Positions 1 to 64,000 of a DNA stretch of 64,000 nucleotides are shown piece by piece. The notes below the pieces were generated by a model. That model ran no database searches and was not told where the DNA came from. It was given only the letters and a program-made list of their open reading frames with translations. Location of the stretch: contig JBBQDH010000002.1 of the NCBI GenBank assembly GCA_038319515.1, positions 3,318 through 67,317 of the forward strand. Direction: 5' to 3'. Source of the stretch: Bryobacterales bacterium. GTDB lineage: Bacteria > Acidobacteriota > Terriglobia > Bryobacterales > Bryobacteraceae. Position 1 is the stretch's first letter. The number at the start of each line of letters is the position of its first letter. The translations under genes and the position numbers were made by a program.

Positions 1-269
1 CCCCCGAACGCCCGTTGCAGCAGGTCTCCGGCGAGCTGCTTTTGCGTCCATTCGCGCGGTTTGGTGGCTGCGTAGACATGCGCCCGCTGCTCCTCGTCAC
101 GTTTGACGAGTTGCTTGGTGGCCATTATTTGCAGGGTCTTGAGGACGGTTGTGTACTGCGTTGGTTTACGTTGGGAAACTTCGTCGTGGACTTCGCGGAC
201 GGTAGAGGGTCCGCGAGTCCAGAGGATGGAGAGGAGTTCGAGTTCGGAATCCGTGGGCAGGGCAAGCAT
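1..269 (-). CDS. BlaI/MecI/CopY-family winged-helix transcriptional repressor (C-terminus cut by window edge)
   Basis: Own translation of the minus strand from ATG (complement of 267-269): MLALPTDSELELLSILWTRGPSTVREVHDEVSQRKPTQYTTVLKTLQIMATKQLVKRDEEQRAHVYAATKPREWTQKQLAGDLLQRAFG. This fits the penicillinase-repressor N-terminal DNA-binding pattern. It is absent from the ORF track because it is truncated; plus ORF 15..353 is its antisense shadow. Confidence 0.8.
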   Translation of the reverse strand, partial: MLALPTDSELELLSILWTRGPSTVREVHDEVSQRKPTQYTTVLKTLQIMATKQLVKRDEEQRAHVYAATKPREWTQKQLAGDLLQRAFG

Positions 270-327
270 CTACGAAAACATTACTACGATGGTTTTCGTA
301 TGTCAAGCGGGAGGTTTGGGGCAGAGC

Positions 328-1035
328 TTACACGGTCATGCGCTGCCAGATAGCGCGACCGATGAAGAACGGTCCCATCTCCTGCATGAAGAACGACGTC
401 TGTTTCGTCCTGCGCATGGCCTGGACGCAGGCGGAGAGAGGGAATAGTTCTTTACCGATGAGGCCGATGACGAAGTCGTTATCGTGCTGGTCGATGCCGA
501 AGCTGGCGAGGCGGACGTCTTTGGCAAACCCGGCTTCTCCAAAACTGTGGCCGATTTTGCCGTGTTCGCGAAGGATGACAGACTGCTCTTCGGGCGGCAG
601 GGCATTGAACTCACCCTTACGACGGAGCGGATACCAGACCGCCCAGCGCCAATCAGGATCGGTGACGGATTTGCGGGAGCGGTCGATTAGCCATTCCTGG
701 AGATTGGGCTCGTGGCCGAGTGCATAAGTCCGACCCATCATGGTGTATTCAGGTTTCAGCGTGAGGTCCGCGAAAGGGCCCTGGTTCAGGAAAGGGCGGA
801 CGGTGGTGACGAAGTGATCGGGGTTGTCGCTCCACGTCACGAGGGCCACGCCGCGGGGGTCGTTGGCATCTTCATAGAGCACGGCTTCAAGCGACGAAGC
901 ATCGAGCGCGGCGGTTAGTTTGGCAGTGTCAGGCGCATTACCAAATGCCAGGAGCTGCATGAACAGCCGGCGGTCTGAGGTCTGTTGTTCGCCGGCGCGC
1001 ACGCCGCCTTTTTCTCTGAGATCGAGTTGTTCCAC
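328..1035 (-). CDS. chlorite dismutase (Cld/HemQ-like) family protein
   Basis: 235-aa ORF. Segments such as WAVWYPLRRKGEFNALPPEEQSVILREHGKIGHSFGEAG and FVIGLIGKELFPLSACVQAMRRT resemble Cld-superfamily proteins. Same strand as, and upstream of, the BlaI-like gene. Confidence 0.7.
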   Translation of the reverse strand: MEQLDLREKGGVRAGEQQTSDRRLFMQLLAFGNAPDTAKLTAALDASSLEAVLYEDANDPRGVALVTWSDNPDHFVTTVRPFLNQGPFADLTLKPEYTMMGRTYALGHEPNLQEWLIDRSRKSVTDPDWRWAVWYPLRRKGEFNALPPEEQSVILREHGKIGHSFGEAGFAKDVRLASFGIDQHDNDFVIGLIGKELFPLSACVQAMRRTKQTSFFMQEMGPFFIGRAIWQRMTV

Positions 1036-1039
1036 ACCC

Positions 1040-1726
1040 TCAGGATAAGGCCTGGAGTTTTGTCACGATGATGGGTGTGGTGGTTGGTTGAGCCGAACCG
1101 CCTGAGGGCTCCACGGAAATCGCCATGGCTGCGGCGTTGGCCGCGGGGCCGGGGCGCAGGTGGATGGCGGTGGAATCTGCGAGGGCGCTGAACGTGCCTG
1201 CCGGGATGGGGTTGCCGGATGCGGGGATAATCCACATTTCGAAAGTGCGGCCGGCGTCAAGCTTTGGCAGGTGCGCGGCGATGAAGAGCACGCCTTTCGT
1301 GGGGCTGACGTAGAAGCGGCCGCGGGCGGCGGGATCGCCGAAGGAGGCGTCTCTGGTGACGGGGTCGTTCAGGATGGAAAGAGCTTCTTCGAATTGTGGC
1401 CGGCTCGCGTTTGGCTTCCGCACAGACACGACAAGCAGCGCGATTCCGAGTGTGGCGGCCACCGCCCAGGGGAATGCCACCGCGAACCATTTGCGTGCGG
1501 GCTCCGGACTCACCATGGCGATGATTCGCCTGCGAAGACTCTTCGGTGGATCGACCGGTTGGGCCAGGGCCGCGAGATTCGCGACGGTCAGCATGGCGCT
1601 GCGTACGCCCCTCCTGCAGGCGTCGCAATCACCATCAAGATGCAGGGAAATTTCAGAACGTTCCGGCTCGTCGGCAGTGCCGAGTGCCCAGGCGCCGTAG
1701 TCGTTGCGGAGCTCCTCGCAGGTCAT
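1040..1726 (-). CDS. anti-sigma factor, RskA-like extracytoplasmic domain
   Basis: ORF 1040..1783 trimmed to the ATG at 1726, which overlaps the sigma-factor stop (ATGA, 1723-1726). It has an N-terminal cytoplasmic segment with HLDGDCDAC and one TM helix (WFAVAFPWAVAATLGIALLVV). The C-terminal domain (FEMWIIPASGNPIPAGTF...MAISVEPSGGS) is typical of anti-sigma-K/RskA. Confidence 0.8.
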   Translation of the reverse strand: MTCEELRNDYGAWALGTADEPERSEISLHLDGDCDACRRGVRSAMLTVANLAALAQPVDPPKSLRRRIIAMVSPEPARKWFAVAFPWAVAATLGIALLVVSVRKPNASRPQFEEALSILNDPVTRDASFGDPAARGRFYVSPTKGVLFIAAHLPKLDAGRTFEMWIIPASGNPIPAGTFSALADSTAIHLRPGPAANAAAMAISVEPSGGSAQPTTTPIIVTKLQALS

Positions 1727-2316
1727 GCGGAAGCCTCCTGCCCGAGCTCGTCGCGGAGCGCCTTCAGCGCGCTGCGAACCCACGTCTTCACTGTGCCGAG
1801 AGGCTGGCTCATGCGCTCGGCCATTTCGGTCTGCGAAAGGCCCTCGTAATAGGCGAGTTCGATGACCTTCTGCTGATTCTCATTCAGCTTTGCCATGGCC
1901 TTCCTGATGACGCGGGCGTTGTCGCGGTTGAGGATGCCGCGCTCCATATCGACGAAGAGCGAAGGGTGCTCCCGGACATCGAACTCATACGAGTTGCGCT
2001 GCATGCGCGAACCGGCGGACCGGATGTGATCGATTGCGCGATTGCGCGCGATGGTGAGCAGCCATGGGCCCAGCGCGCCGCGGCCTGCTTCGAAGGCGTG
2101 GGCGCGATTCCAGACGCGCAGGAAAGTCTCCTGAACCAGGTCTTCGGTGAGCGAGGAATCGCGGACCACGGCAAAGATAACGGAATACGCCAGCCTGCCG
2201 AAGCGATCATAGAGATCAGCCATGGCCTGCGGCTCTTTGCGCTGCAGGCGTCGGGCCAGTTCTTCATCGTTCTGGTCGCTCAGTTCAAGCGCAAGTATGA
2301 GGCCTGGAAGGATCAT
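1723..2316 (-). CDS. ECF (sigma-70 family) RNA polymerase sigma factor
   Basis: ORF 1723..2547 trimmed to the ATG at 2316 (MILPGL..., about 197 aa). Region 2 is DLVQETFLRVWNRAHAF...WLLTIARNRAIDHIR. Region 4 is QQKVIELAYYEGLSQTEMAERMSQPLGTVKTWVRSALKALR. Translationally coupled to the downstream anti-sigma gene. Confidence 0.9.
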   Translation of the reverse strand: MILPGLILALELSDQNDEELARRLQRKEPQAMADLYDRFGRLAYSVIFAVVRDSSLTEDLVQETFLRVWNRAHAFEAGRGALGPWLLTIARNRAIDHIRSAGSRMQRNSYEFDVREHPSLFVDMERGILNRDNARVIRKAMAKLNENQQKVIELAYYEGLSQTEMAERMSQPLGTVKTWVRSALKALRDELGQEASA

Positions 2317-2550
2317 GCGGACGGCACAGACTTGAGGATAGCTCTCTGCCTGGAGCCATCTGTCCGGAGGCCGCGAAGGGCGTTCTGCAATGCGCAGGCT
2401 CACACCTGTTGGTACGAGTGGCAGGCCGCAGCGGATGGATGGATTTTTTTTCTTGACATTCGTACGGAGTAACTCTATATATGAATCACACTCCGGTTTT
2501 TCGAAACCGTGACATTTTGATTCGGGAGAATCATTTCGACGAAGCATACA

Positions 2551-2572
2551 GGGGCTCCGGAAACGGAGCCCT
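2551..2572 (-). terminator. GC-rich hairpin downstream of the TIM-barrel gene (possible intrinsic terminator, weak U-tract)
   Basis: ggggctccg-gaaa-cggagccct forms an 8-9 bp stem 26 nt past the stop at 2598. On the minus strand it is followed by TGTATGCTTC, which is only moderately U-rich. Confidence 0.4.
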
Positions 2573-2597
2573 TTCCTATTGCGCTGTGTCAGCCTGG

Positions 2598-3536
2598 CTA
2601 AATCAGTTTGGCCGTGGACATCATGCCGCGCAACGCAGTCAGATCGCGTTTCATGGCGTTCATGATGTCGGCCTGGCTCATGGTGAGGCCGGTGCGGTTG
2701 CCTTTATCGGCACCGCCGAGCGGGTATTCGAAATGCACCTGGAAGGGCCCGTTGAAATGAGCTTCGCGAATCATGTCGAAGAAGCGCGCGAACTTCACCA
2801 TGCCCTCGCCGATGGGCTTCCACTCTGCCTGCCACTGACCCTTCGGATTCTTCTCCCAGAGGAAGTCTTTCACGGCAACACCGCGCAGGTAGTCGCCGGT
2901 GATGCGCAGGCTTTCCATCCAGCCGCCGAAGCCGCCTTCCACGGTGGCGTGACCGATATCGTAATTCACGCCGACCAGCTTCGGATCGAAGCCCCGGAGG
3001 ATCTCATGCAGGTCCCAGATGGACGCGCCGACAAGGTCGATTCCGGAGTGCGTGTGATACATGGCGGAGGCCTGATACCTGCCGTTCAATGCGGCCAGTT
3101 TGGCGACGCGGGGTTTGAAGTCTTCAATCTGATTTGCGAGTGGCTTGTCCTTCGTCCACTTATAGCCGCCCCAGCGGTAGTGATGAATGCCGAGTTCAGT
3201 CATGGTGGCGAGAACATCGTCGGCCCAGGGAGTGTCCGCGTCGCTGATGTCCGTTGTGAGCATGGGCACTTCGAGCCCGTGCTTACGGATGATGGAGACC
3301 AGAGCCGGCAGGTCCTGCCGCACACGCGCGGGTTCGATGTGGCCCTTGGCGCGGACGGCGAGATCGATGCCATCGAAGCCCATTTCTTTGGTCGCTTTCG
3401 CGAGCGCTTCACCTTCGAGGAATTGCAGGTGTTTCGAGAAGACGCAGATTTTCAGTTTCGAGGGCGCGGGCTGCGCGGGCAGGGCGGTGGCAGCGGCCAG
3501 GGTGGCGGCGGATTGCAGAAGGGTACGACGTGTCAT
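2598..3536 (-). CDS. Tat-signal sugar phosphate isomerase/epimerase (xylose isomerase-like TIM barrel) protein
   Basis: 312 aa. Twin-arginine leader MTRRTLLQSAATLAAATALPA. The body (FDGIDLAV..., HYRWGGY..., NYDIGHATVEGG...) fits AP-endonuclease-2/xylose-isomerase-like TIM barrels. Last gene of the ABC operon. Confidence 0.8.
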   Translation of the reverse strand: MTRRTLLQSAATLAAATALPAQPAPSKLKICVFSKHLQFLEGEALAKATKEMGFDGIDLAVRAKGHIEPARVRQDLPALVSIIRKHGLEVPMLTTDISDADTPWADDVLATMTELGIHHYRWGGYKWTKDKPLANQIEDFKPRVAKLAALNGRYQASAMYHTHSGIDLVGASIWDLHEILRGFDPKLVGVNYDIGHATVEGGFGGWMESLRITGDYLRGVAVKDFLWEKNPKGQWQAEWKPIGEGMVKFARFFDMIREAHFNGPFQVHFEYPLGGADKGNRTGLTMSQADIMNAMKRDLTALRGMMSTAKLI

Positions 3537-3561
3537 CTCGCTTCTCAGCTTACAGGGAAAG

Positions 3562-4500
3562 TTATACGGTGCGCCGTTTGCGCACCTCGTCGAGTGTCAC
3601 GGCCAGAATGATGACGGCACCGATAATCACCTGTTGCCAGTAATTGGAAATATTCAACAGATCGGCGCCGTTCGAAAGCAGGCCCATGATGAAGGCTCCG
3701 ATGAGAGTTCCGACGACGCTGCCTTCGCCGCCATTCAGACTGCCTCCGCCGATCACGACGGCAGCAATGGCCTGGAGTTCGTAGCCCTGCCCTGCGGTCG
3801 GTTGCCCGGTCATCAGGCGTGAGGCCTCGATCATGCCTGCTAGGCCCGTGAGCGCGCCGCCAATGGCGTAGACGGCGGTCATGTGGAAGTCCACCGGAAT
3901 GCCTGCGTAGACCGACGCGATCTTGTTGCTGCCGATGGCAAAGGCATAGCGACCGAGCCGGGTGTGTTCCAGCACGATGTGGACGAAGACCGCGCAGATG
4001 ACGAGCATCCAGGCGACGAACGGAATGCCCAGCAGACTGCCTTCGCCGAGGAACGAAAATCCGGCGGGGATTTTATGCACGGGCAGGCCGTTTGAAAAGA
4101 TGAGCGCGAGCCCGCGATAGATGCCCAGCGTGCCCAGGGTGACGACGAACGGCGGGATGCGCAGCCGGGTGATCAGCAGGCCGTTGAGAAAGCCGCAGAG
4201 CATGCCGACCGCGATGCCGATGAAGACGCCGACCACGATGGGATAACCGCGTTCGAGGGCGAGCGTGCCGATGAGGCCGGCGAGGCCCAGGATGGACCCG
4301 ACGGAAAGGTCGATACCGCCCGAGATGATGACGATGGTCATGCCCAGCGCCATGGTGTTGAAGACTGCGGTTTGGCGGAAGACGCTGGTCAGGTTGTTCG
4401 CGGTGAGGAAGTAGGGCGAGGCTATGGAGAGCCCGATGAAGAGAACGATCAGACTGAGGAAGGGGAGCAGGCGCTGCAGCAGAGCGCGGTCGAACTTCAT
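3562..4500 (-). CDS. sugar ABC transporter permease (CUT2, RbsC/AraH-like)
   Basis: 312 aa, polytopic and hydrophobic throughout. ITRLRIPPFVVTLGTLGIYRGLA is typical of ribose-type permeases. 4-nt overlap with the upstream ATPase gene. Confidence 0.85.
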   Translation of the reverse strand: MKFDRALLQRLLPFLSLIVLFIGLSIASPYFLTANNLTSVFRQTAVFNTMALGMTIVIISGGIDLSVGSILGLAGLIGTLALERGYPIVVGVFIGIAVGMLCGFLNGLLITRLRIPPFVVTLGTLGIYRGLALIFSNGLPVHKIPAGFSFLGEGSLLGIPFVAWMLVICAVFVHIVLEHTRLGRYAFAIGSNKIASVYAGIPVDFHMTAVYAIGGALTGLAGMIEASRLMTGQPTAGQGYELQAIAAVVIGGGSLNGGEGSVVGTLIGAFIMGLLSNGADLLNISNYWQQVIIGAVIILAVTLDEVRKRRTV

Positions 4501-5984
4501 GCGGCGGATTCCATAACAGCCAGTTTCATAATTTGTTCCTGTGTACAGCCGCGCGGCAGTTCGCCGGAGAGCCTGCCCTGCCGCATGACGACGATGCGGT
4601 CGGCAACGTGAAGGAGTTCGGGCAGCTCAGAGCTCACCATCAGAATGGCCGCGCCGGCGCGGGCGAGTTCACTCATCAGTTCGAAGACTTCTGATTTTGC
4701 ACCGATATCGATGCCGCGGGTGGGTTCGTCAAAAAGAAAAATGCCGGCCTCACGGAAGAGCCATTTCGCGATGACGACCTTCTGTTGATTGCCGCCGCTG
4801 AGCGTGCCGGCGAGCTGCGCGGGGGACGCTGCTTTGAGGCGCATCTTCGCGCCGAGTTCGGTCGACAGCCTGTTCTGGGCTTTGAGGTCGAGAAAGCCGA
4901 AGCGGCTGATACGCTCCACATTCGCCATGGTGACGTTGGCGCCGATGGGCAGGCGCAGGGCAAGGCCGGAAACCTGGCGGTCTTCGGTGACGAGCGCGAT
5001 GCCCGCTTTCACGGCGTCGCGCGGGGATTTGATTTGGGCAGGTTTGCCGTGGATGAGGATCTGGCCGGAGTCAATCGCGTCCATGCCGAAGATGGCGCGG
5101 CAGAGTTCGGTACGCCCTGCGCCGATGAGGCCCGCCATGCCTGTGATCTCGCCCTTGCGCAGCGTGATGGAAACGTCTTTCAGGTTCGAAGCCGCCACGC
5201 TGATACCGCGCACTTCCAGCGCCGGTGCGCCGGGGGCAAGGTGTTCGCGCTGGTAGATTTGCGCGACCTCGCGGCCCACCATATGGCGGATGAGCAGGTC
5301 GGTCGGAATGTCGGCCAGGTCGCCTGTATGGACCATGCTGCCATCACGCAGAACCGTAACTTTATCTCCGATGGCGCGGAGCTCTTCCATGCGGTGGGTG
5401 ATGTAGATGATGCCCATTTTGCGGGCCTTCAGATCACGCACGATGCGGAAGACCTGTTGCGTTTCTGTGTCCGAAAGAGAGGACGTTGGCTCGTCGAAGA
5501 TCAGCAAGCTGGACCCGTGCTGAATGGCCCGGCAGATTTCCACCATCTGGCGGCCCGCGGGGGTGAGGCGTCCCACGCGCCATTCGGCATTGAGGGGGAA
5601 GTTGTACTGCTCGATGAGGGCGCGCGCTTTTTCGGTGATCTCGCGGCGATTCACCCAGCCGAACGGAGCGCGCGGTTCGCGACCGAGGAAGATGTTCTCA
5701 GCCACCGTCATATGTGGGGCGAGAAGTGACTCCTGGTTGACCATCGCGATGCCCATGGCGGCGGCTTCAGCGGGGGAGCGAAGGAAGACTTCCTGCCCGT
5801 TCCAGAGCATGCGGCCGACGTCGCGCTGCACGATGCCGGCCACGATTTTCATGAGCGTGGATTTGCCGGCGCCATTCTCGCCGAGCAGCAGGTGGACCTC
5901 GCCTGCATTGACGGAGAGGCTCCCCTTGCGGAGAGCGGTGACGCCGCCGAAACGCTTTTCTATGTCCTGGAGTTCAAGCAGCAC
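4497..5984 (-). CDS. sugar ABC transporter ATP-binding protein, duplicated NBD (RbsA-like)
   Basis: 495 aa. Walker A GENGAGKST, Walker B LLIFDEPT, a second NBD with GLIGAGRTE, signature LSGGNQQKV and FLFDEPTRGID. Confidence 0.9.
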   Translation of the reverse strand: MLLELQDIEKRFGGVTALRKGSLSVNAGEVHLLLGENGAGKSTLMKIVAGIVQRDVGRMLWNGQEVFLRSPAEAAAMGIAMVNQESLLAPHMTVAENIFLGREPRAPFGWVNRREITEKARALIEQYNFPLNAEWRVGRLTPAGRQMVEICRAIQHGSSLLIFDEPTSSLSDTETQQVFRIVRDLKARKMGIIYITHRMEELRAIGDKVTVLRDGSMVHTGDLADIPTDLLIRHMVGREVAQIYQREHLAPGAPALEVRGISVAASNLKDVSITLRKGEITGMAGLIGAGRTELCRAIFGMDAIDSGQILIHGKPAQIKSPRDAVKAGIALVTEDRQVSGLALRLPIGANVTMANVERISRFGFLDLKAQNRLSTELGAKMRLKAASPAQLAGTLSGGNQQKVVIAKWLFREAGIFLFDEPTRGIDIGAKSEVFELMSELARAGAAILMVSSELPELLHVADRIVVMRQGRLSGELPRGCTQEQIMKLAVMESAA

Positions 5985-6004
5985 CGAAGCGCTAGTTTAT
6001 CGCA

Positions 6005-6085
6005 CTACTTTGAAACAACCAGCAGCACGAATGAGCCAGGCCTCAGGGTGCGGACCAGAACCTGACGGGGTCGGCGTTGGGCTTC
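6005..6085 (-). pseudogene. ghost 3' end of a YncE-like beta-propeller gene (frameshifted relic)
   Basis: The minus-strand reading gives KPNADP, then a 1-nt deletion, then VRTLRPGSFVLLVVSK-stop. The intact gene 7376..8377 ends KPNADPAKPPVRTMKPGSFVLLVVSQ-stop. No upstream body of the gene is present. Confidence 0.7.
6011..6085. repeat. left copy of imperfect ~75-nt direct repeat
   Basis: Hand alignment with 7382-7457 gives about 65 identical of 76 columns with one 1-nt indel. Shared blocks are tgaaacaaccagcagcacgaatga, ggtgcggacc and gcgttgggcttc. Confidence 0.8.
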
Positions 6086-6235
6086 CCAAGGCGATGGTCG
6101 TGAGCTGTTCCCCAGGCTTTGTGGTTTCTTATACACTTTAATGCAGCTTAATATTGACAGTAAAACCAGTACAAGCTGGTTTCGAAACGGCGACATCACC
6201 TTAATCTGATCAGGTAACGCCAAAGAGTGGTAAAA

Positions 6236-6553
6236 GTGAAACACAAAAGCCAATCTTTACTGGTTCATCTCGCGGCATTAGTAACGTCGTGCGTTTTTGG
6301 CGTGGGTATCGCCAACGCCACCTGTGGCCAAAATACCGGCTACGCATGTACAGGCACATACGGCGCAGGTGATGCTTGTGCGTGGCCCTGGACTTGTTAC
6401 GTGGCGGAATGTCAGTTCTCAGCGAGCACATGCTACAGTTCCCCGGGCGGAGGGATCGGCACTCCCTGCATCGACGGGAATTGCGGTGTAACTCAATGTG
6501 TGATTTTTCAACCTTCTAACCTGGGTAGCTGGTGCGCGTGCGGTAACTGTTAG
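6236..6553 (+). CDS. small secreted cysteine-rich protein (12 Cys in a ~77-aa mature part), unknown family
   Basis: ORF 6227..6553 has only GTG starts (6227, 6236); AGAGTGG lies just upstream of 6236. Sec-type leader KHKSQSLLVHLAALVTSCVFGVGIANA, then TCGQNTGYACTGTYGAGDACAWPWTCYVAECQFSASTCYSSPGGGIGTPCIDGNCGVTQCVIFQPSNLGSWCACGNC. Lies in an AT-rich patch. Confidence 0.6.
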   Translation: MKHKSQSLLVHLAALVTSCVFGVGIANATCGQNTGYACTGTYGAGDACAWPWTCYVAECQFSASTCYSSPGGGIGTPCIDGNCGVTQCVIFQPSNLGSWCACGNC

Positions 6554-6580
6554 CTGACTACGAAGAAGAGGATCTAAGTT

Positions 6581-7372
6581 ATGAAGAAAACGGTAATTTT
6601 TATCGTGGCGATTGGCATGGCTGTTTCGTATCTGGCCACACGTCAAAGTATTGTTTCGGCGCAGTCTCCCGCGGCGTTCACGCAGGTGTACAACATCTCC
6701 TGGAGAAACCTGGAAAATCCTGGAAAGAACAAGGACGACCGGGAAGTTCTCGCTCAGAAGGCTGATGGCTCAACCAGCCACGCGTCAACCTTTGCCGGTT
6801 CACCCGATCTGGTAAACCGGGCCATTGAATTGGCAACGGGAGAAAGGATCGATGTCAACGATCTTCTGAAAATGAAGAGCACACACTACGCGACTCCTGA
6901 TGTTGTCACGGCCCGAAAGGTCAATCGGCTCACGCCGGCTGCGGATTGCAGTAATTTCAAGGAGAGGGAAGACAACAAACCGGGTCGGGTCTTATTGGGA
7001 AATTTCACATTTCTGAATCATCCGGTAAAGAGGTTTACTGTTACTTTTCAGGCAAACAGTGGAGACCGGATACGCGTAACATCCAGTTACGCTTCTGATT
7101 TGAATTGTGCTGAAGTGGATCGGCTGGAGGAAACTCTCGAGCCTGGAACGGAACGGGTTCTTAAGACTCAGTCGCGCTCCGCTTCCGTGATCACGTCGGG
7201 GCCGCCGGATGAGAAGTATTTCAATATTCCTTCTGATTATCTCGAGGTGCCGCCGAGTACGCTCAACATTGCCTGGGGTAAGCACTTCGGCGTTGATGCA
7301 GACCAGCACATGATCGACGGGTGGGTCAATGTGCTGGACAAAAAGTACTACGAGGCGCAAAAGAAGCAGTAG
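6581..7372 (+). CDS. secreted hypothetical protein (263 aa)
   Basis: ATG preceded by GAAGAAGAGGA. Signal peptide MKKTVIFIVAIGMAVSYLATRQSIVSAQS. I recognise no motif. Lower GC than surroundings (line 6961-7020: 28/60 by hand). Starts 27 nt after the Cys-rich ORF. Confidence 0.7.
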   Translation: MKKTVIFIVAIGMAVSYLATRQSIVSAQSPAAFTQVYNISWRNLENPGKNKDDREVLAQKADGSTSHASTFAGSPDLVNRAIELATGERIDVNDLLKMKSTHYATPDVVTARKVNRLTPAADCSNFKEREDNKPGRVLLGNFTFLNHPVKRFTVTFQANSGDRIRVTSSYASDLNCAEVDRLEETLEPGTERVLKTQSRSASVITSGPPDEKYFNIPSDYLEVPPSTLNIAWGKHFGVDADQHMIDGWVNVLDKKYYEAQKKQ

Positions 7373-7375
7373 GTT

Positions 7376-8377
7376 TCACTGTGAAACAACCAGCAGCACG
7401 AATGAACCCGGCTTCATGGTGCGGACCGGGGGCTTGGCGGGGTCTGCGTTGGGCTTCATGTCGTACTCGGCGGCGGGCAGGAAGATCTTCTTCGTCTTCG
7501 GGTCCATTCCCATGGTCTTGGCACCGGCCTGTGTGGTGAGAGCGCCGCCTTCATAGACGTCGGCGGACTTCTGCAGGAACGTGTTCAGAACACCCTGCCC
7601 GGTAGACACGAGGACGGTCTTGGTGGCTGCGTCGAACTCCGCCCAGTCAGCGCCGGTGCCGATGGGGAAGCTGGTGATGACCTTGCCGGACTTCGCGTCC
7701 ATCACGACCATCTTCGGTTCCTTGCGGCAGGCGATGAAGAGCCGACTGGTCTTCGCATCGTAGGCAAGACCGGTGGGGGTCTCGGCAATGCCGATGGGAT
7801 AACGGTGTTTCACTTCGAGCGATTTGGGGTCGAAGGCCACTACTTCAGCGGTGTCTTCGCTGTTGACGTAATAGAGGCCGTCGCTGCCTTTGATGGCCTG
7901 TTCGCCGTCGCCTGCCAGCTTCACGGTTCCTGCCACTTCTCCGGTCTTTGCGTCGATGGCGGTGATGTCGTGCGAGCCATGGTTGTTGGTGAAGACGCGG
8001 TTGGTGGCGGCGTCGTACCAGATGCCATCCGGCCCCTTGCCGACATCAATCTTTTTGATGAGTTTCAGGGATTCCGGCTCGAACATGCTGACTTTGTTTT
8101 CGCGGCCGTTGCTGGTGAAGCCGTGTTTTTCGCCGGGCGCGATGGCTACGCCGTGCACGCCTGGTGTATCCGGGATGGTGCCGATGAGCTTACCGTTATC
8201 GGCGTCGACTACCTCCACTTGTGTGGCGTGTGAGATGTAGACGCGGCGGGCGGCGCTGTCGACAGTCACGTAGTCCCAGCCGCCTGTGCCCGGCAGCGGG
8301 TAGCGTTCAATAATTTTGTAATCTGCTGCGCCTGACAGCGAAACCATTAAAAACAATCCGGTTACAACGCTTTTCAT
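7376..8377 (-). CDS. YncE-like / YVTN-family beta-propeller repeat protein, secreted
   Basis: 333 aa. Signal peptide MKSVVTGLFLMVSLSGAA. Repeated ~40-aa units (GGWDYVTVD..., GVHGVAIAP..., GPDGIWYDA..., PTGLAYDA...) are typical of YVTN/YncE seven-bladed propellers. Confidence 0.8.
   Translation of the reverse strand: MKSVVTGLFLMVSLSGAADYKIIERYPLPGTGGWDYVTVDSAARRVYISHATQVEVVDADNGKLIGTIPDTPGVHGVAIAPGEKHGFTSNGRENKVSMFEPESLKLIKKIDVGKGPDGIWYDAATNRVFTNNHGSHDITAIDAKTGEVAGTVKLAGDGEQAIKGSDGLYYVNSEDTAEVVAFDPKSLEVKHRYPIGIAETPTGLAYDAKTSRLFIACRKEPKMVVMDAKSGKVITSFPIGTGADWAEFDAATKTVLVSTGQGVLNTFLQKSADVYEGGALTTQAGAKTMGMDPKTKKIFLPAAEYDMKPNADPAKPPVRTMKPGSFVLLVVSQ
7382..7457. repeat. right copy of imperfect direct repeat (functional 3' end of the beta-propeller gene)
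   Basis: See 6011-6085; the offset between the two copies is 1371 nt. Confidence 0.8.
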
Positions 8378-8447
8378 ATTCGAATTCTCCAGGTCAAGCG
8401 TGGCAGGCGGAACTGAAATTTCGCTGAATGAACGTTCACCGATCGCT

Positions 8448-9368
8448 TCAGCCCATCAGCTGGATGCTTTGGTCGATGAGCTTGCCGTTTTCTTCCCAGA
8501 CGTCGCCGTCGCCTTCCCATTCGATGGAGAAGTAGCCTTTATAACCCGCATTCTTTGCGATGGCGAAGGTGCGTTTGAGATCGGCATGGTAAGTCTTGCC
8601 GCCGTCGATTTCATCGTCCTTCACGTGCGAAATGTTGTAGGCGCGTTTAAAGAGGCCAGCCATGGCGGCGTAGTTGTAAGGAGCGTCGCCCTTCAGCATG
8701 GTGTTGCAGAAATCGGGCAGGGCGCGCAGCCACGGGTGGCGGGCCTGATCAAGAACTTTGGTGATGAAGAGGGCATCCTCTGTTTTCGGATCGTCATTTT
8801 CCAGATTGATGACGACGCCTTTCGACGCCCCGTATTCGGCGACGGGGAAGAGGGACGTTGTGGTGAGGCTGAGATCAGGAGTGGCTGTCTTATCGCCCTG
8901 AATGTGAATGCGAACGCCGGGGCAATCGACGGCAACCGCGATATCGACCCATTTCTTCGCGTTGTCGATGGCGAGCGTGCGTTTCGCGGGGTCGGGATCG
9001 TACATGCTTGCGCCTACGCTGGTGGGGATGTTCACGATGCGGGACCCCGCGGCTTTCACGGCGTCGCGCAGTTCGTTCAGGTAGGCGGGTTCGGTGGATG
9101 GGAAGTGCTGGCCGAGCAACTCCACGTTGTGAACCTTGTATTTCTCCGCCATGCGCGCGGCGAAGTCTTTCAGGGCGATGAATTTGGCATCCGGATTACG
9201 CTTGCGGTTGTTGGGGGTGTCGATCAGGGAGCGGAAGGAGTAAGAGGCGATCGCGATACGCGCCGGCGGGTCCGTGGGGAAACGGAAGTTCGGGGGCGCC
9301 GGGGCGGCCTGCGCGCTGGTACTGAGGGCGAGAGTGGAGGTGATCAGAAAGTCACGGCGGGTCTGCAT
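8448..9368 (-). CDS. Tat-signal sugar phosphate isomerase/epimerase (xylose isomerase-like TIM barrel) protein
   Basis: 306 aa. Leader MQTRRDFLITSTLALSTSAQA. Body with VHNVELL..., VRIHIQGD..., VINLENDD..., YFSIEWEG is a TIM-barrel sugar isomerase-like pattern. Confidence 0.8.
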   Translation of the reverse strand: MQTRRDFLITSTLALSTSAQAAPAPPNFRFPTDPPARIAIASYSFRSLIDTPNNRKRNPDAKFIALKDFAARMAEKYKVHNVELLGQHFPSTEPAYLNELRDAVKAAGSRIVNIPTSVGASMYDPDPAKRTLAIDNAKKWVDIAVAVDCPGVRIHIQGDKTATPDLSLTTTSLFPVAEYGASKGVVINLENDDPKTEDALFITKVLDQARHPWLRALPDFCNTMLKGDAPYNYAAMAGLFKRAYNISHVKDDEIDGGKTYHADLKRTFAIAKNAGYKGYFSIEWEGDGDVWEENGKLIDQSIQLMG

Positions 9369-9396
9369 GCAGTTTGTAATTTACACTACGGGAACC

Positions 9397-9732
9397 ATGT
9401 CACAATTCGCGAAAACACCCGAACCGCCCTACTATGCGGTGATCTTCACGGCGCAGCGAACACCCGTGGATGGGGGCTACGCGGAGACGGCCGACCGGAT
9501 GGTGGAACTGGCTGCGGCGATGCCAGGGTATCTGGGGATTGAGAGCGCGCGGGGTGCGGACGGGTTCGGGATCACGGTGAGCTACTGGGCCAGCGAAGAG
9601 GCGATAGTGAACTGGAAGCGGGAGGCGGAACACGAGCGGGCGCAGGGCGTGGGGAAGAGCGCCTGGTATGAGCATTACGAACTGCGCGTGGCGAAGGTGG
9701 AGCGGGCTTACAACGGGCCTGCCGGACGGTGA
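9397..9732 (+). CDS. antibiotic biosynthesis monooxygenase (ABM) family protein
   Basis: ORF 9274..9732 trimmed to MSQFAKTPEPPYYAVIFTAQRT...YLGIESARGADGFGITVSYWASEEAIVNWKREAEH. Small ferredoxin-like ABM fold pattern. An alternative ATG at 9367 would overlap the divergent gene start. Confidence 0.7.
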   Translation: MSQFAKTPEPPYYAVIFTAQRTPVDGGYAETADRMVELAAAMPGYLGIESARGADGFGITVSYWASEEAIVNWKREAEHERAQGVGKSAWYEHYELRVAKVERAYNGPAGR

Positions 9733-10353
9733 CTACTTAAGTTCCGGTTTGGCGCTGAAGCGGGCTCCCAGCGCGCCGCCTGCCGTGCAGACTCCCACCA
9801 CTGCTACGAACGCGAGCAGGAGGGTAAACAGCATGCCTGCGGCCAGCATGGGTGGATCGTTCACCACCTGGGCCATGCGGGGATCCTGTTGCACAAGCAG
9901 TTCCATGAATTGCTTGCCGGTGAAGGCGATGGTCAGTGTGAAAATGATCGCCATGCTGACGAAGGCGAGCACGCCGGTGATGGAGCCCAAACGCGCGCCT
10001 GCTTTGATGCTGAGCGTTTTGCCTGTGAGTCGGCGGTAGAGCAGAACGCCGCACCAGCCGGCGCCCAGCCACCAGAACACAAAGAAGAAATTCAGGCCCG
10101 GAATCATGTCGAGAAACATGATCGCGAGAGACATCAGAAATCCAACGCGCAGTGCAACCGGGTTGCTGAAACTGACCGGCATCTGTGAAAGCGTCGCCAG
10201 CAATTCGGCTTGCGGGGTCAGCGTGGGTGCAGGTGTCTGCACTGCAACAATCAGCTCCGGCTCTTCAGACATCTCAAACGTGGGTCTGCCGCAGCGATGG
10301 CAGAACCGGGCATCTTCAACGAGCTGTGTTCCGCAGGTGCAGTAGGCTGGCAC
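9733..10353 (-). CDS. zinc-ribbon domain membrane protein
   Basis: 206 aa. N-terminal CTCGTQLVEDARFCHRCG (CxC...CxxC zinc ribbon) followed by about 4 hydrophobic helices. Confidence 0.6.
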   Translation of the reverse strand: MPAYCTCGTQLVEDARFCHRCGRPTFEMSEEPELIVAVQTPAPTLTPQAELLATLSQMPVSFSNPVALRVGFLMSLAIMFLDMIPGLNFFFVFWWLGAGWCGVLLYRRLTGKTLSIKAGARLGSITGVLAFVSMAIIFTLTIAFTGKQFMELLVQQDPRMAQVVNDPPMLAAGMLFTLLLAFVAVVGVCTAGGALGARFSAKPELK

Positions 10354-10358
10354 AACTT

Positions 10359-10919
10359 CTAGTTTGACGCAGGGTCGCCGATGGAGGCAATTCCGATGTG
10401 CGTGCCGTCGTTCTTCCCGCGAATTCCGACGATCCGTTTGTGGCCGCCTTCCCTGAGCTCAAAGCGGACAGCGCCGTCCCGATCCGTGACCACCAGCCAG
10501 TTGGGCAGCTGGGTCCGGTACCAGGCGAGCACCTTCAAAGGCGAGTCCTGTGTGAACAGTTCCGCGGCTGCGAAGGCGACACTCCTGTCAGCCTTGCCGT
10601 CGGCAGAGACCCACTCGAAAGAGGCAACGCCGGAGTTCTTTTGGCGGGTGGCGCCGGGATAGACGGGCAGCCCGATGGTGGCGGGGTCCAGATCTTCGTG
10701 CGCGCGGATGCTGACGTTGCCGGCGGGTGTGGCAATGGAAAAGTCGGAAAAGTCATCGCCACCATGGCGGTGGGTGGTTTGCACGCGTACATTATTGGCG
10801 ATATAGAAGGCTGTGCCGACCGACACAATCACAATGGACACAAAGATAAAAAGTAGTACGCCCAACACACCGCCCCTGTTTGCGTTCCGGGTGGGTCGCG
10901 AATCTGAAGAAACTCTCAT
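10359..10919 (-). CDS. membrane-anchored hypothetical protein
   Basis: Lower part of the 657-aa track ORF, trimmed to ATG at 10919 (MRVSSDSRPTRNANRGGVLGVLLFIFVSIVIVSVGTAFYI...). One TM anchor and a soluble domain. Ends 5 nt upstream of the zinc-ribbon gene. The rest of the track ORF is antisense to the dehydrogenase gene. Confidence 0.6.
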   Translation of the reverse strand: MRVSSDSRPTRNANRGGVLGVLLFIFVSIVIVSVGTAFYIANNVRVQTTHRHGGDDFSDFSIATPAGNVSIRAHEDLDPATIGLPVYPGATRQKNSGVASFEWVSADGKADRSVAFAAAELFTQDSPLKVLAWYRTQLPNWLVVTDRDGAVRFELREGGHKRIVGIRGKNDGTHIGIASIGDPASN

Positions 10920-10994
10920 GAGCCGACCTCCAAAATTATTGTTACGCAATTCCGGCGGCGCGGGTTCGGGCAGGTTTGTGATAGCTTGCTCCTG

Positions 10995-11963
10995 ATGGAC
11001 CAAATTACCGTTGTTGTTCTGGGCGACCCGGCAGAGCCCGAGTTGCAGAAGCTGGAGGCGCTGCGCCCCGGGGTGAATTTCACCATATCGAAGACCGCCG
11101 ACGGACTGGGCGATGCGGTGCGGGATGCGCGCGTGCTGTTCACCACCATGGGCAACCGGAAGGAGGTCGGGCTGGTGCTGGAACGCGGGGCGAAGCTCGA
11201 ATGGATCCAGTCGCGCAGTGCGGGCCTGGACGGATTTCTGAGCCCGGAATTGATTGAGAGTCCGATTCCGCTCACCAATGGCAGCGGTGTGTTCAGCCAG
11301 TCTCTGGGAGAGTTCGTGTTGTTTGGCGCGTTGTATTTCGCGAAGGATATTCCGCGCATGCTGCGGGCTAAAGCGGCGCACAAGTGGGATGTCTTCGACG
11401 TGTGTGAGCTGAGCACGCAGACCATGGGCATTGTGGGCCATGGGGACATTGGGCGCGCCGCGGCGAAACGCGCGAAGGCGATGGGGATGAAGGTGCTGGC
11501 GTTGCGCCGTACTGTTACGCCGCGCCCGGGCGATGAGGATGTGGATCGCGTTTACGCAACGGCGGAGTTGCATGACATGCTGCCGGAGTGCGACTACGTG
11601 GTGGCCGCGGCCCCGTTGACGCCTGCGACGAAGCATATGCTGAGCACGGCGGAGTTTGGCCGGATGAAGCCTTCGGCGGTGGTGATGAATGTGGGGCGCG
11701 GTCCCGTGATTGACGAGGCTGCCCTGGCGGAAGCCTTGCGGAGCGGCGTGATTCGCGGTGCGGTGCTGGATGTGTTTGAAGTGGAACCGCTGGGCGGGGA
11801 CAGCCCGCTTTGGGATATGGACAATGTGCTGATTTCGGCGCATACGGCCGACCACACGCAAACGTGGCTCGAAGATTCGGTTGATTTTTTTATGGCGCAG
11901 TTTGCGCGTTGGCGCAGCGGGGAAGCGCTGCAGAATCTGGTGGATAAGCGCGCGGGGTATTAA
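10995..11963 (+). CDS. D-2-hydroxyacid dehydrogenase family (NAD-binding) protein
   Basis: MDQITVVVLGD... Rossmann motif GIVGHGDIGRAAAKRAKAMGMKV, plus VMNVGRGPVIDEAAL and LDVFEVEPL...NVLISAHTA, the catalytic pattern of D-isomer-specific 2-hydroxyacid dehydrogenases. Confidence 0.85.
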   Translation: MDQITVVVLGDPAEPELQKLEALRPGVNFTISKTADGLGDAVRDARVLFTTMGNRKEVGLVLERGAKLEWIQSRSAGLDGFLSPELIESPIPLTNGSGVFSQSLGEFVLFGALYFAKDIPRMLRAKAAHKWDVFDVCELSTQTMGIVGHGDIGRAAAKRAKAMGMKVLALRRTVTPRPGDEDVDRVYATAELHDMLPECDYVVAAAPLTPATKHMLSTAEFGRMKPSAVVMNVGRGPVIDEAALAEALRSGVIRGAVLDVFEVEPLGGDSPLWDMDNVLISAHTADHTQTWLEDSVDFFMAQFARWRSGEALQNLVDKRAGY

Positions 11964-12000
11964 GGCCGGCGACAGGATCGCCGCCGCCACGCGCCACGCT

Positions 12001-14409
12001 TTACGCGACCAACAGCAGTTTCTTGCTGCGCTTCGCATCGTACATGCGCTCGTCGGCTTTTTCGAGCAGTGCTTCGGCGTCGGAACCGTCGTCCGGATAG
12101 CGGGAGACGCCGGCGCTGATGGTGATGCGTGCAGGGCACTGCGATTCGGCGGGCAGGTTCCTGCCGATCTGGTCGAGGCGGGCGAGAATTTCCGGCAGGC
12201 TTTGGGTGGCATCCGGCATGATGAGCACGAACTCATCACCGCCCAGCCGTGCCGCGAAATCCCCGGCTCGGCAACTGCGGCGCAGAGCGCGACCAACGCA
12301 TTCCAGGATGCGGTTTCCGGCAATGTGACCATACTCGTCGTTGGCTTTCTTGAAGCCGTCCAGGTCCATCACGACAACGGTGAAATTCCCCTCCCGCCGC
12401 GCCGTGTTTGAGACCTCGGCTTCCAGGTGCCTGAAGAGCGAACGCGCATTATGGAGGCCGGTCAGTTCATCCGTATCGGCCGCGCTGTTGGCGCGTTCAA
12501 AGCGCACGGAGTTTTGAATCGCGATACCTGCCTTCGGCGCAATGGCAAGCAGAATTCGTCGGTCATCCTGACTGAAAGCCTCAGCCTTCAGGTGGTAGAG
12601 GGTGAGCACGGCGATGACGCCGTCACGGCCGCGAATCGGGACTGCAATAGCGGACCGGAGCGGCGTGACCATGCGGGGGTCATTGAGATAGCCGGGCTCC
12701 ACGGCAGGGTTGCCGTTGACGACAGGCAGATCGTTTTCCGCCACCCAGCCGGACAACCCCTGGCCCAGGGGAATTTCCAGAGAGCTGAGGAGCCTGAAGC
12801 TCTCACCCTTGACGAACTTTGGCACCAGTTTGTCGCCATCCAGCAGGTAGACGGCAATGGCATCATGGTTTACAATTTTGCCCAGGCGCACGGCAAGCAG
12901 GGCGAGGGTTTCTTCAAGGCTGAGTGAACTACCCAGATCGTTGGTGAGTTCCAGGAGCAACTGAAACTCGCGGCGTGCGCCGGAGATTGCCAGGCTGAAG
13001 TGTGCGGTGGCGGAGGGCGCACTCACCGGAGCGGATTCCGCGAAGCCGGTGGCGGGAGCCAGCCCGCGCTCCACTTTCACGTTGGAAGACAGCTTCACAT
13101 AATCCGCGGTCTCATCCCTTGCCTTCTGTTCGAGTTCCCGGAAACGGCGGTCGAGAATTGCCACAACAATGGGGTCGAACGCCTTGCCTGCTTCATCGCG
13201 GATGATCTGCATGGCGGCTTCCAGCGGCATGGCGGTGCGGTACTGGCGATTGGACGCAAGCGCATCCAGGCAATCCACGGCGGAGAGAATACGGGCTCCG
13301 ATGGGGATTTGCTCACCGATCAGGCCATCGGGATAGCCGGTGCCATCGTACTTTTCGTGGTGCGAGCGAACGATGGGGACGACGGGATAAGGGAAGTGAA
13401 CGCGTTCCAGAATTTCCGCGCCCACCACCGGATGGACCTTCATCTTTTCGAACTCATCCGGCGTCAGCTTGCCGGGTTTGGAGATGATGTACTCGGGCAC
13501 GGCGAGTTTGCCCACGTCATGCAGAAGAGCGGCGGCTTCGAGCGCCTGCATCTCAAGAGCGGACAGGTGCAGCTCTTTGCCGATTTCTGAAGCGTAGACC
13601 TGCACGCGGCGCAGGTGAGCGGCCGTGGTGTCGTCCTTGGCGTCAATCGCCAGGGCGAGGGTTTCGATGGTCCGAAGATGCAGTTGAGCCATCTCTGTAA
13701 TGTGCTTGCGCTGCTCTTCAAACCGGCCGAGGTAGACGCTGTAAGAACGGTAGACCAGGTAGAGCGGCGGAATCGCCACAATGAGCGCAGGCCAGCCCAT
13801 GTAGCGGTTCATGAAGTGCAGGCCGCCCGCAATCAGGCCGCCCACCAGGTACTGCGGGGAGGTCCACAGATAAGAGTCCCGCCAAATTGTCAGCAGGCCC
13901 GTGGATGAGGTCACGCTGATGATGCCGGCGACCGTGACGGTGTTCATGATGAAGTACAGCAGCGACGCCATGAGCAGGCTGAGCGCACCGGTGGGGTCGA
14001 CGTAGTTCAGCGTCTGCGACTGGAGCGCAAGGTCCGCAGCCATCACGGGAAAGGCCATGGCGAACATGTTGAACAGTAAGTGGTACCACTTCGGCCGCTG
14101 ATCCGCATGAATGAAGCACTGGCCGAGTGCGCTGGCCACGCCAACGATCATGCCGGATGCCCGCCCCAGATTCATCAGTGCCGCGAGGATCACAACATAG
14201 TTCATGGAAAGAGTAACGAAGATGCCGGGCAGGCGAATTTTGAGTCGGGACGCGAGGATTGCCGCGACGATGTAAAAGAACGTGCGACGCACGTTGTCAA
14301 TCGCCAGATCAGTGGAAGCGATAGAAGTGATGCTGAACCATGCCCCGCCCAGAACAATCAGAGCCCAGTAAAAATGGGCTTTGCGGGGCATTTGAATAAA
14401 TTCCGTCAT
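12001..14409 (-). CDS. membrane-bound HD-GYP / GAF / GGDEF multidomain c-di-GMP signalling protein
   Basis: Start chosen at ATG 14409, 7 nt after GGAGGT. N-terminal polytopic membrane domain. HD-GYP motifs LLHDVGK and HHEKYDGTGYPDGL. GAF-like segment. GGDEF domain with RLGGDEFVLI and an RAGD (RxxD) I-site five residues upstream. Confidence 0.9.
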   Translation of the reverse strand: MTEFIQMPRKAHFYWALIVLGGAWFSITSIASTDLAIDNVRRTFFYIVAAILASRLKIRLPGIFVTLSMNYVVILAALMNLGRASGMIVGVASALGQCFIHADQRPKWYHLLFNMFAMAFPVMAADLALQSQTLNYVDPTGALSLLMASLLYFIMNTVTVAGIISVTSSTGLLTIWRDSYLWTSPQYLVGGLIAGGLHFMNRYMGWPALIVAIPPLYLVYRSYSVYLGRFEEQRKHITEMAQLHLRTIETLALAIDAKDDTTAAHLRRVQVYASEIGKELHLSALEMQALEAAALLHDVGKLAVPEYIISKPGKLTPDEFEKMKVHPVVGAEILERVHFPYPVVPIVRSHHEKYDGTGYPDGLIGEQIPIGARILSAVDCLDALASNRQYRTAMPLEAAMQIIRDEAGKAFDPIVVAILDRRFRELEQKARDETADYVKLSSNVKVERGLAPATGFAESAPVSAPSATAHFSLAISGARREFQLLLELTNDLGSSLSLEETLALLAVRLGKIVNHDAIAVYLLDGDKLVPKFVKGESFRLLSSLEIPLGQGLSGWVAENDLPVVNGNPAVEPGYLNDPRMVTPLRSAIAVPIRGRDGVIAVLTLYHLKAEAFSQDDRRILLAIAPKAGIAIQNSVRFERANSAADTDELTGLHNARSLFRHLEAEVSNTARREGNFTVVVMDLDGFKKANDEYGHIAGNRILECVGRALRRSCRAGDFAARLGGDEFVLIMPDATQSLPEILARLDQIGRNLPAESQCPARITISAGVSRYPDDGSDAEALLEKADERMYDAKRSKKLLLVA

Positions 14410-14802
14410 GATCATTACCTCCGGGATGCGCTCTGGAAGGCGCCGCACCGGTACAAGGCGAGTGTGGCATCAATGGAGTGTAAGGAATAGTTATCTACTG
14501 TTAACCGGGGGTCACATACGGTACCCGTTACTGATGCGCGGGTTCCGCGAACAGGGTCATGGTACCGGAAGATCAATGCCGTCAATAGTCCCTGGTTATA
14601 TACGGGGAAAGGACTCCGGGTTTGGGCGTTGTCCAGCGTTTTCAATAAGGTTTTAAGTCAAGGTCGGGCCGGGAGCCTTCAAAGTGGAGTCCCGGCAGTA
14701 CTGCCTTCGTTCATCACCACGCTAACTGACGGCATCATATTCAAAGTCTGTTTGGCGTGCAAGACTCGCAACAGATCAAAAAAAGGAAGTCCCGGTGATC
14801 GT

Positions 14803-16434
14803 ATGAACTGGTACAAAAGCACGAAGAATCTGATTTATTGGCTGAGACCGCTGTGTCTCGTGTCATGCCTGACGTTGTTCGGGCTCAATTCCATGAATGC
14901 CGCGCAGGGGAGCGAGAAGCTGGCGCAGGAGCTTCGAAGGCCGGGCCAGGCTGGTCTGGTGGACGTGATTGTCACTTATAAAGTGGCGCCGGTTGCCAGG
15001 CACCACGACCGGGCACGACAGCTGGGCGGCAGTGTAATACATCAGTTCGAGGCGACGCGCGGGGCTCACTATCGGATGCCTGCGGGCGCGCTGGAGGCTC
15101 TGGCGGAAGACCCCGACGTGGACTTCGTTTCGCCGGACCGGCAGGTGCAGGGTTTGCTGAACTATACCAGGGCGGCGGTGGGTGCGGATGTTGCGCACGC
15201 CTCCGGGCATGACGGTGGGGGTGTTGGCGTTGCCGTCATCGACAGCGGCATCGCGGACATTGCCGATTTTAAGAATGGCAAGAACAGCCGGATCGTTTAT
15301 AGCCAGAGTTTTGTGGGGGGCACGGCGGACGACGAGTACGGGCACGGGACGCATGTGGCGGGAATCCTGGGGGCCTCCGGCGCAGGTGGCTACGGAGTCT
15401 ATGAGGGTGTTGCTCCCGCGGTCTCGATCATCAACCTTAAGGCGCTGGATAAGAATGGCACGGGCTCCGACAGCGCGGTGATCGCGGCCATCAATCGCGC
15501 GATTCAGCTCAAATCGAAGTACAACATCCGGGTGATCAATCTTTCGCTGGGCAGGCCCGTTTACTCCAGCTATACGCAGGATCCGTTATGTCAGGCGGCG
15601 GAAGCGGCGTGGAACGCAGGCATTGTGGTTGTCGTGGCAGCGGGTAATGACGGGCGCAACAACTCGAAGGGAACCAACGGCTATGCCACCATTACCGCGC
15701 CGGGGAACGACCCTTACGTGATTACCGTGGGCGCCATGAAAACGATGGGCACCATGGGCACCCTGGACGACAGGATCGCCAGCTACAGTTCCAAGGGTCC
15801 GACCATCCTCGATCATGTGGTGAAGCCGGATCTGGTGGCCCCGGGAAACCGCGTTGTTTCGGTTTTGCCCGCGGGTATGACCCTGTCGAAACAATACCCG
15901 ACTAACAGCTATGCCGGCGGGCATTTCCAGCTCAGCGGCACCAGCATGGCCGCGCCTGTTGTAAGCGCTGCCGCCGCCATGCTGATTGAAGACGATGACT
16001 CGCTGCGACCGGATGATGTGAAGGCGATTCTGATGACGACTGCTTCCAGGTCCTTTCCCACTTCGAGCTCGATCTGGGACGCTGCTACTAATACGACTTA
16101 CACCAGCTACTACGACCTGTTCACGGTTGGCGCGGGGTATCTGGATATTGTGTCGGCGCTGGTGAACGGCAGCCGGTCGTTGGGCTCAGCGAAATCTCCG
16201 ACAGCCTCCTGGGATGCGCTGAGTGGCAGGGTGGTTCTGTCGGGCATCTCGGGCGCGAATGTGGTTTGGGGATCCAACGTGGTGTGGGGCAGCAACGTCG
16301 TGTGGGGCAGCAACGTGGTTTGGGGTTCCGCCACGATGGCCGGGTTCAACGTGGTTTGGGGATCCAACGTGGTTTGGGGCAGTTCGCAGGAATCCGGGGA
16401 GGCCAACAAACTGGTGATCGCCGGCGAGAATTAG
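14803..16434 (+). CDS. secreted S8 (subtilisin-family) serine peptidase with C-terminal NVVWGS repeats
   Basis: ATG 14803 preceded by AAAGGAAG. Signal peptide and I9-like propeptide. Catalytic triad contexts VAVIDSGI, HGTHVAGI and GTSMAAP. The C-terminus carries six NVVWGS hexapeptides. Confidence 0.9.
   Translation: MNWYKSTKNLIYWLRPLCLVSCLTLFGLNSMNAAQGSEKLAQELRRPGQAGLVDVIVTYKVAPVARHHDRARQLGGSVIHQFEATRGAHYRMPAGALEALAEDPDVDFVSPDRQVQGLLNYTRAAVGADVAHASGHDGGGVGVAVIDSGIADIADFKNGKNSRIVYSQSFVGGTADDEYGHGTHVAGILGASGAGGYGVYEGVAPAVSIINLKALDKNGTGSDSAVIAAINRAIQLKSKYNIRVINLSLGRPVYSSYTQDPLCQAAEAAWNAGIVVVVAAGNDGRNNSKGTNGYATITAPGNDPYVITVGAMKTMGTMGTLDDRIASYSSKGPTILDHVVKPDLVAPGNRVVSVLPAGMTLSKQYPTNSYAGGHFQLSGTSMAAPVVSAAAAMLIEDDDSLRPDDVKAILMTTASRSFPTSSSIWDAATNTTYTSYYDLFTVGAGYLDIVSALVNGSRSLGSAKSPTASWDALSGRVVLSGISGANVVWGSNVVWGSNVVWGSNVVWGSATMAGFNVVWGSNVVWGSSQESGEANKLVIAGEN
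16258..16383 (+). repeat. in-frame 18-bp tandem repeats (4 + 2 copies) encoding NVVWGS
   Basis: aatgtggtttggggatcc, aacgtggtgtggggcagc, aacgtcgtgtggggcagc, aacgtggtttggggttcc, an 18-nt spacer (ATMAGF), then aacgtggtttggggatcc and aacgtggtttggggcagt. Copies differ mostly at synonymous positions. Confidence 0.9.
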
Positions 16435-16442
16435 AGCCGGCT

Positions 16443-17117
16443 TCAGGTTCCGCGCCTGTTGCCGTAAAGGTGAACGTGCAGGCGCGGGCTGAAGCGGTAG
16501 CCGTGCTGTTTGCAGAGCTCCCCCACCCACGCCCCGCGTTCGTTCAGAACCTCAGCGCTAATCCCTTCGGGCATCAGAATTACTTTTTCCGCAGGCGCGC
16601 CAATGGATGCGATCACCTGCTGCGCTTCGGCCAGGTCGGCTTCCTGAGCGATCACGAATTTCAGCTGGTAGTCGTATTCCGTCGTGAGGCGTTTCAGAAC
16701 TTCCGGTTGTAAACGCAGGCGTTCGTGCTGATTGCGAAACGGGCCTTCCGGCGTGGAATTCGAAAGCTTCGGGCTGATGCTCATCAGATCGCAGGCGACA
16801 GGCGCGAATACCGTGCCGGCGGTTTCGAAAGTGATGTGCAGGCCGCGTTCTTTGAAGCGCTCCGCGAGTTCGGCAATGCCAGGCGCAATCATCGGCTCGC
16901 CGCCCGTAATCACCACGTGCCGGGAGGCGGAATACTCAGCGGTTCGGGTCATGATCTCGTCGATGGTCATGTCGTCGCCCACGGGGTTCCACGAAGTGTA
17001 AGGCGTGTCGCACCAGGAGCAGCGCAGATTGCAGCCTGTGGTGCGGACGAAGATGGAGGGCACTCCCACCAGACTGCCTTCGCCCTGCACGGAATAGAAG
17101 ATCTCAGAGATTCGCAT
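16443..17117 (-). CDS. queE: 7-carboxy-7-deazaguanine synthase (radical SAM)
   Basis: MRISEIFYSVQGEGSLVGVPSIFVRTTGCNLRCSWCDT... matches the QueE N-terminus and its CxxxCxxC cluster. Starts 1 nt after queC. Confidence 0.9.
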   Translation of the reverse strand: MRISEIFYSVQGEGSLVGVPSIFVRTTGCNLRCSWCDTPYTSWNPVGDDMTIDEIMTRTAEYSASRHVVITGGEPMIAPGIAELAERFKERGLHITFETAGTVFAPVACDLMSISPKLSNSTPEGPFRNQHERLRLQPEVLKRLTTEYDYQLKFVIAQEADLAEAQQVIASIGAPAEKVILMPEGISAEVLNERGAWVGELCKQHGYRFSPRLHVHLYGNRRGT

Positions 17118-17118
17118 A

Positions 17119-17793
17119 TCAGAGTGCGGAGTCGATCACGCCGGCCTCGCGGAAGCCTTTGGCGCGCAGCAGGCAGGAATCGCAGGCTCCGCAGGGCCGG
17201 CCGTCGGCGTCCGGATCGTAGCAACTCCAGGTGAGTTCGAAGGGGACTTCCAGCTTCACGCCGAATTGCACAATCTCCGCCTTTGAAAGACTGATGAGCG
17301 GGGTGTGGATTTTCAGGCGCGTGACGCCCTCCACGCCGACGCGCGTGGCGAGATTCGCCATCTTCTCGAAGGCTTCGATGAATTCCGGGCGGCAATCGGG
17401 GTAGCCGGAATAATCCAGCGCGTTTACGCCGATGAAGATATCGGCAGCTTCCAGCACTTCGGCCCAGGCGAGGGCGAAGGAAAGAAAAATCGTGTTGCGC
17501 GCGGGGACGTAGGTGACGGGGATGTCGTGCGTCATCTGCGCTTCATTACGGCCCTTGGGCACGTCGATATCATCCGTCAGAGCGGAGTGCCCGAAGACGC
17601 GCAGATCAATCTTCGCGACACGGTGCACGGCGGCACCCAGGGCTTCAGAAATCCGGTTGGCCGCCTCCAGCTCCACGCGGTGCCGCTGACCGTAATCGAA
17701 TGACAGGGCGTAGCATTCATATCCGAGCGTTCGGGCGTACGCGAGGCACGTTGCCGAATCGAGACCACCGCTGAGTAAACAAACTGCCTTCAT
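17119..17793 (-). CDS. queC: 7-cyano-7-deazaguanine synthase
   Basis: [20 protein letters not shown] (PP-loop SGGxDS). C-terminal zinc Cys cluster [20 protein letters not shown]. Confidence 0.9.
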
Positions 17794-17882
17794 CTATAAC
17801 TTAGAATCGTTAAATCACACCTCAAAACGCAATCCCTGATTCACCGGAAGCACCCGCAAGGCCGGCGTGGCTCTGGCCGTGC

Positions 17883-19151
17883 GTGGCGGCGGCGGCCATC
17901 TTCATCGCGTTTTGTGCCCTGAATTACCGGGTTTACGACGGTTTCTTTCAGGATGACGAACTCGATACACTTTCCTGGGCGCCTTTGCTGGGCTGGCACA
18001 ATTACGTGCCCGCGCTGCTGAAACCGACGTTCGATGTGGCAAATTTCCGACCGACGGGGCATTTCTACTTCACTCTGGCGGGCAAAGCCTTCGGGCTGGA
18101 CTACCCGCCGTACGTGACACCGATTTTGGCGATTCATCTGTTCAATGTGATCCTGTTGTGGCTGGTGCTGCGAAAGTTGCGAATTCCTGTGTGGAGCGCG
18201 ATGGCGGGCGTGGCGTTTTTCGCTCTGAGCGCCACGGCAATGGACGCGTATTGGAAGCCTATGTACGTTTTCGACCTGCTCTGCGCCACGTTTTGCCTCA
18301 CCAGCCTGCTTCTTTGGATGCATGGGCGGTGGGTGCTGAGCTTCGTGGCTTTCTGGCTGGCGTACAAGTCGAAAGAACTGGCGGTGATGTTGCCGCTGGT
18401 GCTGCTGGCGTATGAATTCCTGCCGGGGAAAAGGCGGTGGCTGCCGCTGCTGCCGTTCTTTGCCGCGTCGCTCTCGTTCGGGCTGCAGGGGATTTTTCTC
18501 AATCCCAACAATGACAACGACTACACGTTCCGGTTCACCTTTGCGGCGCTGCAGAAGACAGTCCCGTTCTATGCGCGGCGGCTTTTGTTCCTGCCGTTCA
18601 GTGGATTTCTTCTGTTGCCGCTTGCCTTCGTGCGGGACCGTCGGGTGTGGTTCGGGCTCGCCTCCATGGCATGCTTCCTCTTCACACTGCTGTTCCTGCC
18701 GGGGCGCCTGTTTGAGGCGTACACTTATCTGCCGCTGGCGGGTGCCGTGATTGCCGTGGCTGCCGCGGCGTCCACCGTGAATCCACGCTGGCTCGCACTG
18801 GGGATTCTGATCTGGCTGCCGTGGAATTATCGGCAACTGCACCGGGAGCAACGTTCGCAACTGGATCGCGATGATCAGGCTTTCGCGTTCGTGGACCAGC
18901 TGGACCGGTGGGCTACCAAGAACCCTGGTGTGAAGACCCTGATTTACAACGCGCCTCCGGGCGTTTACCACCACTGGGGTGTGACCGGCGCGTGGAATAT
19001 CGTGCACCACAGTAGCGGTCTGAAGGCGCTTTTCAAAGGCTGGCCGGAGGCCTCAGAAGTCAGGGCTGATGAGACGTTCGCGAACGCCACGTGGGACGCG
19101 GCCCGGCGCACGCTGACGATTCAGATAGAATCTCCCAAGCGCACCAATTAA
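17883..19151 (+). CDS. polytopic membrane protein, GT-C (PMT/ArnT)-like glycosyltransferase fold suspected
   Basis: 422 aa with about 10 hydrophobic helices. Acidic DDELD motif in the first loop after TM1. C-terminal soluble domain. GTG start, so the 5' end is uncertain. Confidence 0.6.
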   Translation: MAAAAIFIAFCALNYRVYDGFFQDDELDTLSWAPLLGWHNYVPALLKPTFDVANFRPTGHFYFTLAGKAFGLDYPPYVTPILAIHLFNVILLWLVLRKLRIPVWSAMAGVAFFALSATAMDAYWKPMYVFDLLCATFCLTSLLLWMHGRWVLSFVAFWLAYKSKELAVMLPLVLLAYEFLPGKRRWLPLLPFFAASLSFGLQGIFLNPNNDNDYTFRFTFAALQKTVPFYARRLLFLPFSGFLLLPLAFVRDRRVWFGLASMACFLFTLLFLPGRLFEAYTYLPLAGAVIAVAAAASTVNPRWLALGILIWLPWNYRQLHREQRSQLDRDDQAFAFVDQLDRWATKNPGVKTLIYNAPPGVYHHWGVTGAWNIVHHSSGLKALFKGWPEASEVRADETFANATWDAARRTLTIQIESPKRTN

Positions 19152-19160
19152 ACCGCCTCA

Positions 19161-20450
19161 ATGAAAATTCCTCATATCCGCTGGATCATCGCCGCGATGC
19201 TGTTCCTCGCCACGGCGGTGAATTATGCCGACCGGCAGGCTCTGGCCGTGGTTTCCGACCGCATCCGCCTGCAGTTTTCCATGACCGAGATCGACTACTC
19301 GCGGATTTTGGCGGGCTTCTTTCTGGCCTACGCGATCATGTACGCGGGCTCGGGTCACATTGTGGACAAGCTCGGGACTAAGAAGAGTTTTTCCCTGTTC
19401 ATCGGGGTTTGGTCACTGGCCTCCATGCTGCACGCTTTTGCCACCGGAGTCTGGTCGTTCGCGGCATGCCGGTTCCTGTTGGGGCTGAGCGAGCCGGGCA
19501 ACTGGCCCGCTGCGACGAAGGCCGTTTCCGAATGGTTTTCGCCAAAGCAGCGGGCTTTGGGCGTCGGCATTTTTAATGCGGGATCATCGGCGGGTTCGGC
19601 GCTTTCCGGACCCCTGATTTCTTTCCTCACCATTCGATACGGCTGGCAGTTCGCGTTTATTTCCGTCGCCATGTTCGGATTCGTCTGGCTGATTTTCTGG
19701 TGGATCCTCTATGATTCGCCGCACACCAACCGCTGGCTGAAACACAGCGAATACATCCAGTTCAAAGACGATGTGCTGCCGCTTGAAAAGCCAGGCACGA
19801 AGGAGGCTCCGTCCGCTCCCAGGGCTGCCTGGGGAAACATCGTGCGGCGGCCGGAGGCGGTTGCCCTGTGCCTGGCGCGCACCTTCACTGATCCGGTGAT
19901 TTACTTCGTCATCTTCTGGCTGCCTGCTTACCTGGTGAAGGAACGGCATTTCAATCAGAAGGAAATCGGGCAATACTCGTGGGTGCCGTTTGTGTTCGGG
20001 GGCATTGCCTATATGCTGGGCGGTTATTTGTCGGGCATGCTGATGCACAAGGGCTGGTCACTGCCGCGTGCGCGGAAACGAATTATGCTGCTGGGGGCGA
20101 TGTGCCTGCCCATCGCCATGCTGGCGCCCTTCGCGCCGAATGCGGGGCTGGCTATTGCGGCGATTTGCTTCATCACGTTTGGGCATGGCTTCTGGACGGC
20201 CAATCTGCAAACACTGCCGGCCGATTTGTTCCCTGGTGCGGAGGTTGGAACGGTTTCGGGCTTCAGCGGCATGGGCGGAGCGATTGGCGGCATGCTGGCG
20301 CAGCTGGGAACCGGGTATGTGGTTTCGAAGTTCTCTTACGCCCCGATTTTTTTGATTGCGGGCCTGATGCATCCGATGAGCATGGTGATTATTTTCAAAA
20401 TGCTGCCGGATTCGCAGTTTAAGTCGCATGGCCCGGTGGCCACGGCCTAA
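19161..20450 (+). CDS. MFS transporter (hexuronate/ExuT-like)
   Basis: 429 aa. RWIIAAMLFLATAVNYADRQALAVV and GHIVDKLGTKKSF are typical of the anion:cation symporter (ExuT) MFS group. 12 predicted helices. Confidence 0.85.
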   Translation: MKIPHIRWIIAAMLFLATAVNYADRQALAVVSDRIRLQFSMTEIDYSRILAGFFLAYAIMYAGSGHIVDKLGTKKSFSLFIGVWSLASMLHAFATGVWSFAACRFLLGLSEPGNWPAATKAVSEWFSPKQRALGVGIFNAGSSAGSALSGPLISFLTIRYGWQFAFISVAMFGFVWLIFWWILYDSPHTNRWLKHSEYIQFKDDVLPLEKPGTKEAPSAPRAAWGNIVRRPEAVALCLARTFTDPVIYFVIFWLPAYLVKERHFNQKEIGQYSWVPFVFGGIAYMLGGYLSGMLMHKGWSLPRARKRIMLLGAMCLPIAMLAPFAPNAGLAIAAICFITFGHGFWTANLQTLPADLFPGAEVGTVSGFSGMGGAIGGMLAQLGTGYVVSKFSYAPIFLIAGLMHPMSMVIIFKMLPDSQFKSHGPVATA

Positions 20451-21697
20451 GTAACTGAGACTGAGCTGCAGTGCAGCCGCAGGTAGCCGCGTTCGGGAGG
20501 TCCTGACGCCTGAATCACCACGGCGTCTTCCACGTAGTCGCATACGTCGAACTCTTCCAGGCCACCGTCACTCACGGCGACGGAGACCGCATACTGGCCG
20601 GCGGTGAGCGACGGCAGCACCCAATGGAAATCGACGCGGTGTATTTCGCCGGGCTGCATGGGGGCCAACGGGTAATTTTCACGGGCGGTGTTCGATCCGA
20701 ATATGGTCTCGCCCTTTGAATTGCGGACCAGAAAGCCCGCCAGCGGAGTGGCCAGCGGCGCGCAGACGCGAAAGCTGATGCGAAGCATGGAAGCCGCACC
20801 TCCCACCCACGTCATCATTGGCTCGCCCGCGGGCGTTGTCAGTTCCACACCGCAGATCTCCGCGTGGCGGTTCCCATACCGGTGAATGCCCGAAACGACG
20901 GGCCGGACTGCGGGAACTACCTCCTGTACCGCAACACTGCGCGGACGGTCCTCAACATCACTGACCTGCTCGCGCTGCACCGTGGCGCTGAGGTATCCGG
21001 CGATCACTTCATCGGCGCCGCCCACCGCGCGGACCTTGCCCTTTTCCAGCCAGATACACCGCTCGCAGAATGCCTTCACATCCCCGGTTTCATGGGATAC
21101 GAACAGGATGGTGGTGCCCCCGGCGCGCAGGTCATGAATGCGGCGCATGCAGCGCTGGCGAAACGCGATATCGCCTACGGCCAGTGCCTCGTCGACGATC
21201 AGAATTTCCGGGTCCACGTGGGCCACCACCGCGAACGCCAGGCGCAACACCATGCCTGTCGAGTACGTCCGGATCGGCTGATCGATGAAGTTGCCGATGG
21301 AGGCAAAATGTTCGATGGTTTCGAAGCGCGCGTCCACTTCTTCGGTGGAGAGGCCCAGAATGGACGCGTTCATGTACACGTTTTGGCGACCGGTGAATTC
21401 CGGGGAAAATCCGGACCCGAGTTCCAGCAGTGCTGAGAGGCGTCCGTTGACATGAGCGCTGCCGGAGGTGGGTTGCAGAATGCCCGCGATGATCTGCAGC
21501 AGCGTACTCTTGCCGGAACCATTCGCGCCGACGACGCCGAACGCCTCGCCACGTGCCACGGTGAAGCTGACGTCCTGCAGTGCCCACAGGCCCTTCTCAG
21601 GATGCGCATGGCCGGCGAAGACGTGACGAAAGCGACTCCACTGGGAGTTGCTCAGCGGATAGCTTTTCGAAACGTTCCGAACCTCAATGGCAGTCAC
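20447..21697 (-). CDS. Wzt/TagH-type polysaccharide-export ABC ATPase with C-terminal beta-sandwich (glycan-binding-like) domain
   Basis: 416 aa. Walker A GANGSGKST, signature YSTGMVLRLAFA, Walker B ILIVDEALAVGD. The ~170-aa C-terminal extension (GNRHAEICGVELT...HRVDFHWVLPSLTAGQYAVSVAVSDG) resembles Wzt C-domains. Confidence 0.8.
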   Translation of the reverse strand: MTAIEVRNVSKSYPLSNSQWSRFRHVFAGHAHPEKGLWALQDVSFTVARGEAFGVVGANGSGKSTLLQIIAGILQPTSGSAHVNGRLSALLELGSGFSPEFTGRQNVYMNASILGLSTEEVDARFETIEHFASIGNFIDQPIRTYSTGMVLRLAFAVVAHVDPEILIVDEALAVGDIAFRQRCMRRIHDLRAGGTTILFVSHETGDVKAFCERCIWLEKGKVRAVGGADEVIAGYLSATVQREQVSDVEDRPRSVAVQEVVPAVRPVVSGIHRYGNRHAEICGVELTTPAGEPMMTWVGGAASMLRISFRVCAPLATPLAGFLVRNSKGETIFGSNTARENYPLAPMQPGEIHRVDFHWVLPSLTAGQYAVSVAVSDGGLEEFDVCDYVEDAVVIQASGPPERGYLRLHCSSVSVT

Positions 21698-21701
21698 GGA
21701 T

Positions 21702-22562
21702 TTACTTTTGCGCTTTGATGACGACGCGTTCGAATTCCCAGCCGGAAGGGTTCAGCGCGCCGCGGTGAAAGCCGACCTGCTCCACCTGGGCGAAGCCGAG
21801 CTTACTGAGCATTTGCGTCAGGCAGCTGAGGTTGGGGTGCCACCATGCGACTTCGTCATCGGCTGCGTTGGCGCCCCCGATGTACATCATGGCAGGCGGT
21901 TCCTGCGGACCTTCCGGCAGTACTCCGGCGAAGACCAGCGTGCCGCGACAGAGCGCCGCGAGCGAGGCCAGCGCTTTGAGCGGGTAGAGCGTATGGATGA
22001 GAACGTCGCCGAAGAACACCAGGTCGAAGCCTTCGCGGACGCCGGTGCGTTCCAGCGTGAGGTCGTAAATAGTGGAATAGCAGCGTTCCACGCGGGAGCC
22101 AAGCCTGTCACGGCAGAAGCGGAACGGCCCTTCGAGCAGGTACCAGTAGAGGTCGCGCTCGCCGTGGCCGTGGCGGACGAACTTCTCCAGATCCAGCACG
22201 TCGGGAAAGATCATCGCTTCAATCTTGCGCAGGGAGCCATCGACGTCCTGGCCAGGGAAGCGGTCCAGATCGCGCAGGGAGGGCAGTTCCACAGACACCA
22301 CGCGTGCGCCGCGCCGTTCGAATTCAAAGGCGAAGAAACCGGTGGCAGAGCCGACATCCAGCACGGTCATGCCGGTCATGTCCTCGGGGAAACCGAAGCT
22401 TGCGATGGTCTCCCGGTAGTCGTACATGCCGGGCGTGACCAGGCCATCGCCCAGGTCCACTGTGTGATACCAGTAGTAGCGGTTGGCATCCGCCAGGCCC
22501 AGGGCCGTGGCGCGCTCTGCAAACTCGCGCGATCTTTCAAGGAAGCGTTCGGCGTGCGTCAT
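21702..22562 (-). CDS. class I SAM-dependent methyltransferase (DUF1698/CmoB-like)
   Basis: ORF 21702..22598; ATG at 22562 (MTHAERF) preferred, with alternatives at 22589 and 22598. YWYHTVDLGDGLVTPG and SAM motif VLDVGSATGFFAFEFERRGA. Confidence 0.8.
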   Translation of the reverse strand: MTHAERFLERSREFAERATALGLADANRYYWYHTVDLGDGLVTPGMYDYRETIASFGFPEDMTGMTVLDVGSATGFFAFEFERRGARVVSVELPSLRDLDRFPGQDVDGSLRKIEAMIFPDVLDLEKFVRHGHGERDLYWYLLEGPFRFCRDRLGSRVERCYSTIYDLTLERTGVREGFDLVFFGDVLIHTLYPLKALASLAALCRGTLVFAGVLPEGPQEPPAMMYIGGANAADDEVAWWHPNLSCLTQMLSKLGFAQVEQVGFHRGALNPSGWEFERVVIKAQK

Positions 22563-22579
22563 TTCTTGATTTCCAGACA

Positions 22580-23347
22580 CTATTTCCATGCCGCGCACAC
22601 CACCCGCTTACCGCGCGCATGCTGTTCGTAAGCGCCCGGGGGAGGCGTCAGGATTTCTGCGCGCGCAAACCCGGCCTGCCGCAACATAAAGAGCAGTGCC
22701 TTCGGTGACGGGCATGTGGCCATCGGGGTGACGCCTGTTTCGCGGTTCCCGGCATGGAATTCGCCGGACTCGTCCACCAGCGCGAGAATTCCTTTGTAGC
22801 TGCGGGTCCATTCCTGCGCGCCCCATTCGGTGTAGCCTTCCACTTCGTCCACCACCTGCGTTTCAATCAGACAGAGTTCACTGGTGACTGCCGCTACCTG
22901 ACGCAGGCACAACATGGGATCTTCCACGTGATAGAGCACGCCGAGGAACAGCGTGAGATTGTAGGCGCGGCCTTCGGTATGCGCCAGAGTCTCCACGCGG
23001 CCCAAATGAAACCGTATGTCGCGGAAGCCCGAAGCATCGGCCACGAACCGGGCGCGGCGCAGGTTCTCTTCGCGGGCATCCAGACCTGTAACACGCATGC
23101 CGCGGCGCGCCATGGCTACCGAGTAGAAGCCTTCATGACAACCGATATCCAGGCAATCGAGAGAGGCGGCGCGATCACCGAAATGCTCTGAAACGGCGCT
23201 TTCCACCATGGCGAGGCGGGTGTCATGGATGCCGACGACCTGCGGGGGGATGAGCGGTGTTGTCTTCAGGCCTTGGCCAAAGTCATGAGCGTAAAACCAG
23301 GGGCCGAGCTCTTTTATCCCCATGCGAATCTGTTGCGGGTCCAACAT
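22580..23347 (-). CDS. class I SAM-dependent methyltransferase (DUF1698/CmoB-like)
   Basis: 255 aa. GPWFYAHDFGQGLKTTP and SAM motif CLDIGCHEGFYSVAMARRG; LFLGVLYHVEDP. Confidence 0.8.
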   Translation of the reverse strand: MLDPQQIRMGIKELGPWFYAHDFGQGLKTTPLIPPQVVGIHDTRLAMVESAVSEHFGDRAASLDCLDIGCHEGFYSVAMARRGMRVTGLDAREENLRRARFVADASGFRDIRFHLGRVETLAHTEGRAYNLTLFLGVLYHVEDPMLCLRQVAAVTSELCLIETQVVDEVEGYTEWGAQEWTRSYKGILALVDESGEFHAGNRETGVTPMATCPSPKALLFMLRQAGFARAEILTPPPGAYEQHARGKRVVCAAWK

Positions 23348-23505
23348 TCAGAATAGACGGACCGAAGACCCGGCCGCTATTTTCTTCATGCCCGTAACGG
23401 CGGGATTCCCGTTCCCCTTGTGAAGCACCGACAGCAACCCCGACGAAACACACCCGGGAAGCGCAAAAAATGACTCACCTGATCGGCGTGAGGCATATCC
23501 GGCAT

Positions 23506-25050
23506 ATGGCCATTCGGAAACTCGTCATCGTCCTGGGCGATCAACTCGACTGTGAATCTGCGGCGTTCGATGGGTTTGACCCCGATCACGACCTGGTTTG
23601 GATGGCCGAAGTGGAGGAGGAGTCAAAGCACGTTCCCAGCCACAAGGCCAGGACTGTTTTGTTCCTTTCCGCCATGCGTCATTTTGCCCGGAATTTGACG
23701 GGCCGGGGCTGGCGGTGCGACTACATCCACCTCGACAACAAGAACAACACACAGTCGTTGTCTGGTGAATTGAAGCGCGCCCTCGACCGCCATCGGCCCG
23801 GGGCAGTGATCATGGTGCAGCCTGGGGAGTGGCGGGTGCAGCAGTCTCTGCTCGAAGTAGTTCAGGAGCAGGGGATGACGGTCGAGGTGAGGGATGACCG
23901 GCATTTCTACTGCTCAATCGATTGGTTCCGGCGCTATGCAGCGAACCGGAAACAGCTGCGGCTGGAATTTTTCTATCGCGAGATGCGACGTCTGCATGGC
24001 GTGTTGCTCGATGGTGATGCGCCGGTCGGCGGCCAATGGAATTTTGACGCGGAGAACCGGGGATCGTTTGGCAAGAAAGGTCCGGGGCTCATCCCCGCGC
24101 CCTGCTCGTTTCCGCCTGACGGGATCACACGGGACGTGATGGGTTTAGTGGATTCGCGGCTGCCTCAGAATCCCGGTCTGCTCGAAACGTTCGATTTTCC
24201 AGTAACCAGCGAGGAGGCCGAACTCGCCCTGCAAGACTTCGTTGCGCACAGGCTGGCCGACTTTGGCCAGTTTCAGGACGCGATCTGGAGCGGGGAGCCC
24301 TACCTGTTTCATTCGCGCCTGTCGGCAGCGATGAATCTTAAGTTGCTGTCCCCGCGCCGCGTGGTCAATGCCGTCGAGAAGGCGTATCGCGACGGTGCCG
24401 TGCCGCTGGCCGCAGCGGAGGGCTTTATTCGCCAGGTGCTCGGTTGGCGCGAGTACGTCCGCGGCGTCTACTGGACGGAAATGCCAGGCTACGCCGACGG
24501 TAACGCTCTCGACGCGAATGTCCCGCTTCCGGCATTCTACTGGACGGCCGAGACCCCCATGCAGTGCCTCCGCGATGCCATCGGCCAAACAATCAAACAC
24601 GGCTATGCTCACCACATCCAGCGGCTTATGGTGACGGGTCTCTATGCGCTGCTGCTCGGCGTGCGTCCCCGCGAGGTGCATGAATGGTATCTGGCTATGT
24701 ATGTCGACGCGGTGGAGTGGGTGGAACTGCCCAACGTGATCGGGATGTCGCAATTCGCCGACGGTGGTCGCATGGCGTCAAAACCATATGCCGCCACCGG
24801 GAAATATATCCAGAGGATGAGCAATTGCTGTGCTGGCTGCCAGTTCGATCCGGCGGAATCGACGGGAGAACGGGCCTGTCCGTTCACCACGCTGTATTGG
24901 GACTTCCTGCTGAGAAATCAACCGGTGCTGGCCGCTGTTCCCCGCATGGAACTGCAACTCCGCAATCTGGCGCGCCTCTCGACATCGAAACGGGAGGCCA
25001 TCGTCAACCAGGCAGCGAAACTGCGAACTCCAGACGCAGATCGCCATTGA
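23506..25050 (+). CDS. cryptochrome/photolyase family protein, FeS-BCP / (6-4) photolyase PhrB-like
   Basis: ORF 23470..25050, ATG 23506 preferred (MAIRKLVIVLGDQL). COG3046-type N-terminus. C-terminal Cys set (MSNCCAGCQF...ACPFTTLYWDF) is consistent with the 4Fe-4S cluster of bacterial FeS cryptochrome/photolyases. Confidence 0.8.
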   Translation: MAIRKLVIVLGDQLDCESAAFDGFDPDHDLVWMAEVEEESKHVPSHKARTVLFLSAMRHFARNLTGRGWRCDYIHLDNKNNTQSLSGELKRALDRHRPGAVIMVQPGEWRVQQSLLEVVQEQGMTVEVRDDRHFYCSIDWFRRYAANRKQLRLEFFYREMRRLHGVLLDGDAPVGGQWNFDAENRGSFGKKGPGLIPAPCSFPPDGITRDVMGLVDSRLPQNPGLLETFDFPVTSEEAELALQDFVAHRLADFGQFQDAIWSGEPYLFHSRLSAAMNLKLLSPRRVVNAVEKAYRDGAVPLAAAEGFIRQVLGWREYVRGVYWTEMPGYADGNALDANVPLPAFYWTAETPMQCLRDAIGQTIKHGYAHHIQRLMVTGLYALLLGVRPREVHEWYLAMYVDAVEWVELPNVIGMSQFADGGRMASKPYAATGKYIQRMSNCCAGCQFDPAESTGERACPFTTLYWDFLLRNQPVLAAVPRMELQLRNLARLSTSKREAIVNQAAKLRTPDADRH

Positions 25051-25106
25051 AAGACCGTTACAGCACTTCCTCTCTGCAACGGTCACCTTCAACCATGCGG
25101 GGCTCT

Positions 25107-28100
25107 TTAGAACCTCACCATCAGCGTCAGATTCATTAGCGGCTGGCCACCCAGTGAAGCGGTGGTCGGGTCGCTGGAAACCTTGCCGAACTGCGCAATG
25201 TTGCCGGTGCGGAAATCGACTGTTGTGGTGGGCGGGTTGAAGTTGTAGGTCTTGAAGATATTCTGCATGTCCCAACGCAGCTGCACGTTGTACTTTTCCC
25301 TGATGGTGAAGTTCTTCTGCGCAGAAGCCTGCGACCAGCGGAGCGGCAGACCGTCGATGATGTTGCGGCCCGCCGTGCCGATGCGGAAATCGCATTTGGT
25401 GCGGTCGAAGCCTGCCGGGATCACCGCCGGGCAACCGCCGGGGTAGGCGAAATTCGCCAGACCATTCTGCCCGCCGCTGAAAACAGAATTGATGTTGGCG
25501 TTCACGAAGCGGTCGCCGCCCAGGTCATACCAGCCATCGCGGATGGCGATGGGCCCGGTGACGTCCGGTCGGCCGTTGCCCGCGAAGCCAGGGTAGTAGT
25601 TATAGGGGCTGCCGGTATAGCCGAAGGTGAGCGGGTTGCCACTCTCCTGCGTCTGGATCCAGGAGAGTTCGAAGCCGCCCAGCAGCCATTTCGAGATGCC
25701 GCCGGTGGCCCATTTCTTACCGGCGCCGAAGGGAAGTTCGTAGTTCAGCACGCCAATGAAACGGTGTTTGCGGTCATACCCGGCGCGACCTTTTTCCAGC
25801 CTGCGGTTCTGGATGGGTGCCACGCCCGTGCCATCGTTGTCATTATCCTGCGAGTCGATCGCCTTGGCCAGCGTGTAGAAGGTCTGGAAATACAGACCGT
25901 CCGACATGCGCTTTTCCAGCTTGATGGTGCCTGAGTGGAAGGTGCTGTGACCGAAGTTGGAGCGGAACCGGATATCGCCAAACTGGGGGAACGGGCGATA
26001 GTTCTGGGCCGCGCCATTGACGACGTTCTGCTGCGTGGTGTTGCCCGCGAAATAGTCAACGGGGAAGGTATTCGCCTGCCACCGTTCCAGCAGGCCAACG
26101 CCACTGGACCCCTGATAGCTGAGTTCCAGAAGGTAGTTGCGGCGGAACTCATACTGCGCGCCGGCATTGAAGTTCAGCACGTAGGGATTGCGAAGATTCT
26201 TATCCCACCACTCCACGCTGCGGGAACCGTAGTTGGTGCCGACGAAGGGCGAGGTGCCGTTGGGGCGCTTGATGAAGCTCACCGGGTCCGGGCCACGGCT
26301 GATGCGATAGATCGGGGTCGGATCGCCGGTGGCTGCCTGCTGGTTGGCGATGGCGGTGTACTCATCGAACTGGCCGCGCCCCTGCGGGAATTTGATGTCC
26401 ACCGTGTTCATGCCGAAGCCGCCGCGGAGCACCATCTTCTGCAGCGGATGCCACGCAAGACCGATGCGCGGGTTGAAGTTATTGTTATCGCGATTCGCCA
26501 GGCTGGCGGGGTGAATGATGGCACCGCGGCCACCCGTCAGGTCGTCTTTGCCGGTGGGGTCGAAGCTGCTCAGCGCGCCGTATTTCGTATGGAACGGGCT
26601 TTCGTTGGAATAGCGAACGCCAAGGTTCGCGGTCAGCGTCGGAGTGATCTTCCAGTCGTCCTGCACGTAGAAGCTATGGATGTTGGAGCGTGGCAGCCAA
26701 CTGGTGAGTTCGCTGTTGAATGTGGCCTGCCGAACATAGCCGGTCAGGAAGCCCGCGAAGGTGATGCCGGTGTTCGGAACCGAGGTGCCGTTGGCCTGCA
26801 GGCCGGAAGTAACGCCGTCAAACGCGAAGCTGGAGAAGCGTGCGAAGTTGGCGGAATTCAGTTTGTAGTAGAGGATTTCATAGCCTGCTTTGATGGCGTG
26901 CGCCCCTTTCACCCAGGTAGTGTCGTTGCGGAATGAGAACGTCTCATTCACGGTTTTACTGGGCGTGGCGCCGGTGATGTTGAAGATGCCGAAGGACGGC
27001 ATCAACGCGTTGTCCACGTTCGGAATCCCCAGCTGTGTCGGCCAGTTGCCGCCATAGGATGGCACGGTCGTATCGTTGCGGCGCCGGAAATATCCTACGC
27101 GCGAATCGTTCACCAGGGTGGCACTTTTCAGCCATGTATACCCGACCGAAGAGTTGTTCTGCGTGAACGGGCTGTAATTGCCCTGGGACGCATCAAACGG
27201 CAGGCGGCTTTCCTTAATCGCAACCGGGCGGCCAAAGCCGCTTTGGTCGTTCTCCGTGAAGCTGCCGTAGATCTTGAAAGCGCTGGAAAACTGATGGTCC
27301 ATGCGCACGTTGTAATCGTTGAAGAAGGTGCGGGCGAACTCGTTGGCCAGCACGTTATTGGTGGGGCCGGAGGTGTTGAAGGAGTTCGTGGTGGGGTCCA
27401 CCCAGGGGGCAAAACTGAGCACTTTGTTGGCGACAGGATCGAAGCGGCTTAACGGGATTCTGTTGCCGGCGAACGCATCGCGCGCCCAGCTGCCATCGGC
27501 ATTCCTGCGCGTGGTGGCGGGGTCGTAGATCGCGTTCGCGTTGACGCCGGGGAAGTTGAAATCACCGCCCAGCATGCCCGCGGTGGGCACGGTGGTGAAT
27601 ACCTGCGCGACTTTCTTTTCGTGCAGGCGTTGGTAGCCGAAGAAGAAGAATGTCTTGTTCTTGCCGTTGTAGATGTGGGGCAGAATCACGGGGCCGCTGA
27701 TGTTCGAATCCGGCTGCATGAAGAAGACCGGCAGACCGTTAGGGCGACCGGGATAGGCGTCGGAAGTATGCTTCAGATCGAAGTAGCGCCGGTGCTGCAT
27801 GGAGCGTGTGCGCCCGAACCAGGAACCCATGCCGTGCAGCTCATTCGTACCGCTCTTCTTCACCACGCTGATCACGCCGCCGGCTGAGTGGCCGTATTCG
27901 GCGGGAGCGACCGTAGTGATCACATTCACTTCGGCGACCGAGTTCTGCAGAGGCTTGATAGTGCCGGTGCCCGAGCCCTGATCGTTACCGTTCACGCCGT
28001 CTTCAAAGATGCCGATGGCACCGTTCCGCTGGCCGGCCAGGTGATAGGAGCCGAGGTCGCCACCGTAGGCAAAGCCGCCGCTCGACATGCCGGGCACAAG

Positions 28101-28556
28101 GTTCAGCGTGGCGTTGACGTAGCGCTGGTAGAGCGGGAGTTCGTAGAGAACGTTGCCGCTCATCACCGTGCCGGTGGAAGAGGTCTCGGTATCGAGCAAC
28201 TGGCCCGTGCCCTTCACTTCGATGGAGTCAGAGAGTTGGCCCACCTGCATGGTCATATCCACGGCGAGCGTGTCGCCGGTGTGCAGATCAATGTCGTCGC
28301 GAACCGATTTCTTGAAGCCCGGCGATTCGAAAGTGACGCGATATTCCCCTGGCTGCAGGGATGGCACGCGGTACAGTCCGTCTGAATTGGTGACGGCGTT
28401 ATAGGTGAAATTGGTCGATTTCTGCACGATGTCTACCTTCACCCCGGCGACAACGGCGCTGGAGGGATCGCTGACACGACCGGTGATGGTGGAGGTGCCG
28501 ATCTGCGACCAGGCGGTGATACTGAAGGCACACAGGGCCAGAACTAGTTTGCGCAC
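25107..28556 (-). CDS. TonB-dependent receptor-like outer-membrane protein with N-terminal carboxypeptidase-regulatory-like domain
   Basis: 1149 aa. Signal peptide MRKLVLALCAFSITAWSQ. ITGRVSDPSSAVVAGVKVDI...SDGLYRVPSLQPGEYRVTFESPGFK (CarboxypepD_reg). Long beta-barrel-like body and terminal ...LTLMVRF. Confidence 0.9.
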   Translation of the reverse strand: MRKLVLALCAFSITAWSQIGTSTITGRVSDPSSAVVAGVKVDIVQKSTNFTYNAVTNSDGLYRVPSLQPGEYRVTFESPGFKKSVRDDIDLHTGDTLAVDMTMQVGQLSDSIEVKGTGQLLDTETSSTGTVMSGNVLYELPLYQRYVNATLNLVPGMSSGGFAYGGDLGSYHLAGQRNGAIGIFEDGVNGNDQGSGTGTIKPLQNSVAEVNVITTVAPAEYGHSAGGVISVVKKSGTNELHGMGSWFGRTRSMQHRRYFDLKHTSDAYPGRPNGLPVFFMQPDSNISGPVILPHIYNGKNKTFFFFGYQRLHEKKVAQVFTTVPTAGMLGGDFNFPGVNANAIYDPATTRRNADGSWARDAFAGNRIPLSRFDPVANKVLSFAPWVDPTTNSFNTSGPTNNVLANEFARTFFNDYNVRMDHQFSSAFKIYGSFTENDQSGFGRPVAIKESRLPFDASQGNYSPFTQNNSSVGYTWLKSATLVNDSRVGYFRRRNDTTVPSYGGNWPTQLGIPNVDNALMPSFGIFNITGATPSKTVNETFSFRNDTTWVKGAHAIKAGYEILYYKLNSANFARFSSFAFDGVTSGLQANGTSVPNTGITFAGFLTGYVRQATFNSELTSWLPRSNIHSFYVQDDWKITPTLTANLGVRYSNESPFHTKYGALSSFDPTGKDDLTGGRGAIIHPASLANRDNNNFNPRIGLAWHPLQKMVLRGGFGMNTVDIKFPQGRGQFDEYTAIANQQAATGDPTPIYRISRGPDPVSFIKRPNGTSPFVGTNYGSRSVEWWDKNLRNPYVLNFNAGAQYEFRRNYLLELSYQGSSGVGLLERWQANTFPVDYFAGNTTQQNVVNGAAQNYRPFPQFGDIRFRSNFGHSTFHSGTIKLEKRMSDGLYFQTFYTLAKAIDSQDNDNDGTGVAPIQNRRLEKGRAGYDRKHRFIGVLNYELPFGAGKKWATGGISKWLLGGFELSWIQTQESGNPLTFGYTGSPYNYYPGFAGNGRPDVTGPIAIRDGWYDLGGDRFVNANINSVFSGGQNGLANFAYPGGCPAVIPAGFDRTKCDFRIGTAGRNIIDGLPLRWSQASAQKNFTIREKYNVQLRWDMQNIFKTYNFNPPTTTVDFRTGNIAQFGKVSSDPTTASLGGQPLMNLTLMVRF

Positions 28557-28636
28557 GTAGATTCCTTACCGGGGGGACGAGAAACCCGGTTTGGTAGATG
28601 ATATATCACTCAGGAGACGGTGTCGAGGGGCAGCGT

Positions 28637-29425
28637 TTAATTTGGCGTTGGCTTTCTCTCGATATGGTCGATATTCAGCATCTTCAGGGTCACGCGCTGT
28701 TTCGTGAACTGCAGGCCGACGGAATCACCGACCAGCTTGAGCATTCGCGAATCCGCTTGTGGCTCCGTGATCGCTGGGCCGTCGGGATCGACCGGCCATT
28801 CCAGTTCAAATGTGTAGGAACCGGAAATGCCGGTTCGGTCTTCAATAGGCGCGCCGATCACGTTGTAGCTGAATGCGTTGACAAACCTGCTGAAAGGCAC
28901 GGCAGTGGCGCCAAATTTCCCTCCCCGCAGATTCACGTGGACCGCATATCTGCCAGGAACAGGCGTGATTGGTTTGGGTTTAAAGCCCTCGGGCGCGATT
29001 GTGAGGAGGTAGCCGTCGACCTGCTTGTCGCTCCAGTGGAACTGCAGGCTAAACCTCTCGGCCAGCAGCGCCCGTAACATGGCCATGGCTCCATCGAGTG
29101 TCGTACCTGGGGTCGTGACAGCATCTATTTCAAACCTGTCAAACAGAATCCAGTCGGGACCCGCGATCTCACGCGCCTCAATTTTATATGCATGCTGGAG
29201 AAATTCCGAAATCGGTCCGACGCCGCTAACCCTGTCGCCTGTGAGGGTCGGTGTCTTTGATCGCAGGTTGGCGGTGACGGGAACAGGCTTTACGGAAGCG
29301 ACTTCAAATTTCAAATCGCCACCGGGGACAGATTGTCCTTCGCTGAGTTGGGCGAAGAACATCCCCTGTACAAAAAGAACATGAAGAACAGCTAAATGTG
29401 TGGAGCGTATCTTTGAATCCCTCAT
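28637..29425 (-). CDS. TIGR03435-family (soil-associated, Acidobacteria-type) secreted protein
   Basis: 262 aa. Signal peptide, then FEVASVKPV...ISEFLQHAYKIEAREIAGPDWILFDRFEIDA...LLAERFSLQFHWSDKQVDGYLLTIA...LVGDSVGLQFTKQRVTLKMLNIDHIERKPTPN. From memory this matches the TIGR03435 pattern. Confidence 0.75.
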   Translation of the reverse strand: MRDSKIRSTHLAVLHVLFVQGMFFAQLSEGQSVPGGDLKFEVASVKPVPVTANLRSKTPTLTGDRVSGVGPISEFLQHAYKIEAREIAGPDWILFDRFEIDAVTTPGTTLDGAMAMLRALLAERFSLQFHWSDKQVDGYLLTIAPEGFKPKPITPVPGRYAVHVNLRGGKFGATAVPFSRFVNAFSYNVIGAPIEDRTGISGSYTFELEWPVDPDGPAITEPQADSRMLKLVGDSVGLQFTKQRVTLKMLNIDHIERKPTPN

Positions 29426-29562
29426 TGTCTGCCAAAACCTATTATGTTAGCTATCGAAGCTGGCACTTTGCATGACCTGCCCGAGGCGCTCCTGCCTGCC
29501 AGCGCAGTCACACCTCGGGCGTAGTAACCCGGCTTTCGGCGAACACCTTGCTGCTCGTTAGA

Positions 29563-29793
29563 TCACACGATCACGCAAAGCTCATCAGACGATCCGTCAC
29601 ATTGCCCTATGAGTTCGCACTGCTGTGCATTTGTAACCCAGCCGCACACTTCGCGATACTCGTTCGGGCAGCAGATAGTTTTACAAATATATGTATTACC
29701 CCACAGCGCTTGCGCCGTCAACAGCCCGCTGACCGCTGTCAAAAAAGCGAGGCGCAACCGCCGCCCATGTTTCTGTAACTGTCTTGCTTTCAT
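29563..29793 (-). CDS. small secreted cysteine-rich peptide (76-aa precursor, 7 Cys in a ~46-aa mature part), unknown family
   Basis: ATG 29793 sits 10 nt after GGAGG of a perfect AAGGAGGTGA and 7 nt after the thioredoxin stop. MKARQLQKHGRRLRLAFLTAVSGLLTAQA / LWGNTYICKTICCPNEYREVCGWVTNAQQCELIGQCDGSSDELCVIV. Confidence 0.75.
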   Translation of the reverse strand: MKARQLQKHGRRLRLAFLTAVSGLLTAQALWGNTYICKTICCPNEYREVCGWVTNAQQCELIGQCDGSSDELCVIV

Positions 29794-29800
29794 CTTCTCC

Positions 29801-29810
29801 TCACCTCCTT
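29801..29810 (-). promoter_or_regulatory. Shine-Dalgarno AAGGAGGTGA for the Cys-rich peptide gene, embedded in the last codons and stop of the thioredoxin gene
   Basis: The minus strand reads ...gaa agg agg tga ggagaag ATG. This is a 9-10 nt complement to the canonical 16S 3' end. Confidence 0.7.
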
Positions 29811-30313
29811 TCAGTTGTGCCTTCAAACGCTTTCAATACCGCCGCTTCCCGGCGTGAGTCCAGAGCGCCAACAAACGAATTACTCACCAGCCCGGTGCGA
29901 TCAGCGATCAAGATCGTTGGGGTTCCGCTTAACGGGAGCAGAGAGCGGTCGAGAGGGTACACTCCGTCAACGGAAACTTGATGCTCTGCCAGATATCGAC
30001 GAATATTGTCAGGCGGGTCCAGCGATACAACCCGCAAGGCAACTCCAGCCGGCCTCAAGCTGCGCGCCTCTGAAAGCCGCCTGTAAAATGGGAGGCTCTC
30101 GGCACAGAACTTGCAATGAGTGGAGATAAAGAGCACGGCGTTCACTGGAGAAGATTTCCAGTCAACTCCCGCAATAGCTATATGTTGGCCCGCGAGTTGT
30201 TCTTGATGGGCGGAGACAGCCCTTCGCGCGAAACGCTGCTCAAGGAGTGTGCCGGAGGACACCAACGCGGCTGAGATAACAGCAACATAAGCAGCTTTCT
30301 CCAGAATATGCAT
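29801..30313 (-). CDS. membrane-anchored TlpA/ResA-like thioredoxin-fold thiol-disulfide oxidoreductase
   Basis: ORF 29801..30328; ATG 30313 preferred (GGAGAAGG upstream). TM anchor AAYVAVISAALVSSGTLL, CxxC motif FISTHCKFCAES, and a cis-Pro context (LSGTPTILIAD). Confidence 0.8.
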   Translation of the reverse strand: MHILEKAAYVAVISAALVSSGTLLEQRFARRAVSAHQEQLAGQHIAIAGVDWKSSPVNAVLFISTHCKFCAESLPFYRRLSEARSLRPAGVALRVVSLDPPDNIRRYLAEHQVSVDGVYPLDRSLLPLSGTPTILIADRTGLVSNSFVGALDSRREAAVLKAFEGTTERR

Positions 30314-30480
30314 ACCTGCCTTCTCCACCTCGTGATTTTTACCGAACCGACGAACCCGCTGACGAATGTTGGTCAGGTGCCGCTCAATTGACAGAGGGAT
30401 TGTGGAGGCTGAATCTTACACTTTGATAAAAAAATTCCCCACCATCACCTAAGTTTGCGTTTTCGCGTAATGTGAATGCA

Positions 30481-31043
30481 TTATTGTTGATCTCGTCGAC
30501 GGGGCACCTCACCGGTGAGGTGCCTGAGCCGATCCAGCGCACGCCGTTTTACGACGGAAACACGGTCGGCAGGGATGCCAAGACACTTCGCAATATCCTG
30601 CATGCCAAGTTCCTCAAAGAAATACATCCGGATAACGTCTCGGTCGCGCTTGCTGCTTAAACCGCGAATGAGACGAGCTGCGTCTTCCCTTATCCACCTC
30701 TGTTCAAGACCGCCAATAGTACAGAAAGATACATGTTCAGGGGGGGCTGACAGCGGGAATATTTCAGTTTCCCGACCGCCGTTCGCCTGGCAATAACTGC
30801 AAGCCAGTTCTCCAACGGACCTTCTCCCCTCCACTTGTTCAGTTGTTGCCATTCGCTCTCCAAAAAATTCACAAATATCTCATTCACCAGATCCTGGTCC
30901 TGAAATCGTTTGGTCGCAGGGGTGGCTGCTTTCTGAAGTAGCTCGTGGAAAGCTGTAATAGCATCCGAGTTTCCCTCGCGCACTCGGAGGATGAGGTCAC
31001 GCTGGTCAGCTATAGTCATCATCGCGGGCTTCATTAGCTGCAT
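30481..31043 (-). pseudogene. ECF sigma factor interrupted by a frameshift (candidate site: G7/C7 homopolymer at 30740-30746)
   Basis: Track ORF 30690..31043 carries region 2 (DLVNEIFVNFLES...ENWLAVIARRTAVGKLK). Overlapping ORF 30481..30852, in another frame, carries region 4 (KRDRDVIRMYFFEELGMQDIAKCLGIPADRVSVVKRRALDRLRHL). Adding one C to the C7 run joins them into a ~187-aa ECF-sized protein. Confidence 0.75.
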
Positions 31044-31218
31044 AATATCCTAAAAAAAATGCCCTTGAATACAGCCGTAGTGAACAACACACTAATACTA
31101 TTGTCCGAAGTTGCCCATTTCTCATACAACCGGGAGACATCTGCGCCAAAGTAGTCAACTCGTGTTGTTCGGCGCTGTTCGAGAAGATACTCATCCAGGA
31201 ACTAGAATCAGGTATCGG

Positions 31219-34059
31219 TTACCTGAGTAAATTGTGGACGAAAACGGCGGGATGCAAACCTTTCGTGCCCTGGAGTTCGGCTACCTGGTGCCGACATGAG
31301 GTTCCTGTCGCAATCAGCGTATCGCCCGGTTCCATCTTGCGCACCGCAGGCAGCAGGCGCCGTTCGGCAATGGCGACCGAAACGTCGTAGTGCTGACGCG
31401 TGTATCCGAATGACCCGGCCATGCCGCAGCAGCCGGCGTCGAGGTCCACCACCTTCGCATTCGGAATGCGGTTCAGCAGGGCGATTGATGCCGAGAGCAG
31501 GCCCAGCGACTTCTGATGGCAGTGGGCGTGCAGCAGAATGCGGCCCGGGGCTTCGCGCAGGGGCAGATCCAGCGTGGCCGCAAATTCATCGAAGAAGTAA
31601 CAGGCTTTGGCAACTTCACGCGCCTTCTGTTGTTGCTCGCCCCGCAGCAGATCGATGGCGTCGTCCTTCAGCGCAGAGAGGCAGCTCGGTTCGCAGAAAA
31701 GGATCGCTTCACCCCGCGCCGCGATGGGGTGCAGGGCTTCCACAAGGCGCGCGGCGTGGGCGCGGGCATCGCTCAGCAGGCCTTGTGAGATGAGCGGACG
31801 ACCGCAGCAGCCGGGGCGAACCACATTGACCTGGCAGCCTCCGCGTTCCAGCACTTCCACGGCGGCGATGCCGATTTCCGGGTCGTAGTGATTTGTGAAG
31901 GTGTCGTTGAAGAGCGTGACGGCGCGGCCTGTTTTGGCTGTGTGCTTTTTAGTCCATCGTTCGAACGTGTCGGCACGCCACGCAGGCAGCGTGCGGCGCG
32001 GATCGATATCCAGTAGCTTTTCGTTGATCCAGCGGGCGGGCTTGCTCGCTGCAATCTTATTCGCGATGGGCGCGAAGCGGCTGCCCCACACCGCAGCCTT
32101 GTGGACGTTGCCGAGGGCGCGGGCTTTGGCCGGGATGCCGTGGCGCGTGTAGTAATCCGAAAGGAACTCGCTCTTGAACCGGGCGACATCAACACCCACC
32201 GGACATTCCGCTTTGCACGCGCGGCATTCAAGGCAAAGATCCAGCGCCTGATAGACGCCTTCGTCGCCCAGGCCGGCTTCTTCCAGCTTGCCCGTCATGG
32301 CCAGACGCAGCACGTTGGCGCGGCCCCGCGTGGAGGCCGATTCCTCGCGCGTCACCATGTAGGAAGGGCACATGGTGCCGGAGAGCTTCTTGCGGCAGGC
32401 ACCCACGCCGCTGCACATTTCAACGGCCCCGGCCATGCCGCCGTGTTCGGAATAATCGAACCAGGTGAACGGGTTAGGGGTCTGGTATTTCGCGCCGTAG
32501 CGCAGGTTCGCGGTCAGCGGCGGAGCATCAGTGATCTTGCCGGGGTTGAGCAGATTGTGGGGGTCAAACGCCCGCTTCACCTCACGAAACGCCTCGTAAA
32601 GAACCGGCCCGAACATTTGTTTCATGAAAGGGCTGCGAACAAGTCCGTCGCCGTGTTCGCCGGATAGAGCGCCGCCGAATTCGAGCACCAGATCCGCCAC
32701 ATCATTCGCGATGGCCTCGAATTTACGAATGCCGTCAGCGGTCTTCATGTTGATCACCGGGCGCACGTGCAGGCAGCCCACTGAAGCATGGGCGTAGATA
32801 CCGGCGGTGGTGCCGTGGCCGTGAATGATAGTAAGAAAGCGTCCGATGAAGGTGCTAAGTTTTTCCGGAGCGACGGCTGTGTCTTCGACGAATGAGATAG
32901 ACTTCGCGTCGCCCCGCGTGGCCATGGAAAGCCCGAGTGCAGCTTCGCGCAAACTCCAGATGCGCGTTTGCGAGGCGGGGTCGGTTTCGGAGTGGTAGTG
33001 GTAGCCCAGGTTGCGGGCGCGCAGGTCGGCTTCCAGCGCTGCCAGGCGCGGGGGCAGATCTTCTTTATGGTCGGCGTAGAACTCAATGCAAAGGATCGCG
33101 GCGGGGTCACCTTTTACAAATCCTGACCGGATGTTTTCAAGGCCGGCGTTCTGGCGCGTATTGTCGAGAATCGCCTTGTCCATCACCTCCACGGCGGAGG
33201 GTTTGTGGGTCAGGATGACCGGGGTGGCAGAGAGAGATTCCAGCAGATCGCCGAACAGGACCGCCATCAGCGCTTTGAATTTTGGCAGCGGGACCAGGCG
33301 CAGTTTTGCTTCAAGCACGATGCCGAGGGTGCCTTCCGAGCCGACCATGAGGCGGACCAGGTTGACGGGCGTGGCGGGGTCTGTGAACGCGTCCAGATTG
33401 TAGCCGCCCACGCGGCGCAGAATCTTCGGGAAGCGCCGGTCGATTTCATCAGCGTGTTCCGCCGCGAGGCGCAGCACCGTACGGTAGCAATTGGCCTCGA
33501 ACGTGTCGCCAGAGGGAATCTCCGCGCGCGGAATGTCACGGAACTCAACAATGCTGCCGTCGGCAAGCAACACGGTTTGCTCCAGCACATGGTCGATGGT
33601 GATGCCGTAAAGTACGCTGCGGGCACCGCTCGAATTGTTCGCCATCATGCCGCCGATGGTCGCGCGGCTGGCGGTGGAGATATCCGGGGCGAAACGCATG
33701 CCTATCGGGACGAGGTGGGCGTTCAGTTCATCCAGCACAATCCCCGGCTCCACCCGCACCCAGCCTTCTTCGGCGTTTACTTCCAGTACCCGGCTGTAGT
33801 ACTTCGAGAGGTCAATCTGGAGGCCCTCACCGATGGCCTGCCCCGCCTGCGCGGTGCCGCCGCCACGCATCGTGATGGAGGTGTTGTGCCTGCGGCAGAT
33901 GGCCGCGGCGCGAATGATGTCTTCCCGTGTTTTAGGGATGACAACGCCCACCGGCTCAATCTGGTAAACGCTCGCGTCGGTTGAGTAGAGGGCCCGGCTG
34001 ATCTTGTCAAAACGGACTTCGCCCGTAAGCTCAAGTTCGAGTTCCTGCTGCAGCGTCAA
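31219..34059 (-). CDS. FAD-linked oxidase fused to Fe-S/CCG domain (GlcD-GlcF-like, YdiJ-type 2-hydroxyacid dehydrogenase)
   Basis: 946 aa. N-terminal FAD_binding_4 pattern (VVIPKTREDIIRAAAICRRHNTSITMRGGGTAQAGQAIG). Ferredoxin-type clusters CPSYMVTRE and CLECRACKAECPVGVD. C-terminal Cys-rich (CCG) repeats CCGRPL and CCGMAGSFG. Confidence 0.85.
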   Translation of the reverse strand: MTLQQELELELTGEVRFDKISRALYSTDASVYQIEPVGVVIPKTREDIIRAAAICRRHNTSITMRGGGTAQAGQAIGEGLQIDLSKYYSRVLEVNAEEGWVRVEPGIVLDELNAHLVPIGMRFAPDISTASRATIGGMMANNSSGARSVLYGITIDHVLEQTVLLADGSIVEFRDIPRAEIPSGDTFEANCYRTVLRLAAEHADEIDRRFPKILRRVGGYNLDAFTDPATPVNLVRLMVGSEGTLGIVLEAKLRLVPLPKFKALMAVLFGDLLESLSATPVILTHKPSAVEVMDKAILDNTRQNAGLENIRSGFVKGDPAAILCIEFYADHKEDLPPRLAALEADLRARNLGYHYHSETDPASQTRIWSLREAALGLSMATRGDAKSISFVEDTAVAPEKLSTFIGRFLTIIHGHGTTAGIYAHASVGCLHVRPVINMKTADGIRKFEAIANDVADLVLEFGGALSGEHGDGLVRSPFMKQMFGPVLYEAFREVKRAFDPHNLLNPGKITDAPPLTANLRYGAKYQTPNPFTWFDYSEHGGMAGAVEMCSGVGACRKKLSGTMCPSYMVTREESASTRGRANVLRLAMTGKLEEAGLGDEGVYQALDLCLECRACKAECPVGVDVARFKSEFLSDYYTRHGIPAKARALGNVHKAAVWGSRFAPIANKIAASKPARWINEKLLDIDPRRTLPAWRADTFERWTKKHTAKTGRAVTLFNDTFTNHYDPEIGIAAVEVLERGGCQVNVVRPGCCGRPLISQGLLSDARAHAARLVEALHPIAARGEAILFCEPSCLSALKDDAIDLLRGEQQQKAREVAKACYFFDEFAATLDLPLREAPGRILLHAHCHQKSLGLLSASIALLNRIPNAKVVDLDAGCCGMAGSFGYTRQHYDVSVAIAERRLLPAVRKMEPGDTLIATGTSCRHQVAELQGTKGLHPAVFVHNLLR

Positions 34060-35201
34060 CGCAAGCCTCCCCGCAGACGCTCCAGGCCATTGCGCAGCGT
34101 CTCGCCGCCACTGGCGAAGCTCACCCGCAGCGTGCCTTCTCCGGCGCGGCCGTAAGCCGCCCCGTGCACCACAACAACGCCGTGAGCTTCCAGGAGGTTC
34201 CTGCGGATCTGGTCCGATGTTTCATGCCGATCCCGCACATCCACCATCGCGAAGAAGCCGCCTTCGGGGGCAAGGGCGCTCTCCAGCGAATTCAGCACAA
34301 TATCGCGGCGCTCGGCGTATACGCGCTGCATGTCAGCCACGCATTGCTGGGAACCCGCGAGTGCTTCGGCTGCCGCATCCTGAATGAACGTGGCGGGGCC
34401 GCGGCTCGATTGCGCCAGGATCATGAACATCCGCTGGATCACGTCTTTCGGCCCCGCGCAATAGCCAACTCTCCAGCCTGTCATCGAATAAGTTTTCGAC
34501 AGGCTGTTGATGTGCAGGTAGTGGCTGCGCAGGCTCGGCAGCGCGGCCAGCGGAGAGACATGGTGGTGCTCACCATACGTGATGGTTTCGTAAATCTCAT
34601 CGCTGATCAGCATGACATTGCGTCGCTCACAGAAATGCCCGATCTGTTCGAGCTCGGTCCGCGTGAAGACCGTGCCCACGGGATTCCACGGATTGTTGAG
34701 GATCAGTGCTTTGCAGGAAGGCGTCCAGGCGCGTTCGAGAGAGTCCATCGGGATGGAAAAACGACCATTCTCAATGATGGCCCCGACCGGGCGAATCACG
34801 CCGCCTGCCAGGCGGATGGGTGATTGGTAGGCGTCGTAAATCGGGTCGGGCAGCAGGACCTCATCGCCTTCCGAAAGCAACGCCATCAGCGCGGCATAGA
34901 TGCCGAAGGTGGCCCCGGAAGTGGCCAGAATTTCCGTGCCTGCGTCATACCGGAGGTGGTTATCGCGCTCCAGCTTCAAGGCCACTGCCTCGCGAAACGC
35001 TTTCTCTCCGCGGTTGTCGGGATACCCGGTGCGGCCGTTTTGCAGCGCCCGCGTGCAGGCTTCCACAATGTGGGCCGGGGTGGGCAGATCGGGCTCGCCG
35101 CGCATGAGCGAAACGAGCTTCCTGCCCTGCGCCTGCAACTCGCGAACTTCCGCGAGAATGGCGTTGACTGCGGTTGGTTGAAGAGCTGCGATACGATCCA
35201 A
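34056..35201 (-). CDS. pyridoxal-phosphate-dependent aminotransferase (class I/II)
   Basis: 381 aa. NPWNPVGTVF, the PLP-lysine context SLSKTYSMTGWRVGY and the C-terminal RVSFA pattern. 4-nt overlap with the downstream oxidase gene. Confidence 0.85.
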   Translation of the reverse strand: MDRIAALQPTAVNAILAEVRELQAQGRKLVSLMRGEPDLPTPAHIVEACTRALQNGRTGYPDNRGEKAFREAVALKLERDNHLRYDAGTEILATSGATFGIYAALMALLSEGDEVLLPDPIYDAYQSPIRLAGGVIRPVGAIIENGRFSIPMDSLERAWTPSCKALILNNPWNPVGTVFTRTELEQIGHFCERRNVMLISDEIYETITYGEHHHVSPLAALPSLRSHYLHINSLSKTYSMTGWRVGYCAGPKDVIQRMFMILAQSSRGPATFIQDAAAEALAGSQQCVADMQRVYAERRDIVLNSLESALAPEGGFFAMVDVRDRHETSDQIRRNLLEAHGVVVVHGAAYGRAGEGTLRVSFASGGETLRNGLERLRGGLR

Positions 35202-36268
35202 GGTTAATCAGAGAATATCAATTGCTCAACAAGACTGAGATCCCTACCCCCGCGCTTCTGGTTGATCTCGATTTATTCGAGGGAAATCTGACGCGCATGG
35301 CGCAGGCTGCGAAAGCGGCGGGCAAGCAGTTGCGACCGCATGTGAAGGCGCACAAGTGCGTGGAGATTGCCCGGCGGCAGATCGCACTGGGAGCCTGTGG
35401 TGTTTGTGTCGCGACGGTTTCAGAAGCGGAGATGATGGTGCGTGCCGGAGTGAGCGGATTGCTGCTCACCTCGCCGGTGGCCGATGCCGTGAAGATGGTC
35501 CGCATTGTGGCCACCGGCGCGATGGTGGTGGTGGATGACCTTCGCCAGGTGCGCTGGTATCAGGAAGCCGCCTGCGCGGCCAACGTGCAGGTGGACGTGC
35601 TGGTGGATCTCGATGTGGGCGATCACCGCACCGGCGCGGCGTCGCTGGAGCAGGCGGTCGATATTGCGCTGGCGGTTGACCAGGCCGGGCACCTCGCGCT
35701 GCGCGGCGTGCAGGCGTATTCGGTGAGTGGCTCGCACGGTCAGGAAGCGGGGCCCACCTGGAAGATCGCGGCGGACGCCCGCAAAGCGTTCGCGTCGCAT
35801 GGCCTGCATACCGATATCGTTTCGGGCGGCAGCACGGGCACGTGGAATGTCGATCTTGCGGTGGATGGTGTGACTGAGATCCAGGCCGGGTCCTATCCGC
35901 TGATGGATCTGGCGTATCGGAAAATCGGTGTGGATTTTGCGAATGCCATGACGGTGCTGACCACCGTGATCAGCGCCAATCATGCGGAGTTCGTGACCGT
36001 GGATGGCGGCTTCAAAGCGTTCTCCACGGATCGTGCTTTCGGGCCGGAAGTTGTGGGGCTCGCGAACACCGGCTATCGGTGGGGCGGCGATGAGTTTGGC
36101 TATGTTGACGGATCGAAAGCGAAGCTGGGCAGCAGGGTTGAACTGATTCCGCCGCACTGCGATCCGACCGTGAATTTGTATGACAGAATCTACGCGTGCC
36201 GGGGCAATCAGGTGGAAGAGATCTGGCCTGTGATGGAAAGGATCGTCGTGGAAAGGGCAAAGCTATGA
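35174..36268 (+). CDS. DSD1-family PLP enzyme (D-serine dehydratase / D-threonine aldolase-like, alanine racemase N-domain)
   Basis: TPALLVDLDLFEGNLTRM...LRPHVKAHKCVEIARRQI (PLP Lys context)...ELIPPHCDPTVNLYD. TTG start at 35174 overlaps the divergent aminotransferase start; the in-frame TTG at 35222 is an equally plausible start. Confidence 0.8.
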   Translation: MVEELRYDPRLIREYQLLNKTEIPTPALLVDLDLFEGNLTRMAQAAKAAGKQLRPHVKAHKCVEIARRQIALGACGVCVATVSEAEMMVRAGVSGLLLTSPVADAVKMVRIVATGAMVVVDDLRQVRWYQEAACAANVQVDVLVDLDVGDHRTGAASLEQAVDIALAVDQAGHLALRGVQAYSVSGSHGQEAGPTWKIAADARKAFASHGLHTDIVSGGSTGTWNVDLAVDGVTEIQAGSYPLMDLAYRKIGVDFANAMTVLTTVISANHAEFVTVDGGFKAFSTDRAFGPEVVGLANTGYRWGGDEFGYVDGSKAKLGSRVELIPPHCDPTVNLYDRIYACRGNQVEEIWPVMERIVVERAKL

Positions 36269-37137
36269 AACTCGTTGCCTTATTGTTGGCGGCGGCACCG
36301 GTGTTTGCGCAGCTGAATGGCGTGATCGATATCCATGCGCACAGCGGTCCGGACAGCGTGGCGCGTTCGATTGACGCGGTGGATCTGGCGAAGCTTGCGA
36401 AGGCTCGCGGGATGCGCGGGCTGGTGTTGAAGAACCACTATGAACCGACGGCGTCGCTGGCCTATGTGGTGCGGCAACTGGTGCCGGGGCTGGAGGTATT
36501 CGGCGGCATCGATCTGAACCTTTCAGTGGGGGGTGTGAACCCCGCGGCCATTGAACGAATGGTGTTGATGAAGGGCGGTTACGGGCGTGTGGTCTGGCTG
36601 CCGACTTTCGACGCGGAAAATCAGGTGAAGTTCTCAAAAGAATCGAGGCCCTTTGTTTCCGTTTCGCGCAATGGTGATTTGCTGCCGGAGACGAAGGCTG
36701 TCATTGCTTTGGCCGCGAAGCATCATCTGATGCTGGAGACCGGACATTCCTCGGCAACCGAGGGCCTGATGATCATCCGCGAAGCGAAGCGCCAGGGCGT
36801 AGAGCACATCGTCGTGACGCATGGAATGATAGCGCCGGTCTCCATGAGCATTGCGCAGATGCGTGAGGCGGCGGGGCTGGGCGCTTATATCGAATTCGTC
36901 TATAACGGGCTCATCGGCAAGGGCAAGGAGTTTGAGATGCGGGACTACGCCCGGGCCATTCGCGAAGTGGGGGCGAAGAGCTGCATTCTTTCGAGCGATA
37001 TGGGGCAGGTGGGGAACCCGCTGCATCCCGATGGTCTGGAAGCTTTCTTCGCGGGCCTGCGCAAGGAAGGCATTTCGCAGCAGGATATTGCGTTGATGTC
37101 GGTCACGAACCCGGCCATCGCATTAGGGGTGAAATAG
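36265..37137 (+). CDS. amidohydrolase-fold metal-hydrolase-like protein (DUF6282-like), signal peptide
   Basis: ORF 36196..37137 trimmed to ATG 36265, which overlaps the upstream stop (ATGA). MKLVALLLAAAPVFAQ, then GVIDIHAHSGPD...LVLKNHYEPT...VWLPTFDAEN...ETGHSS...VVTHG. Confidence 0.6.
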   Translation: MKLVALLLAAAPVFAQLNGVIDIHAHSGPDSVARSIDAVDLAKLAKARGMRGLVLKNHYEPTASLAYVVRQLVPGLEVFGGIDLNLSVGGVNPAAIERMVLMKGGYGRVVWLPTFDAENQVKFSKESRPFVSVSRNGDLLPETKAVIALAAKHHLMLETGHSSATEGLMIIREAKRQGVEHIVVTHGMIAPVSMSIAQMREAAGLGAYIEFVYNGLIGKGKEFEMRDYARAIREVGAKSCILSSDMGQVGNPLHPDGLEAFFAGLRKEGISQQDIALMSVTNPAIALGVK

Positions 37138-37139
37138 AG

Positions 37140-38036
37140 ATGCTGAACAGGCGCGCTTTCCTGGCCGCACCGCTGCTGACCCCACTGCTGAACACACCCG
37201 TGCTGCGCGCCGCCACGCCGCTGCTCATCGATTCCCACGTGCACGTCTGGAAGCACGATCCGAAATTCCCGTTTGCGGCGGGCGCGAAGCCTCCGGCGGA
37301 AGACGCTTCCCCGGAGATGCTGCTCGACCTGATGAAAGCCAACGGCGTGTCACGCACCGTGATCATTCAGGTGATCCATTACAAGTGGGACAATAGCTAC
37401 CTGGCAGACGTTCTGAAGCGCTACCCGCAGCAGTTTCGCGGTGTCTGCCGGGTGAATCCGGAAGACCCCGCCGCGCCGGATCATCTGAGCAAACTCACTG
37501 AAGAGCAGGGGTTCCGCGGCGTTCGCCTGAGCCCCTCTGCAAACCCCGACGGCGACTGGATCAAAGGCCCTCTGATGCCGCCTCTGTGGAAACGCTGCGC
37601 ACATCTGAAGGTGCCCATGACGGTGCTGGCGCCCGTGACGCGGTTGCCGGAGATCATGCCGCTGATCGAGCAGAATCCTGAGCTCACGGTGGTGATCGAC
37701 CACATGGCTGACTCGCCCCTCGCGCAGCCGGAAAAGCTGGATTTATTGCTCGCGCTGGCGAAGTATCCGAAGGTCTACGTCAAGCTTTCCCACATGTGGT
37801 CCATCTCGAAGCAGGCGTACCCATTCGCGGATTCGGCGGCGCAGGTGAAACGGCTGTGTGACAAGTTCGGTGCGAAGCGTCTGATGTGGGGCACTGACTG
37901 GCCGATTTCTCAGCGTAAGGTGACCTATCCGCAGGCCGTGGAACTGTTCCGGGATCACCTGGATGTTTTCCAGGGTGAGGACCGGGATTGGATGCTGGGA
38001 AAGACTGTGCAGCAGGTCTGGCCGTTCGGGATTTAA
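37140..38036 (+). CDS. amidohydrolase family protein (COG3618-like TIM-barrel hydrolase), Tat-like leader
   Basis: MLNRRAFLAAPLL...LIDSHVHVW...VVIDHMA...YVKLSHMW...WGTDWP. The HxH, His and Asp metal-ligand pattern fits amidohydrolase_2. Confidence 0.75.
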   Translation: MLNRRAFLAAPLLTPLLNTPVLRAATPLLIDSHVHVWKHDPKFPFAAGAKPPAEDASPEMLLDLMKANGVSRTVIIQVIHYKWDNSYLADVLKRYPQQFRGVCRVNPEDPAAPDHLSKLTEEQGFRGVRLSPSANPDGDWIKGPLMPPLWKRCAHLKVPMTVLAPVTRLPEIMPLIEQNPELTVVIDHMADSPLAQPEKLDLLLALAKYPKVYVKLSHMWSISKQAYPFADSAAQVKRLCDKFGAKRLMWGTDWPISQRKVTYPQAVELFRDHLDVFQGEDRDWMLGKTVQQVWPFGI

Positions 38037-38437
38037 GAGATCAGTATCGCGTCTTTATGAACGGCGGCGAGCCCCTGATCGAGCGTCACCAGCCTTCCGC
38101 CCTGAGTTCTCGCCAAAAGAACCAGGTACGCGTCAGTTGGCTGTCGATGCCCGACCACTCCCTTTTCGGGAAGATCGAGGTATGAGGCAGTATCGGCCCA
38201 GAATTCATGGGAAGGCAAAGCACAGATCCGCCTCAGCAAAGACTTTGCGGCCTGCACCGAAGGTTGTGCCGTCCAGCGCAAATGGAAACGGATCAACGCT
38301 CCCTGCGTGATCGGGCAGGTTGCAAAGCCCTGGCAGTTTGCAAACCATCGCGACGCCCGGACGTGCTCCGTATGGTCCGGCGTGGCCATGGCAATCAGGA
38401 CATTGGAATCGAGGAGAAAGACCTCACCCTTCGTCAT
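38033..38437 (-). CDS. vapC: type II toxin-antitoxin system VapC-family toxin (PIN domain)
   Basis: ORF trimmed to ATG 38437. MTKGEVFLLDSNVLIAM...TDAYLVLLARTQGGRLVTLD shows PIN acidic residues in the expected contexts. 14-nt overlap with the upstream antitoxin gene. Confidence 0.8.
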   Translation of the reverse strand: MTKGEVFLLDSNVLIAMATPDHTEHVRASRWFANCQGFATCPITQGALIRFHLRWTAQPSVQAAKSLLRRICALPSHEFWADTASYLDLPEKGVVGHRQPTDAYLVLLARTQGGRLVTLDQGLAAVHKDAILIS

Positions 38438-38651
38438 CAAGAGTCCTGATATCTTCCGATGTGACCCTGCGGGTGCAGCGAAAAGTCGGGAAGGCCGAAT
38501 CCGCATCTGCTGGATTGTGACCATCGCCCACGGCGCTGCCGGAGCGGGAAATGAATTCGCTGATCACCTTGCCCATACTCAGTTTGCGCTCATGCGCGAG
38601 AGTTCTGGCAATCTGCCAGGCGTCTTCGTCCAGATCTATGGTTGTGCGCAC
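38424..38651 (-). CDS. vapB: type II antitoxin (VapB-like, MRTTIDLDE-type)
   Basis: 75 aa. MRTTIDLDEDAWQIARTLAHERKLSMGKVISEFI is the common N-terminus of DUF2191-type VapB antitoxins. Sits upstream of and overlaps vapC. Confidence 0.75.
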   Translation of the reverse strand: MRTTIDLDEDAWQIARTLAHERKLSMGKVISEFISRSGSAVGDGHNPADADSAFPTFRCTRRVTSEDIRTLDDEG

Positions 38652-38712
38652 AAAAGCATCATATCATCAAGGTGCCGACGTTCACTTGCGGCAGGTCTGC
38701 TACGCTGATTTC

Positions 38713-38892
38713 GTGACCACGTCGATTACCCTCACTTTGCCCGAAGAACTCCTGAACCGGTTGCGCGAAGATGCAACGAAGGCAAATACTTCCGTCTCGC
38801 GCCTGGTGGGCCGAGTCATGGCAGAAGAGATGCGCCGTGACCTTGAAACTGTGAACCTTCGGAGCAGGGACGAGTCTGACAAACGCGAGTAG
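38713..38892 (+). CDS. possible ribbon-helix-helix (CopG-like) small protein, orphan
   Basis: GTG 38713. VTTSITLTLPEELLNRLREDATKANTSVSRLVGRVMAEEMRR shows an RHH beta-alpha-alpha pattern. No recognisable partner toxin downstream. Confidence 0.35.
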   Translation: MTTSITLTLPEELLNRLREDATKANTSVSRLVGRVMAEEMRRDLETVNLRSRDESDKRE

Positions 38893-39255
38893 CCATGCTG
38901 GAAGAACTCGGGCGAGCCTTGCCGATTGTCATCGCACTCTTTCTCGTCCGCTTTGCGGTCAGCTACAAGATGCTGGAGCAGGATGGGAGCGCCGTCAACT
39001 CAGCGCTCGCCGTGATTGCTGTCCTGCTCGCACTCGGGGGCTCTTCCAGCCCGGTGAGATCCTTACGAACGATATCGGCATTACTCAGAAATCGCTCTTC
39101 GGGCTGCGTAACCGGCAAGTGACGTGGTCTGACGCCGGAGTCCTGTATAGGCCAGGCGTGCGCGAACTGGTGATTTCGGCAGGCAGGGGAGTTTCCATCA
39201 CCCACACGCAGTATCACGCCGGCAGGTTAGTAAGCCCTTCTTTTGAGCAGTCGAC

Positions 39256-40230
39256 CTACGCCTTCGGCTGGCTTGCCTCGCGGTGCACCCACTTATACGC
39301 AGCCACCGAATTCTTCCAGAAATATTTCTCTGAAGCCGCCTGGCCCTTGGTCGCGAAATACGCCTTCACAATCTTCAGCTCCACCGGATATTCCGCCCAC
39401 AAATCGCTGTTCGGCCAGTCGCTGCCATAGAGCAGGCGGTCTTCGCCGAAGACTTCCCACATCTCGTCAATGGTGGCCTTGTAGGGAGCCAGATCTTCCG
39501 GAACCACTACCTTGCCGGAGGGGCCATTGACCGTCTTCGCGACCCCGGAAACCTTCGCAAACACCTGCTTCCGCTTACCCAGCTCATACAGGTTCGTCTC
39601 GTAAGCCTTCAGCGCCGCCGCAGCCGTCGGGCGCTCAATGCGCGGCAGGTGATCCAGCACAATCCGCAGTGTCGGGATCTTATCGGTCAACCGCAGCAGG
39701 TCTTCAATCAGTTTTGGGTTCGGATTTGCGGAGTCCATCACCAGGTCCGCATCGGCCATCGCCTTCAGCCCGGCAATGAACTCCGGCTTGCCGATCATGG
39801 CCGTAAAATCGCGCCCCCAGAGGTTGCCGTAACGAATGCCACGGAACAGCGGGTTCTTGTGCAGATTATCCAGCTGCTTGCGGAACTCCGGTTTTTCGGG
39901 CTCCATATCGCCGATGGTGCCCACCAGCATCTTGTCTTTCGCGGCGAGATCCAGCACCCACTGGTTGTCGTCAAACCAGGGGCTGGCTTCCACCTCAATG
40001 GCCCCCACGATGCCCAGACCGGCACTTACCTTACGGTAGCGGTCCATGAAGGCAGGCTTGTAAAGAACCGTGTCCTTCTTCTCCGGCCACACCAAACCCT
40101 GTGACCGATTGGTATCGAAGAGGTGGATGTGGCAATCGATGATCGGAATGGCAGGCGCGGCGTCGGCTTGCGGCAGAGCCATGGCGGCGGTGGCGGCTAC
40201 TGTGGATGTGACAAAAGTTCGGCGATTCAT
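39256..40230 (-). CDS. Tat-signal amidohydrolase family protein
   Basis: ORF trimmed to ATG 40230, which overlaps the response-regulator stop (ATGA). MNRRTFVTSTVAATAAMALPQADA, then IIDCHIHLF...VLDHLP...YGSDWP. Confidence 0.75.
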   Translation of the reverse strand: MNRRTFVTSTVAATAAMALPQADAAPAIPIIDCHIHLFDTNRSQGLVWPEKKDTVLYKPAFMDRYRKVSAGLGIVGAIEVEASPWFDDNQWVLDLAAKDKMLVGTIGDMEPEKPEFRKQLDNLHKNPLFRGIRYGNLWGRDFTAMIGKPEFIAGLKAMADADLVMDSANPNPKLIEDLLRLTDKIPTLRIVLDHLPRIERPTAAAALKAYETNLYELGKRKQVFAKVSGVAKTVNGPSGKVVVPEDLAPYKATIDEMWEVFGEDRLLYGSDWPNSDLWAEYPVELKIVKAYFATKGQAASEKYFWKNSVAAYKWVHREASQPKA

Positions 40231-40874
40231 AGCTGGACGATTCCTCTGTTCAGAGCCGCTACTGCGGCCTGCGTGCGGTCGCTGACGTTCAGGCGGCCGA
40301 GTATCGAATTCACATGCCACTTTACAGTACCTTCCGTGATCCCCAGCCGGTCGCCAATCTGCTTGTTGCTCATGCCTTTGACGATGAGTTCCAGAATCTG
40401 CAATTCACGCGGGCTGAGGTCCGGGCCGGGCGGGCGGCTGGCAAGGCTCTCGCGCACCGCACCGGGCAGATACCGCGAACCGGAATGAACACGGCGGATG
40501 GCATCCAGAAGCTCACCGTGAGGCATGCCTTTCAGCAGATACCCCTGCGCGCCGGCGTTCAGGGCGCGGTGGATATCCTCATCGCCCTGGTAGGTAGTCA
40601 GCACAATGAAACAGGCAGTGGGGTGGGACTCGCGGATATCGCGAATAGCATCAAGGCCGCTCATCTCCGGCATGCGCAGGTCAATGAGCGTGACGTCCGG
40701 CTGGTGCTGCAGGAAAAGTTTTACGGCTTCGCGGCCATTGCAGGCCTGCGCGACCACGGTCATGTCCGGCTGCGAATCGATCATGGTGGCGAGGCCGAGA
40801 CAGACCACCGGGTGGTCGTCTGCAAGCATTACGCGAATGGGAGTAACGGGGCCGGTTTCTGCGGGGCTGGTCAT
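40227..40874 (-). CDS. NarL/LuxR-family response regulator
   Basis: 215 aa. Receiver domain (VMLADDHP...LIDLRMPEMSG...). LuxR HTH LSPRELQILELIVKGMSNKQIGDRLGITEGTVKWHVNSIL. ATGA overlap with the kinase gene. Confidence 0.9.
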   Translation of the reverse strand: MTSPAETGPVTPIRVMLADDHPVVCLGLATMIDSQPDMTVVAQACNGREAVKLFLQHQPDVTLIDLRMPEMSGLDAIRDIRESHPTACFIVLTTYQGDEDIHRALNAGAQGYLLKGMPHGELLDAIRRVHSGSRYLPGAVRESLASRPPGPDLSPRELQILELIVKGMSNKQIGDRLGITEGTVKWHVNSILGRLNVSDRTQAAVAALNRGIVQL

Positions 40875-43873
40875 GGTTTTTTCCTTGCCGGTAAGGTGGC
40901 CCGAACGCGGGTTCCCTGCCCGGGGCTACTAATCATCTGGAACACTCCGCCGGATTGCTCCACTCTCTCGCGCATTCCAATGATTCCATAGTGGCCGTTG
41001 TCGCGTGACGCAGATGGGTTAAATCCCTTGCCGTCGTCTGAGACTTCGAGTCGCACCTCGGTCGGGTCAAAGTGCAATCGCAGCTGAATGCCCGCAGCGT
41101 GCGCGTGCGTCACGGCATTGCGAATCGCCTCACGCGCCACCAGCAGCAGATTCCGGTCGCCGGTGTTGCCAAGGCTGGCCGGTGGACCGTCGAACTCCGT
41201 GCTGACAGGAATGCCCTCGTTCGACTCCACCTGCCGGGCGAAGCTTTCGAGTGTGTTCACCAGGTCGGTGGGCTGCTCGTCGGCATGACCGCCGTACTGA
41301 CCAATGCCGCTGTTCCTCAAATCCCACACCGCATCGCGGGCCTCATTGACTGTCAGACGCACCTGCACGGCTGCCCGCTCCACCAGTTCAGCGGCTTTTT
41401 CCTTCGCGGCCGGTGGCATGCTGCGGGCGGCTTCCAGCAACGTGGAGACGCCGACGCAACCCTGGATCACGGTGTCGTGCATCTCACGAGCCAGCCGCGT
41501 ACGTTCCGCCAGCACCAGGGCGTAGCGGGCCCGGGTCTGCCGTGCATAAAGCCGAAACACGGCCCAGATTCCGAGGCCTGTCAGCAAGGCCAGCAGCGCG
41601 AAGAACCATGCGGATTCGTAAAAATGCGCCTGCCAGACAATCGGGATGACAGCCTCTGAAGTTTGCTGCGGCCGCGCCGCGTCCCGCGCAACTACATGGA
41701 AGCGATAGCGGCCAGGCGGGAGGTTCGTGAAGTAAGCGACACGGCCTTTCGGCGAGGGCGTCCAGTTCTCGTCAAAACCCTCCAGACGGTATCGGAACGT
41801 CACCCGGTCCGGTGAGAGCATGTCCGGGGAAGTGAAGCCGATCTCCAGTTTGCCTCGCCCCGGCGGGATGATGACTTCTCCGGAAACAGGCACGGGCCTG
41901 TCGTCCGCAAGAACGGACTCAATCAGCACCGGCGACGCGGGAGAAACCCGTCTTTGCGCCGGATCGATCCGTACCGCACCTTTCACACTGGGAAACCAAA
42001 GAATGCCCGCACGCGTGCGGCAGCCGGCGAACTGTGTGCCACCGTTCATCTGGCTGGACCGCAGCCCGCTGTCGGTGCCAAACGGAACGGCGGCGATGGC
42101 GCTGGCCCGGCCCTCAGCGACTGCGTCCAGTTCGCTCCTGTCAACGGCAAACACGCCGGCGGGGCTGCTCATCCAAAACTGGTCGCCATCCGCCAGAATC
42201 TGATAAATCGAATTACTTAGAAGGCCGTTGCGCGTGGTGAGGCGTGCGATCCTGCCGTTCCGGATGCGGACCAGCCCGTTCCCGCGTGTGCCCAGCCAGA
42301 GCGAGCCGCCCGAGTCGATATGGATAGCCCAGATCCGTTCATTTCCCAGTTTCGCGAACACGGGATCCGGCACGAATACGCCCTCATGGACGCGGTTCAA
42401 TCCGCCTTCAGTACCGACCAGAATGTCGCCATTTAGATCCTCCGCCAGCACATGCAGGCTGCCGTAGGACAAGCCGTCTTCCAGATAGTAGGTCTTGAGC
42501 GCAGCGTGCGCAGACCACCGGCTGAGGCCGCTGCCCGTGGCGATCCAGACATCGCCCTTGCGGTCTTCGAGGAAAAACCTGGTGTTATTGGAGCGCAGGC
42601 CGTCCCGCATGTTGAAGTTCTGCGCGCGACCCCCGGAAACCCGCAGGAAACCCTGTCCGACGCTGGCAAACCATTGGTTACCTGCACGGTCTGTAAACAC
42701 GCTCCGTGCACGGAATTTGGGTGCGCCGGGCGGGAGAAAAGGCGTGATACGCGCCCCTTGCGGCTTGTCTTCCACAGTGTAGAGGTGCCCGCCCGAGGTA
42801 CCAATCCAAAGGCGGCCGACCGGATCTTCCGACACGGAGACGACGTTGTCTTCGGCCAGGCCGTCTGCTGCGGAGATGGTTCGAACCGTGCTCTTCGTCA
42901 GTCGCAGCAGGCCGTCCAGTGTTCCCACCCACATGTTTTGTTCACGGTCTTCGAAAAGGGAAAGAACTCCGTTGTCAGGCAAGGTCTCGCCGTCGAAACC
43001 GGCAGAGGTTCCGTTCGGGGCAATACGGACCACGCCGGCGCCTGGCAGACTCACCCACAAATTGCCCTCATGGTCCCGGCAGAGTATCCGCGGGTTCCCG
43101 GGGTCAGAGGGGCGCGCCGGTTCCGGGCGGCCATCACGCATTCGGCGAAGCCCGGATTCGGAACTCAGCCAAAGTGTGCCGTCAGCCTCTTCGAGGATGG
43201 AGCGAATGGCGCCCAGCGGCTGGAACGATTCATCCGTTGTCAGTTGGTCGCCCTGCAGCCGGTAGAGGCGCGTTGTCGTGCCGACCCAAGTGACACCGGT
43301 GTGGTCCTGCAGGATAGAGGATCCGGCCAGGATAGGCACGCCCGCATTGGTTCCGGCCGGTCCGTCCAGGCGTACAAAGTGCCCATTATGCGCGGTATTC
43401 AGCCGAAAGATCCCACGGTCCGTGCCAGTCCACACCTCGCCGTTGCGGCCTTCGGCTATCGTTCGAACAAAGAGGTTGGTCAGGCCCTGGGCGGCACCGA
43501 ATGAATGGAAGACACCGGACTTCATACGCACCAGACCGCCGCCCTCCGTGCCGATCCACAAGCCACCGTCGTGCGCGGCGCAAAGGGTCAGGATGCTGTC
43601 GTCGCCAAGCGCGGGCGTAGTGGAGCGGTCAAAGACCACGAAGCGAATTCCGTCAAAGCGGACAAGCCCTCCCGACGTGCCGATCCAGAGGTAACCGTCA
43701 GGGGTCTGCGTGATCGCCTGAATACGGTTCTGCGGCAGGCCGTCGTCGCTCTGCCAGATGCGCCGGGAATAGTCTGCGCCCACGGCCGTCCCCGCGAAAG
43801 CCGTCCCCGGGAAAGCGGTGGCAATCATCAGCGTGGAGGAGAGAAACGCGGTAGTGAAGCAGCACGCGGCCAT
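40871..43873 (-). CDS. sensor histidine kinase with periplasmic two-component-regulator-propeller / Y_Y_Y domains
   Basis: 1000 aa. N-terminal repeated GLWIGT/GxLW beta-propeller units, a Y_Y_Y-like segment (FRYRLEGFDENWT), one TM helix, HisKA_3 H-box (LAREMHDTVIQG) and HATPase (EAIRNAVTHAHA...DDGKGF...GIIGMRERV). Confidence 0.9.
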   Translation of the reverse strand: MAACCFTTAFLSSTLMIATAFPGTAFAGTAVGADYSRRIWQSDDGLPQNRIQAITQTPDGYLWIGTSGGLVRFDGIRFVVFDRSTTPALGDDSILTLCAAHDGGLWIGTEGGGLVRMKSGVFHSFGAAQGLTNLFVRTIAEGRNGEVWTGTDRGIFRLNTAHNGHFVRLDGPAGTNAGVPILAGSSILQDHTGVTWVGTTTRLYRLQGDQLTTDESFQPLGAIRSILEEADGTLWLSSESGLRRMRDGRPEPARPSDPGNPRILCRDHEGNLWVSLPGAGVVRIAPNGTSAGFDGETLPDNGVLSLFEDREQNMWVGTLDGLLRLTKSTVRTISAADGLAEDNVVSVSEDPVGRLWIGTSGGHLYTVEDKPQGARITPFLPPGAPKFRARSVFTDRAGNQWFASVGQGFLRVSGGRAQNFNMRDGLRSNNTRFFLEDRKGDVWIATGSGLSRWSAHAALKTYYLEDGLSYGSLHVLAEDLNGDILVGTEGGLNRVHEGVFVPDPVFAKLGNERIWAIHIDSGGSLWLGTRGNGLVRIRNGRIARLTTRNGLLSNSIYQILADGDQFWMSSPAGVFAVDRSELDAVAEGRASAIAAVPFGTDSGLRSSQMNGGTQFAGCRTRAGILWFPSVKGAVRIDPAQRRVSPASPVLIESVLADDRPVPVSGEVIIPPGRGKLEIGFTSPDMLSPDRVTFRYRLEGFDENWTPSPKGRVAYFTNLPPGRYRFHVVARDAARPQQTSEAVIPIVWQAHFYESAWFFALLALLTGLGIWAVFRLYARQTRARYALVLAERTRLAREMHDTVIQGCVGVSTLLEAARSMPPAAKEKAAELVERAAVQVRLTVNEARDAVWDLRNSGIGQYGGHADEQPTDLVNTLESFARQVESNEGIPVSTEFDGPPASLGNTGDRNLLLVAREAIRNAVTHAHAAGIQLRLHFDPTEVRLEVSDDGKGFNPSASRDNGHYGIIGMRERVEQSGGVFQMISSPGQGTRVRATLPARKKP

Positions 43874-44000
43874 TCGCTTGTAAGTTTATGACAGTGCGCC
43901 CTGGCGGCGAATGCCATCGACCATTCCGGGAAGTCGCGTCCTTCCGCCGGGCGGCTCTGCAGCACCGTCACGTCACTATGCCGCGGAAATCGGGAAACTG

Positions 44001-45938
44001 CTACTCGTTTATCTTCGCGGCAATTTCCGCGAGGATGATGGCCGTAAATTCCGAGGTCGGAATCGCGCCCAGATCGCCGCGTTTGCGATGCCGCACGGCC
44101 ACCTGACCTGCTTCGGCCTCGCGCCCGCCAATCACCAGCATGTACGGAACCTTCTGCATTTGCGCATCGCGAATCTTCAGATTCACCTTTTCATTGCGGT
44201 CATCCACGGTCACGCGTACGCCGTGAGCCTTCAGGCTCTCCGCAATCTCACTCGCGTAGGCCTGCTGTTTATCGGTAATGGGCAGCACTGTCACCTGCAC
44301 CGGGGCCAGCCAGGTGGGGAACGCGCCGGCGTAGTGCTCGATCAGAATGCCGAAGAACCGTTCCACCGATCCAAACAGCGCGCGGTGCACCATCAGCGGG
44401 CGATGCTTCTTGCCGTCTTCCGCGATGTATTCCAGTTCAAAACGGCGCGGCAGCGTGAAATCGAACTGCACGGTGGAAAGCTGCCAGAGGCGCCCGATGG
44501 CATCGACCAGCTTTATGTCGATCTTCGGACCGTAGAACGCCGCTTCATCGGGAATCACCTTTGCGTCGATTCCCAGGCGGTCGCAGGCCTTGCGAAGCGC
44601 GCCTTCCGCGAGCGCCCAGTTTTCCGGTTCGCCATCATATTTACCGCTCACGCCGCCGTCCCAGGTGGAGATCTCGGCCTTGTAGGAATGGAAACCGAAA
44701 GTCTTCAGTGTGTCGGTGGCGAAGTCGAGACAGGCGACAATTTCGTCTTCGATCTGTTCCGGGGTACAGAAGATGTGGGCGTCATCCTGTGTGAAACCGC
44801 GCACGCGAAGCAGGCCGTGCATGGTGCCGGAGCGCTCATAGCGATACACGGTACCCAGTTCGCCCAGACGCACGGGCAGGTCCCGATAGCTGTGCTGTTT
44901 GTCACGGTAGATCAGGATGTGCCCCGGGCAGTTCATGGGCTTCAGCTGATACTCGGCGTCGTCCAGCTCCATCGGCTTGAACATGTTTTCCGAGTAGAAC
45001 CCGGCATGGCCGCTGACCTTCCAGAGGTCGCGCCGCATCACGTGCGGGGTGTAGACCAGATAGTAGCCACGCTTAAGATAGGCGTCGCGCATCCAGTCTT
45101 CCAGCTGTTTGCGGATGATGCCGCCCTTTGGATGGAAGAAGATCAGGCCGGGGCCGGCAAGTTCCTGAATGCTGAACAGGTCCAGTTCCTGGCCGAGTTT
45201 GCGGTGGTCGCGCTTCTTTGCTTCTTCCAGCTTGTTGAGGTACTCGTCCAGTTCCTTCTTGCTGAACCAGGCAGTGCCGTAAATACGCTGCAGTTGCTTG
45301 TTCTTTTCGTCGCCCTTCCAGTAGGCACCGGCGATGCTGAGCAGCTTAAAAGCTTTGATCCGGGAAGTATCCGGCACATGCGGCCCGCGGCAGAAATCAA
45401 TGAAGTGGGGCCCGAGCGTGTATTCAGAAAAGATGGCATCCGCGCGCTCTTCAATGAGTTCCACCTTCATCGGCTCATTCATGGCGCGATACTTCGCCAG
45501 ACCTTCCGGTTTGGCAATCAGGCTGCGGTCGAAGGCCAGGTTTTTCGCCTGCAACTCCCACATTTTGGCCTCGATCTTTTCGAGGTCTTGCGGGGTGAAG
45601 GGCTCCGGGCGGTCAAAGTCGTAGTAGAAGCCGGTATCGATGGGCGGCCCGATCCCGAGTTTGGTTTCCGGGAACAGTTCCAGCACGGCGGCTGCGCACA
45701 GGTGTGCGGTCGAGTGGCGATAGACTTCCAGCGCTTCTGCATCTTTATTGGTAAGAATCTGCAGGGTGGAATCCGCTTCAAAGGGGCGCTTCAGGTCGTA
45801 CAGCTTACCGTTGACTTTGGCGACAATGGCGGCGTCAGCAAGACGGGGGCTGATTTTCTGCGCGATATCGAAGGCGCTGGTTCCTGCCGGAACCTGCTGT
45901 ACACTTCCGTCCGGCAAGGTGATTTGGAGGCTGCTCAT
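44001..45938 (-). CDS. thrS: threonine--tRNA ligase
   Basis: ORF trimmed to MSSLQITLPDGS (TGS domain). HSTAHLCAAAV, class II motifs FRxE-like (RVRGFTQDDAHIF) and GAFPTWLAPVQV, and an anticodon-binding C-terminus. Confidence 0.95.
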   Translation of the reverse strand: MSSLQITLPDGSVQQVPAGTSAFDIAQKISPRLADAAIVAKVNGKLYDLKRPFEADSTLQILTNKDAEALEVYRHSTAHLCAAAVLELFPETKLGIGPPIDTGFYYDFDRPEPFTPQDLEKIEAKMWELQAKNLAFDRSLIAKPEGLAKYRAMNEPMKVELIEERADAIFSEYTLGPHFIDFCRGPHVPDTSRIKAFKLLSIAGAYWKGDEKNKQLQRIYGTAWFSKKELDEYLNKLEEAKKRDHRKLGQELDLFSIQELAGPGLIFFHPKGGIIRKQLEDWMRDAYLKRGYYLVYTPHVMRRDLWKVSGHAGFYSENMFKPMELDDAEYQLKPMNCPGHILIYRDKQHSYRDLPVRLGELGTVYRYERSGTMHGLLRVRGFTQDDAHIFCTPEQIEDEIVACLDFATDTLKTFGFHSYKAEISTWDGGVSGKYDGEPENWALAEGALRKACDRLGIDAKVIPDEAAFYGPKIDIKLVDAIGRLWQLSTVQFDFTLPRRFELEYIAEDGKKHRPLMVHRALFGSVERFFGILIEHYAGAFPTWLAPVQVTVLPITDKQQAYASEIAESLKAHGVRVTVDDRNEKVNLKIRDAQMQKVPYMLVIGGREAEAGQVAVRHRKRGDLGAIPTSEFTAIILAEIAAKINE

Positions 45939-46121
45939 AGTTTTACGGGGAATTTTCAGGTTATCACCCGCCGAAGCAGTTTCTTTGGTTAACGGTCCCG
46001 CTGGTACTGCCACTGTTGATTTGGCTGCAACAGATTAGTTACCCTGATAAGGATCAAAAGAGACCGCGCTTGCCACGAGGTCCCCCTCACTTTCAGCTCT
46101 GCTGCCCCGGAGAATTTTTGC

Positions 46122-47096
46122 GTGCATATCTTTGAAAAACTGTGTCTCACAGCGCCCCTGCTGCTGCTTTTGTCCGGTTCGCCGGCATGCGCCAATCTGA
46201 TCATTAACGCGACCTTCGATTCAGCCACGTTTTCGACGCTGAGCCAGTCCGACCGCACCGCAACGCAGAACACCATCAATTCGGTGATCCAGGCCTACCA
46301 GAACGAGATTCTGAATTCCATCACGGTCAATATCAGCTTCAAGGTGGACCAGAGCGTACTGGGCTCCACCCTTTTCACCGCGTACGCCGTGCCCTACGAC
46401 ACCTTCCGCACCAACCTGACCAGTCACGCGGTGAGCGCGGATGACTTCACGGCGCTGGCGCACCTGGCACCCGGGGCAACACTCGACCCCATTACGAGCC
46501 AAAACAAAATCGAGGTCAAGGGACCGCTGGCACGCGCCCTCGCGCTGGGAAATTTCCAGGCGGACAACGCCAATTCCGACGGCACCATCAGCCTGGGCAC
46601 CAACAGCATGAATTTGTCCCGCACGGGCACTCAGGTGGGCACGAATTACGATCTGCAATCGGTCGTCTCGCATGAGATCAATGAAGTCCTCGGCCTTGGT
46701 TCTTCCATGGGAGTCGGCTTCCCGTTCGTCTCGCCGGAGGATTTATTCCGGTACCATGGCACCAGTTCCACCTGCGCCGCGGTGAGCAGTCGCTCCTACA
46801 CTTCGTCCGCTGCGGAGACCTCGTGCTTTTCGATTGACGGCAGCACCGGACTCGCCCGCTTCAACCAGAGCAGCCCGGGCGACTATGGTGACTGGTTGAG
46901 CGTGAACGGTTCACCCAAGGTTCAGGATGCGTTCGCGACCCCCGGAACTCAGGCCAACAACGGCATCGAATGGAAAGCGCTTGACGTAATGGGCTACAAC
47001 CTGGCTCCCGCTGCCGTGCCCGAACCCGCAACGGGCGCTTTGTTTGCAGTCACTCTCGGGGTTGCCGGGTTCTGGCGGCGGAAGCGAACGGTTTAA
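46122..47096 (+). CDS. PEP-CTERM-anchored secreted protein, putative metalloprotease-like domain
   Basis: 324 aa. Signal peptide. SHEINEVLGLG motif. C-terminal VPEPATGALFAVTLGVAGFWRRKR is a PEP-CTERM sorting signal (PEP, TM helix, basic tail). Confidence 0.8.
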   Translation: MHIFEKLCLTAPLLLLLSGSPACANLIINATFDSATFSTLSQSDRTATQNTINSVIQAYQNEILNSITVNISFKVDQSVLGSTLFTAYAVPYDTFRTNLTSHAVSADDFTALAHLAPGATLDPITSQNKIEVKGPLARALALGNFQADNANSDGTISLGTNSMNLSRTGTQVGTNYDLQSVVSHEINEVLGLGSSMGVGFPFVSPEDLFRYHGTSSTCAAVSSRSYTSSAAETSCFSIDGSTGLARFNQSSPGDYGDWLSVNGSPKVQDAFATPGTQANNGIEWKALDVMGYNLAPAAVPEPATGALFAVTLGVAGFWRRKRTV

Positions 47097-48007
47097 CCCC
47101 GATACAGAGGGCGGCCCTGGCGCTCCGTGTGTGCCCGGAACAGAAAGCCCTCGATGGTGGTTACATAGAGGACCGAAAGATCATTGCCTCCGAACGCGCA
47201 GTTCGTCGGTCGGGTGCAGGGGACCGCGTGCGTCTCCAGCACTTCACCGGAGGGCGAGAACACGTACATCATCGGCCCCGGGCCGCTCACTTCCCAACCA
47301 CAACAGGCGATGATGTTGCCTTCCGTATCGAGTCGCATACCATCGATTCCGCGATGAGCGCCGAAGTCGTGCAGGATTTCCGGTTGGCCAAGAGATCTGT
47401 CATCGTTGACCGGATAGGCCCGCAACTGGCGCGCCTCGGTGGGCTCCCGGCCACTCTGCGCGACGTAGAGCGTCTTGTAGTCGAGTGAAAACAGGAGGCC
47501 GTTCGGGCGCGTGGTTTCGAAAGTAACGCGGGCAATGCTCCAGGTCCCGTCTGCCTGTGGATCCAGCCGATAGACGGACTCATGTACCAGGTCTTTGTGG
47601 GTGCGGTCGGCACTCCAGGGTCCGGCGGCGCCTTCGTAGAACGGATCAGTGAACCAGACGCTTCCTTGCCGGTCGACCACCAGATCGTTCGGGATATTAA
47701 GTCGTTTCCCCTCGAACCTGTCGGCCAGAACCGTCACCGAACCATCCGTCTCATAGCGGACAACCCGGCGGTGGTTCTCATCTGCCCCGCCCTCGCACGC
47801 ATACAACCGGCCTTGGGCGTCGAACGTCAGGCCGTTGGCGTAGTTCGTGTTTTCACGCCAGACGGAGACCTCGTTTGTGCCGGGGTCGTATCGCATGATC
47901 CGGCTCTGGAAAATTCGGGTGAACAGCATTCCCGATCCGTCCCATGCATTTCCTTCAGAGACCTTCCCGTAGGCCGGGTCGAGTGTTTCAAATTTCCATT
48001 CGGTCAT
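47093..48007 (-). CDS. SMP-30/gluconolactonase/LRE family protein
   Basis: 304 aa. [52 protein letters not shown] and [13 protein letters not shown] are six-bladed propeller lactonase motifs. Confidence 0.8.
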
Positions 48008-49488
48008 GATCTGGCGGCTGAGAGGCCATGATATCCAACTCTGCCTCGGGAAGCTCTGAAACCCTGATTCCCTTCGCCCAACATGCCGGTCAGCCTGGCA
48101 AGGATTCCCTGCAGCGCTGAGGCCTGTGAATTGAGTTCCTGAGCGGCTGCGGCGCTCTGTTCCGCGCCGGCGGCCGAGCGCTGTGTGACCTGCTCAATCT
48201 GAACCAGCGCGCCGCTGATGGAGTCGAGGCCTTTGACCTGTTCCTGGCTGCCGGCGCTGACCTCGTGAACCAGGCTCTTCACCCTTTCCGAGTCCGTCGC
48301 AATACTGCGGATGGCGGAAGCAACCTCATTCACTTTCACGGACCCTGACTGTGAAGCGGAGATGGAGCCTTCGATCAACCCGGCGGTATCCCGCGCGGCG
48401 GTAGCGCTTCGCTGCGCCAGATTTCGCACTTCATCGGCGACCACGGCAAATCCCATTCCGGCCTCACCAGCGCGCGCCGCTTCAACCGCCGCGTTGAGCG
48501 CCAGAATGTTGGTCTGGAAAGCGATCTCATCGATCACCCGGATGATCTTCGAGATCTTATCGCCCGACGAACAGATCTCACCCATGGCGGCCACCATCTC
48601 ATCCAGCGCCACGATGGTGCGGGCAAATTTCACCTGTGAGGAGTTCACCAGTTCAGCCGCACGGACCGCACTCCCCGTGTTCTTTCCGGCCGTTGTCTGG
48701 ATCTCTTTGCCCGCTGCAGCGGTCTCTTCGAGCGAGGCGGCCTGCTGAGACGCTCCCTGGGCCACCGCCTGACTGACGGAGGATACCTGGACGGAAGCCT
48801 GAGCTACTTCGTTTGCTCCCACGCGGAGCTCAGTCACCGCTTTGCGAAGCGACGCCACGATGCCGCGTATCTGAAACAACGTAGCGCTGCCCAGCAGAAG
48901 ACAAAGCGTCAGCGCCACGGCGGTGGAAATCAGGACACTTTGGTGCGTGTCTTCCAAAGCAGCTTTACTCTCGCCCATAATCTCCACCTGAATTGCGGAG
49001 AGGCGCTCAGCGTCCTCAATGACTTTTGCTGTAAGAGGCGTAATCTGCCTTCGGAGTGTATTGGCAGCATCGGCATCGCCGCCGGTCGCGCTTCGTAAGA
49101 GGCCTTCAAAAAGGGTATTCCATTGCTCAGATAGGGAGACAAGGTCGGCAAGCCGCACTTTGGCCTCCTCCTTAACCAACAAGGGGACGATCTCCTTAGT
49201 TGCTTTTCTTAGCAGATCCAGACTGCTTCTGAACTTCCTTTCATTCGTCGCCAGTTCCGCCTGATCCTTCGCGTAAGCCGCCAACACCACGCCCCGCTGA
49301 GCCGTCATCATTGCAGGCGCCGCATTCTCCAGAGCATTCGCAAGTTCGATCTTGTGGGCCACTGGTCCGGTCACCAGATCAAACCCCTTCTTAAACGACT
49401 CAATTCCACGCAGCGCAACGCCACCGAGAATCGCCGTAAAAACAAACATGGAAACCGTGCCCGCCATCAATTTCGTTCCAATCGTCAT
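48004..49488 (-). CDS. methyl-accepting chemotaxis protein
   Basis: ORF trimmed to ATG 49488 (MTIGTKL). Two TM helices flank a 4HB-like sensor. HAMP domain. Conserved signalling hairpin ([40 protein letters not shown]). Confidence 0.9.
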
Positions 49489-49584
49489 ACTTCTGCTTTG
49501 CCCCTTTGATGGATCTCGCCCCACAGGCGTTTATCGGCGGGAAGCGATCAGAACTTTACGGAGCCCCCGGACAAGATACGAGCA

Positions 49585-49616
49585 AACAAAAAAAGGCCCC
49601 GGAAACTCCGGGGCCT
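49585..49616 (-). terminator. rho-independent terminator after rpoD
   Basis: The minus strand reads GGCCCCGG-AGTTT-CCGGGGCC (8 GC pairs, 49595-49602 with 49608-49615) followed by TTTTTTTGTTTG (A-run 49588-49594 on the plus strand). Lies 27 nt downstream of the rpoD stop. Confidence 0.85.
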
Positions 49617-49642
49617 TTCTGGTTTGAGGATATGCGGAAATC

Positions 49643-51166
<1,524 letters not shown>

Positions 51167-51383
51167 GAGCTCAATACCTTCCCGGCGAATAAGAGCGCAA
51201 GCACAGGCGCACGCCAATAACAGCTAAATAGTTTCTTTTGTAAATGTTAGGATCGGCGAAACGCCTCAAACAGCCGCACTAGCGGGAAGGGAGCAATAGT
51301 TGGCGCAGAGGCACAGAGCTCCCGAGTTTCAGGTTAACACAAATGAAGCGGAACGTGTCCTGTTTCTTTGGATGCAGGAAGCA

Positions 51384-51416
51384 GGGGTTGGTTCCGAAGA
51401 ATTCGGCCCCAACCCC
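51384..51416 (-). terminator. hairpin 10 nt downstream of the TIM-barrel gene stop (possible terminator/insulator before the rpoD promoter region)
   Basis: ggggttgg-tt-ccgaa gaa ttcgg-cc-ccaacccc: 8 bp, a 2x2 internal loop, then 5 bp. No clear U-tract. Confidence 0.35.
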
Positions 51417-51426
51417 GAGGAGCGCG

Positions 51427-52461
51427 TTATCCCAGCAAGACGTCGCGGCAATATTGCAGGCATTTCGCCACTTCGATCACCGAATCGGTACCCTGGTACT
51501 CGTATTCGATATTGGCCGGGAAGGGGTATTTCTCTTTTTGGAGGAGGTGTAGCACTTCCTTGATTGGGGTCGTACCATCGCCCCAGCGCAGGTTGCCGCC
51601 GCGCCCGCCGCCTGCCGGATTGCGCACGCGATCTTTCAGATGGAGGTTAGAAATCCGCGCATGGTTCTCCTTAATGTAAGCAACCGCGTCATAACCCGCC
51701 GCCGTAAAGTGGCCAATATCGAGGTTCACGCCGATGTATTTGCTGAACGACATGATTTTTGCGTAGCTTTCCAGCGTGGCAAACTGTTCGGGATCGTCCA
51801 CTGCATCGTGACCATGGCCGGCCCAGAGCATTTTGTACTTTTCGGCAAAGGGGGCCACGCGTTTTGCGATGGTGACGGTGGAACTGGAAGAAATGCCCTT
51901 CACGCCCAGCGCTTCCGCCATGCGGAAAGAGTAGTCAAGCTCCTCGTCCTTCACGTTGCCATTCAGGTTGTAGCAAAGGATACGGAGGTCAATACCGGCG
52001 TCGTCGAACTGCTTCCGGACGTCCTTATAGGAATCCATGGAGACACCGGCGCGCCATTTTTCGAGTTCAGCGCGGGCGGCATCCTGAGCCGCGCGGGCAG
52101 CCGTTGCGGCAGCCTGCTGTTCGGGTGTCAAGGGCTGCTGGCCACCGCGTCCGCGCCCTCCTCCGCCAAAAGCCGGGGGAGCAGGTGCGCCCGCCAGGGC
52201 CTCGGCGTGGTTGCTCATCAGTTCCACGGAGTTGATGCCCAGCTTTGTGATCGTCGGGATGAGGTCTTTAGCCGTCACACCCTGGCGAAAACTATAGGTA
52301 ATGACGCCAATCTGCACGCCCGCGAAGTTGGAATTGGGTTTGGCTGGCGGGCCTCCGCGACCGAAACCACCCGGTCCGCCGGCCGGGGGCGGTGTTTGTG
52401 CCGCCGCTGAGGCCGACACGGCCGCGAGCGCTGTCTTTCCGAAATTCCGTCTTGAAACCAC
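51427..52461 (-). CDS. Tat-signal sugar phosphate isomerase/epimerase (xylose isomerase-like TIM barrel) with Gly/Arg-rich insertions
   Basis: 344 aa. MVSRRNFGKTALAAVSASAAAQ. TIM-barrel body (INSVELM..., NLDIGHFTAAG..., ANIEYEYQG). Low-complexity PPPAGGPGGFGRGGPPAKP and FGGGGRGRGGQQ segments. Confidence 0.8.
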   Translation of the reverse strand: MVSRRNFGKTALAAVSASAAAQTPPPAGGPGGFGRGGPPAKPNSNFAGVQIGVITYSFRQGVTAKDLIPTITKLGINSVELMSNHAEALAGAPAPPAFGGGGRGRGGQQPLTPEQQAAATAARAAQDAARAELEKWRAGVSMDSYKDVRKQFDDAGIDLRILCYNLNGNVKDEELDYSFRMAEALGVKGISSSSTVTIAKRVAPFAEKYKMLWAGHGHDAVDDPEQFATLESYAKIMSFSKYIGVNLDIGHFTAAGYDAVAYIKENHARISNLHLKDRVRNPAGGGRGGNLRWGDGTTPIKEVLHLLQKEKYPFPANIEYEYQGTDSVIEVAKCLQYCRDVLLG

Positions 52462-52667
52462 GTGGTATCTCCTTCGGGGCGCACCTCAGCAAGAGTGGCG
52501 GCCTCCTGTCAGTGTGGCGACATTGGCAGGGCTTGCGGTAACTGCCCGTGTAGTTTTTACAAGAAATTGCGCAGGGTACGTGCCGCCGGTACCTCCACAC
52601 CTGGGCTTTTGACATTTTTCGTGGCCCGCACCATTCAGGCAGGCGGAACCGCCTGGTACCGCCAAAC

Positions 52668-53426
52668 CTACAATTTTTCTGCGGCCTCGGCGTCCAGGAA
52701 CATGGTCGCGTCGGAGTGCCGGCGCAGGGCGGAGGCCGGGCACGCCTCGGCGATCGGACCCTCAATCGCAGCTTTTACCGCCGCGCTCTTGTGGTGTCCG
52801 TTGACGAAGACGAGCGCACGCGGCACGCTCAGGAAGAACGGGACCGTCAGAGAAAGCGCCTGTTTCGGCACGTCTTCCAGGGTCGCAAAAGCGCCGTCAT
52901 GCACCTGTTGCATCCGGCAGACCTCGTCCAGTTCCACGGGCCGCACGGTGCGGGGGTCATGGAAATCGCAAACCGGCGGGTCGATGAATGCCAGGTGGCC
53001 ATTCTCTCCAACGCCCATGATGATCAGCGATGGGTTCGCTTTTTCAAGCAGTGCCGCGTAGCGCGCGCACTCGGCGTCGGGGTCCGCAGCTTCCCCGTCC
53101 AGCTGATGGAAGGCCGCCACCGGAACATGGTCCAGCAGCCGTTCCCTGAGAAAGCGCCGGAACGACGCGGGATGTTCGCCGCTCATGCCGGCGTACTCAT
53201 CCATATGGAATGCCGTGATTTTCTCCCAGGCGATGCCGGACTGCGCGCGCAGGGCGGCAAGAAACGGATCTTGGGAGACGGCAGACGCGAACACGATTGC
53301 CATTTTCCCGTCGCGATCAATTGTCTCGCGGATTCGGGCAGCGGCGATTTCGGCCCCCTGTGCGCCGGCCTCCGCGCGCGTCGGGAAAATCCGGACTTCC
53401 AGTTGGTCTTTACTGAACGTTCTCAT
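52668..53426 (-). CDS. glucosamine-6-phosphate deaminase / 6-phosphogluconolactonase (NagB/SOL) family protein
   Basis: 252 aa. IVFASAVSQDPFL, FHMDEYAG and IMGVGENGHLAFIDPP are hallmark NagB-family motifs. Confidence 0.8.
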   Translation of the reverse strand: MRTFSKDQLEVRIFPTRAEAGAQGAEIAAARIRETIDRDGKMAIVFASAVSQDPFLAALRAQSGIAWEKITAFHMDEYAGMSGEHPASFRRFLRERLLDHVPVAAFHQLDGEAADPDAECARYAALLEKANPSLIIMGVGENGHLAFIDPPVCDFHDPRTVRPVELDEVCRMQQVHDGAFATLEDVPKQALSLTVPFFLSVPRALVFVNGHHKSAAVKAAIEGPIAEACPASALRRHSDATMFLDAEAAEKL

Positions 53427-54325
53427 TGCTTTGGTGTCGATACGGTGATGTCGCGGAACTTCAGGCCACCGGTGTGGTCGCCCTGAATGTAGAACGGTCC
53501 CGGCTCGGATTCATTGGCGTCCAGCGCGCCACCGGTAATCCCTTCGATCTCCTTGTGGTCGACAGTCGTCACCCCGTTGCGGACGATGGTGACGGTGCGG
53601 CCCACCAGCATGATGTCGAAGGTATCCCACTCGCCCGGTTTCCGGGGCAGGTCGACTGCCGGGGCGATGCGGCCATAAATCGCCCCGATACGGCGCTCCG
53701 GAGGATTCTTCGCCAACGGCTCATACTCCAGCTGCATTTCATAACGCCCACGCAGGTAAAATCCGCTGTTGGCGTGGTCGGGGCAGTTGGCCTCGAAGTG
53801 CACTTTGAAGTCCTGAAAGGTCCGTTTGGTTTTCAGATTCGCGCCGTGGTCTTCGTTGGTGAGCAGGCCATCTTTCACCAGCCAATGGCTGTTTGCCGCC
53901 ATCGGCTCCCAGCCTTCGAGCGTCTTGCCATCGAAAAGGGCGACCGGCTTGTTCCAGCTCTTCGGCTCGGCGCGTTTCAGTTCCGGCTCCCGAAAGCCTG
54001 ATAGCGGGGTCGAGGTCGCGCCGGATTTCTGGGGGCCCGTCAGCTTGTCGCCGGCTGCGTCGAGTTCCCACGTCACAGTGGAAACAGTGAGCGTCAGGTG
54101 CTTGCCGTCAGCCTTGAAGTCCTTGATTTGCCGGACGTTGCCGCCGGTGGGCTGCAGCCAGACTTCGAGGGTTCCGTTTTTCTCAGTGACGCCCAGCCAG
54201 GCGGCTTCGTGCGCGCCATTCGCAGCGGTCAAGTTGAAGCCCCAGCGGCCCGCCAACGGGCTTTGCGCGAAGGCAAGCGGGGCAAATGTCACAAACACCG
54301 CCACAAGAGACGACAATACTTTCAT
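53423..54325 (-). CDS. secreted DUF1080 (3-keto-disaccharide hydrolase-like) domain protein
   Basis: 300 aa. Signal peptide MKVLSSLVAVFVTFAPLAFAQS. C-terminal LFDGKTLEGWEP...FQDFKVHFEA...NSGFYLRGRYEMQLE...GEWDTFDIMLVGRTVTIVRNG...FYIQGDHTGGLKFRDI. 4-nt overlap with the downstream gene. Confidence 0.8.
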   Translation of the reverse strand: MKVLSSLVAVFVTFAPLAFAQSPLAGRWGFNLTAANGAHEAAWLGVTEKNGTLEVWLQPTGGNVRQIKDFKADGKHLTLTVSTVTWELDAAGDKLTGPQKSGATSTPLSGFREPELKRAEPKSWNKPVALFDGKTLEGWEPMAANSHWLVKDGLLTNEDHGANLKTKRTFQDFKVHFEANCPDHANSGFYLRGRYEMQLEYEPLAKNPPERRIGAIYGRIAPAVDLPRKPGEWDTFDIMLVGRTVTIVRNGVTTVDHKEIEGITGGALDANESEPGPFYIQGDHTGGLKFRDITVSTPKQ

Positions 54326-55346
54326 GAAGGCAGTTTATTACACGCTCCTGGGTCTTACCGCGACGGCATTCGGCCAAAGCTGGCTCCCGCAGGTGAGCGA
54401 CGTCACCGCCGGGCTGCGCGGTGTCAGCGCCGTCAGTGAACAGATTGTCTGGGCCAGCGGAACCGACGGCACGTGGCTTCGGACCACCGATGGCGGCAAA
54501 ATCTGGAAATCGGGCGTCGTCCCCGGGGCATCGGCTTTGGATTTTCGGGGCGTGTGGGCGGTGAGCCAGTTGACTGCGTGGCTGATGAGCAGCGGCGAGG
54601 GCGAGAAATCCCGCATCTACAAAACAACTGACGCCGGAGCTACCTGGAACCTGCAATTCACGAATCCCGACCCGAAGGGTTTTTGGGATGCAATTGCATT
54701 TTGGGATGTGCGCCACGGCATCGTCGCGGGCGACCCGGTGGACGGCCGGATGACCGTTTTCACAACCTCCGATGGCGGCCAGCACTGGGATCGTCAGCAA
54801 CTCCCTCCGATCACCGGCGAAGAAGGTGCATTCGCGGCCAGCAATTCATCCCTGCGGCTGGCGGGCAAGGCTGAGGCCTGGCTCGGCACGGGGGGAAAGG
54901 GCGCGGCCCGCGTGCTGCATACAAAGGACGGCTGCAAGACCTGGACTGCCGTCGCCACGCCGCTCCGGAACGATGGCCCTGCCGCAGGGATTTTCTCTCT
55001 GGCGTTCCGCGACACGAAACACGGCATCGCGGTGGGAGGCGACTACGGGAAAGACAATGAAACCAAGCAGAATATCGCCGCGACCTCAGACGGCGGACTC
55101 ACCTGGACCGCGCTTGCTACCGGAGCGGCCACCGGACCTGCCGGGTTTCGTTCCGCGGCGGCGTATGTCCCGAAACTTCGGCTCTGGGTAGTGACAGGAA
55201 CTTCGGGTTCAGACGCTTCAACGGACGATGGCCGCACCTGGAAGCTCTTCGACGAAGGGAGTTATAACGCTCTCGCCGTCGCCGGTGGTCGTTCGATCTG
55301 GGCCGTCGGCGCGAAGGGCCGGATCGCCCGCCTGGCTATACCGTAG
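54324..55346 (+). CDS. secreted BNR/Ycf48-like beta-propeller protein
   Basis: ORF 53826..55346 trimmed to ATG 54324 (MKAVYYTLLGLTATAFGQS). Repeated TxDGGxxW motifs (TTDGGKIW, TTDAGATW, TSDGGQHW, TKDGCKTW, TSDGGLTW, TDDGRTW). Confidence 0.8.
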   Translation: MKAVYYTLLGLTATAFGQSWLPQVSDVTAGLRGVSAVSEQIVWASGTDGTWLRTTDGGKIWKSGVVPGASALDFRGVWAVSQLTAWLMSSGEGEKSRIYKTTDAGATWNLQFTNPDPKGFWDAIAFWDVRHGIVAGDPVDGRMTVFTTSDGGQHWDRQQLPPITGEEGAFAASNSSLRLAGKAEAWLGTGGKGAARVLHTKDGCKTWTAVATPLRNDGPAAGIFSLAFRDTKHGIAVGGDYGKDNETKQNIAATSDGGLTWTALATGAATGPAGFRSAAAYVPKLRLWVVTGTSGSDASTDDGRTWKLFDEGSYNALAVAGGRSIWAVGAKGRIARLAIP

Positions 55347-56073
55347 CCCGAACCCACACGGCCGGTTCGTCGTCAGCCGGAAGGCCCAGCAGAATCTCAT
55401 GGGGGGTGAAGCGCGATTTATACGCCAGCGACTGGCAGTCCTTCACCCAGTACCCGAAATAGGCGTATTCCAGGCCCGCCGCCTTCGCGTAGAGTAACTG
55501 GTTCAGGATGGAGAAAGTCCCCGGTGACTGGCCGCGCCATGCCGGATCGTAATAGAAATAGACCAGCGAAATCGCGCCGGGCACTTCGTCCATCAGCGCC
55601 ACGCCCACCAGCCTGTCGCCATTTTCTTCATCGAAATACAGCCACTGGCGGCCTGTTCTGGCGGGGTCCAGCACGAAATCCCGGTGGTACGTTTCGGCGT
55701 CGACATGCTGCACCGCCCAGCCTCGATGACTGCCCATGAACTCGTGGTAAATGTTGAACAACTCCACGTGCCCGGCGGTCACATAAGCGCCATGCAGTTC
55801 GGCGCGAATGTGCTGGTTCTGGCGCAGAACACGCCGCTGGCTGCCGGTCGGCGAAAATTCCTGGACCGGAATCCGCATGCTGCGGCATTCAATACAGGTC
55901 CCGCAGGCAGGACGGAAAACCTGCATGCCGAAACGCCGGTAGCCGCGTTCCATCTGGCTGCCGTGTTCCTCCGTGGTCATGCTGGAAATCAGACTGATTT
56001 GCAGGGTAGCAAGAACATCGGGCAGGTAGGAACATTCCCGCGGGTCTTCGAGAATTCGGAAAAGTTCCTGCAT
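55336..56073 (-). CDS. bpt: arginyl/leucyl-tRNA--protein transferase (bacterial ATE/Bpt family)
   Basis: 245 aa. CSYLPD..., GYRRFGMQVFRPAC..C..C, LVYFYYDP and YAYFGYWVKDCQSLAYKSRF are Bpt/ATE family motifs. Confidence 0.85.
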   Translation of the reverse strand: MQELFRILEDPRECSYLPDVLATLQISLISSMTTEEHGSQMERGYRRFGMQVFRPACGTCIECRSMRIPVQEFSPTGSQRRVLRQNQHIRAELHGAYVTAGHVELFNIYHEFMGSHRGWAVQHVDAETYHRDFVLDPARTGRQWLYFDEENGDRLVGVALMDEVPGAISLVYFYYDPAWRGQSPGTFSILNQLLYAKAAGLEYAYFGYWVKDCQSLAYKSRFTPHEILLGLPADDEPAVWVRATV

Positions 56074-56118
56074 CGCCGTCCTAAGAGAATTGTAGACAAC
56101 GATGCAGTGAGCATCTGT

Positions 56119-56420
56119 TTAGAACAGTAATTTTAGCGTGATCTGCAAGCGGCGCGGGTAGTTCGCCTGGGTGGAGCCGGTCACCGTGCCGAACCGGGAC
56201 GAAGTCGGTGTAACGTCCGGGCCGGGAAGCAGCGGGTGGTGCGCTGGTCGGCGGGCAGCAGGATCTGCCCGGATTTGGTGGTCAACTGCTCGGCTTCTGT
56301 CGTAATTGTGATGGATTGATCGGTCGAGCCGATCTCCAGCTTGACGTTCACTTCCAGGCGAGCACCCACGCGGAGTTCGATTGCATCCCTTAGCAAAACC
56401 TGCAAGCCTGATAAAAAGTT
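56119..56420 (-). pseudogene. relic of a CarboxypepD_reg/TonB-dependent receptor gene (internal deletion plus frameshift)
   Basis: One frame reads ...LLRDAIELRVGARLEVNVKLEIGSTDQSITITTEAEQLTTKSGQILLPADQ; compare SVRDDIDLHTGDTLAVDMTMQVGQLSDSIEVKGTGQLLDTE in gene 25107..28556. A different frame ends FGTVTGSTQANYPRRLQITLKLLF-stop (stop at 56119-56121); compare FGKVSS...LMNLTLMVRF. The ~1000 residues in between are missing. Confidence 0.6.
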
Positions 56421-56522
56421 TACAGGTGGTTGCGGCCCCTGATTATTCAGCAAAACTGAACAACCTGTTCAGGAAAGCAGACGAAACCGGCCAACCAACC
56501 ACCATCCGCTACACTCGATTTA

Positions 56523-58754
56523 GTGCGCCGCGTTTTGTTTGTGGTGAACGTCCTGATCGCGATCGCTGTCATCGCGGCGGGCGGCATCTTCTATCGGATC
56601 TTTTACCGGGCATTGCCCCAGACCTCCGGGACAATTGAGGCCCGTGTCACCCGACCTGTTGAGGTCAGCCGGGACGCCCTTGGCGTTCCTCACATTAAAG
56701 CCCAAAATCTGGAAGACGCGCTTTTTACCCAAGGCTTCGTCACCGCGGAAGACCGCATGTGGCAGATGGATACCCTGCGGCGCCTGGCGGCGGGAGACCT
56801 CTCGGAAGCGGTTGGAGTGGCGGGCCTGGAGATTGATCGGGAGTCGCGCCGCCTGCGGATGCGAAGGATGGCGGAGAACATCTATTCCCAGCTTCCCGAC
56901 GAGGATCGGATAAACATTTCTGCCTATTCCCGTGGCGTGAATGCCTGGATTGAATCGCACCGCGGCAGGTATGGCATGGAGTTTCAGCTTCTTGGATATG
57001 ATCCGCAGCTGTGGAGTGGCGTCGACAGTATCCTCGTGGGGTTGAACATGTTCCGGAGTCTAACCAGCGATTGGCGGACCAAGCTGACGAAAGAGCAGAT
57101 GCTGGCCACCGGCGAACCGGAGAAGGTCAACTACCTGTTTCCAGGCCGGTCCGGACTGGAATTCTCGCCAGGCGGCGACGTGCACCCTGGTTCCAACGCC
57201 TGGGCCGTTTCCGGTGCGCATACCGCCAGCGGTAAACCGTTGCTTTCCAACGACGCGCATCTGGAATTCAGCATGCCGGGAATCTGGTATATGGTGCATT
57301 TGCAGGCGCCGGGAATGAATGTCGAAGGCGTCGAACTGCCGGGTTTGCCAGGTATCCTGATGGGCCACAACGACCGTATTGCCTGGGGTGTGACCAACCT
57401 CGGGTTCGACGTGCAGGAACTGTACCTCGAAAGAATGGACCTTCGGACTGGCCGGTATCTCTTCGCCGGTAAGGTGGAGCAGGCGAGGCAGGAACGCGAA
57501 GTGATTCGGATCAAGGGTCGCGCGCCGGAGGAAATGCCGGTTTGGGTCACCCGGCACGGCCCGATTCTCCAGCAGACCGCGAACCGGGTTGTGGCGCTGA
57601 AATGGACTGCGGCGGACCCCTCGGTCTTCCATAATGTGTTTCTGGATATCGACCGGGCCCGCAACTGGGAAGAGTTCCGCAAGGCGCTCGAAACCTTCGG
57701 CGGTCCCGGGCAGAACTTTGTCTACGCGGATGTGGACGGGAATATCGGCTACCAGGCGGCCGGCAAGTTGCCGCTTCGCAGGAACTTCAATGGAGATGTA
57801 CCGGTCGACGGCTCCACCGGCGAAAACGAGTGGGACGGCTATATCCCATTCGATCAACTCCCCACTGCGTTCAATCCGAAGAGTGGCTATGTGGTGACAG
57901 CGAACCAGAACCCGTTTCCAACCGACTTTCCTTACCGCGTGAACGGGACTTTTGCGTCCCACTACCGTTCCCGGCAGATTCTGGATATGCTGACGGCATC
58001 CGGAAATAAACTGAAGCCGGAAGATGGTTTGCGGATTGAGAAGGATGTTTACAGCGGGTTTAGCCGGTTTCTGGGACGGCAACTGGTCGCGGCTTATGAG
58101 AAGCGTGCCGCAACCAACCCCCTGTTTACTGATGCTGTGCGGATGCTGAAGGTTTGGGACGGGCAAATGGATAAGGACGCCGCCGAGCCTCTGGTTGTGA
58201 CGCTGGCGTATCAGTATGTCCGCAAAGCCATCGCTGACCGGGCCGCGCCCGGTGGCGGGTCTCTCTACGACACTCAGATTGGCATCGCCGTGGTGGAAAA
58301 ACTGCTGCGCGAGCGTCCTGCCGGCTGGTTTGCCGACTATAACGAGTTGCTGCTGCGCTGTTTCGCCGATGGCATGGAAGAAGGCCAGAAGTTACAGGGA
58401 AATGATCCAAAGCGCTGGAAGTGGGGCAAGTATATGTACCTTGATGCCAAACACCCGGTGGTCAGCCAGATTCCGTTGGTGGGCAAGTACTTCAACATCG
58501 GCCTGGTGCCCATGAGCGGCAGCACGACGACCGTGAAGCAGACCACACGGAAGCTGATCCCTTCGGAGCGGATCAACATTTCATTGGGTAACTGGGAAGA
58601 CTCGCTTTGGAATCTGCCGGTGGGGCAATCGGGAAATGTGGCCTCCCGGCACTACAAAGACCAGTGGGAATCGTACTATTCGGGCCGCAGCTTCCCGATG
58701 CAGTTCGGGAAGCTGGACGCGAAGAGTTCCGTTACTTTCGTGCCGGTTCAGTAA
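56523..58754 (+). CDS. penicillin acylase (S45 Ntn-hydrolase) family protein
   Basis: 743 aa, GTG start. TM/signal anchor, VSRDALGVPHIKA, QGFVTAEDRMWQMD, the nucleophile context GSNAWAVSG and NDRIAWGVTN. Confidence 0.85.
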   Translation: MRRVLFVVNVLIAIAVIAAGGIFYRIFYRALPQTSGTIEARVTRPVEVSRDALGVPHIKAQNLEDALFTQGFVTAEDRMWQMDTLRRLAAGDLSEAVGVAGLEIDRESRRLRMRRMAENIYSQLPDEDRINISAYSRGVNAWIESHRGRYGMEFQLLGYDPQLWSGVDSILVGLNMFRSLTSDWRTKLTKEQMLATGEPEKVNYLFPGRSGLEFSPGGDVHPGSNAWAVSGAHTASGKPLLSNDAHLEFSMPGIWYMVHLQAPGMNVEGVELPGLPGILMGHNDRIAWGVTNLGFDVQELYLERMDLRTGRYLFAGKVEQARQEREVIRIKGRAPEEMPVWVTRHGPILQQTANRVVALKWTAADPSVFHNVFLDIDRARNWEEFRKALETFGGPGQNFVYADVDGNIGYQAAGKLPLRRNFNGDVPVDGSTGENEWDGYIPFDQLPTAFNPKSGYVVTANQNPFPTDFPYRVNGTFASHYRSRQILDMLTASGNKLKPEDGLRIEKDVYSGFSRFLGRQLVAAYEKRAATNPLFTDAVRMLKVWDGQMDKDAAEPLVVTLAYQYVRKAIADRAAPGGGSLYDTQIGIAVVEKLLRERPAGWFADYNELLLRCFADGMEEGQKLQGNDPKRWKWGKYMYLDAKHPVVSQIPLVGKYFNIGLVPMSGSTTTVKQTTRKLIPSERINISLGNWEDSLWNLPVGQSGNVASRHYKDQWESYYSGRSFPMQFGKLDAKSSVTFVPVQ

Positions 58755-58756
58755 GC

Positions 58757-59428
58757 TCAGGGTTTGGCGGGCGGAGGCATGACGCGAAAACCATACTCGT
58801 GCAGCAGCTTCCCGCCGTTGTCGTAAAGCCTGAGAAAGTAGACGCCTGCCGTAACCGGCTTGTTGATTCTCGCCGAGAGGACCTGCGAGGCGGCTGGTTG
58901 CCCGGTCCAGACTGGTGAACCCGTGTCGCTGACCAGCTCCAGCCGAAACGGCGCGCCGGTTTCCGGGGCGTCGCCCAGTTGCAGTTCCAGTTCACGGGCC
59001 GGAGGCACGGACGGCATTTCTCCGCGCATGGCCGTCAATTGCAGAGACGCGACAGCCGGGAGCGTCATGCTCCCGTCGGTCTTGCTGACCTGCCAGACGC
59101 CGACCGAGAGGACCACCGCCGCAAAGGCGCCAGCCAGGGCCATTTGAGGCCTCCAGTTGCCCGGAGAGAAGACGGACCATGTCGATTGAAGCCGGTCCAG
59201 CCACGATGGTGCCGCGTCAGCGGCGGGGACGGGGTGCTGTTTCAGCACATCCCGCACGGTGAAAGCGAACGCCGCAACCTGCTCAAGCTTTTCACGGCAG
59301 GCCTCGCACACCATTAGATGTTCTTCCAGCGGAATGATCTCTGTTTCAGACAGCCGATCCAGAGCGTAGAGCTCCAGCTGGTCGTCGGAACCATGAGGCG
59401 ATCCGTCCAGCGCTAAATGATTCTGCAC
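58757..59428 (-). CDS. anti-sigma factor with HxxxCxxC (ZAS-type) motif, single-pass membrane protein
   Basis: 223 aa. EEHLMVCEAC (H-x3-C-x2-C), TM helix MALAGAFAAVVLSVGVWQV and a ~110-aa extracytoplasmic domain. Starts 46 nt after the ECF sigma gene. Confidence 0.75.
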   Translation of the reverse strand: MQNHLALDGSPHGSDDQLELYALDRLSETEIIPLEEHLMVCEACREKLEQVAAFAFTVRDVLKQHPVPAADAAPSWLDRLQSTWSVFSPGNWRPQMALAGAFAAVVLSVGVWQVSKTDGSMTLPAVASLQLTAMRGEMPSVPPARELELQLGDAPETGAPFRLELVSDTGSPVWTGQPAASQVLSARINKPVTAGVYFLRLYDNGGKLLHEYGFRVMPPPAKP

Positions 59429-59474
59429 AAAATGCTCCTGTATGCAGAGTAAGTGTGACGCCGAAACTTATTTC

Positions 59475-60206
59475 TCAGATTTTTTCGGATCTCGCTTTTT
59501 CGGGTTTGATGGAGCCGCCCAGGCCGGCGGCGGTCAAACGCTTTCCCAGTTCGCCAAAGCGGGCTTTGGCCCGGGATTTCAGCAACCGGAACTGGTTATA
59601 ACTGAGGCTCATCTCCTCGCAGATCTGCTCCTGCGGCTGCTCCTGCACATAAAACCGGTCGAGTATTTCGCGATCCCGGCGGGATATCCCGTTCAGAACG
59701 CGCCGGGCGATGTCGGTCCGCTGTTGTTGCAGAAGACTGTGTTCGGGGTCGTCTTTCCAGTCGGTGAGGGTAAAAAGGGTCTCTTCGTAGTCCACCTGGT
59801 TGCGGCGACGGCTTACGGCCAGATCGATAGTGGCGGCAATCTGGCGTTTCACAACGGTACGGACGAAGCCCATCAGGCGGGCCGGGTCGCGAAGTTCACC
59901 TTGCTGAATCGCCTGGGCGACGATCACGAAGCAATCGTGAACCCTGTCGTCCAACTCGTCCGCACCCAGATTCCGCAGCAGAAAGTAGCGAATGCCTTTG
60001 GCGAATATCGCGTACAGTTCTTCCATGGCGGCGGGGTCGCGATCATGGATTCGTTCGACAAGCCGGGTCCAGTCCTGGATGTGGAACTCATCCGGCGGCA
60101 CGCCTGCGGTACCTGAGGTCTGTTCCTCCGCCACTGGAACTGATGTTAGCAACGTCACGTTTACCGTTGTCGGACGAACGTCCTTCTGAGGACCAGATCC
60201 CGGCAT
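59475..60206 (-). CDS. ECF sigma factor with N- and C-terminal extensions
   Basis: ORF 59475..60443 trimmed to ATG 60206; earlier in-frame starts would overlap the CHAT gene. Region 2 AAMEELYAIFAKGIRYFLLRNLG...HDCFVIVAQAI...FVRTVVKRQI. Region 4 RDREILDRFYVQEQPQEQICEEMSLSYNQFRLLKSRAKARF. Confidence 0.85.
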   Translation of the reverse strand: MPGSGPQKDVRPTTVNVTLLTSVPVAEEQTSGTAGVPPDEFHIQDWTRLVERIHDRDPAAMEELYAIFAKGIRYFLLRNLGADELDDRVHDCFVIVAQAIQQGELRDPARLMGFVRTVVKRQIAATIDLAVSRRRNQVDYEETLFTLTDWKDDPEHSLLQQQRTDIARRVLNGISRRDREILDRFYVQEQPQEQICEEMSLSYNQFRLLKSRAKARFGELGKRLTAAGLGGSIKPEKARSEKI

Positions 60207-60256
60207 ATTCTGTTCCAAAAAGGGACTCGTTAAGGTCGCGGTCACAAAGGTCGCGG

Positions 60257-62782
60257 TCACAGCATTCTGCTCAAAAGGAAGTATCCTGCCCATTGTTGGG
60301 GGTGTTGCCGGGCGCCCGGCATGTTCAGGGCTGCCAGTTGCGCATGCCGGAGGGCTCCTGCGGTTCCCCCGTCGGGAGAAGTCTTCAGGGAGCGATAGAA
60401 ATCGGTCAGCAGGGACTGCGCGGAATCGTCGGGGATATCCCAATGAGTCGCCATCACGGACATGGCTCCGGCGCCGATCCAGGCGCGCGTCAGGCCCATC
60501 AGGCCGACACTTGGCAGCGCTTCACCCTGCGCGGAATGGCAACCGTTCATCACCACCAGCTTGCAGTTGACGGCTCTTGCCACAATTTCTTTCGGGCCCA
60601 GAAGGCCCACGGCTCCGCCCGAGTCGAGACTGAGGGCGATCAGGCCGGACTGGAATTCGTCCTTCGCCGGGATAACGTGAGTCGCGAAGTGGATGATCGC
60701 AGGATTGGATTGCAACGCGGGTCGCACGCTGTCGATCTGTGCTTCGGGGCCGGTAAGCAGCCTGCGCGCCAATGGATTCCAGGCTTGTGAACAAGTCTCC
60801 AGTTCCGCGGCGGTATTCGGCAGTCTTGCAAGCGAGAGTCCAGCGGCGCCCTTTGCTCCCCGGTAACGGCTGTCCGCAGCGTTATAGACGGGATCGCCAA
60901 TACCCAGAAATGTACCCGTGGCCGGGATGGCATCCCTGGTGGCCAGCAGCGCGCCAGGAATGGTTTCCAGATCCGCTTTTTCGATCAGGTATACGGGACC
61001 GTGCGAGTCTTCGCCGACGGTCAAAGCGGCGAAGGGGAGTTCATACAGGGGTCCGTCCAGCTCCAGGCGCCAGTGCTTCCGGTCGAGAAAGGCGGCGGGT
61101 ATGGAACCAAACAGGTCCCGATACAAGCCTGCGCCGATGGATGAGGAGGGCTTGCCATCACGGAGGGCGGCGGCAAACTTCCGCACAGCGGTCTGGATTT
61201 GTTTTGCCGGGGCAAGGGGGAAGGCGACCACATGCCTGCGGTCAACCGCCCAGACCCATGAGCTGTGGGCCGAAATATGGAAGCTAAAAAGTGCCGTATC
61301 ATCCGGCAGCACCCGCCGGATATGACTCAGAGGCGGCTCCCGCGATTCCGTCGCCGGTCCGGCTGCATTCGCTTCATACCGGGCCAGTTCCACGCGAAGT
61401 GCTGTGGTCTGCGCATCCGCTTCTGAGGAACACGACCGCTTTTCGGTCGCCGGCGGCGACAGAGGACAGGGTTCCTCCACTCTTGCTGTAGCCACCGACC
61501 GACGGGCTTCTGAAGCGCCCCGAGCTACGGCGCTTCGCTCCAGCGTCTGGTATCGCGCCAGGCGTTCCCAGTATTCTGTCGGAAGCCTGGAGCGCCAGTC
61601 GTGGGTGCCCGGCAAAAGCGCGCGCAGGCTCCAGAGACGGTCCTGTTCGGCGGCATCGAATGTTTCCTGAAGGATCGAATTGTCGCCTGTTTTTTGCGCC
61701 AGCCGGTTACCCGCATCGACAAGCCCCTCGAAAACCATGCTCAGGCCGCTTTCGAATGCAACCCGGTCGCGGTCGGCAGGGACCATGTCGACCCGCATTT
61801 GCGACGCGATACGGCGCGAGTCCCGAAAATCGGCAAGGGCTCCTGTCAGGTCACCGCAGTCGAGTCGAAACTGCCCGCGATCAGCCAGAATCATCCAACG
61901 CGGAGTGCGACCCTGTTGTGCGGACAGCGCGGCGTCAAAGTATTCAGCGGCGGCGACCGGGTCGTTCTGTTTTGCCTTGAGTTTGGCAAGGCCCGAGAAA
62001 ATATTTGCGGAGGCGTTTAGTTTGTGCGCACGGACCAGCCGGAGCCCTTCATTGAGAGCCTGCTCCGCCTGGGGGAGGCGATTCGCTCTCAGGTAGGCCG
62101 TACCGAGCAGGCCGTAAATCATGGCTGTCTCCGTATAATTTTTTTCGCTTGTCAACTCAGCCAGAGCCATCCGGAAGTACGGCTCGGCCTCATCCATCCG
62201 CCCCAGCTTCGCCAGTGAAACTGCCAGTTGAAACCGCAACTTCGAGTGTGCCTCCGGCTCGAAATCCACTGCATTGCGGGCCAGTCCTTCTTTCGCGACG
62301 CGCATGGCCTGCTCATATTGCCCGATTTGCACGTAGAGGCTGGCAACATTATTGAGAGTCGCAGCCAGGGCTTTTCCGTCGTGGGCGCTCTCAGCGAGTT
62401 TTCGCGCCCGGGCGAACTCGTCAAACGCGGTCCGGAACTGCGCGGTGAGGATTGAGCAGGCACCAGCGCTGTTCCAGTCTCTTGCAGCTTCTCCTGGTAC
62501 TCCGGTTTGTTCAGCACGCCCGGCCGCGCGCAGGAAGACAGTCCGGGCATCTCCGTACCGGCCTGCCAAAAAACTGACCATAGCCTCATTCTTCAAGGCG
62601 ATGAGTTCTTTGGGGATAGCGGGCGCGGAGTTAGCAGAAGTTGCTGCGATTCGCGGTGAACCAGTCAGCAGAAGCGCCATCAGAGTCGAACCAATGATTG
62701 CGCTAACGGTCAGCGGATTTGCTGGCACCAGTACCTCAGGTAAGACCGGTGGTAGCCACAGGATTTCCTTATGGACTACCAC
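60257..62782 (-). CDS. TPR-repeat + CHAT (caspase-like peptidase) domain protein, probable N-terminal signal/anchor
   Basis: 841 aa, GTG start. Hydrophobic N-terminus (LTVSAIIGSTLMALLLTG). Several TPR-like units (GRYGDARTVFLRA..., IGQYEQAMRVAKEG..., LGRMDEAEPYFRMA...). C-terminal CHAT with His context IIHFATHV and Cys context VVMNGCHSAQG. Confidence 0.85.
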   Translation of the reverse strand: MVVHKEILWLPPVLPEVLVPANPLTVSAIIGSTLMALLLTGSPRIAATSANSAPAIPKELIALKNEAMVSFLAGRYGDARTVFLRAAGRAEQTGVPGEAARDWNSAGACSILTAQFRTAFDEFARARKLAESAHDGKALAATLNNVASLYVQIGQYEQAMRVAKEGLARNAVDFEPEAHSKLRFQLAVSLAKLGRMDEAEPYFRMALAELTSEKNYTETAMIYGLLGTAYLRANRLPQAEQALNEGLRLVRAHKLNASANIFSGLAKLKAKQNDPVAAAEYFDAALSAQQGRTPRWMILADRGQFRLDCGDLTGALADFRDSRRIASQMRVDMVPADRDRVAFESGLSMVFEGLVDAGNRLAQKTGDNSILQETFDAAEQDRLWSLRALLPGTHDWRSRLPTEYWERLARYQTLERSAVARGASEARRSVATARVEEPCPLSPPATEKRSCSSEADAQTTALRVELARYEANAAGPATESREPPLSHIRRVLPDDTALFSFHISAHSSWVWAVDRRHVVAFPLAPAKQIQTAVRKFAAALRDGKPSSSIGAGLYRDLFGSIPAAFLDRKHWRLELDGPLYELPFAALTVGEDSHGPVYLIEKADLETIPGALLATRDAIPATGTFLGIGDPVYNAADSRYRGAKGAAGLSLARLPNTAAELETCSQAWNPLARRLLTGPEAQIDSVRPALQSNPAIIHFATHVIPAKDEFQSGLIALSLDSGGAVGLLGPKEIVARAVNCKLVVMNGCHSAQGEALPSVGLMGLTRAWIGAGAMSVMATHWDIPDDSAQSLLTDFYRSLKTSPDGGTAGALRHAQLAALNMPGARQHPQQWAGYFLLSRML

Positions 62783-63085
62783 CAGAGTCTACCAGAAATT
62801 GAGCCGCGACTGGCGGCAACCGGGAAGTGCCGGTTCTGAAAGCCATGTGCTGCGCCATCCCATGCGCAGAGGGAATTACAGGGCGACTACCAGCCCAGAA
62901 GGAACATGAAGAACTGCCCAACGATAACGATCGGATCTCCGCCCATTGTGTTTTCCTTTCAATGCATTTCGTCTGCCGCACTGCGGCTCGCGACCAAGGT
63001 TTCCCACGATGCCGTTTCCGGGTGGTGCAAGCGACGTCCGTAAAGTGCTGAATCTAATAGGGAAAAATATGCGAAAATAACGTGA

Positions 63086-63622
63086 ATGAAATTTGCTCTA
63101 CTCGCAGCCGGCTTTTTTACACTCACTTTGAGCGCCCAGGAACCCCGAATTCCGCGCAAAGCGTCCGATATTGGAATCCAAATCGGAACAGAGAAGTACC
63201 TGTGGCTGAGCGAGCAGAGCGGGAAGACCGTAGTGGTGGCCTTCATTCTGACCACTTGCCCCCACTGCCAGTTCACTGTCGGACTACTCAGCAAAATCCA
63301 GAAAGACTATGCAGACAAAGGAGTTCTGGTGATGGCCACCGCCATTGAGCCCATGTCTTCACTCCACATTCCGGACTTTGTGAAGACCTTCAAACCGCAA
63401 TTCCCAATTGGGTACAACGAGCAAAGCTACGTGCAGAAGTTCCTCGGCCGCGCCGATAATGACCCCATGTTCATGCCGCAACTGGTTTTTGTGGACCGAA
63501 ATGGGATTATCCAGACGCAGTATGCGGGCGATGATCCGGCCCTGGCGAAAGACATTCAGGAAAAGAGCCTGCGCGATGCGGTGGAAAAAGCTTTGAAAGC
63601 GGGCGCCGCGAAAAAACCGTGA
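63086..63622 (+). CDS. secreted TlpA-like thioredoxin-fold thiol-disulfide oxidoreductase
   Basis: 178 aa. Signal peptide MKFALLAAGFFTLTLSAQ and a CxxC motif FILTTCPHCQF. Divergent from the CHAT operon. Confidence 0.8.
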   Translation: MKFALLAAGFFTLTLSAQEPRIPRKASDIGIQIGTEKYLWLSEQSGKTVVVAFILTTCPHCQFTVGLLSKIQKDYADKGVLVMATAIEPMSSLHIPDFVKTFKPQFPIGYNEQSYVQKFLGRADNDPMFMPQLVFVDRNGIIQTQYAGDDPALAKDIQEKSLRDAVEKALKAGAAKKP

Positions 63623-63660
63623 ACCTCCGGATGTGAGACAGTTATTCTGGAGTCCTTTAA

Positions 63661-64000
63661 ATGCCTGAAGCAGTCATCGTCGATTGCCTTCGTACCGCCG
63701 TCGGGAAAGCCGGACGCGGCACATTACGAAATACCCGCCCGGACGACCTGGCCGCGTTCGTCATCCGCGCGCTGCTGGAAAAGTACCCGCAAGTTCCCCC
63801 CGAAGACATTGAAGACGTGATTCTGGGTTGCGCCATGCCGGAAGGCGAATCAGGCAGTAACATGGCCCGCATCGCTGCGCTTCGCGCCGGTTTGCCGGTC
63901 ACCACCACCGGGGTGACCATCAATCGCTTTTGCAGTTCGGGCCTGCAATCGATCGCCATGGCCGCGGATCAGATCCGCAGCGGCAGCGCGCAGATTCTGC
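63661..64000 (+). CDS. acetyl-CoA C-acyltransferase (thiolase), N-terminal part; continues beyond the window
   Basis: Own translation from ATG 63661: MPEAVIVDCLRTAVGKAGRGTLRNTRPDDLAAFVIRALLEKYPQV...GVTINRFCSSGLQSIAMAADQIRSG. This contains the thiolase active-site Cys context. Confidence 0.9.
   Translation, partial: MPEAVIVDCLRTAVGKAGRGTLRNTRPDDLAAFVIRALLEKYPQVPPEDIEDVILGCAMPEGESGSNMARIAALRAGLPVTTTGVTINRFCSSGLQSIAMAADQIRSGSAQIL

Follow-up and report, generated by a model that had tools for sequence, protein, structure and literature searches.

A conserved cassette of soil Acidobacteria, probably for envelope signalling, links genes for a TPR-CHAT caspase-like protease, a divergent ECF sigma factor and a membrane anti-sigma factor

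We found a conserved cassette of three genes, probably for envelope signalling, on the minus strand of the window, the 64,000-nucleotide stretch of DNA analysed here, which stems from a member of the Bryobacterales, soil Acidobacteria. The cassette encodes a TPR-CHAT caspase-like protease (60257-62728), a divergent ECF-type sigma factor (59475-60206, or to 60260) and a membrane anti-sigma factor (58757-59428), and the three reading frames agree in identity and position with an earlier note on this DNA. The gaps counted there, 50 nt between CHAT and sigma and 46 nt between sigma and anti-sigma, are correct for a sigma gene that starts with the ATG at 60206 (243 aa); the database sigma protein P0130 (261 aa) implies a GTG start at 60260 and a 4-nt overlap with the CHAT stop codon. 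A 4-nt overlap of CHAT stop and sigma start was also observed in two loci (L082, L088), in which the CHAT gene is probably translationally coupled to the sigma gene, and a search for terminator-like sites between the cassette genes found none. The surrounding genes have housekeeping functions (a divergent redoxin, penicillin amidase and arginyl-transferase), an rpoD-like gene also lies inside the window, the chromosomal context is ordinary and the synteny around the cassette is vertically inherited.

The linkage of the three genes extends to other genomes. Among non-redundant metagenome loci, the same-strand order CHAT, sigma, anti-sigma is kept for the sigma gene in 57 of 58 loci and for the anti-sigma gene in 46 of 47, and on these counts the arrangement is far beyond chance. 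It persists at CHAT identities as low as 29% (L081), and it was recovered when anti-sigma homologs (L086) or sigma homologs (L088, L089) served as the starting point.

The longest reading frame of the CHAT gene begins at 62782 (841 aa), where the gene had been assumed to start; the likelier start is the GTG at 62728, which yields 823 aa, the same length as the database protein P0001. Residue numbers of the CHAT protein are counted here from the 841-aa frame. The protein combines an N-terminal export or anchor helix (aa 23-39, 62666-62716), a TPR solenoid (aa 58-390, 61613-62611; Pfam TPR families span aa 139-317) and a CHAT domain (aa 484-841, 60260-61333; Pfam CHAT at aa 563-836, E=1.8e-43). 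Both proposed catalytic contexts, HFATH (H698-H702) and NGCHS (N746-S750), are present, and H698, H702, G747, C748 and S750 are invariant in an alignment of 40 CHAT homologs. The intact dyad of His702 (codon 60677-60679) and Cys748 (codon 60539-60541) lines up in a profile match with H862/C907, the catalytic residues of Myxococcus DdvA, and its invariance together with this alignment supports an active enzyme. The best Foldseek matches to the AlphaFold model (pLDDT 82.4) were Csx29/craspase (8eey_B, 2.8e-14), DdvA (8rot, 1.5e-12, TMq 0.46) and separase. A sequence profile of the CHAT domain had DdvA as its only significant match in the PDB (E=2.5e-4) and did not match Csx29 at sequence level.

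Alignment and model reveal a single conserved hydrophobic helix at the N-terminus, with a basic n-region in most CHAT homologs, and in distant orthologs lipobox-like ends (VIFSAC, VLLSGC, VLLSC) replace the hydrophobic segment. The CHAT protein is therefore probably exported, with its status as signal peptide or anchor assessed by hydropathy and by eye only; from the GTG start, the protein of the window carries no basic residue ahead of the hydrophobic segment.

The sigma factor is a divergent member of the ECF type. It matches NCBIfam TIGR02937 (sigma70-ECF) with 44.2 bits (cutoff 42.9), falls below the cutoff of 25.7 for Pfam Sigma70_r4_2 (23 bits) and gave no match in a search for Pfam Sigma70_r2; its best PDB sequence relative is R. 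sphaeroides RpoE (2q1z, E=2.9e-5). We retrieved 5,714 sigma homologs, of which the best 120 are at least 62% identical. In the alignment, the conserved core begins with 'DWTRLVERI' and is preceded by a variable N-terminal extension of 30-45 aa, which is always present, poorly conserved in sequence and tolerant of repeat insertions (L014). The extension described earlier is real and makes the protein about 33 aa longer than R. sphaeroides RpoE.

The anti-sigma factor (223 aa) is a single-pass protein of the zinc-finger, ChrR-like HHCC type, and it matches zf-HC2 with 22.3 bits (cutoff 22.2). Alignments show that H12 and the H37-x3-C41-x2-C44 motif (59297-59320) are invariant, and the spacing of the zinc ligands, H-x24-H-x3-C-x2-C, presumably matches that of ChrR. 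In the AlphaFold model (pLDDT 84.1), one transmembrane segment (aa 95-116, 59081-59146) is followed by a linker of 9 residues and a confident C-terminal Ig-like beta-sandwich (aa 126-216, 58781-59053), which corresponds to the extracytoplasmic domain expected from the sequence. Foldseek with this ectodomain returned generic Ig/FN3/CopC-like folds only. The predicted periplasmic domain carries invariant residues, among them the R135-G136 loop (59021-59026), whose (T/M)RG is retained even in a distant clade.

The region ahead of the CHAT gene is also conserved, and its elements lie on the minus strand as well. A putative regulatory region at 62975-63087, common to the cassette and the divergent redoxin gene, contains the boxes ATTCACG / T-rich / GATTCAGCACTTTA (63041-63087) as well as a short hairpin, GCCGC-agt-GCGGC (62975-62987), with the SD-like GAAAGGAAAA after it; the block order GTCACA-N5-TCACr, TTTTCAr-N-CTT, hairpin and SD is the same in 31 non-redundant loci. 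A small leader ORF follows at 62887-62946 (MGGDPIVIVGQFFMFLLGW and stop, 19 aa). By pattern search, leader peptides of this type, 8-28 aa long with the core [D/G]P[I/V][I/V]I[I/F], occur in 32 of the 42 loci with enough upstream sequence (just 8 aa in L056), and differences between loci fall mostly on third codon positions. Next come three short GC-rich hairpins (62803-62869), CTGCGC...GCGCAG at 62850-62869, AACCGG...CCGGTT at 62818-62835 and GCCGC...GCGGC at 62803-62817. According to RNAalifold and explicit pair counts over 20 loci, pairing reaches 96-97% in helices 1 and 3, which show compensatory changes, and 67.5% in the weaker helix 2, where part of the loss comes from a register shift in the alignment; Rfam contains no family that matches this leader. 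The box TTCTGGTAGACT at 62786-62797, the sole close match within the window, has the invariant positions TnTGnTAnnnT (alignment A2), which include TGnTAnnnT, the extended -10 pattern of promoters read by housekeeping sigma factors, and may represent a promoter. A search for an ECF-type promoter motif identified none. Finally, a stem-loop in the CHAT 5' leader (TGGTGGTAG ... CTACCACCG, 62747-62784) has nine pairs, six of them changed on both sides, with 90.6% of cells paired by pair counts and RNAalifold, and is followed by GAGG at 62734-62737 and the GTG start. The CHAT gene, described before as the first of the operon, does precede sigma and anti-sigma genes, but it is not strictly first, because the leader ORF and the covarying hairpin leader come before it.

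The best explanation for this cassette, to which we assign about an even chance, is that the exported TPR-CHAT protein activates the sigma factor by a site-1 cut of the anti-sigma factor. Export would place the protease and the Ig-like domain on the same side of the membrane, and the topologies of the two proteins, a hydrophobic segment or lipobox in one and a single transmembrane segment with a beta-sandwich in the other, support this pairing. A protease that is probably exported and is encoded with a sigma factor and a membrane anti-sigma factor would thus probably cut the latter from outside; conserved linkage, compatible topologies and the aligned dyad make such a role, the best reading of the locus, a reasonable leading hypothesis. 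The earlier note had named three observations that would refute its idea (no linkage in other genomes, topologies that keep the proteins apart, a dyad that does not align), and none of them was made. The parts, their linkage and conservation, the intact dyad and the fold are observed, and the compatible topology is supported by prediction; we infer the cleavage, its substrate, site and cue as follows. At rest, the sigma factor would be held at the membrane by the zinc-bound cytoplasmic domain of the anti-sigma factor. On the periplasmic side, the TPR-CHAT protein, soluble or membrane-anchored and possibly a lipoprotein in distant relatives, could be activated when its TPR solenoid binds a periplasmic cue, which is probably a protein or peptide, and might then cut either the small Ig-like domain or the loop that follows the first strand of this domain. 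A candidate cleavage site is the invariant Arg135-Gly136; R135 might also be kept only for the structure of the beta-sandwich. Such a cut would open the anti-sigma factor to intramembrane (RseP-type) and cytoplasmic proteolysis and thereby release the sigma factor. The cassette would in effect split the Myxococcus DdvA anti-sigma factor into two polypeptides, and the DdvA fusion offers a Rosetta-stone argument that CHAT acts on the anti-sigma factor.

On gene order alone, an output role fits equally well, and synteny data cannot tell input from output. The CHAT protein might not activate the sigma factor but process other envelope proteins in the periplasm or at the surface, as a protease whose gene shares a transcript with the sigma/anti-sigma pair through autoregulation of the operon. 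Genes conserved next to ECF pairs often belong to the regulon, the CHAT and further protease genes in the context of ECF54 were described without proof of a regulatory role (PMC8999054), and the generic ectodomain of the anti-sigma factor has no known protease-recognition feature. We rather doubt this possibility: the CHAT gene precedes the sigma gene, whose start it overlaps in two loci, the tight coupling is maintained down to about 30% identity, the box before CHAT resembles a housekeeping extended -10 and not an ECF promoter, and DdvA, the nearest solved relative by sequence, uses such a domain as the input part of its anti-sigma factor.

It seems unlikely that the CHAT protein acts as a co-sensor or shield which, in a securin-like or RseB-like manner, binds the Ig-like domain and sterically blocks intramembrane proteolysis, with dissociation or CHAT self-cleavage as the signal. 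The bulky TPR-CHAT part does shield DdvA from RseP, and taking it away is enough for DdvA to be degraded (PMC11506125); separase-type enzymes are kept in check by pseudosubstrate inhibitors, and a partner could supply bulk to a small ectodomain that only some 9 residues separate from the membrane. The strict invariance of the His/Cys dyad and its flanking motifs, however, argues for catalysis on some substrate. A cytoplasmic CHAT protein that, like Csx29 acting on Csx30 in the cytoplasmic craspase, processes the ever-present extension of the sigma factor (then a pro-sigma) or the part of the anti-sigma factor inside the cell is very unlikely in view of the conserved hydrophobic N-terminus and the lipobox-like signals of distant orthologs, and the unconserved, insertion-tolerant extension is unlike a defined cleavage site. 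The suggested connection to anti-phage defence, with CHAT as effector or sensor, is hardly credible: CHAT proteases are known from type III-E and type III-B CRISPR systems and CBASS, and DdvA controls a defence island, but a PADLOC search with the three proteins gave no relevant match, the surrounding genes have housekeeping roles and vertically inherited synteny, and neither cas nor CBASS genes turned up among the annotated loci.

Canonical regulated intramembrane proteolysis of ECF anti-sigma factors is exemplified by DegS/RseP-RseA-RpoE of E. coli and PrsW/RasP-RsiW of B. subtilis. Under the site-1-protease reading, the cassette shares with these systems a single-pass anti-sigma factor with a small ectodomain, whose cut is the proposed trigger. 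Its candidate protease has a caspase fold and is encoded within the same cassette, whereas the known site-1 proteases of ECF anti-sigma factors are, to our knowledge, serine proteases or metalloproteases whose genes lie at other places in the genome. In the ECF11-type RpoE-ChrR pair of R. sphaeroides, whose RpoE is the best PDB sequence relative of the cassette sigma factor as described above, the ZAS protein ChrR is soluble with a cupin sensor domain; the cassette anti-sigma factor instead spans the membrane and ends in an Ig-like domain, and its sigma factor has the additional N-terminal extension. In the actinobacterial ECF54 group, CHAT, subtilase and carboxypeptidase genes lie in the genetic context (PMC8999054). 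There, too, an ECF sigma factor has a conserved CHAT-domain gene nearby and proteolytic control was proposed, but ECF54 was described without an anti-sigma factor (PMC8999054), in contrast to the clear ZAS protein of the acidobacterial cassette.

The split arrangement of separate CHAT protease, sigma and anti-sigma factor was absent from the literature that we searched; related arrangements are known, and, contrary to what the earlier note had supposed, the signalling logic is not distinct, because DdvA fuses the same parts (PMC11506125) and Csx29 cleaves a sigma inhibitor (PMC10028731). In type III-E systems, the TPR-CHAT protease Csx29, the best structural match to our CHAT model, is encoded alongside an ECF-like CASP-sigma and its inhibitor Csx30, and cleavage of Csx30 relieves the inhibition (PMC10028731). 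Craspase (Cas7-11-Csx29) differs in being cytoplasmic, RNA-guided and Cas7-11-bound, Csx30 does not belong to the ZAS type and is not a membrane protein, and the cassette has no cas genes. Myxococcus DdvA is a ZAS anti-sigma factor fused to a periplasmic TPR-CHAT part and was proposed to be its own site-1 protease; without TPR-CHAT it becomes an RseP substrate, and its self-cleavage is unproven, as repression persisted in the H862A and C907A variants and cleavage was not observed (PMC11506125). In the cassette, TPR-CHAT is predicted to be a separate exported protein, the anti-sigma factor has only an Ig-like ectodomain of about 90 aa, the zinc ligands are HHCC and not CHCC, and the context is housekeeping in Acidobacteriota and not a CBASS/CRISPR island in Myxococcota. 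The sigma factor and the anti-sigma N-terminus have no detectable sequence relation to DdvS and DdvA, so that the resemblance may be convergent. Both systems unite a zinc-finger anti-sigma domain, a single transmembrane segment, a cognate ECF sigma factor and a TPR-CHAT whose His-Cys dyad is intact and which is periplasmic in DdvA and probably so in the cassette, and a site-1-protease-like role is proposed in both.

We found that three genes on the minus strand of the window, encoding a TPR-CHAT protease, an ECF-type sigma factor and a membrane anti-sigma factor, are arranged as the earlier note had described and form a cassette whose order is conserved in related loci. Metagenome contigs were pattern-scanned with a 40-sequence CHAT alignment, each of the 80 loci returned was searched for relatives of the sigma and anti-sigma factors of the window, and near-identical loci were collapsed. 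The sigma gene lies directly after the CHAT gene on the same strand in 57 of the 58 non-redundant loci with at least 800 nt available downstream, and the anti-sigma gene comes next in 46 of the 47 with at least 1,600 nt. Two loci were flagged as exceptions by the script, L010, in which an overlapping sigma gene is nevertheless present, and L002, in which a 750-nt insert precedes the anti-sigma gene; the sole locus truly devoid of both partners is L022. The CHAT homolog at L022:5788-8400 (47% identity), which also lacks the conserved upstream leader, is probably a relocated paralog. The gene order is kept down to 29% CHAT identity (L081), and an anti-sigma relative from an exhaustive profile search (L086) and two sigma homologs on long contigs (L088, L089) likewise sit in loci of this organization. 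Compared with the window, median identity is highest for sigma (64%), followed by CHAT (50%) and anti-sigma (41%). The anti-sigma family comprises 304 clusters (50% identity) at E ≤ 1e-30, nearly all full length with about 200 aa, and the source labels of homologs, where given, are Bryobacteraceae, Bryobacterales, Terriglobia or Acidobacteriota. A single-protein scan of genome contigs gave only an unrelated TPR match. In locus L074 (647-1987), one continuous ORF spans sigma and anti-sigma; these are either naturally fused, or the ORF is an artefact of assembly or of a frameshift.

In the window, the three consecutive ORFs are present where they had been placed: TPR-CHAT at 60257-62782 at its longest, sigma at 59475-60443 at its longest and anti-sigma at 58757-59428. 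The gaps of 50 nt and 46 nt described before were reproduced if the sigma gene starts with the ATG at 60206. However, the database version of sigma (P0130) has 261 aa, a length that points to a GTG start at 60260 and thus to a 4-nt overlap with the CHAT stop codon; in L082 and L088, too, CHAT and sigma as called share 4 nt. For CHAT, translation most likely begins with the GTG at 62728, and the resulting 823 aa agree with the length of the database protein P0001 (residue numbers used here follow the 841-aa longest ORF). A window scan gave no terminator-like sites between the three cassette genes. By eye, a tandem 15-nt duplication (GTGACCGCGACCTTT / GTGACCGCGACCTTA) is seen at 60230-60260 on the minus strand, covering the CHAT stop and the alternative sigma GTG.

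The first protein combines an N-terminal helical-repeat solenoid with a C-terminal CHAT domain. Pfam placed CHAT (PF12770) at aa 563-836 (E=1.8e-43, 149.5 bits, cutoff 24) and matched aa 139-317 to several TPR families. Its AlphaFold model (pLDDT 82.4, pTM 0.78) consists of an N-terminal helix (aa 23-39) and then a disordered linker, a TPR solenoid that spans roughly aa 58-390, a pair of long helices and an alpha/beta CHAT domain (aa 484-841). H698, H702, G747, C748 and S750 are invariant among 40 homologs of 48-94% identity, and in the model H702 comes after strand 696-700 and C748 after strand 742-745. When the CHAT half was searched as a profile against the PDB, the single significant match was DdvA (E=2.5e-4), the Myxococcus anti-sigma factor fused to TPR-CHAT; in this match, H702 aligns with the catalytic H862 and C748 with C907. 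Invariance, position after the strands and alignment with DdvA thus bear out the catalytic dyad that had been proposed from the His and Cys contexts. Craspase and separase were undetected by this profile search, a single-sequence search of the PDB with the CHAT half gave nothing, and a search with the full-length profile was swamped by TPR proteins. The top 30 Foldseek matches in the PDB were mostly Csx29, DdvA and separase, all with probability 1.0, including Csx29/craspase (8eey_B, 2.8e-14) and DdvA (8rot_A, 1.5e-12, TMq 0.46). Profile and dyad both point to a caspase/hemoglobinase-fold protein with predicted peptidase activity.

The second gene encodes a divergent ECF-type (group IV) sigma factor. 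It matched NCBIfam TIGR02937 marginally (44.2 bits, cutoff 42.9) over aa 139-295 of the 322-aa ORF; with Pfam, Sigma70_r4_2 scored 23.0, below the cutoff of 25.7, and Sigma70_r2 was undetected. The best solved relative in a PDB search is the ECF sigma factor RpoE of R. sphaeroides (2q1z, E=2.9e-5). Precomputed Pfam annotation of the sigma homologs (P0130-P0249 and those in L082, L084, L086 and L088) is empty or restricted to Sigma70_r4_2 and never includes Sigma70_r2, so that Pfam-based surveys of ECF sigma factors could miss this family; the main text of the ECF reclassification paper (Casas-Pastor 2021) does not mention CHAT. The N-terminal extension ascribed to this sigma factor is real: Alignment with RpoE leaves about 33 extra residues, and a poorly conserved segment of 30-45 aa is always present before the conserved core, which starts at 'DW..LV.RI'. 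In L014 and L054, the extension holds about five tandem decapeptide repeats (…APPNNNAERE…), showing that this segment tolerates low-complexity expansion.

The third protein matched zf-HC2 at the Pfam threshold (22.3 bits, cutoff 22.2). Residues H12, H37, C41 and C44 are invariant in the anti-sigma alignment, with the HHCC ligand spacing of the ChrR type. The H-x3-C-x2-C motif and an upstream fourth ligand in an N-terminal helical domain fit the ZAS class, and zinc binding is predicted. In the AlphaFold model (pLDDT 84.1), helices at aa 15-64 are followed by a transmembrane helix (aa 95-116), which a short linker of about 9 residues joins to a 7-stranded beta-sandwich (aa 126-216); for this ectodomain, Foldseek returned generic Ig/FN3/CopC-like folds only. 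The first strand of the sandwich is the conserved 'SLQLTA', and the next loop holds an invariant R135-G136, kept as (T/M)RG in a distant clade.

The strict and tight linkage, the intact dyad, the agreement of the predicted compartments and the natural fusion in DdvA together make a regulatory role of CHAT on the input side of the sigma factor the best reading. In Myxococcus, DdvA without its TPR-CHAT domain becomes exposed to RseP, and self-cleavage has been proposed as its site-1 step (PMC11506125). By analogy, a periplasmic cue would activate the exported TPR-CHAT protein; its cut in the anti-sigma ectodomain, possibly within the R135-G136 loop, would start regulated intramembrane proteolysis and finally sigma release. 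We consider the chances of this mechanism as a whole, in which cleavage, cleavage site and cue are inferred, to be evenly balanced. Somewhat more tentatively, the exported caspase-fold protein could be a dedicated, signal-activated site-1 protease acting in trans on an ECF anti-sigma factor, with its synthesis perhaps also gated by a previously undescribed leader-peptide/hairpin RNA element. If true, such a cut would be a new way to start regulated intramembrane proteolysis. The predicted topology of both proteins is compatible with this process; a Peptidase_M50 gene was seen about 6 kb downstream in L084 only and therefore lies outside the cassette.

Leader elements precede CHAT in nearly all loci, and in one order: boxes and a small hairpin, a small ORF, three hairpins, a further box and a stem-loop. 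In the window, where all of them lie on the minus strand, the first blocks (63041-63087) comprise a direct-repeat-like GTCACA-N5-TCACr, a T-rich stretch and TTTTCAr-N-CTT, conserved in 31 loci; here they overlap the start of a divergent redoxin gene. The small ORF (MGGDPIVIVGQFFMFLLGW, 19 aa, 62887-62946) measures 8-28 aa elsewhere and has the core [D/G]P[I/V][I/V]I[I/F]; searching by pattern located it in 32 of 42 loci, with homologs in L010, L015, L021, L028, L055, L056 and others. Some 160-180 nt separate it from the conserved N-terminal segment of CHAT downstream, and most of its differences among loci are silent and fall on third codon positions. In L056 the ORF has only 8 aa (MGPIIIFM), which suggests a regulatory leader peptide that acts in cis and not a membrane protein. 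Ile-specific attenuation was considered as its mode of action and is weakened by the interchange of I, V, F and L and by GGIGD-type variants.

Three short hairpins (62803-62869) follow, then the conserved box TTCTGGTAGACT (62786-62797) and, just ahead of the ribosome-binding site, a fourth hairpin, the stem-loop at 62747-62784. Across 20 loci, 87.6% of the cells of this four-hairpin structure are paired, compared with 29-42% when partners are slid, and its covariation score of 0.271 (0.06-0.09 slid) was reached by none of 500 shuffles. RNAalifold recovered three of the four hairpins, with compensatory changes at 11 of 20 pairs; hairpin 1 has a conserved loop (ACAGA). The hairpins may act as RNA structures or as DNA palindromes. 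An outer stem, CTCTGG/CCAGAG, which would hide the ribosome-binding site, was rejected, as its pairing is lost in L018, L026 and L032. A search of Rfam gave no match for the leader, and the leader ORF with its covarying hairpins may be a new cis-regulatory element absent from this database. CHAT does lead the three genes, as the earlier note had it with its 'first gene of the operon', a description that is only approximate given the conserved small ORF and leader upstream.

That CHAT is an output of the sigma factor, rather than its regulator, we regard as unlikely. The invariant TnTGnTAnnnT of the box at 62786-62797 holds the extended -10 pattern TGnTAnnnT, which suggests a housekeeping-sigma promoter before the CHAT leader hairpin, not an ECF promoter, and by eye no ECF-type bipartite promoter (AAC...CGT) was seen upstream of the small ORF and CHAT. 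A generic sigma-70 promoter scan found nothing; the box has no second copy in the window. More doubtful still is that CHAT serves as a non-cleaving shield or co-sensor, a role that has to be set beside its invariant dyad. In Myxococcus, DdvA without its TPR-CHAT domain becomes exposed to RseP, and self-cleavage has been proposed as its site-1 step (PMC11506125).

Cleavage of the anti-sigma ectodomain by CHAT, as we prefer to read the cassette, would place the protease in the periplasm. Only its N-terminal segment is hydrophobic (Kyte-Doolittle maximum 1.71); this stretch is conserved as 'AIIGSTLxALxLxGSxR', with Lys/Arg before it in most homologs and small residues after it; in a distant clade (about 32% identity), the N-termini end in the lipobox-like VIFSAC, VLLSGC or VLLSC instead. 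Both features argue for export, as the earlier note had proposed from the hydrophobic N-terminus, and support, by hydropathy and motif only, a soluble, anchored or lipidated periplasmic protein. A cytoplasmic CHAT protein that processes a pro-sigma or anti-sigma factor, for which the sigma N-terminal extension might be cited, is highly improbable beside these N-termini.

A defence module, as the earlier note had considered in view of CHAT effectors, is the least credible reading and was dropped, since PADLOC gave no relevant match for the three cassette proteins, the surrounding chromosome is ordinary (rpoD-like gene, MCP, histidine kinase, TonB-type outer-membrane protein) and the penicillin amidase and arginyl-transferase genes that flank the cassette persist in relatives through common descent. 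The divergent neighbour at 63086-63622 (plus strand) encodes a TlpA-like redoxin with a CPHC motif and, by eye, a probable signal peptide. A link of this redoxin to the periplasmic catalytic cysteine is conceivable; as a partner that reduces this cysteine it was rejected as a core component, because it stands beside the cassette in only 12 of 34 non-redundant loci, a frequency that probably reflects synteny rather than function. Elsewhere in the window, Pfam matched neither of two large ORFs at E ≤ 1e-5, one at 10359-12332 (minus strand, 657 aa) and one at 43911-45992 (plus strand, 693 aa).

ECF sigma factors rank among the major signalling routes of bacteria, yet in most groups it is unknown what triggers inactivation of the anti-sigma factor. 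Control of a sigma factor by CHAT is not in itself the distinct signalling logic that had been claimed, as two such systems are known: Csx29 cleaves Csx30, the inhibitor of the ECF-like CASP-sigma (PMC10028731), and DdvA is a ZAS anti-sigma factor with a periplasmic TPR-CHAT (PMC11506125). In addition, ECF54 has CHAT genes nearby and no anti-sigma factor (PMC8999054). In the texts covered by a full-text literature search on CHAT with ECF or anti-sigma factors, Acidobacteria or the periplasm, nothing beyond these three systems was found. The cassette differs from each of them. Unlike ECF54, it includes a ZAS anti-sigma factor (46 of 47 loci), and its source labels are acidobacterial. The type III-E craspase is associated with Cas7-11/gRAMP, Csx30 and Csx31, an association absent here, where no cas genes were seen in the annotated cassette neighbourhoods and PADLOC matched none of the three proteins. 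Sequence relations of sigma to DdvS, the cognate sigma factor of DdvA, or of anti-sigma to the DdvA N-terminus were not detectable, and the fusion that defines DdvA is missing: The window and 56 (tested for sigma) or 45 (tested for anti-sigma) other non-redundant loci encode TPR-CHAT and anti-sigma separately, and the anti-sigma factor ends after its 90-aa beta-sandwich. So far, only within the cell, for the CRISPR-linked craspase, has a caspase-like protease been shown to act as the inactivating trigger, whereas the site-1 role of DdvA is only proposed, its fusion and its unknown signal having blocked a test. In the cassette, which occurs in hundreds of sequence clusters of a soil phylum that has received little study, protease and proposed substrate are split by nature. 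Since both are separate polypeptides, the mechanism proposed for DdvA would become directly testable in vitro, with cleavage, specificity and activation assayable using two purified ectodomains.
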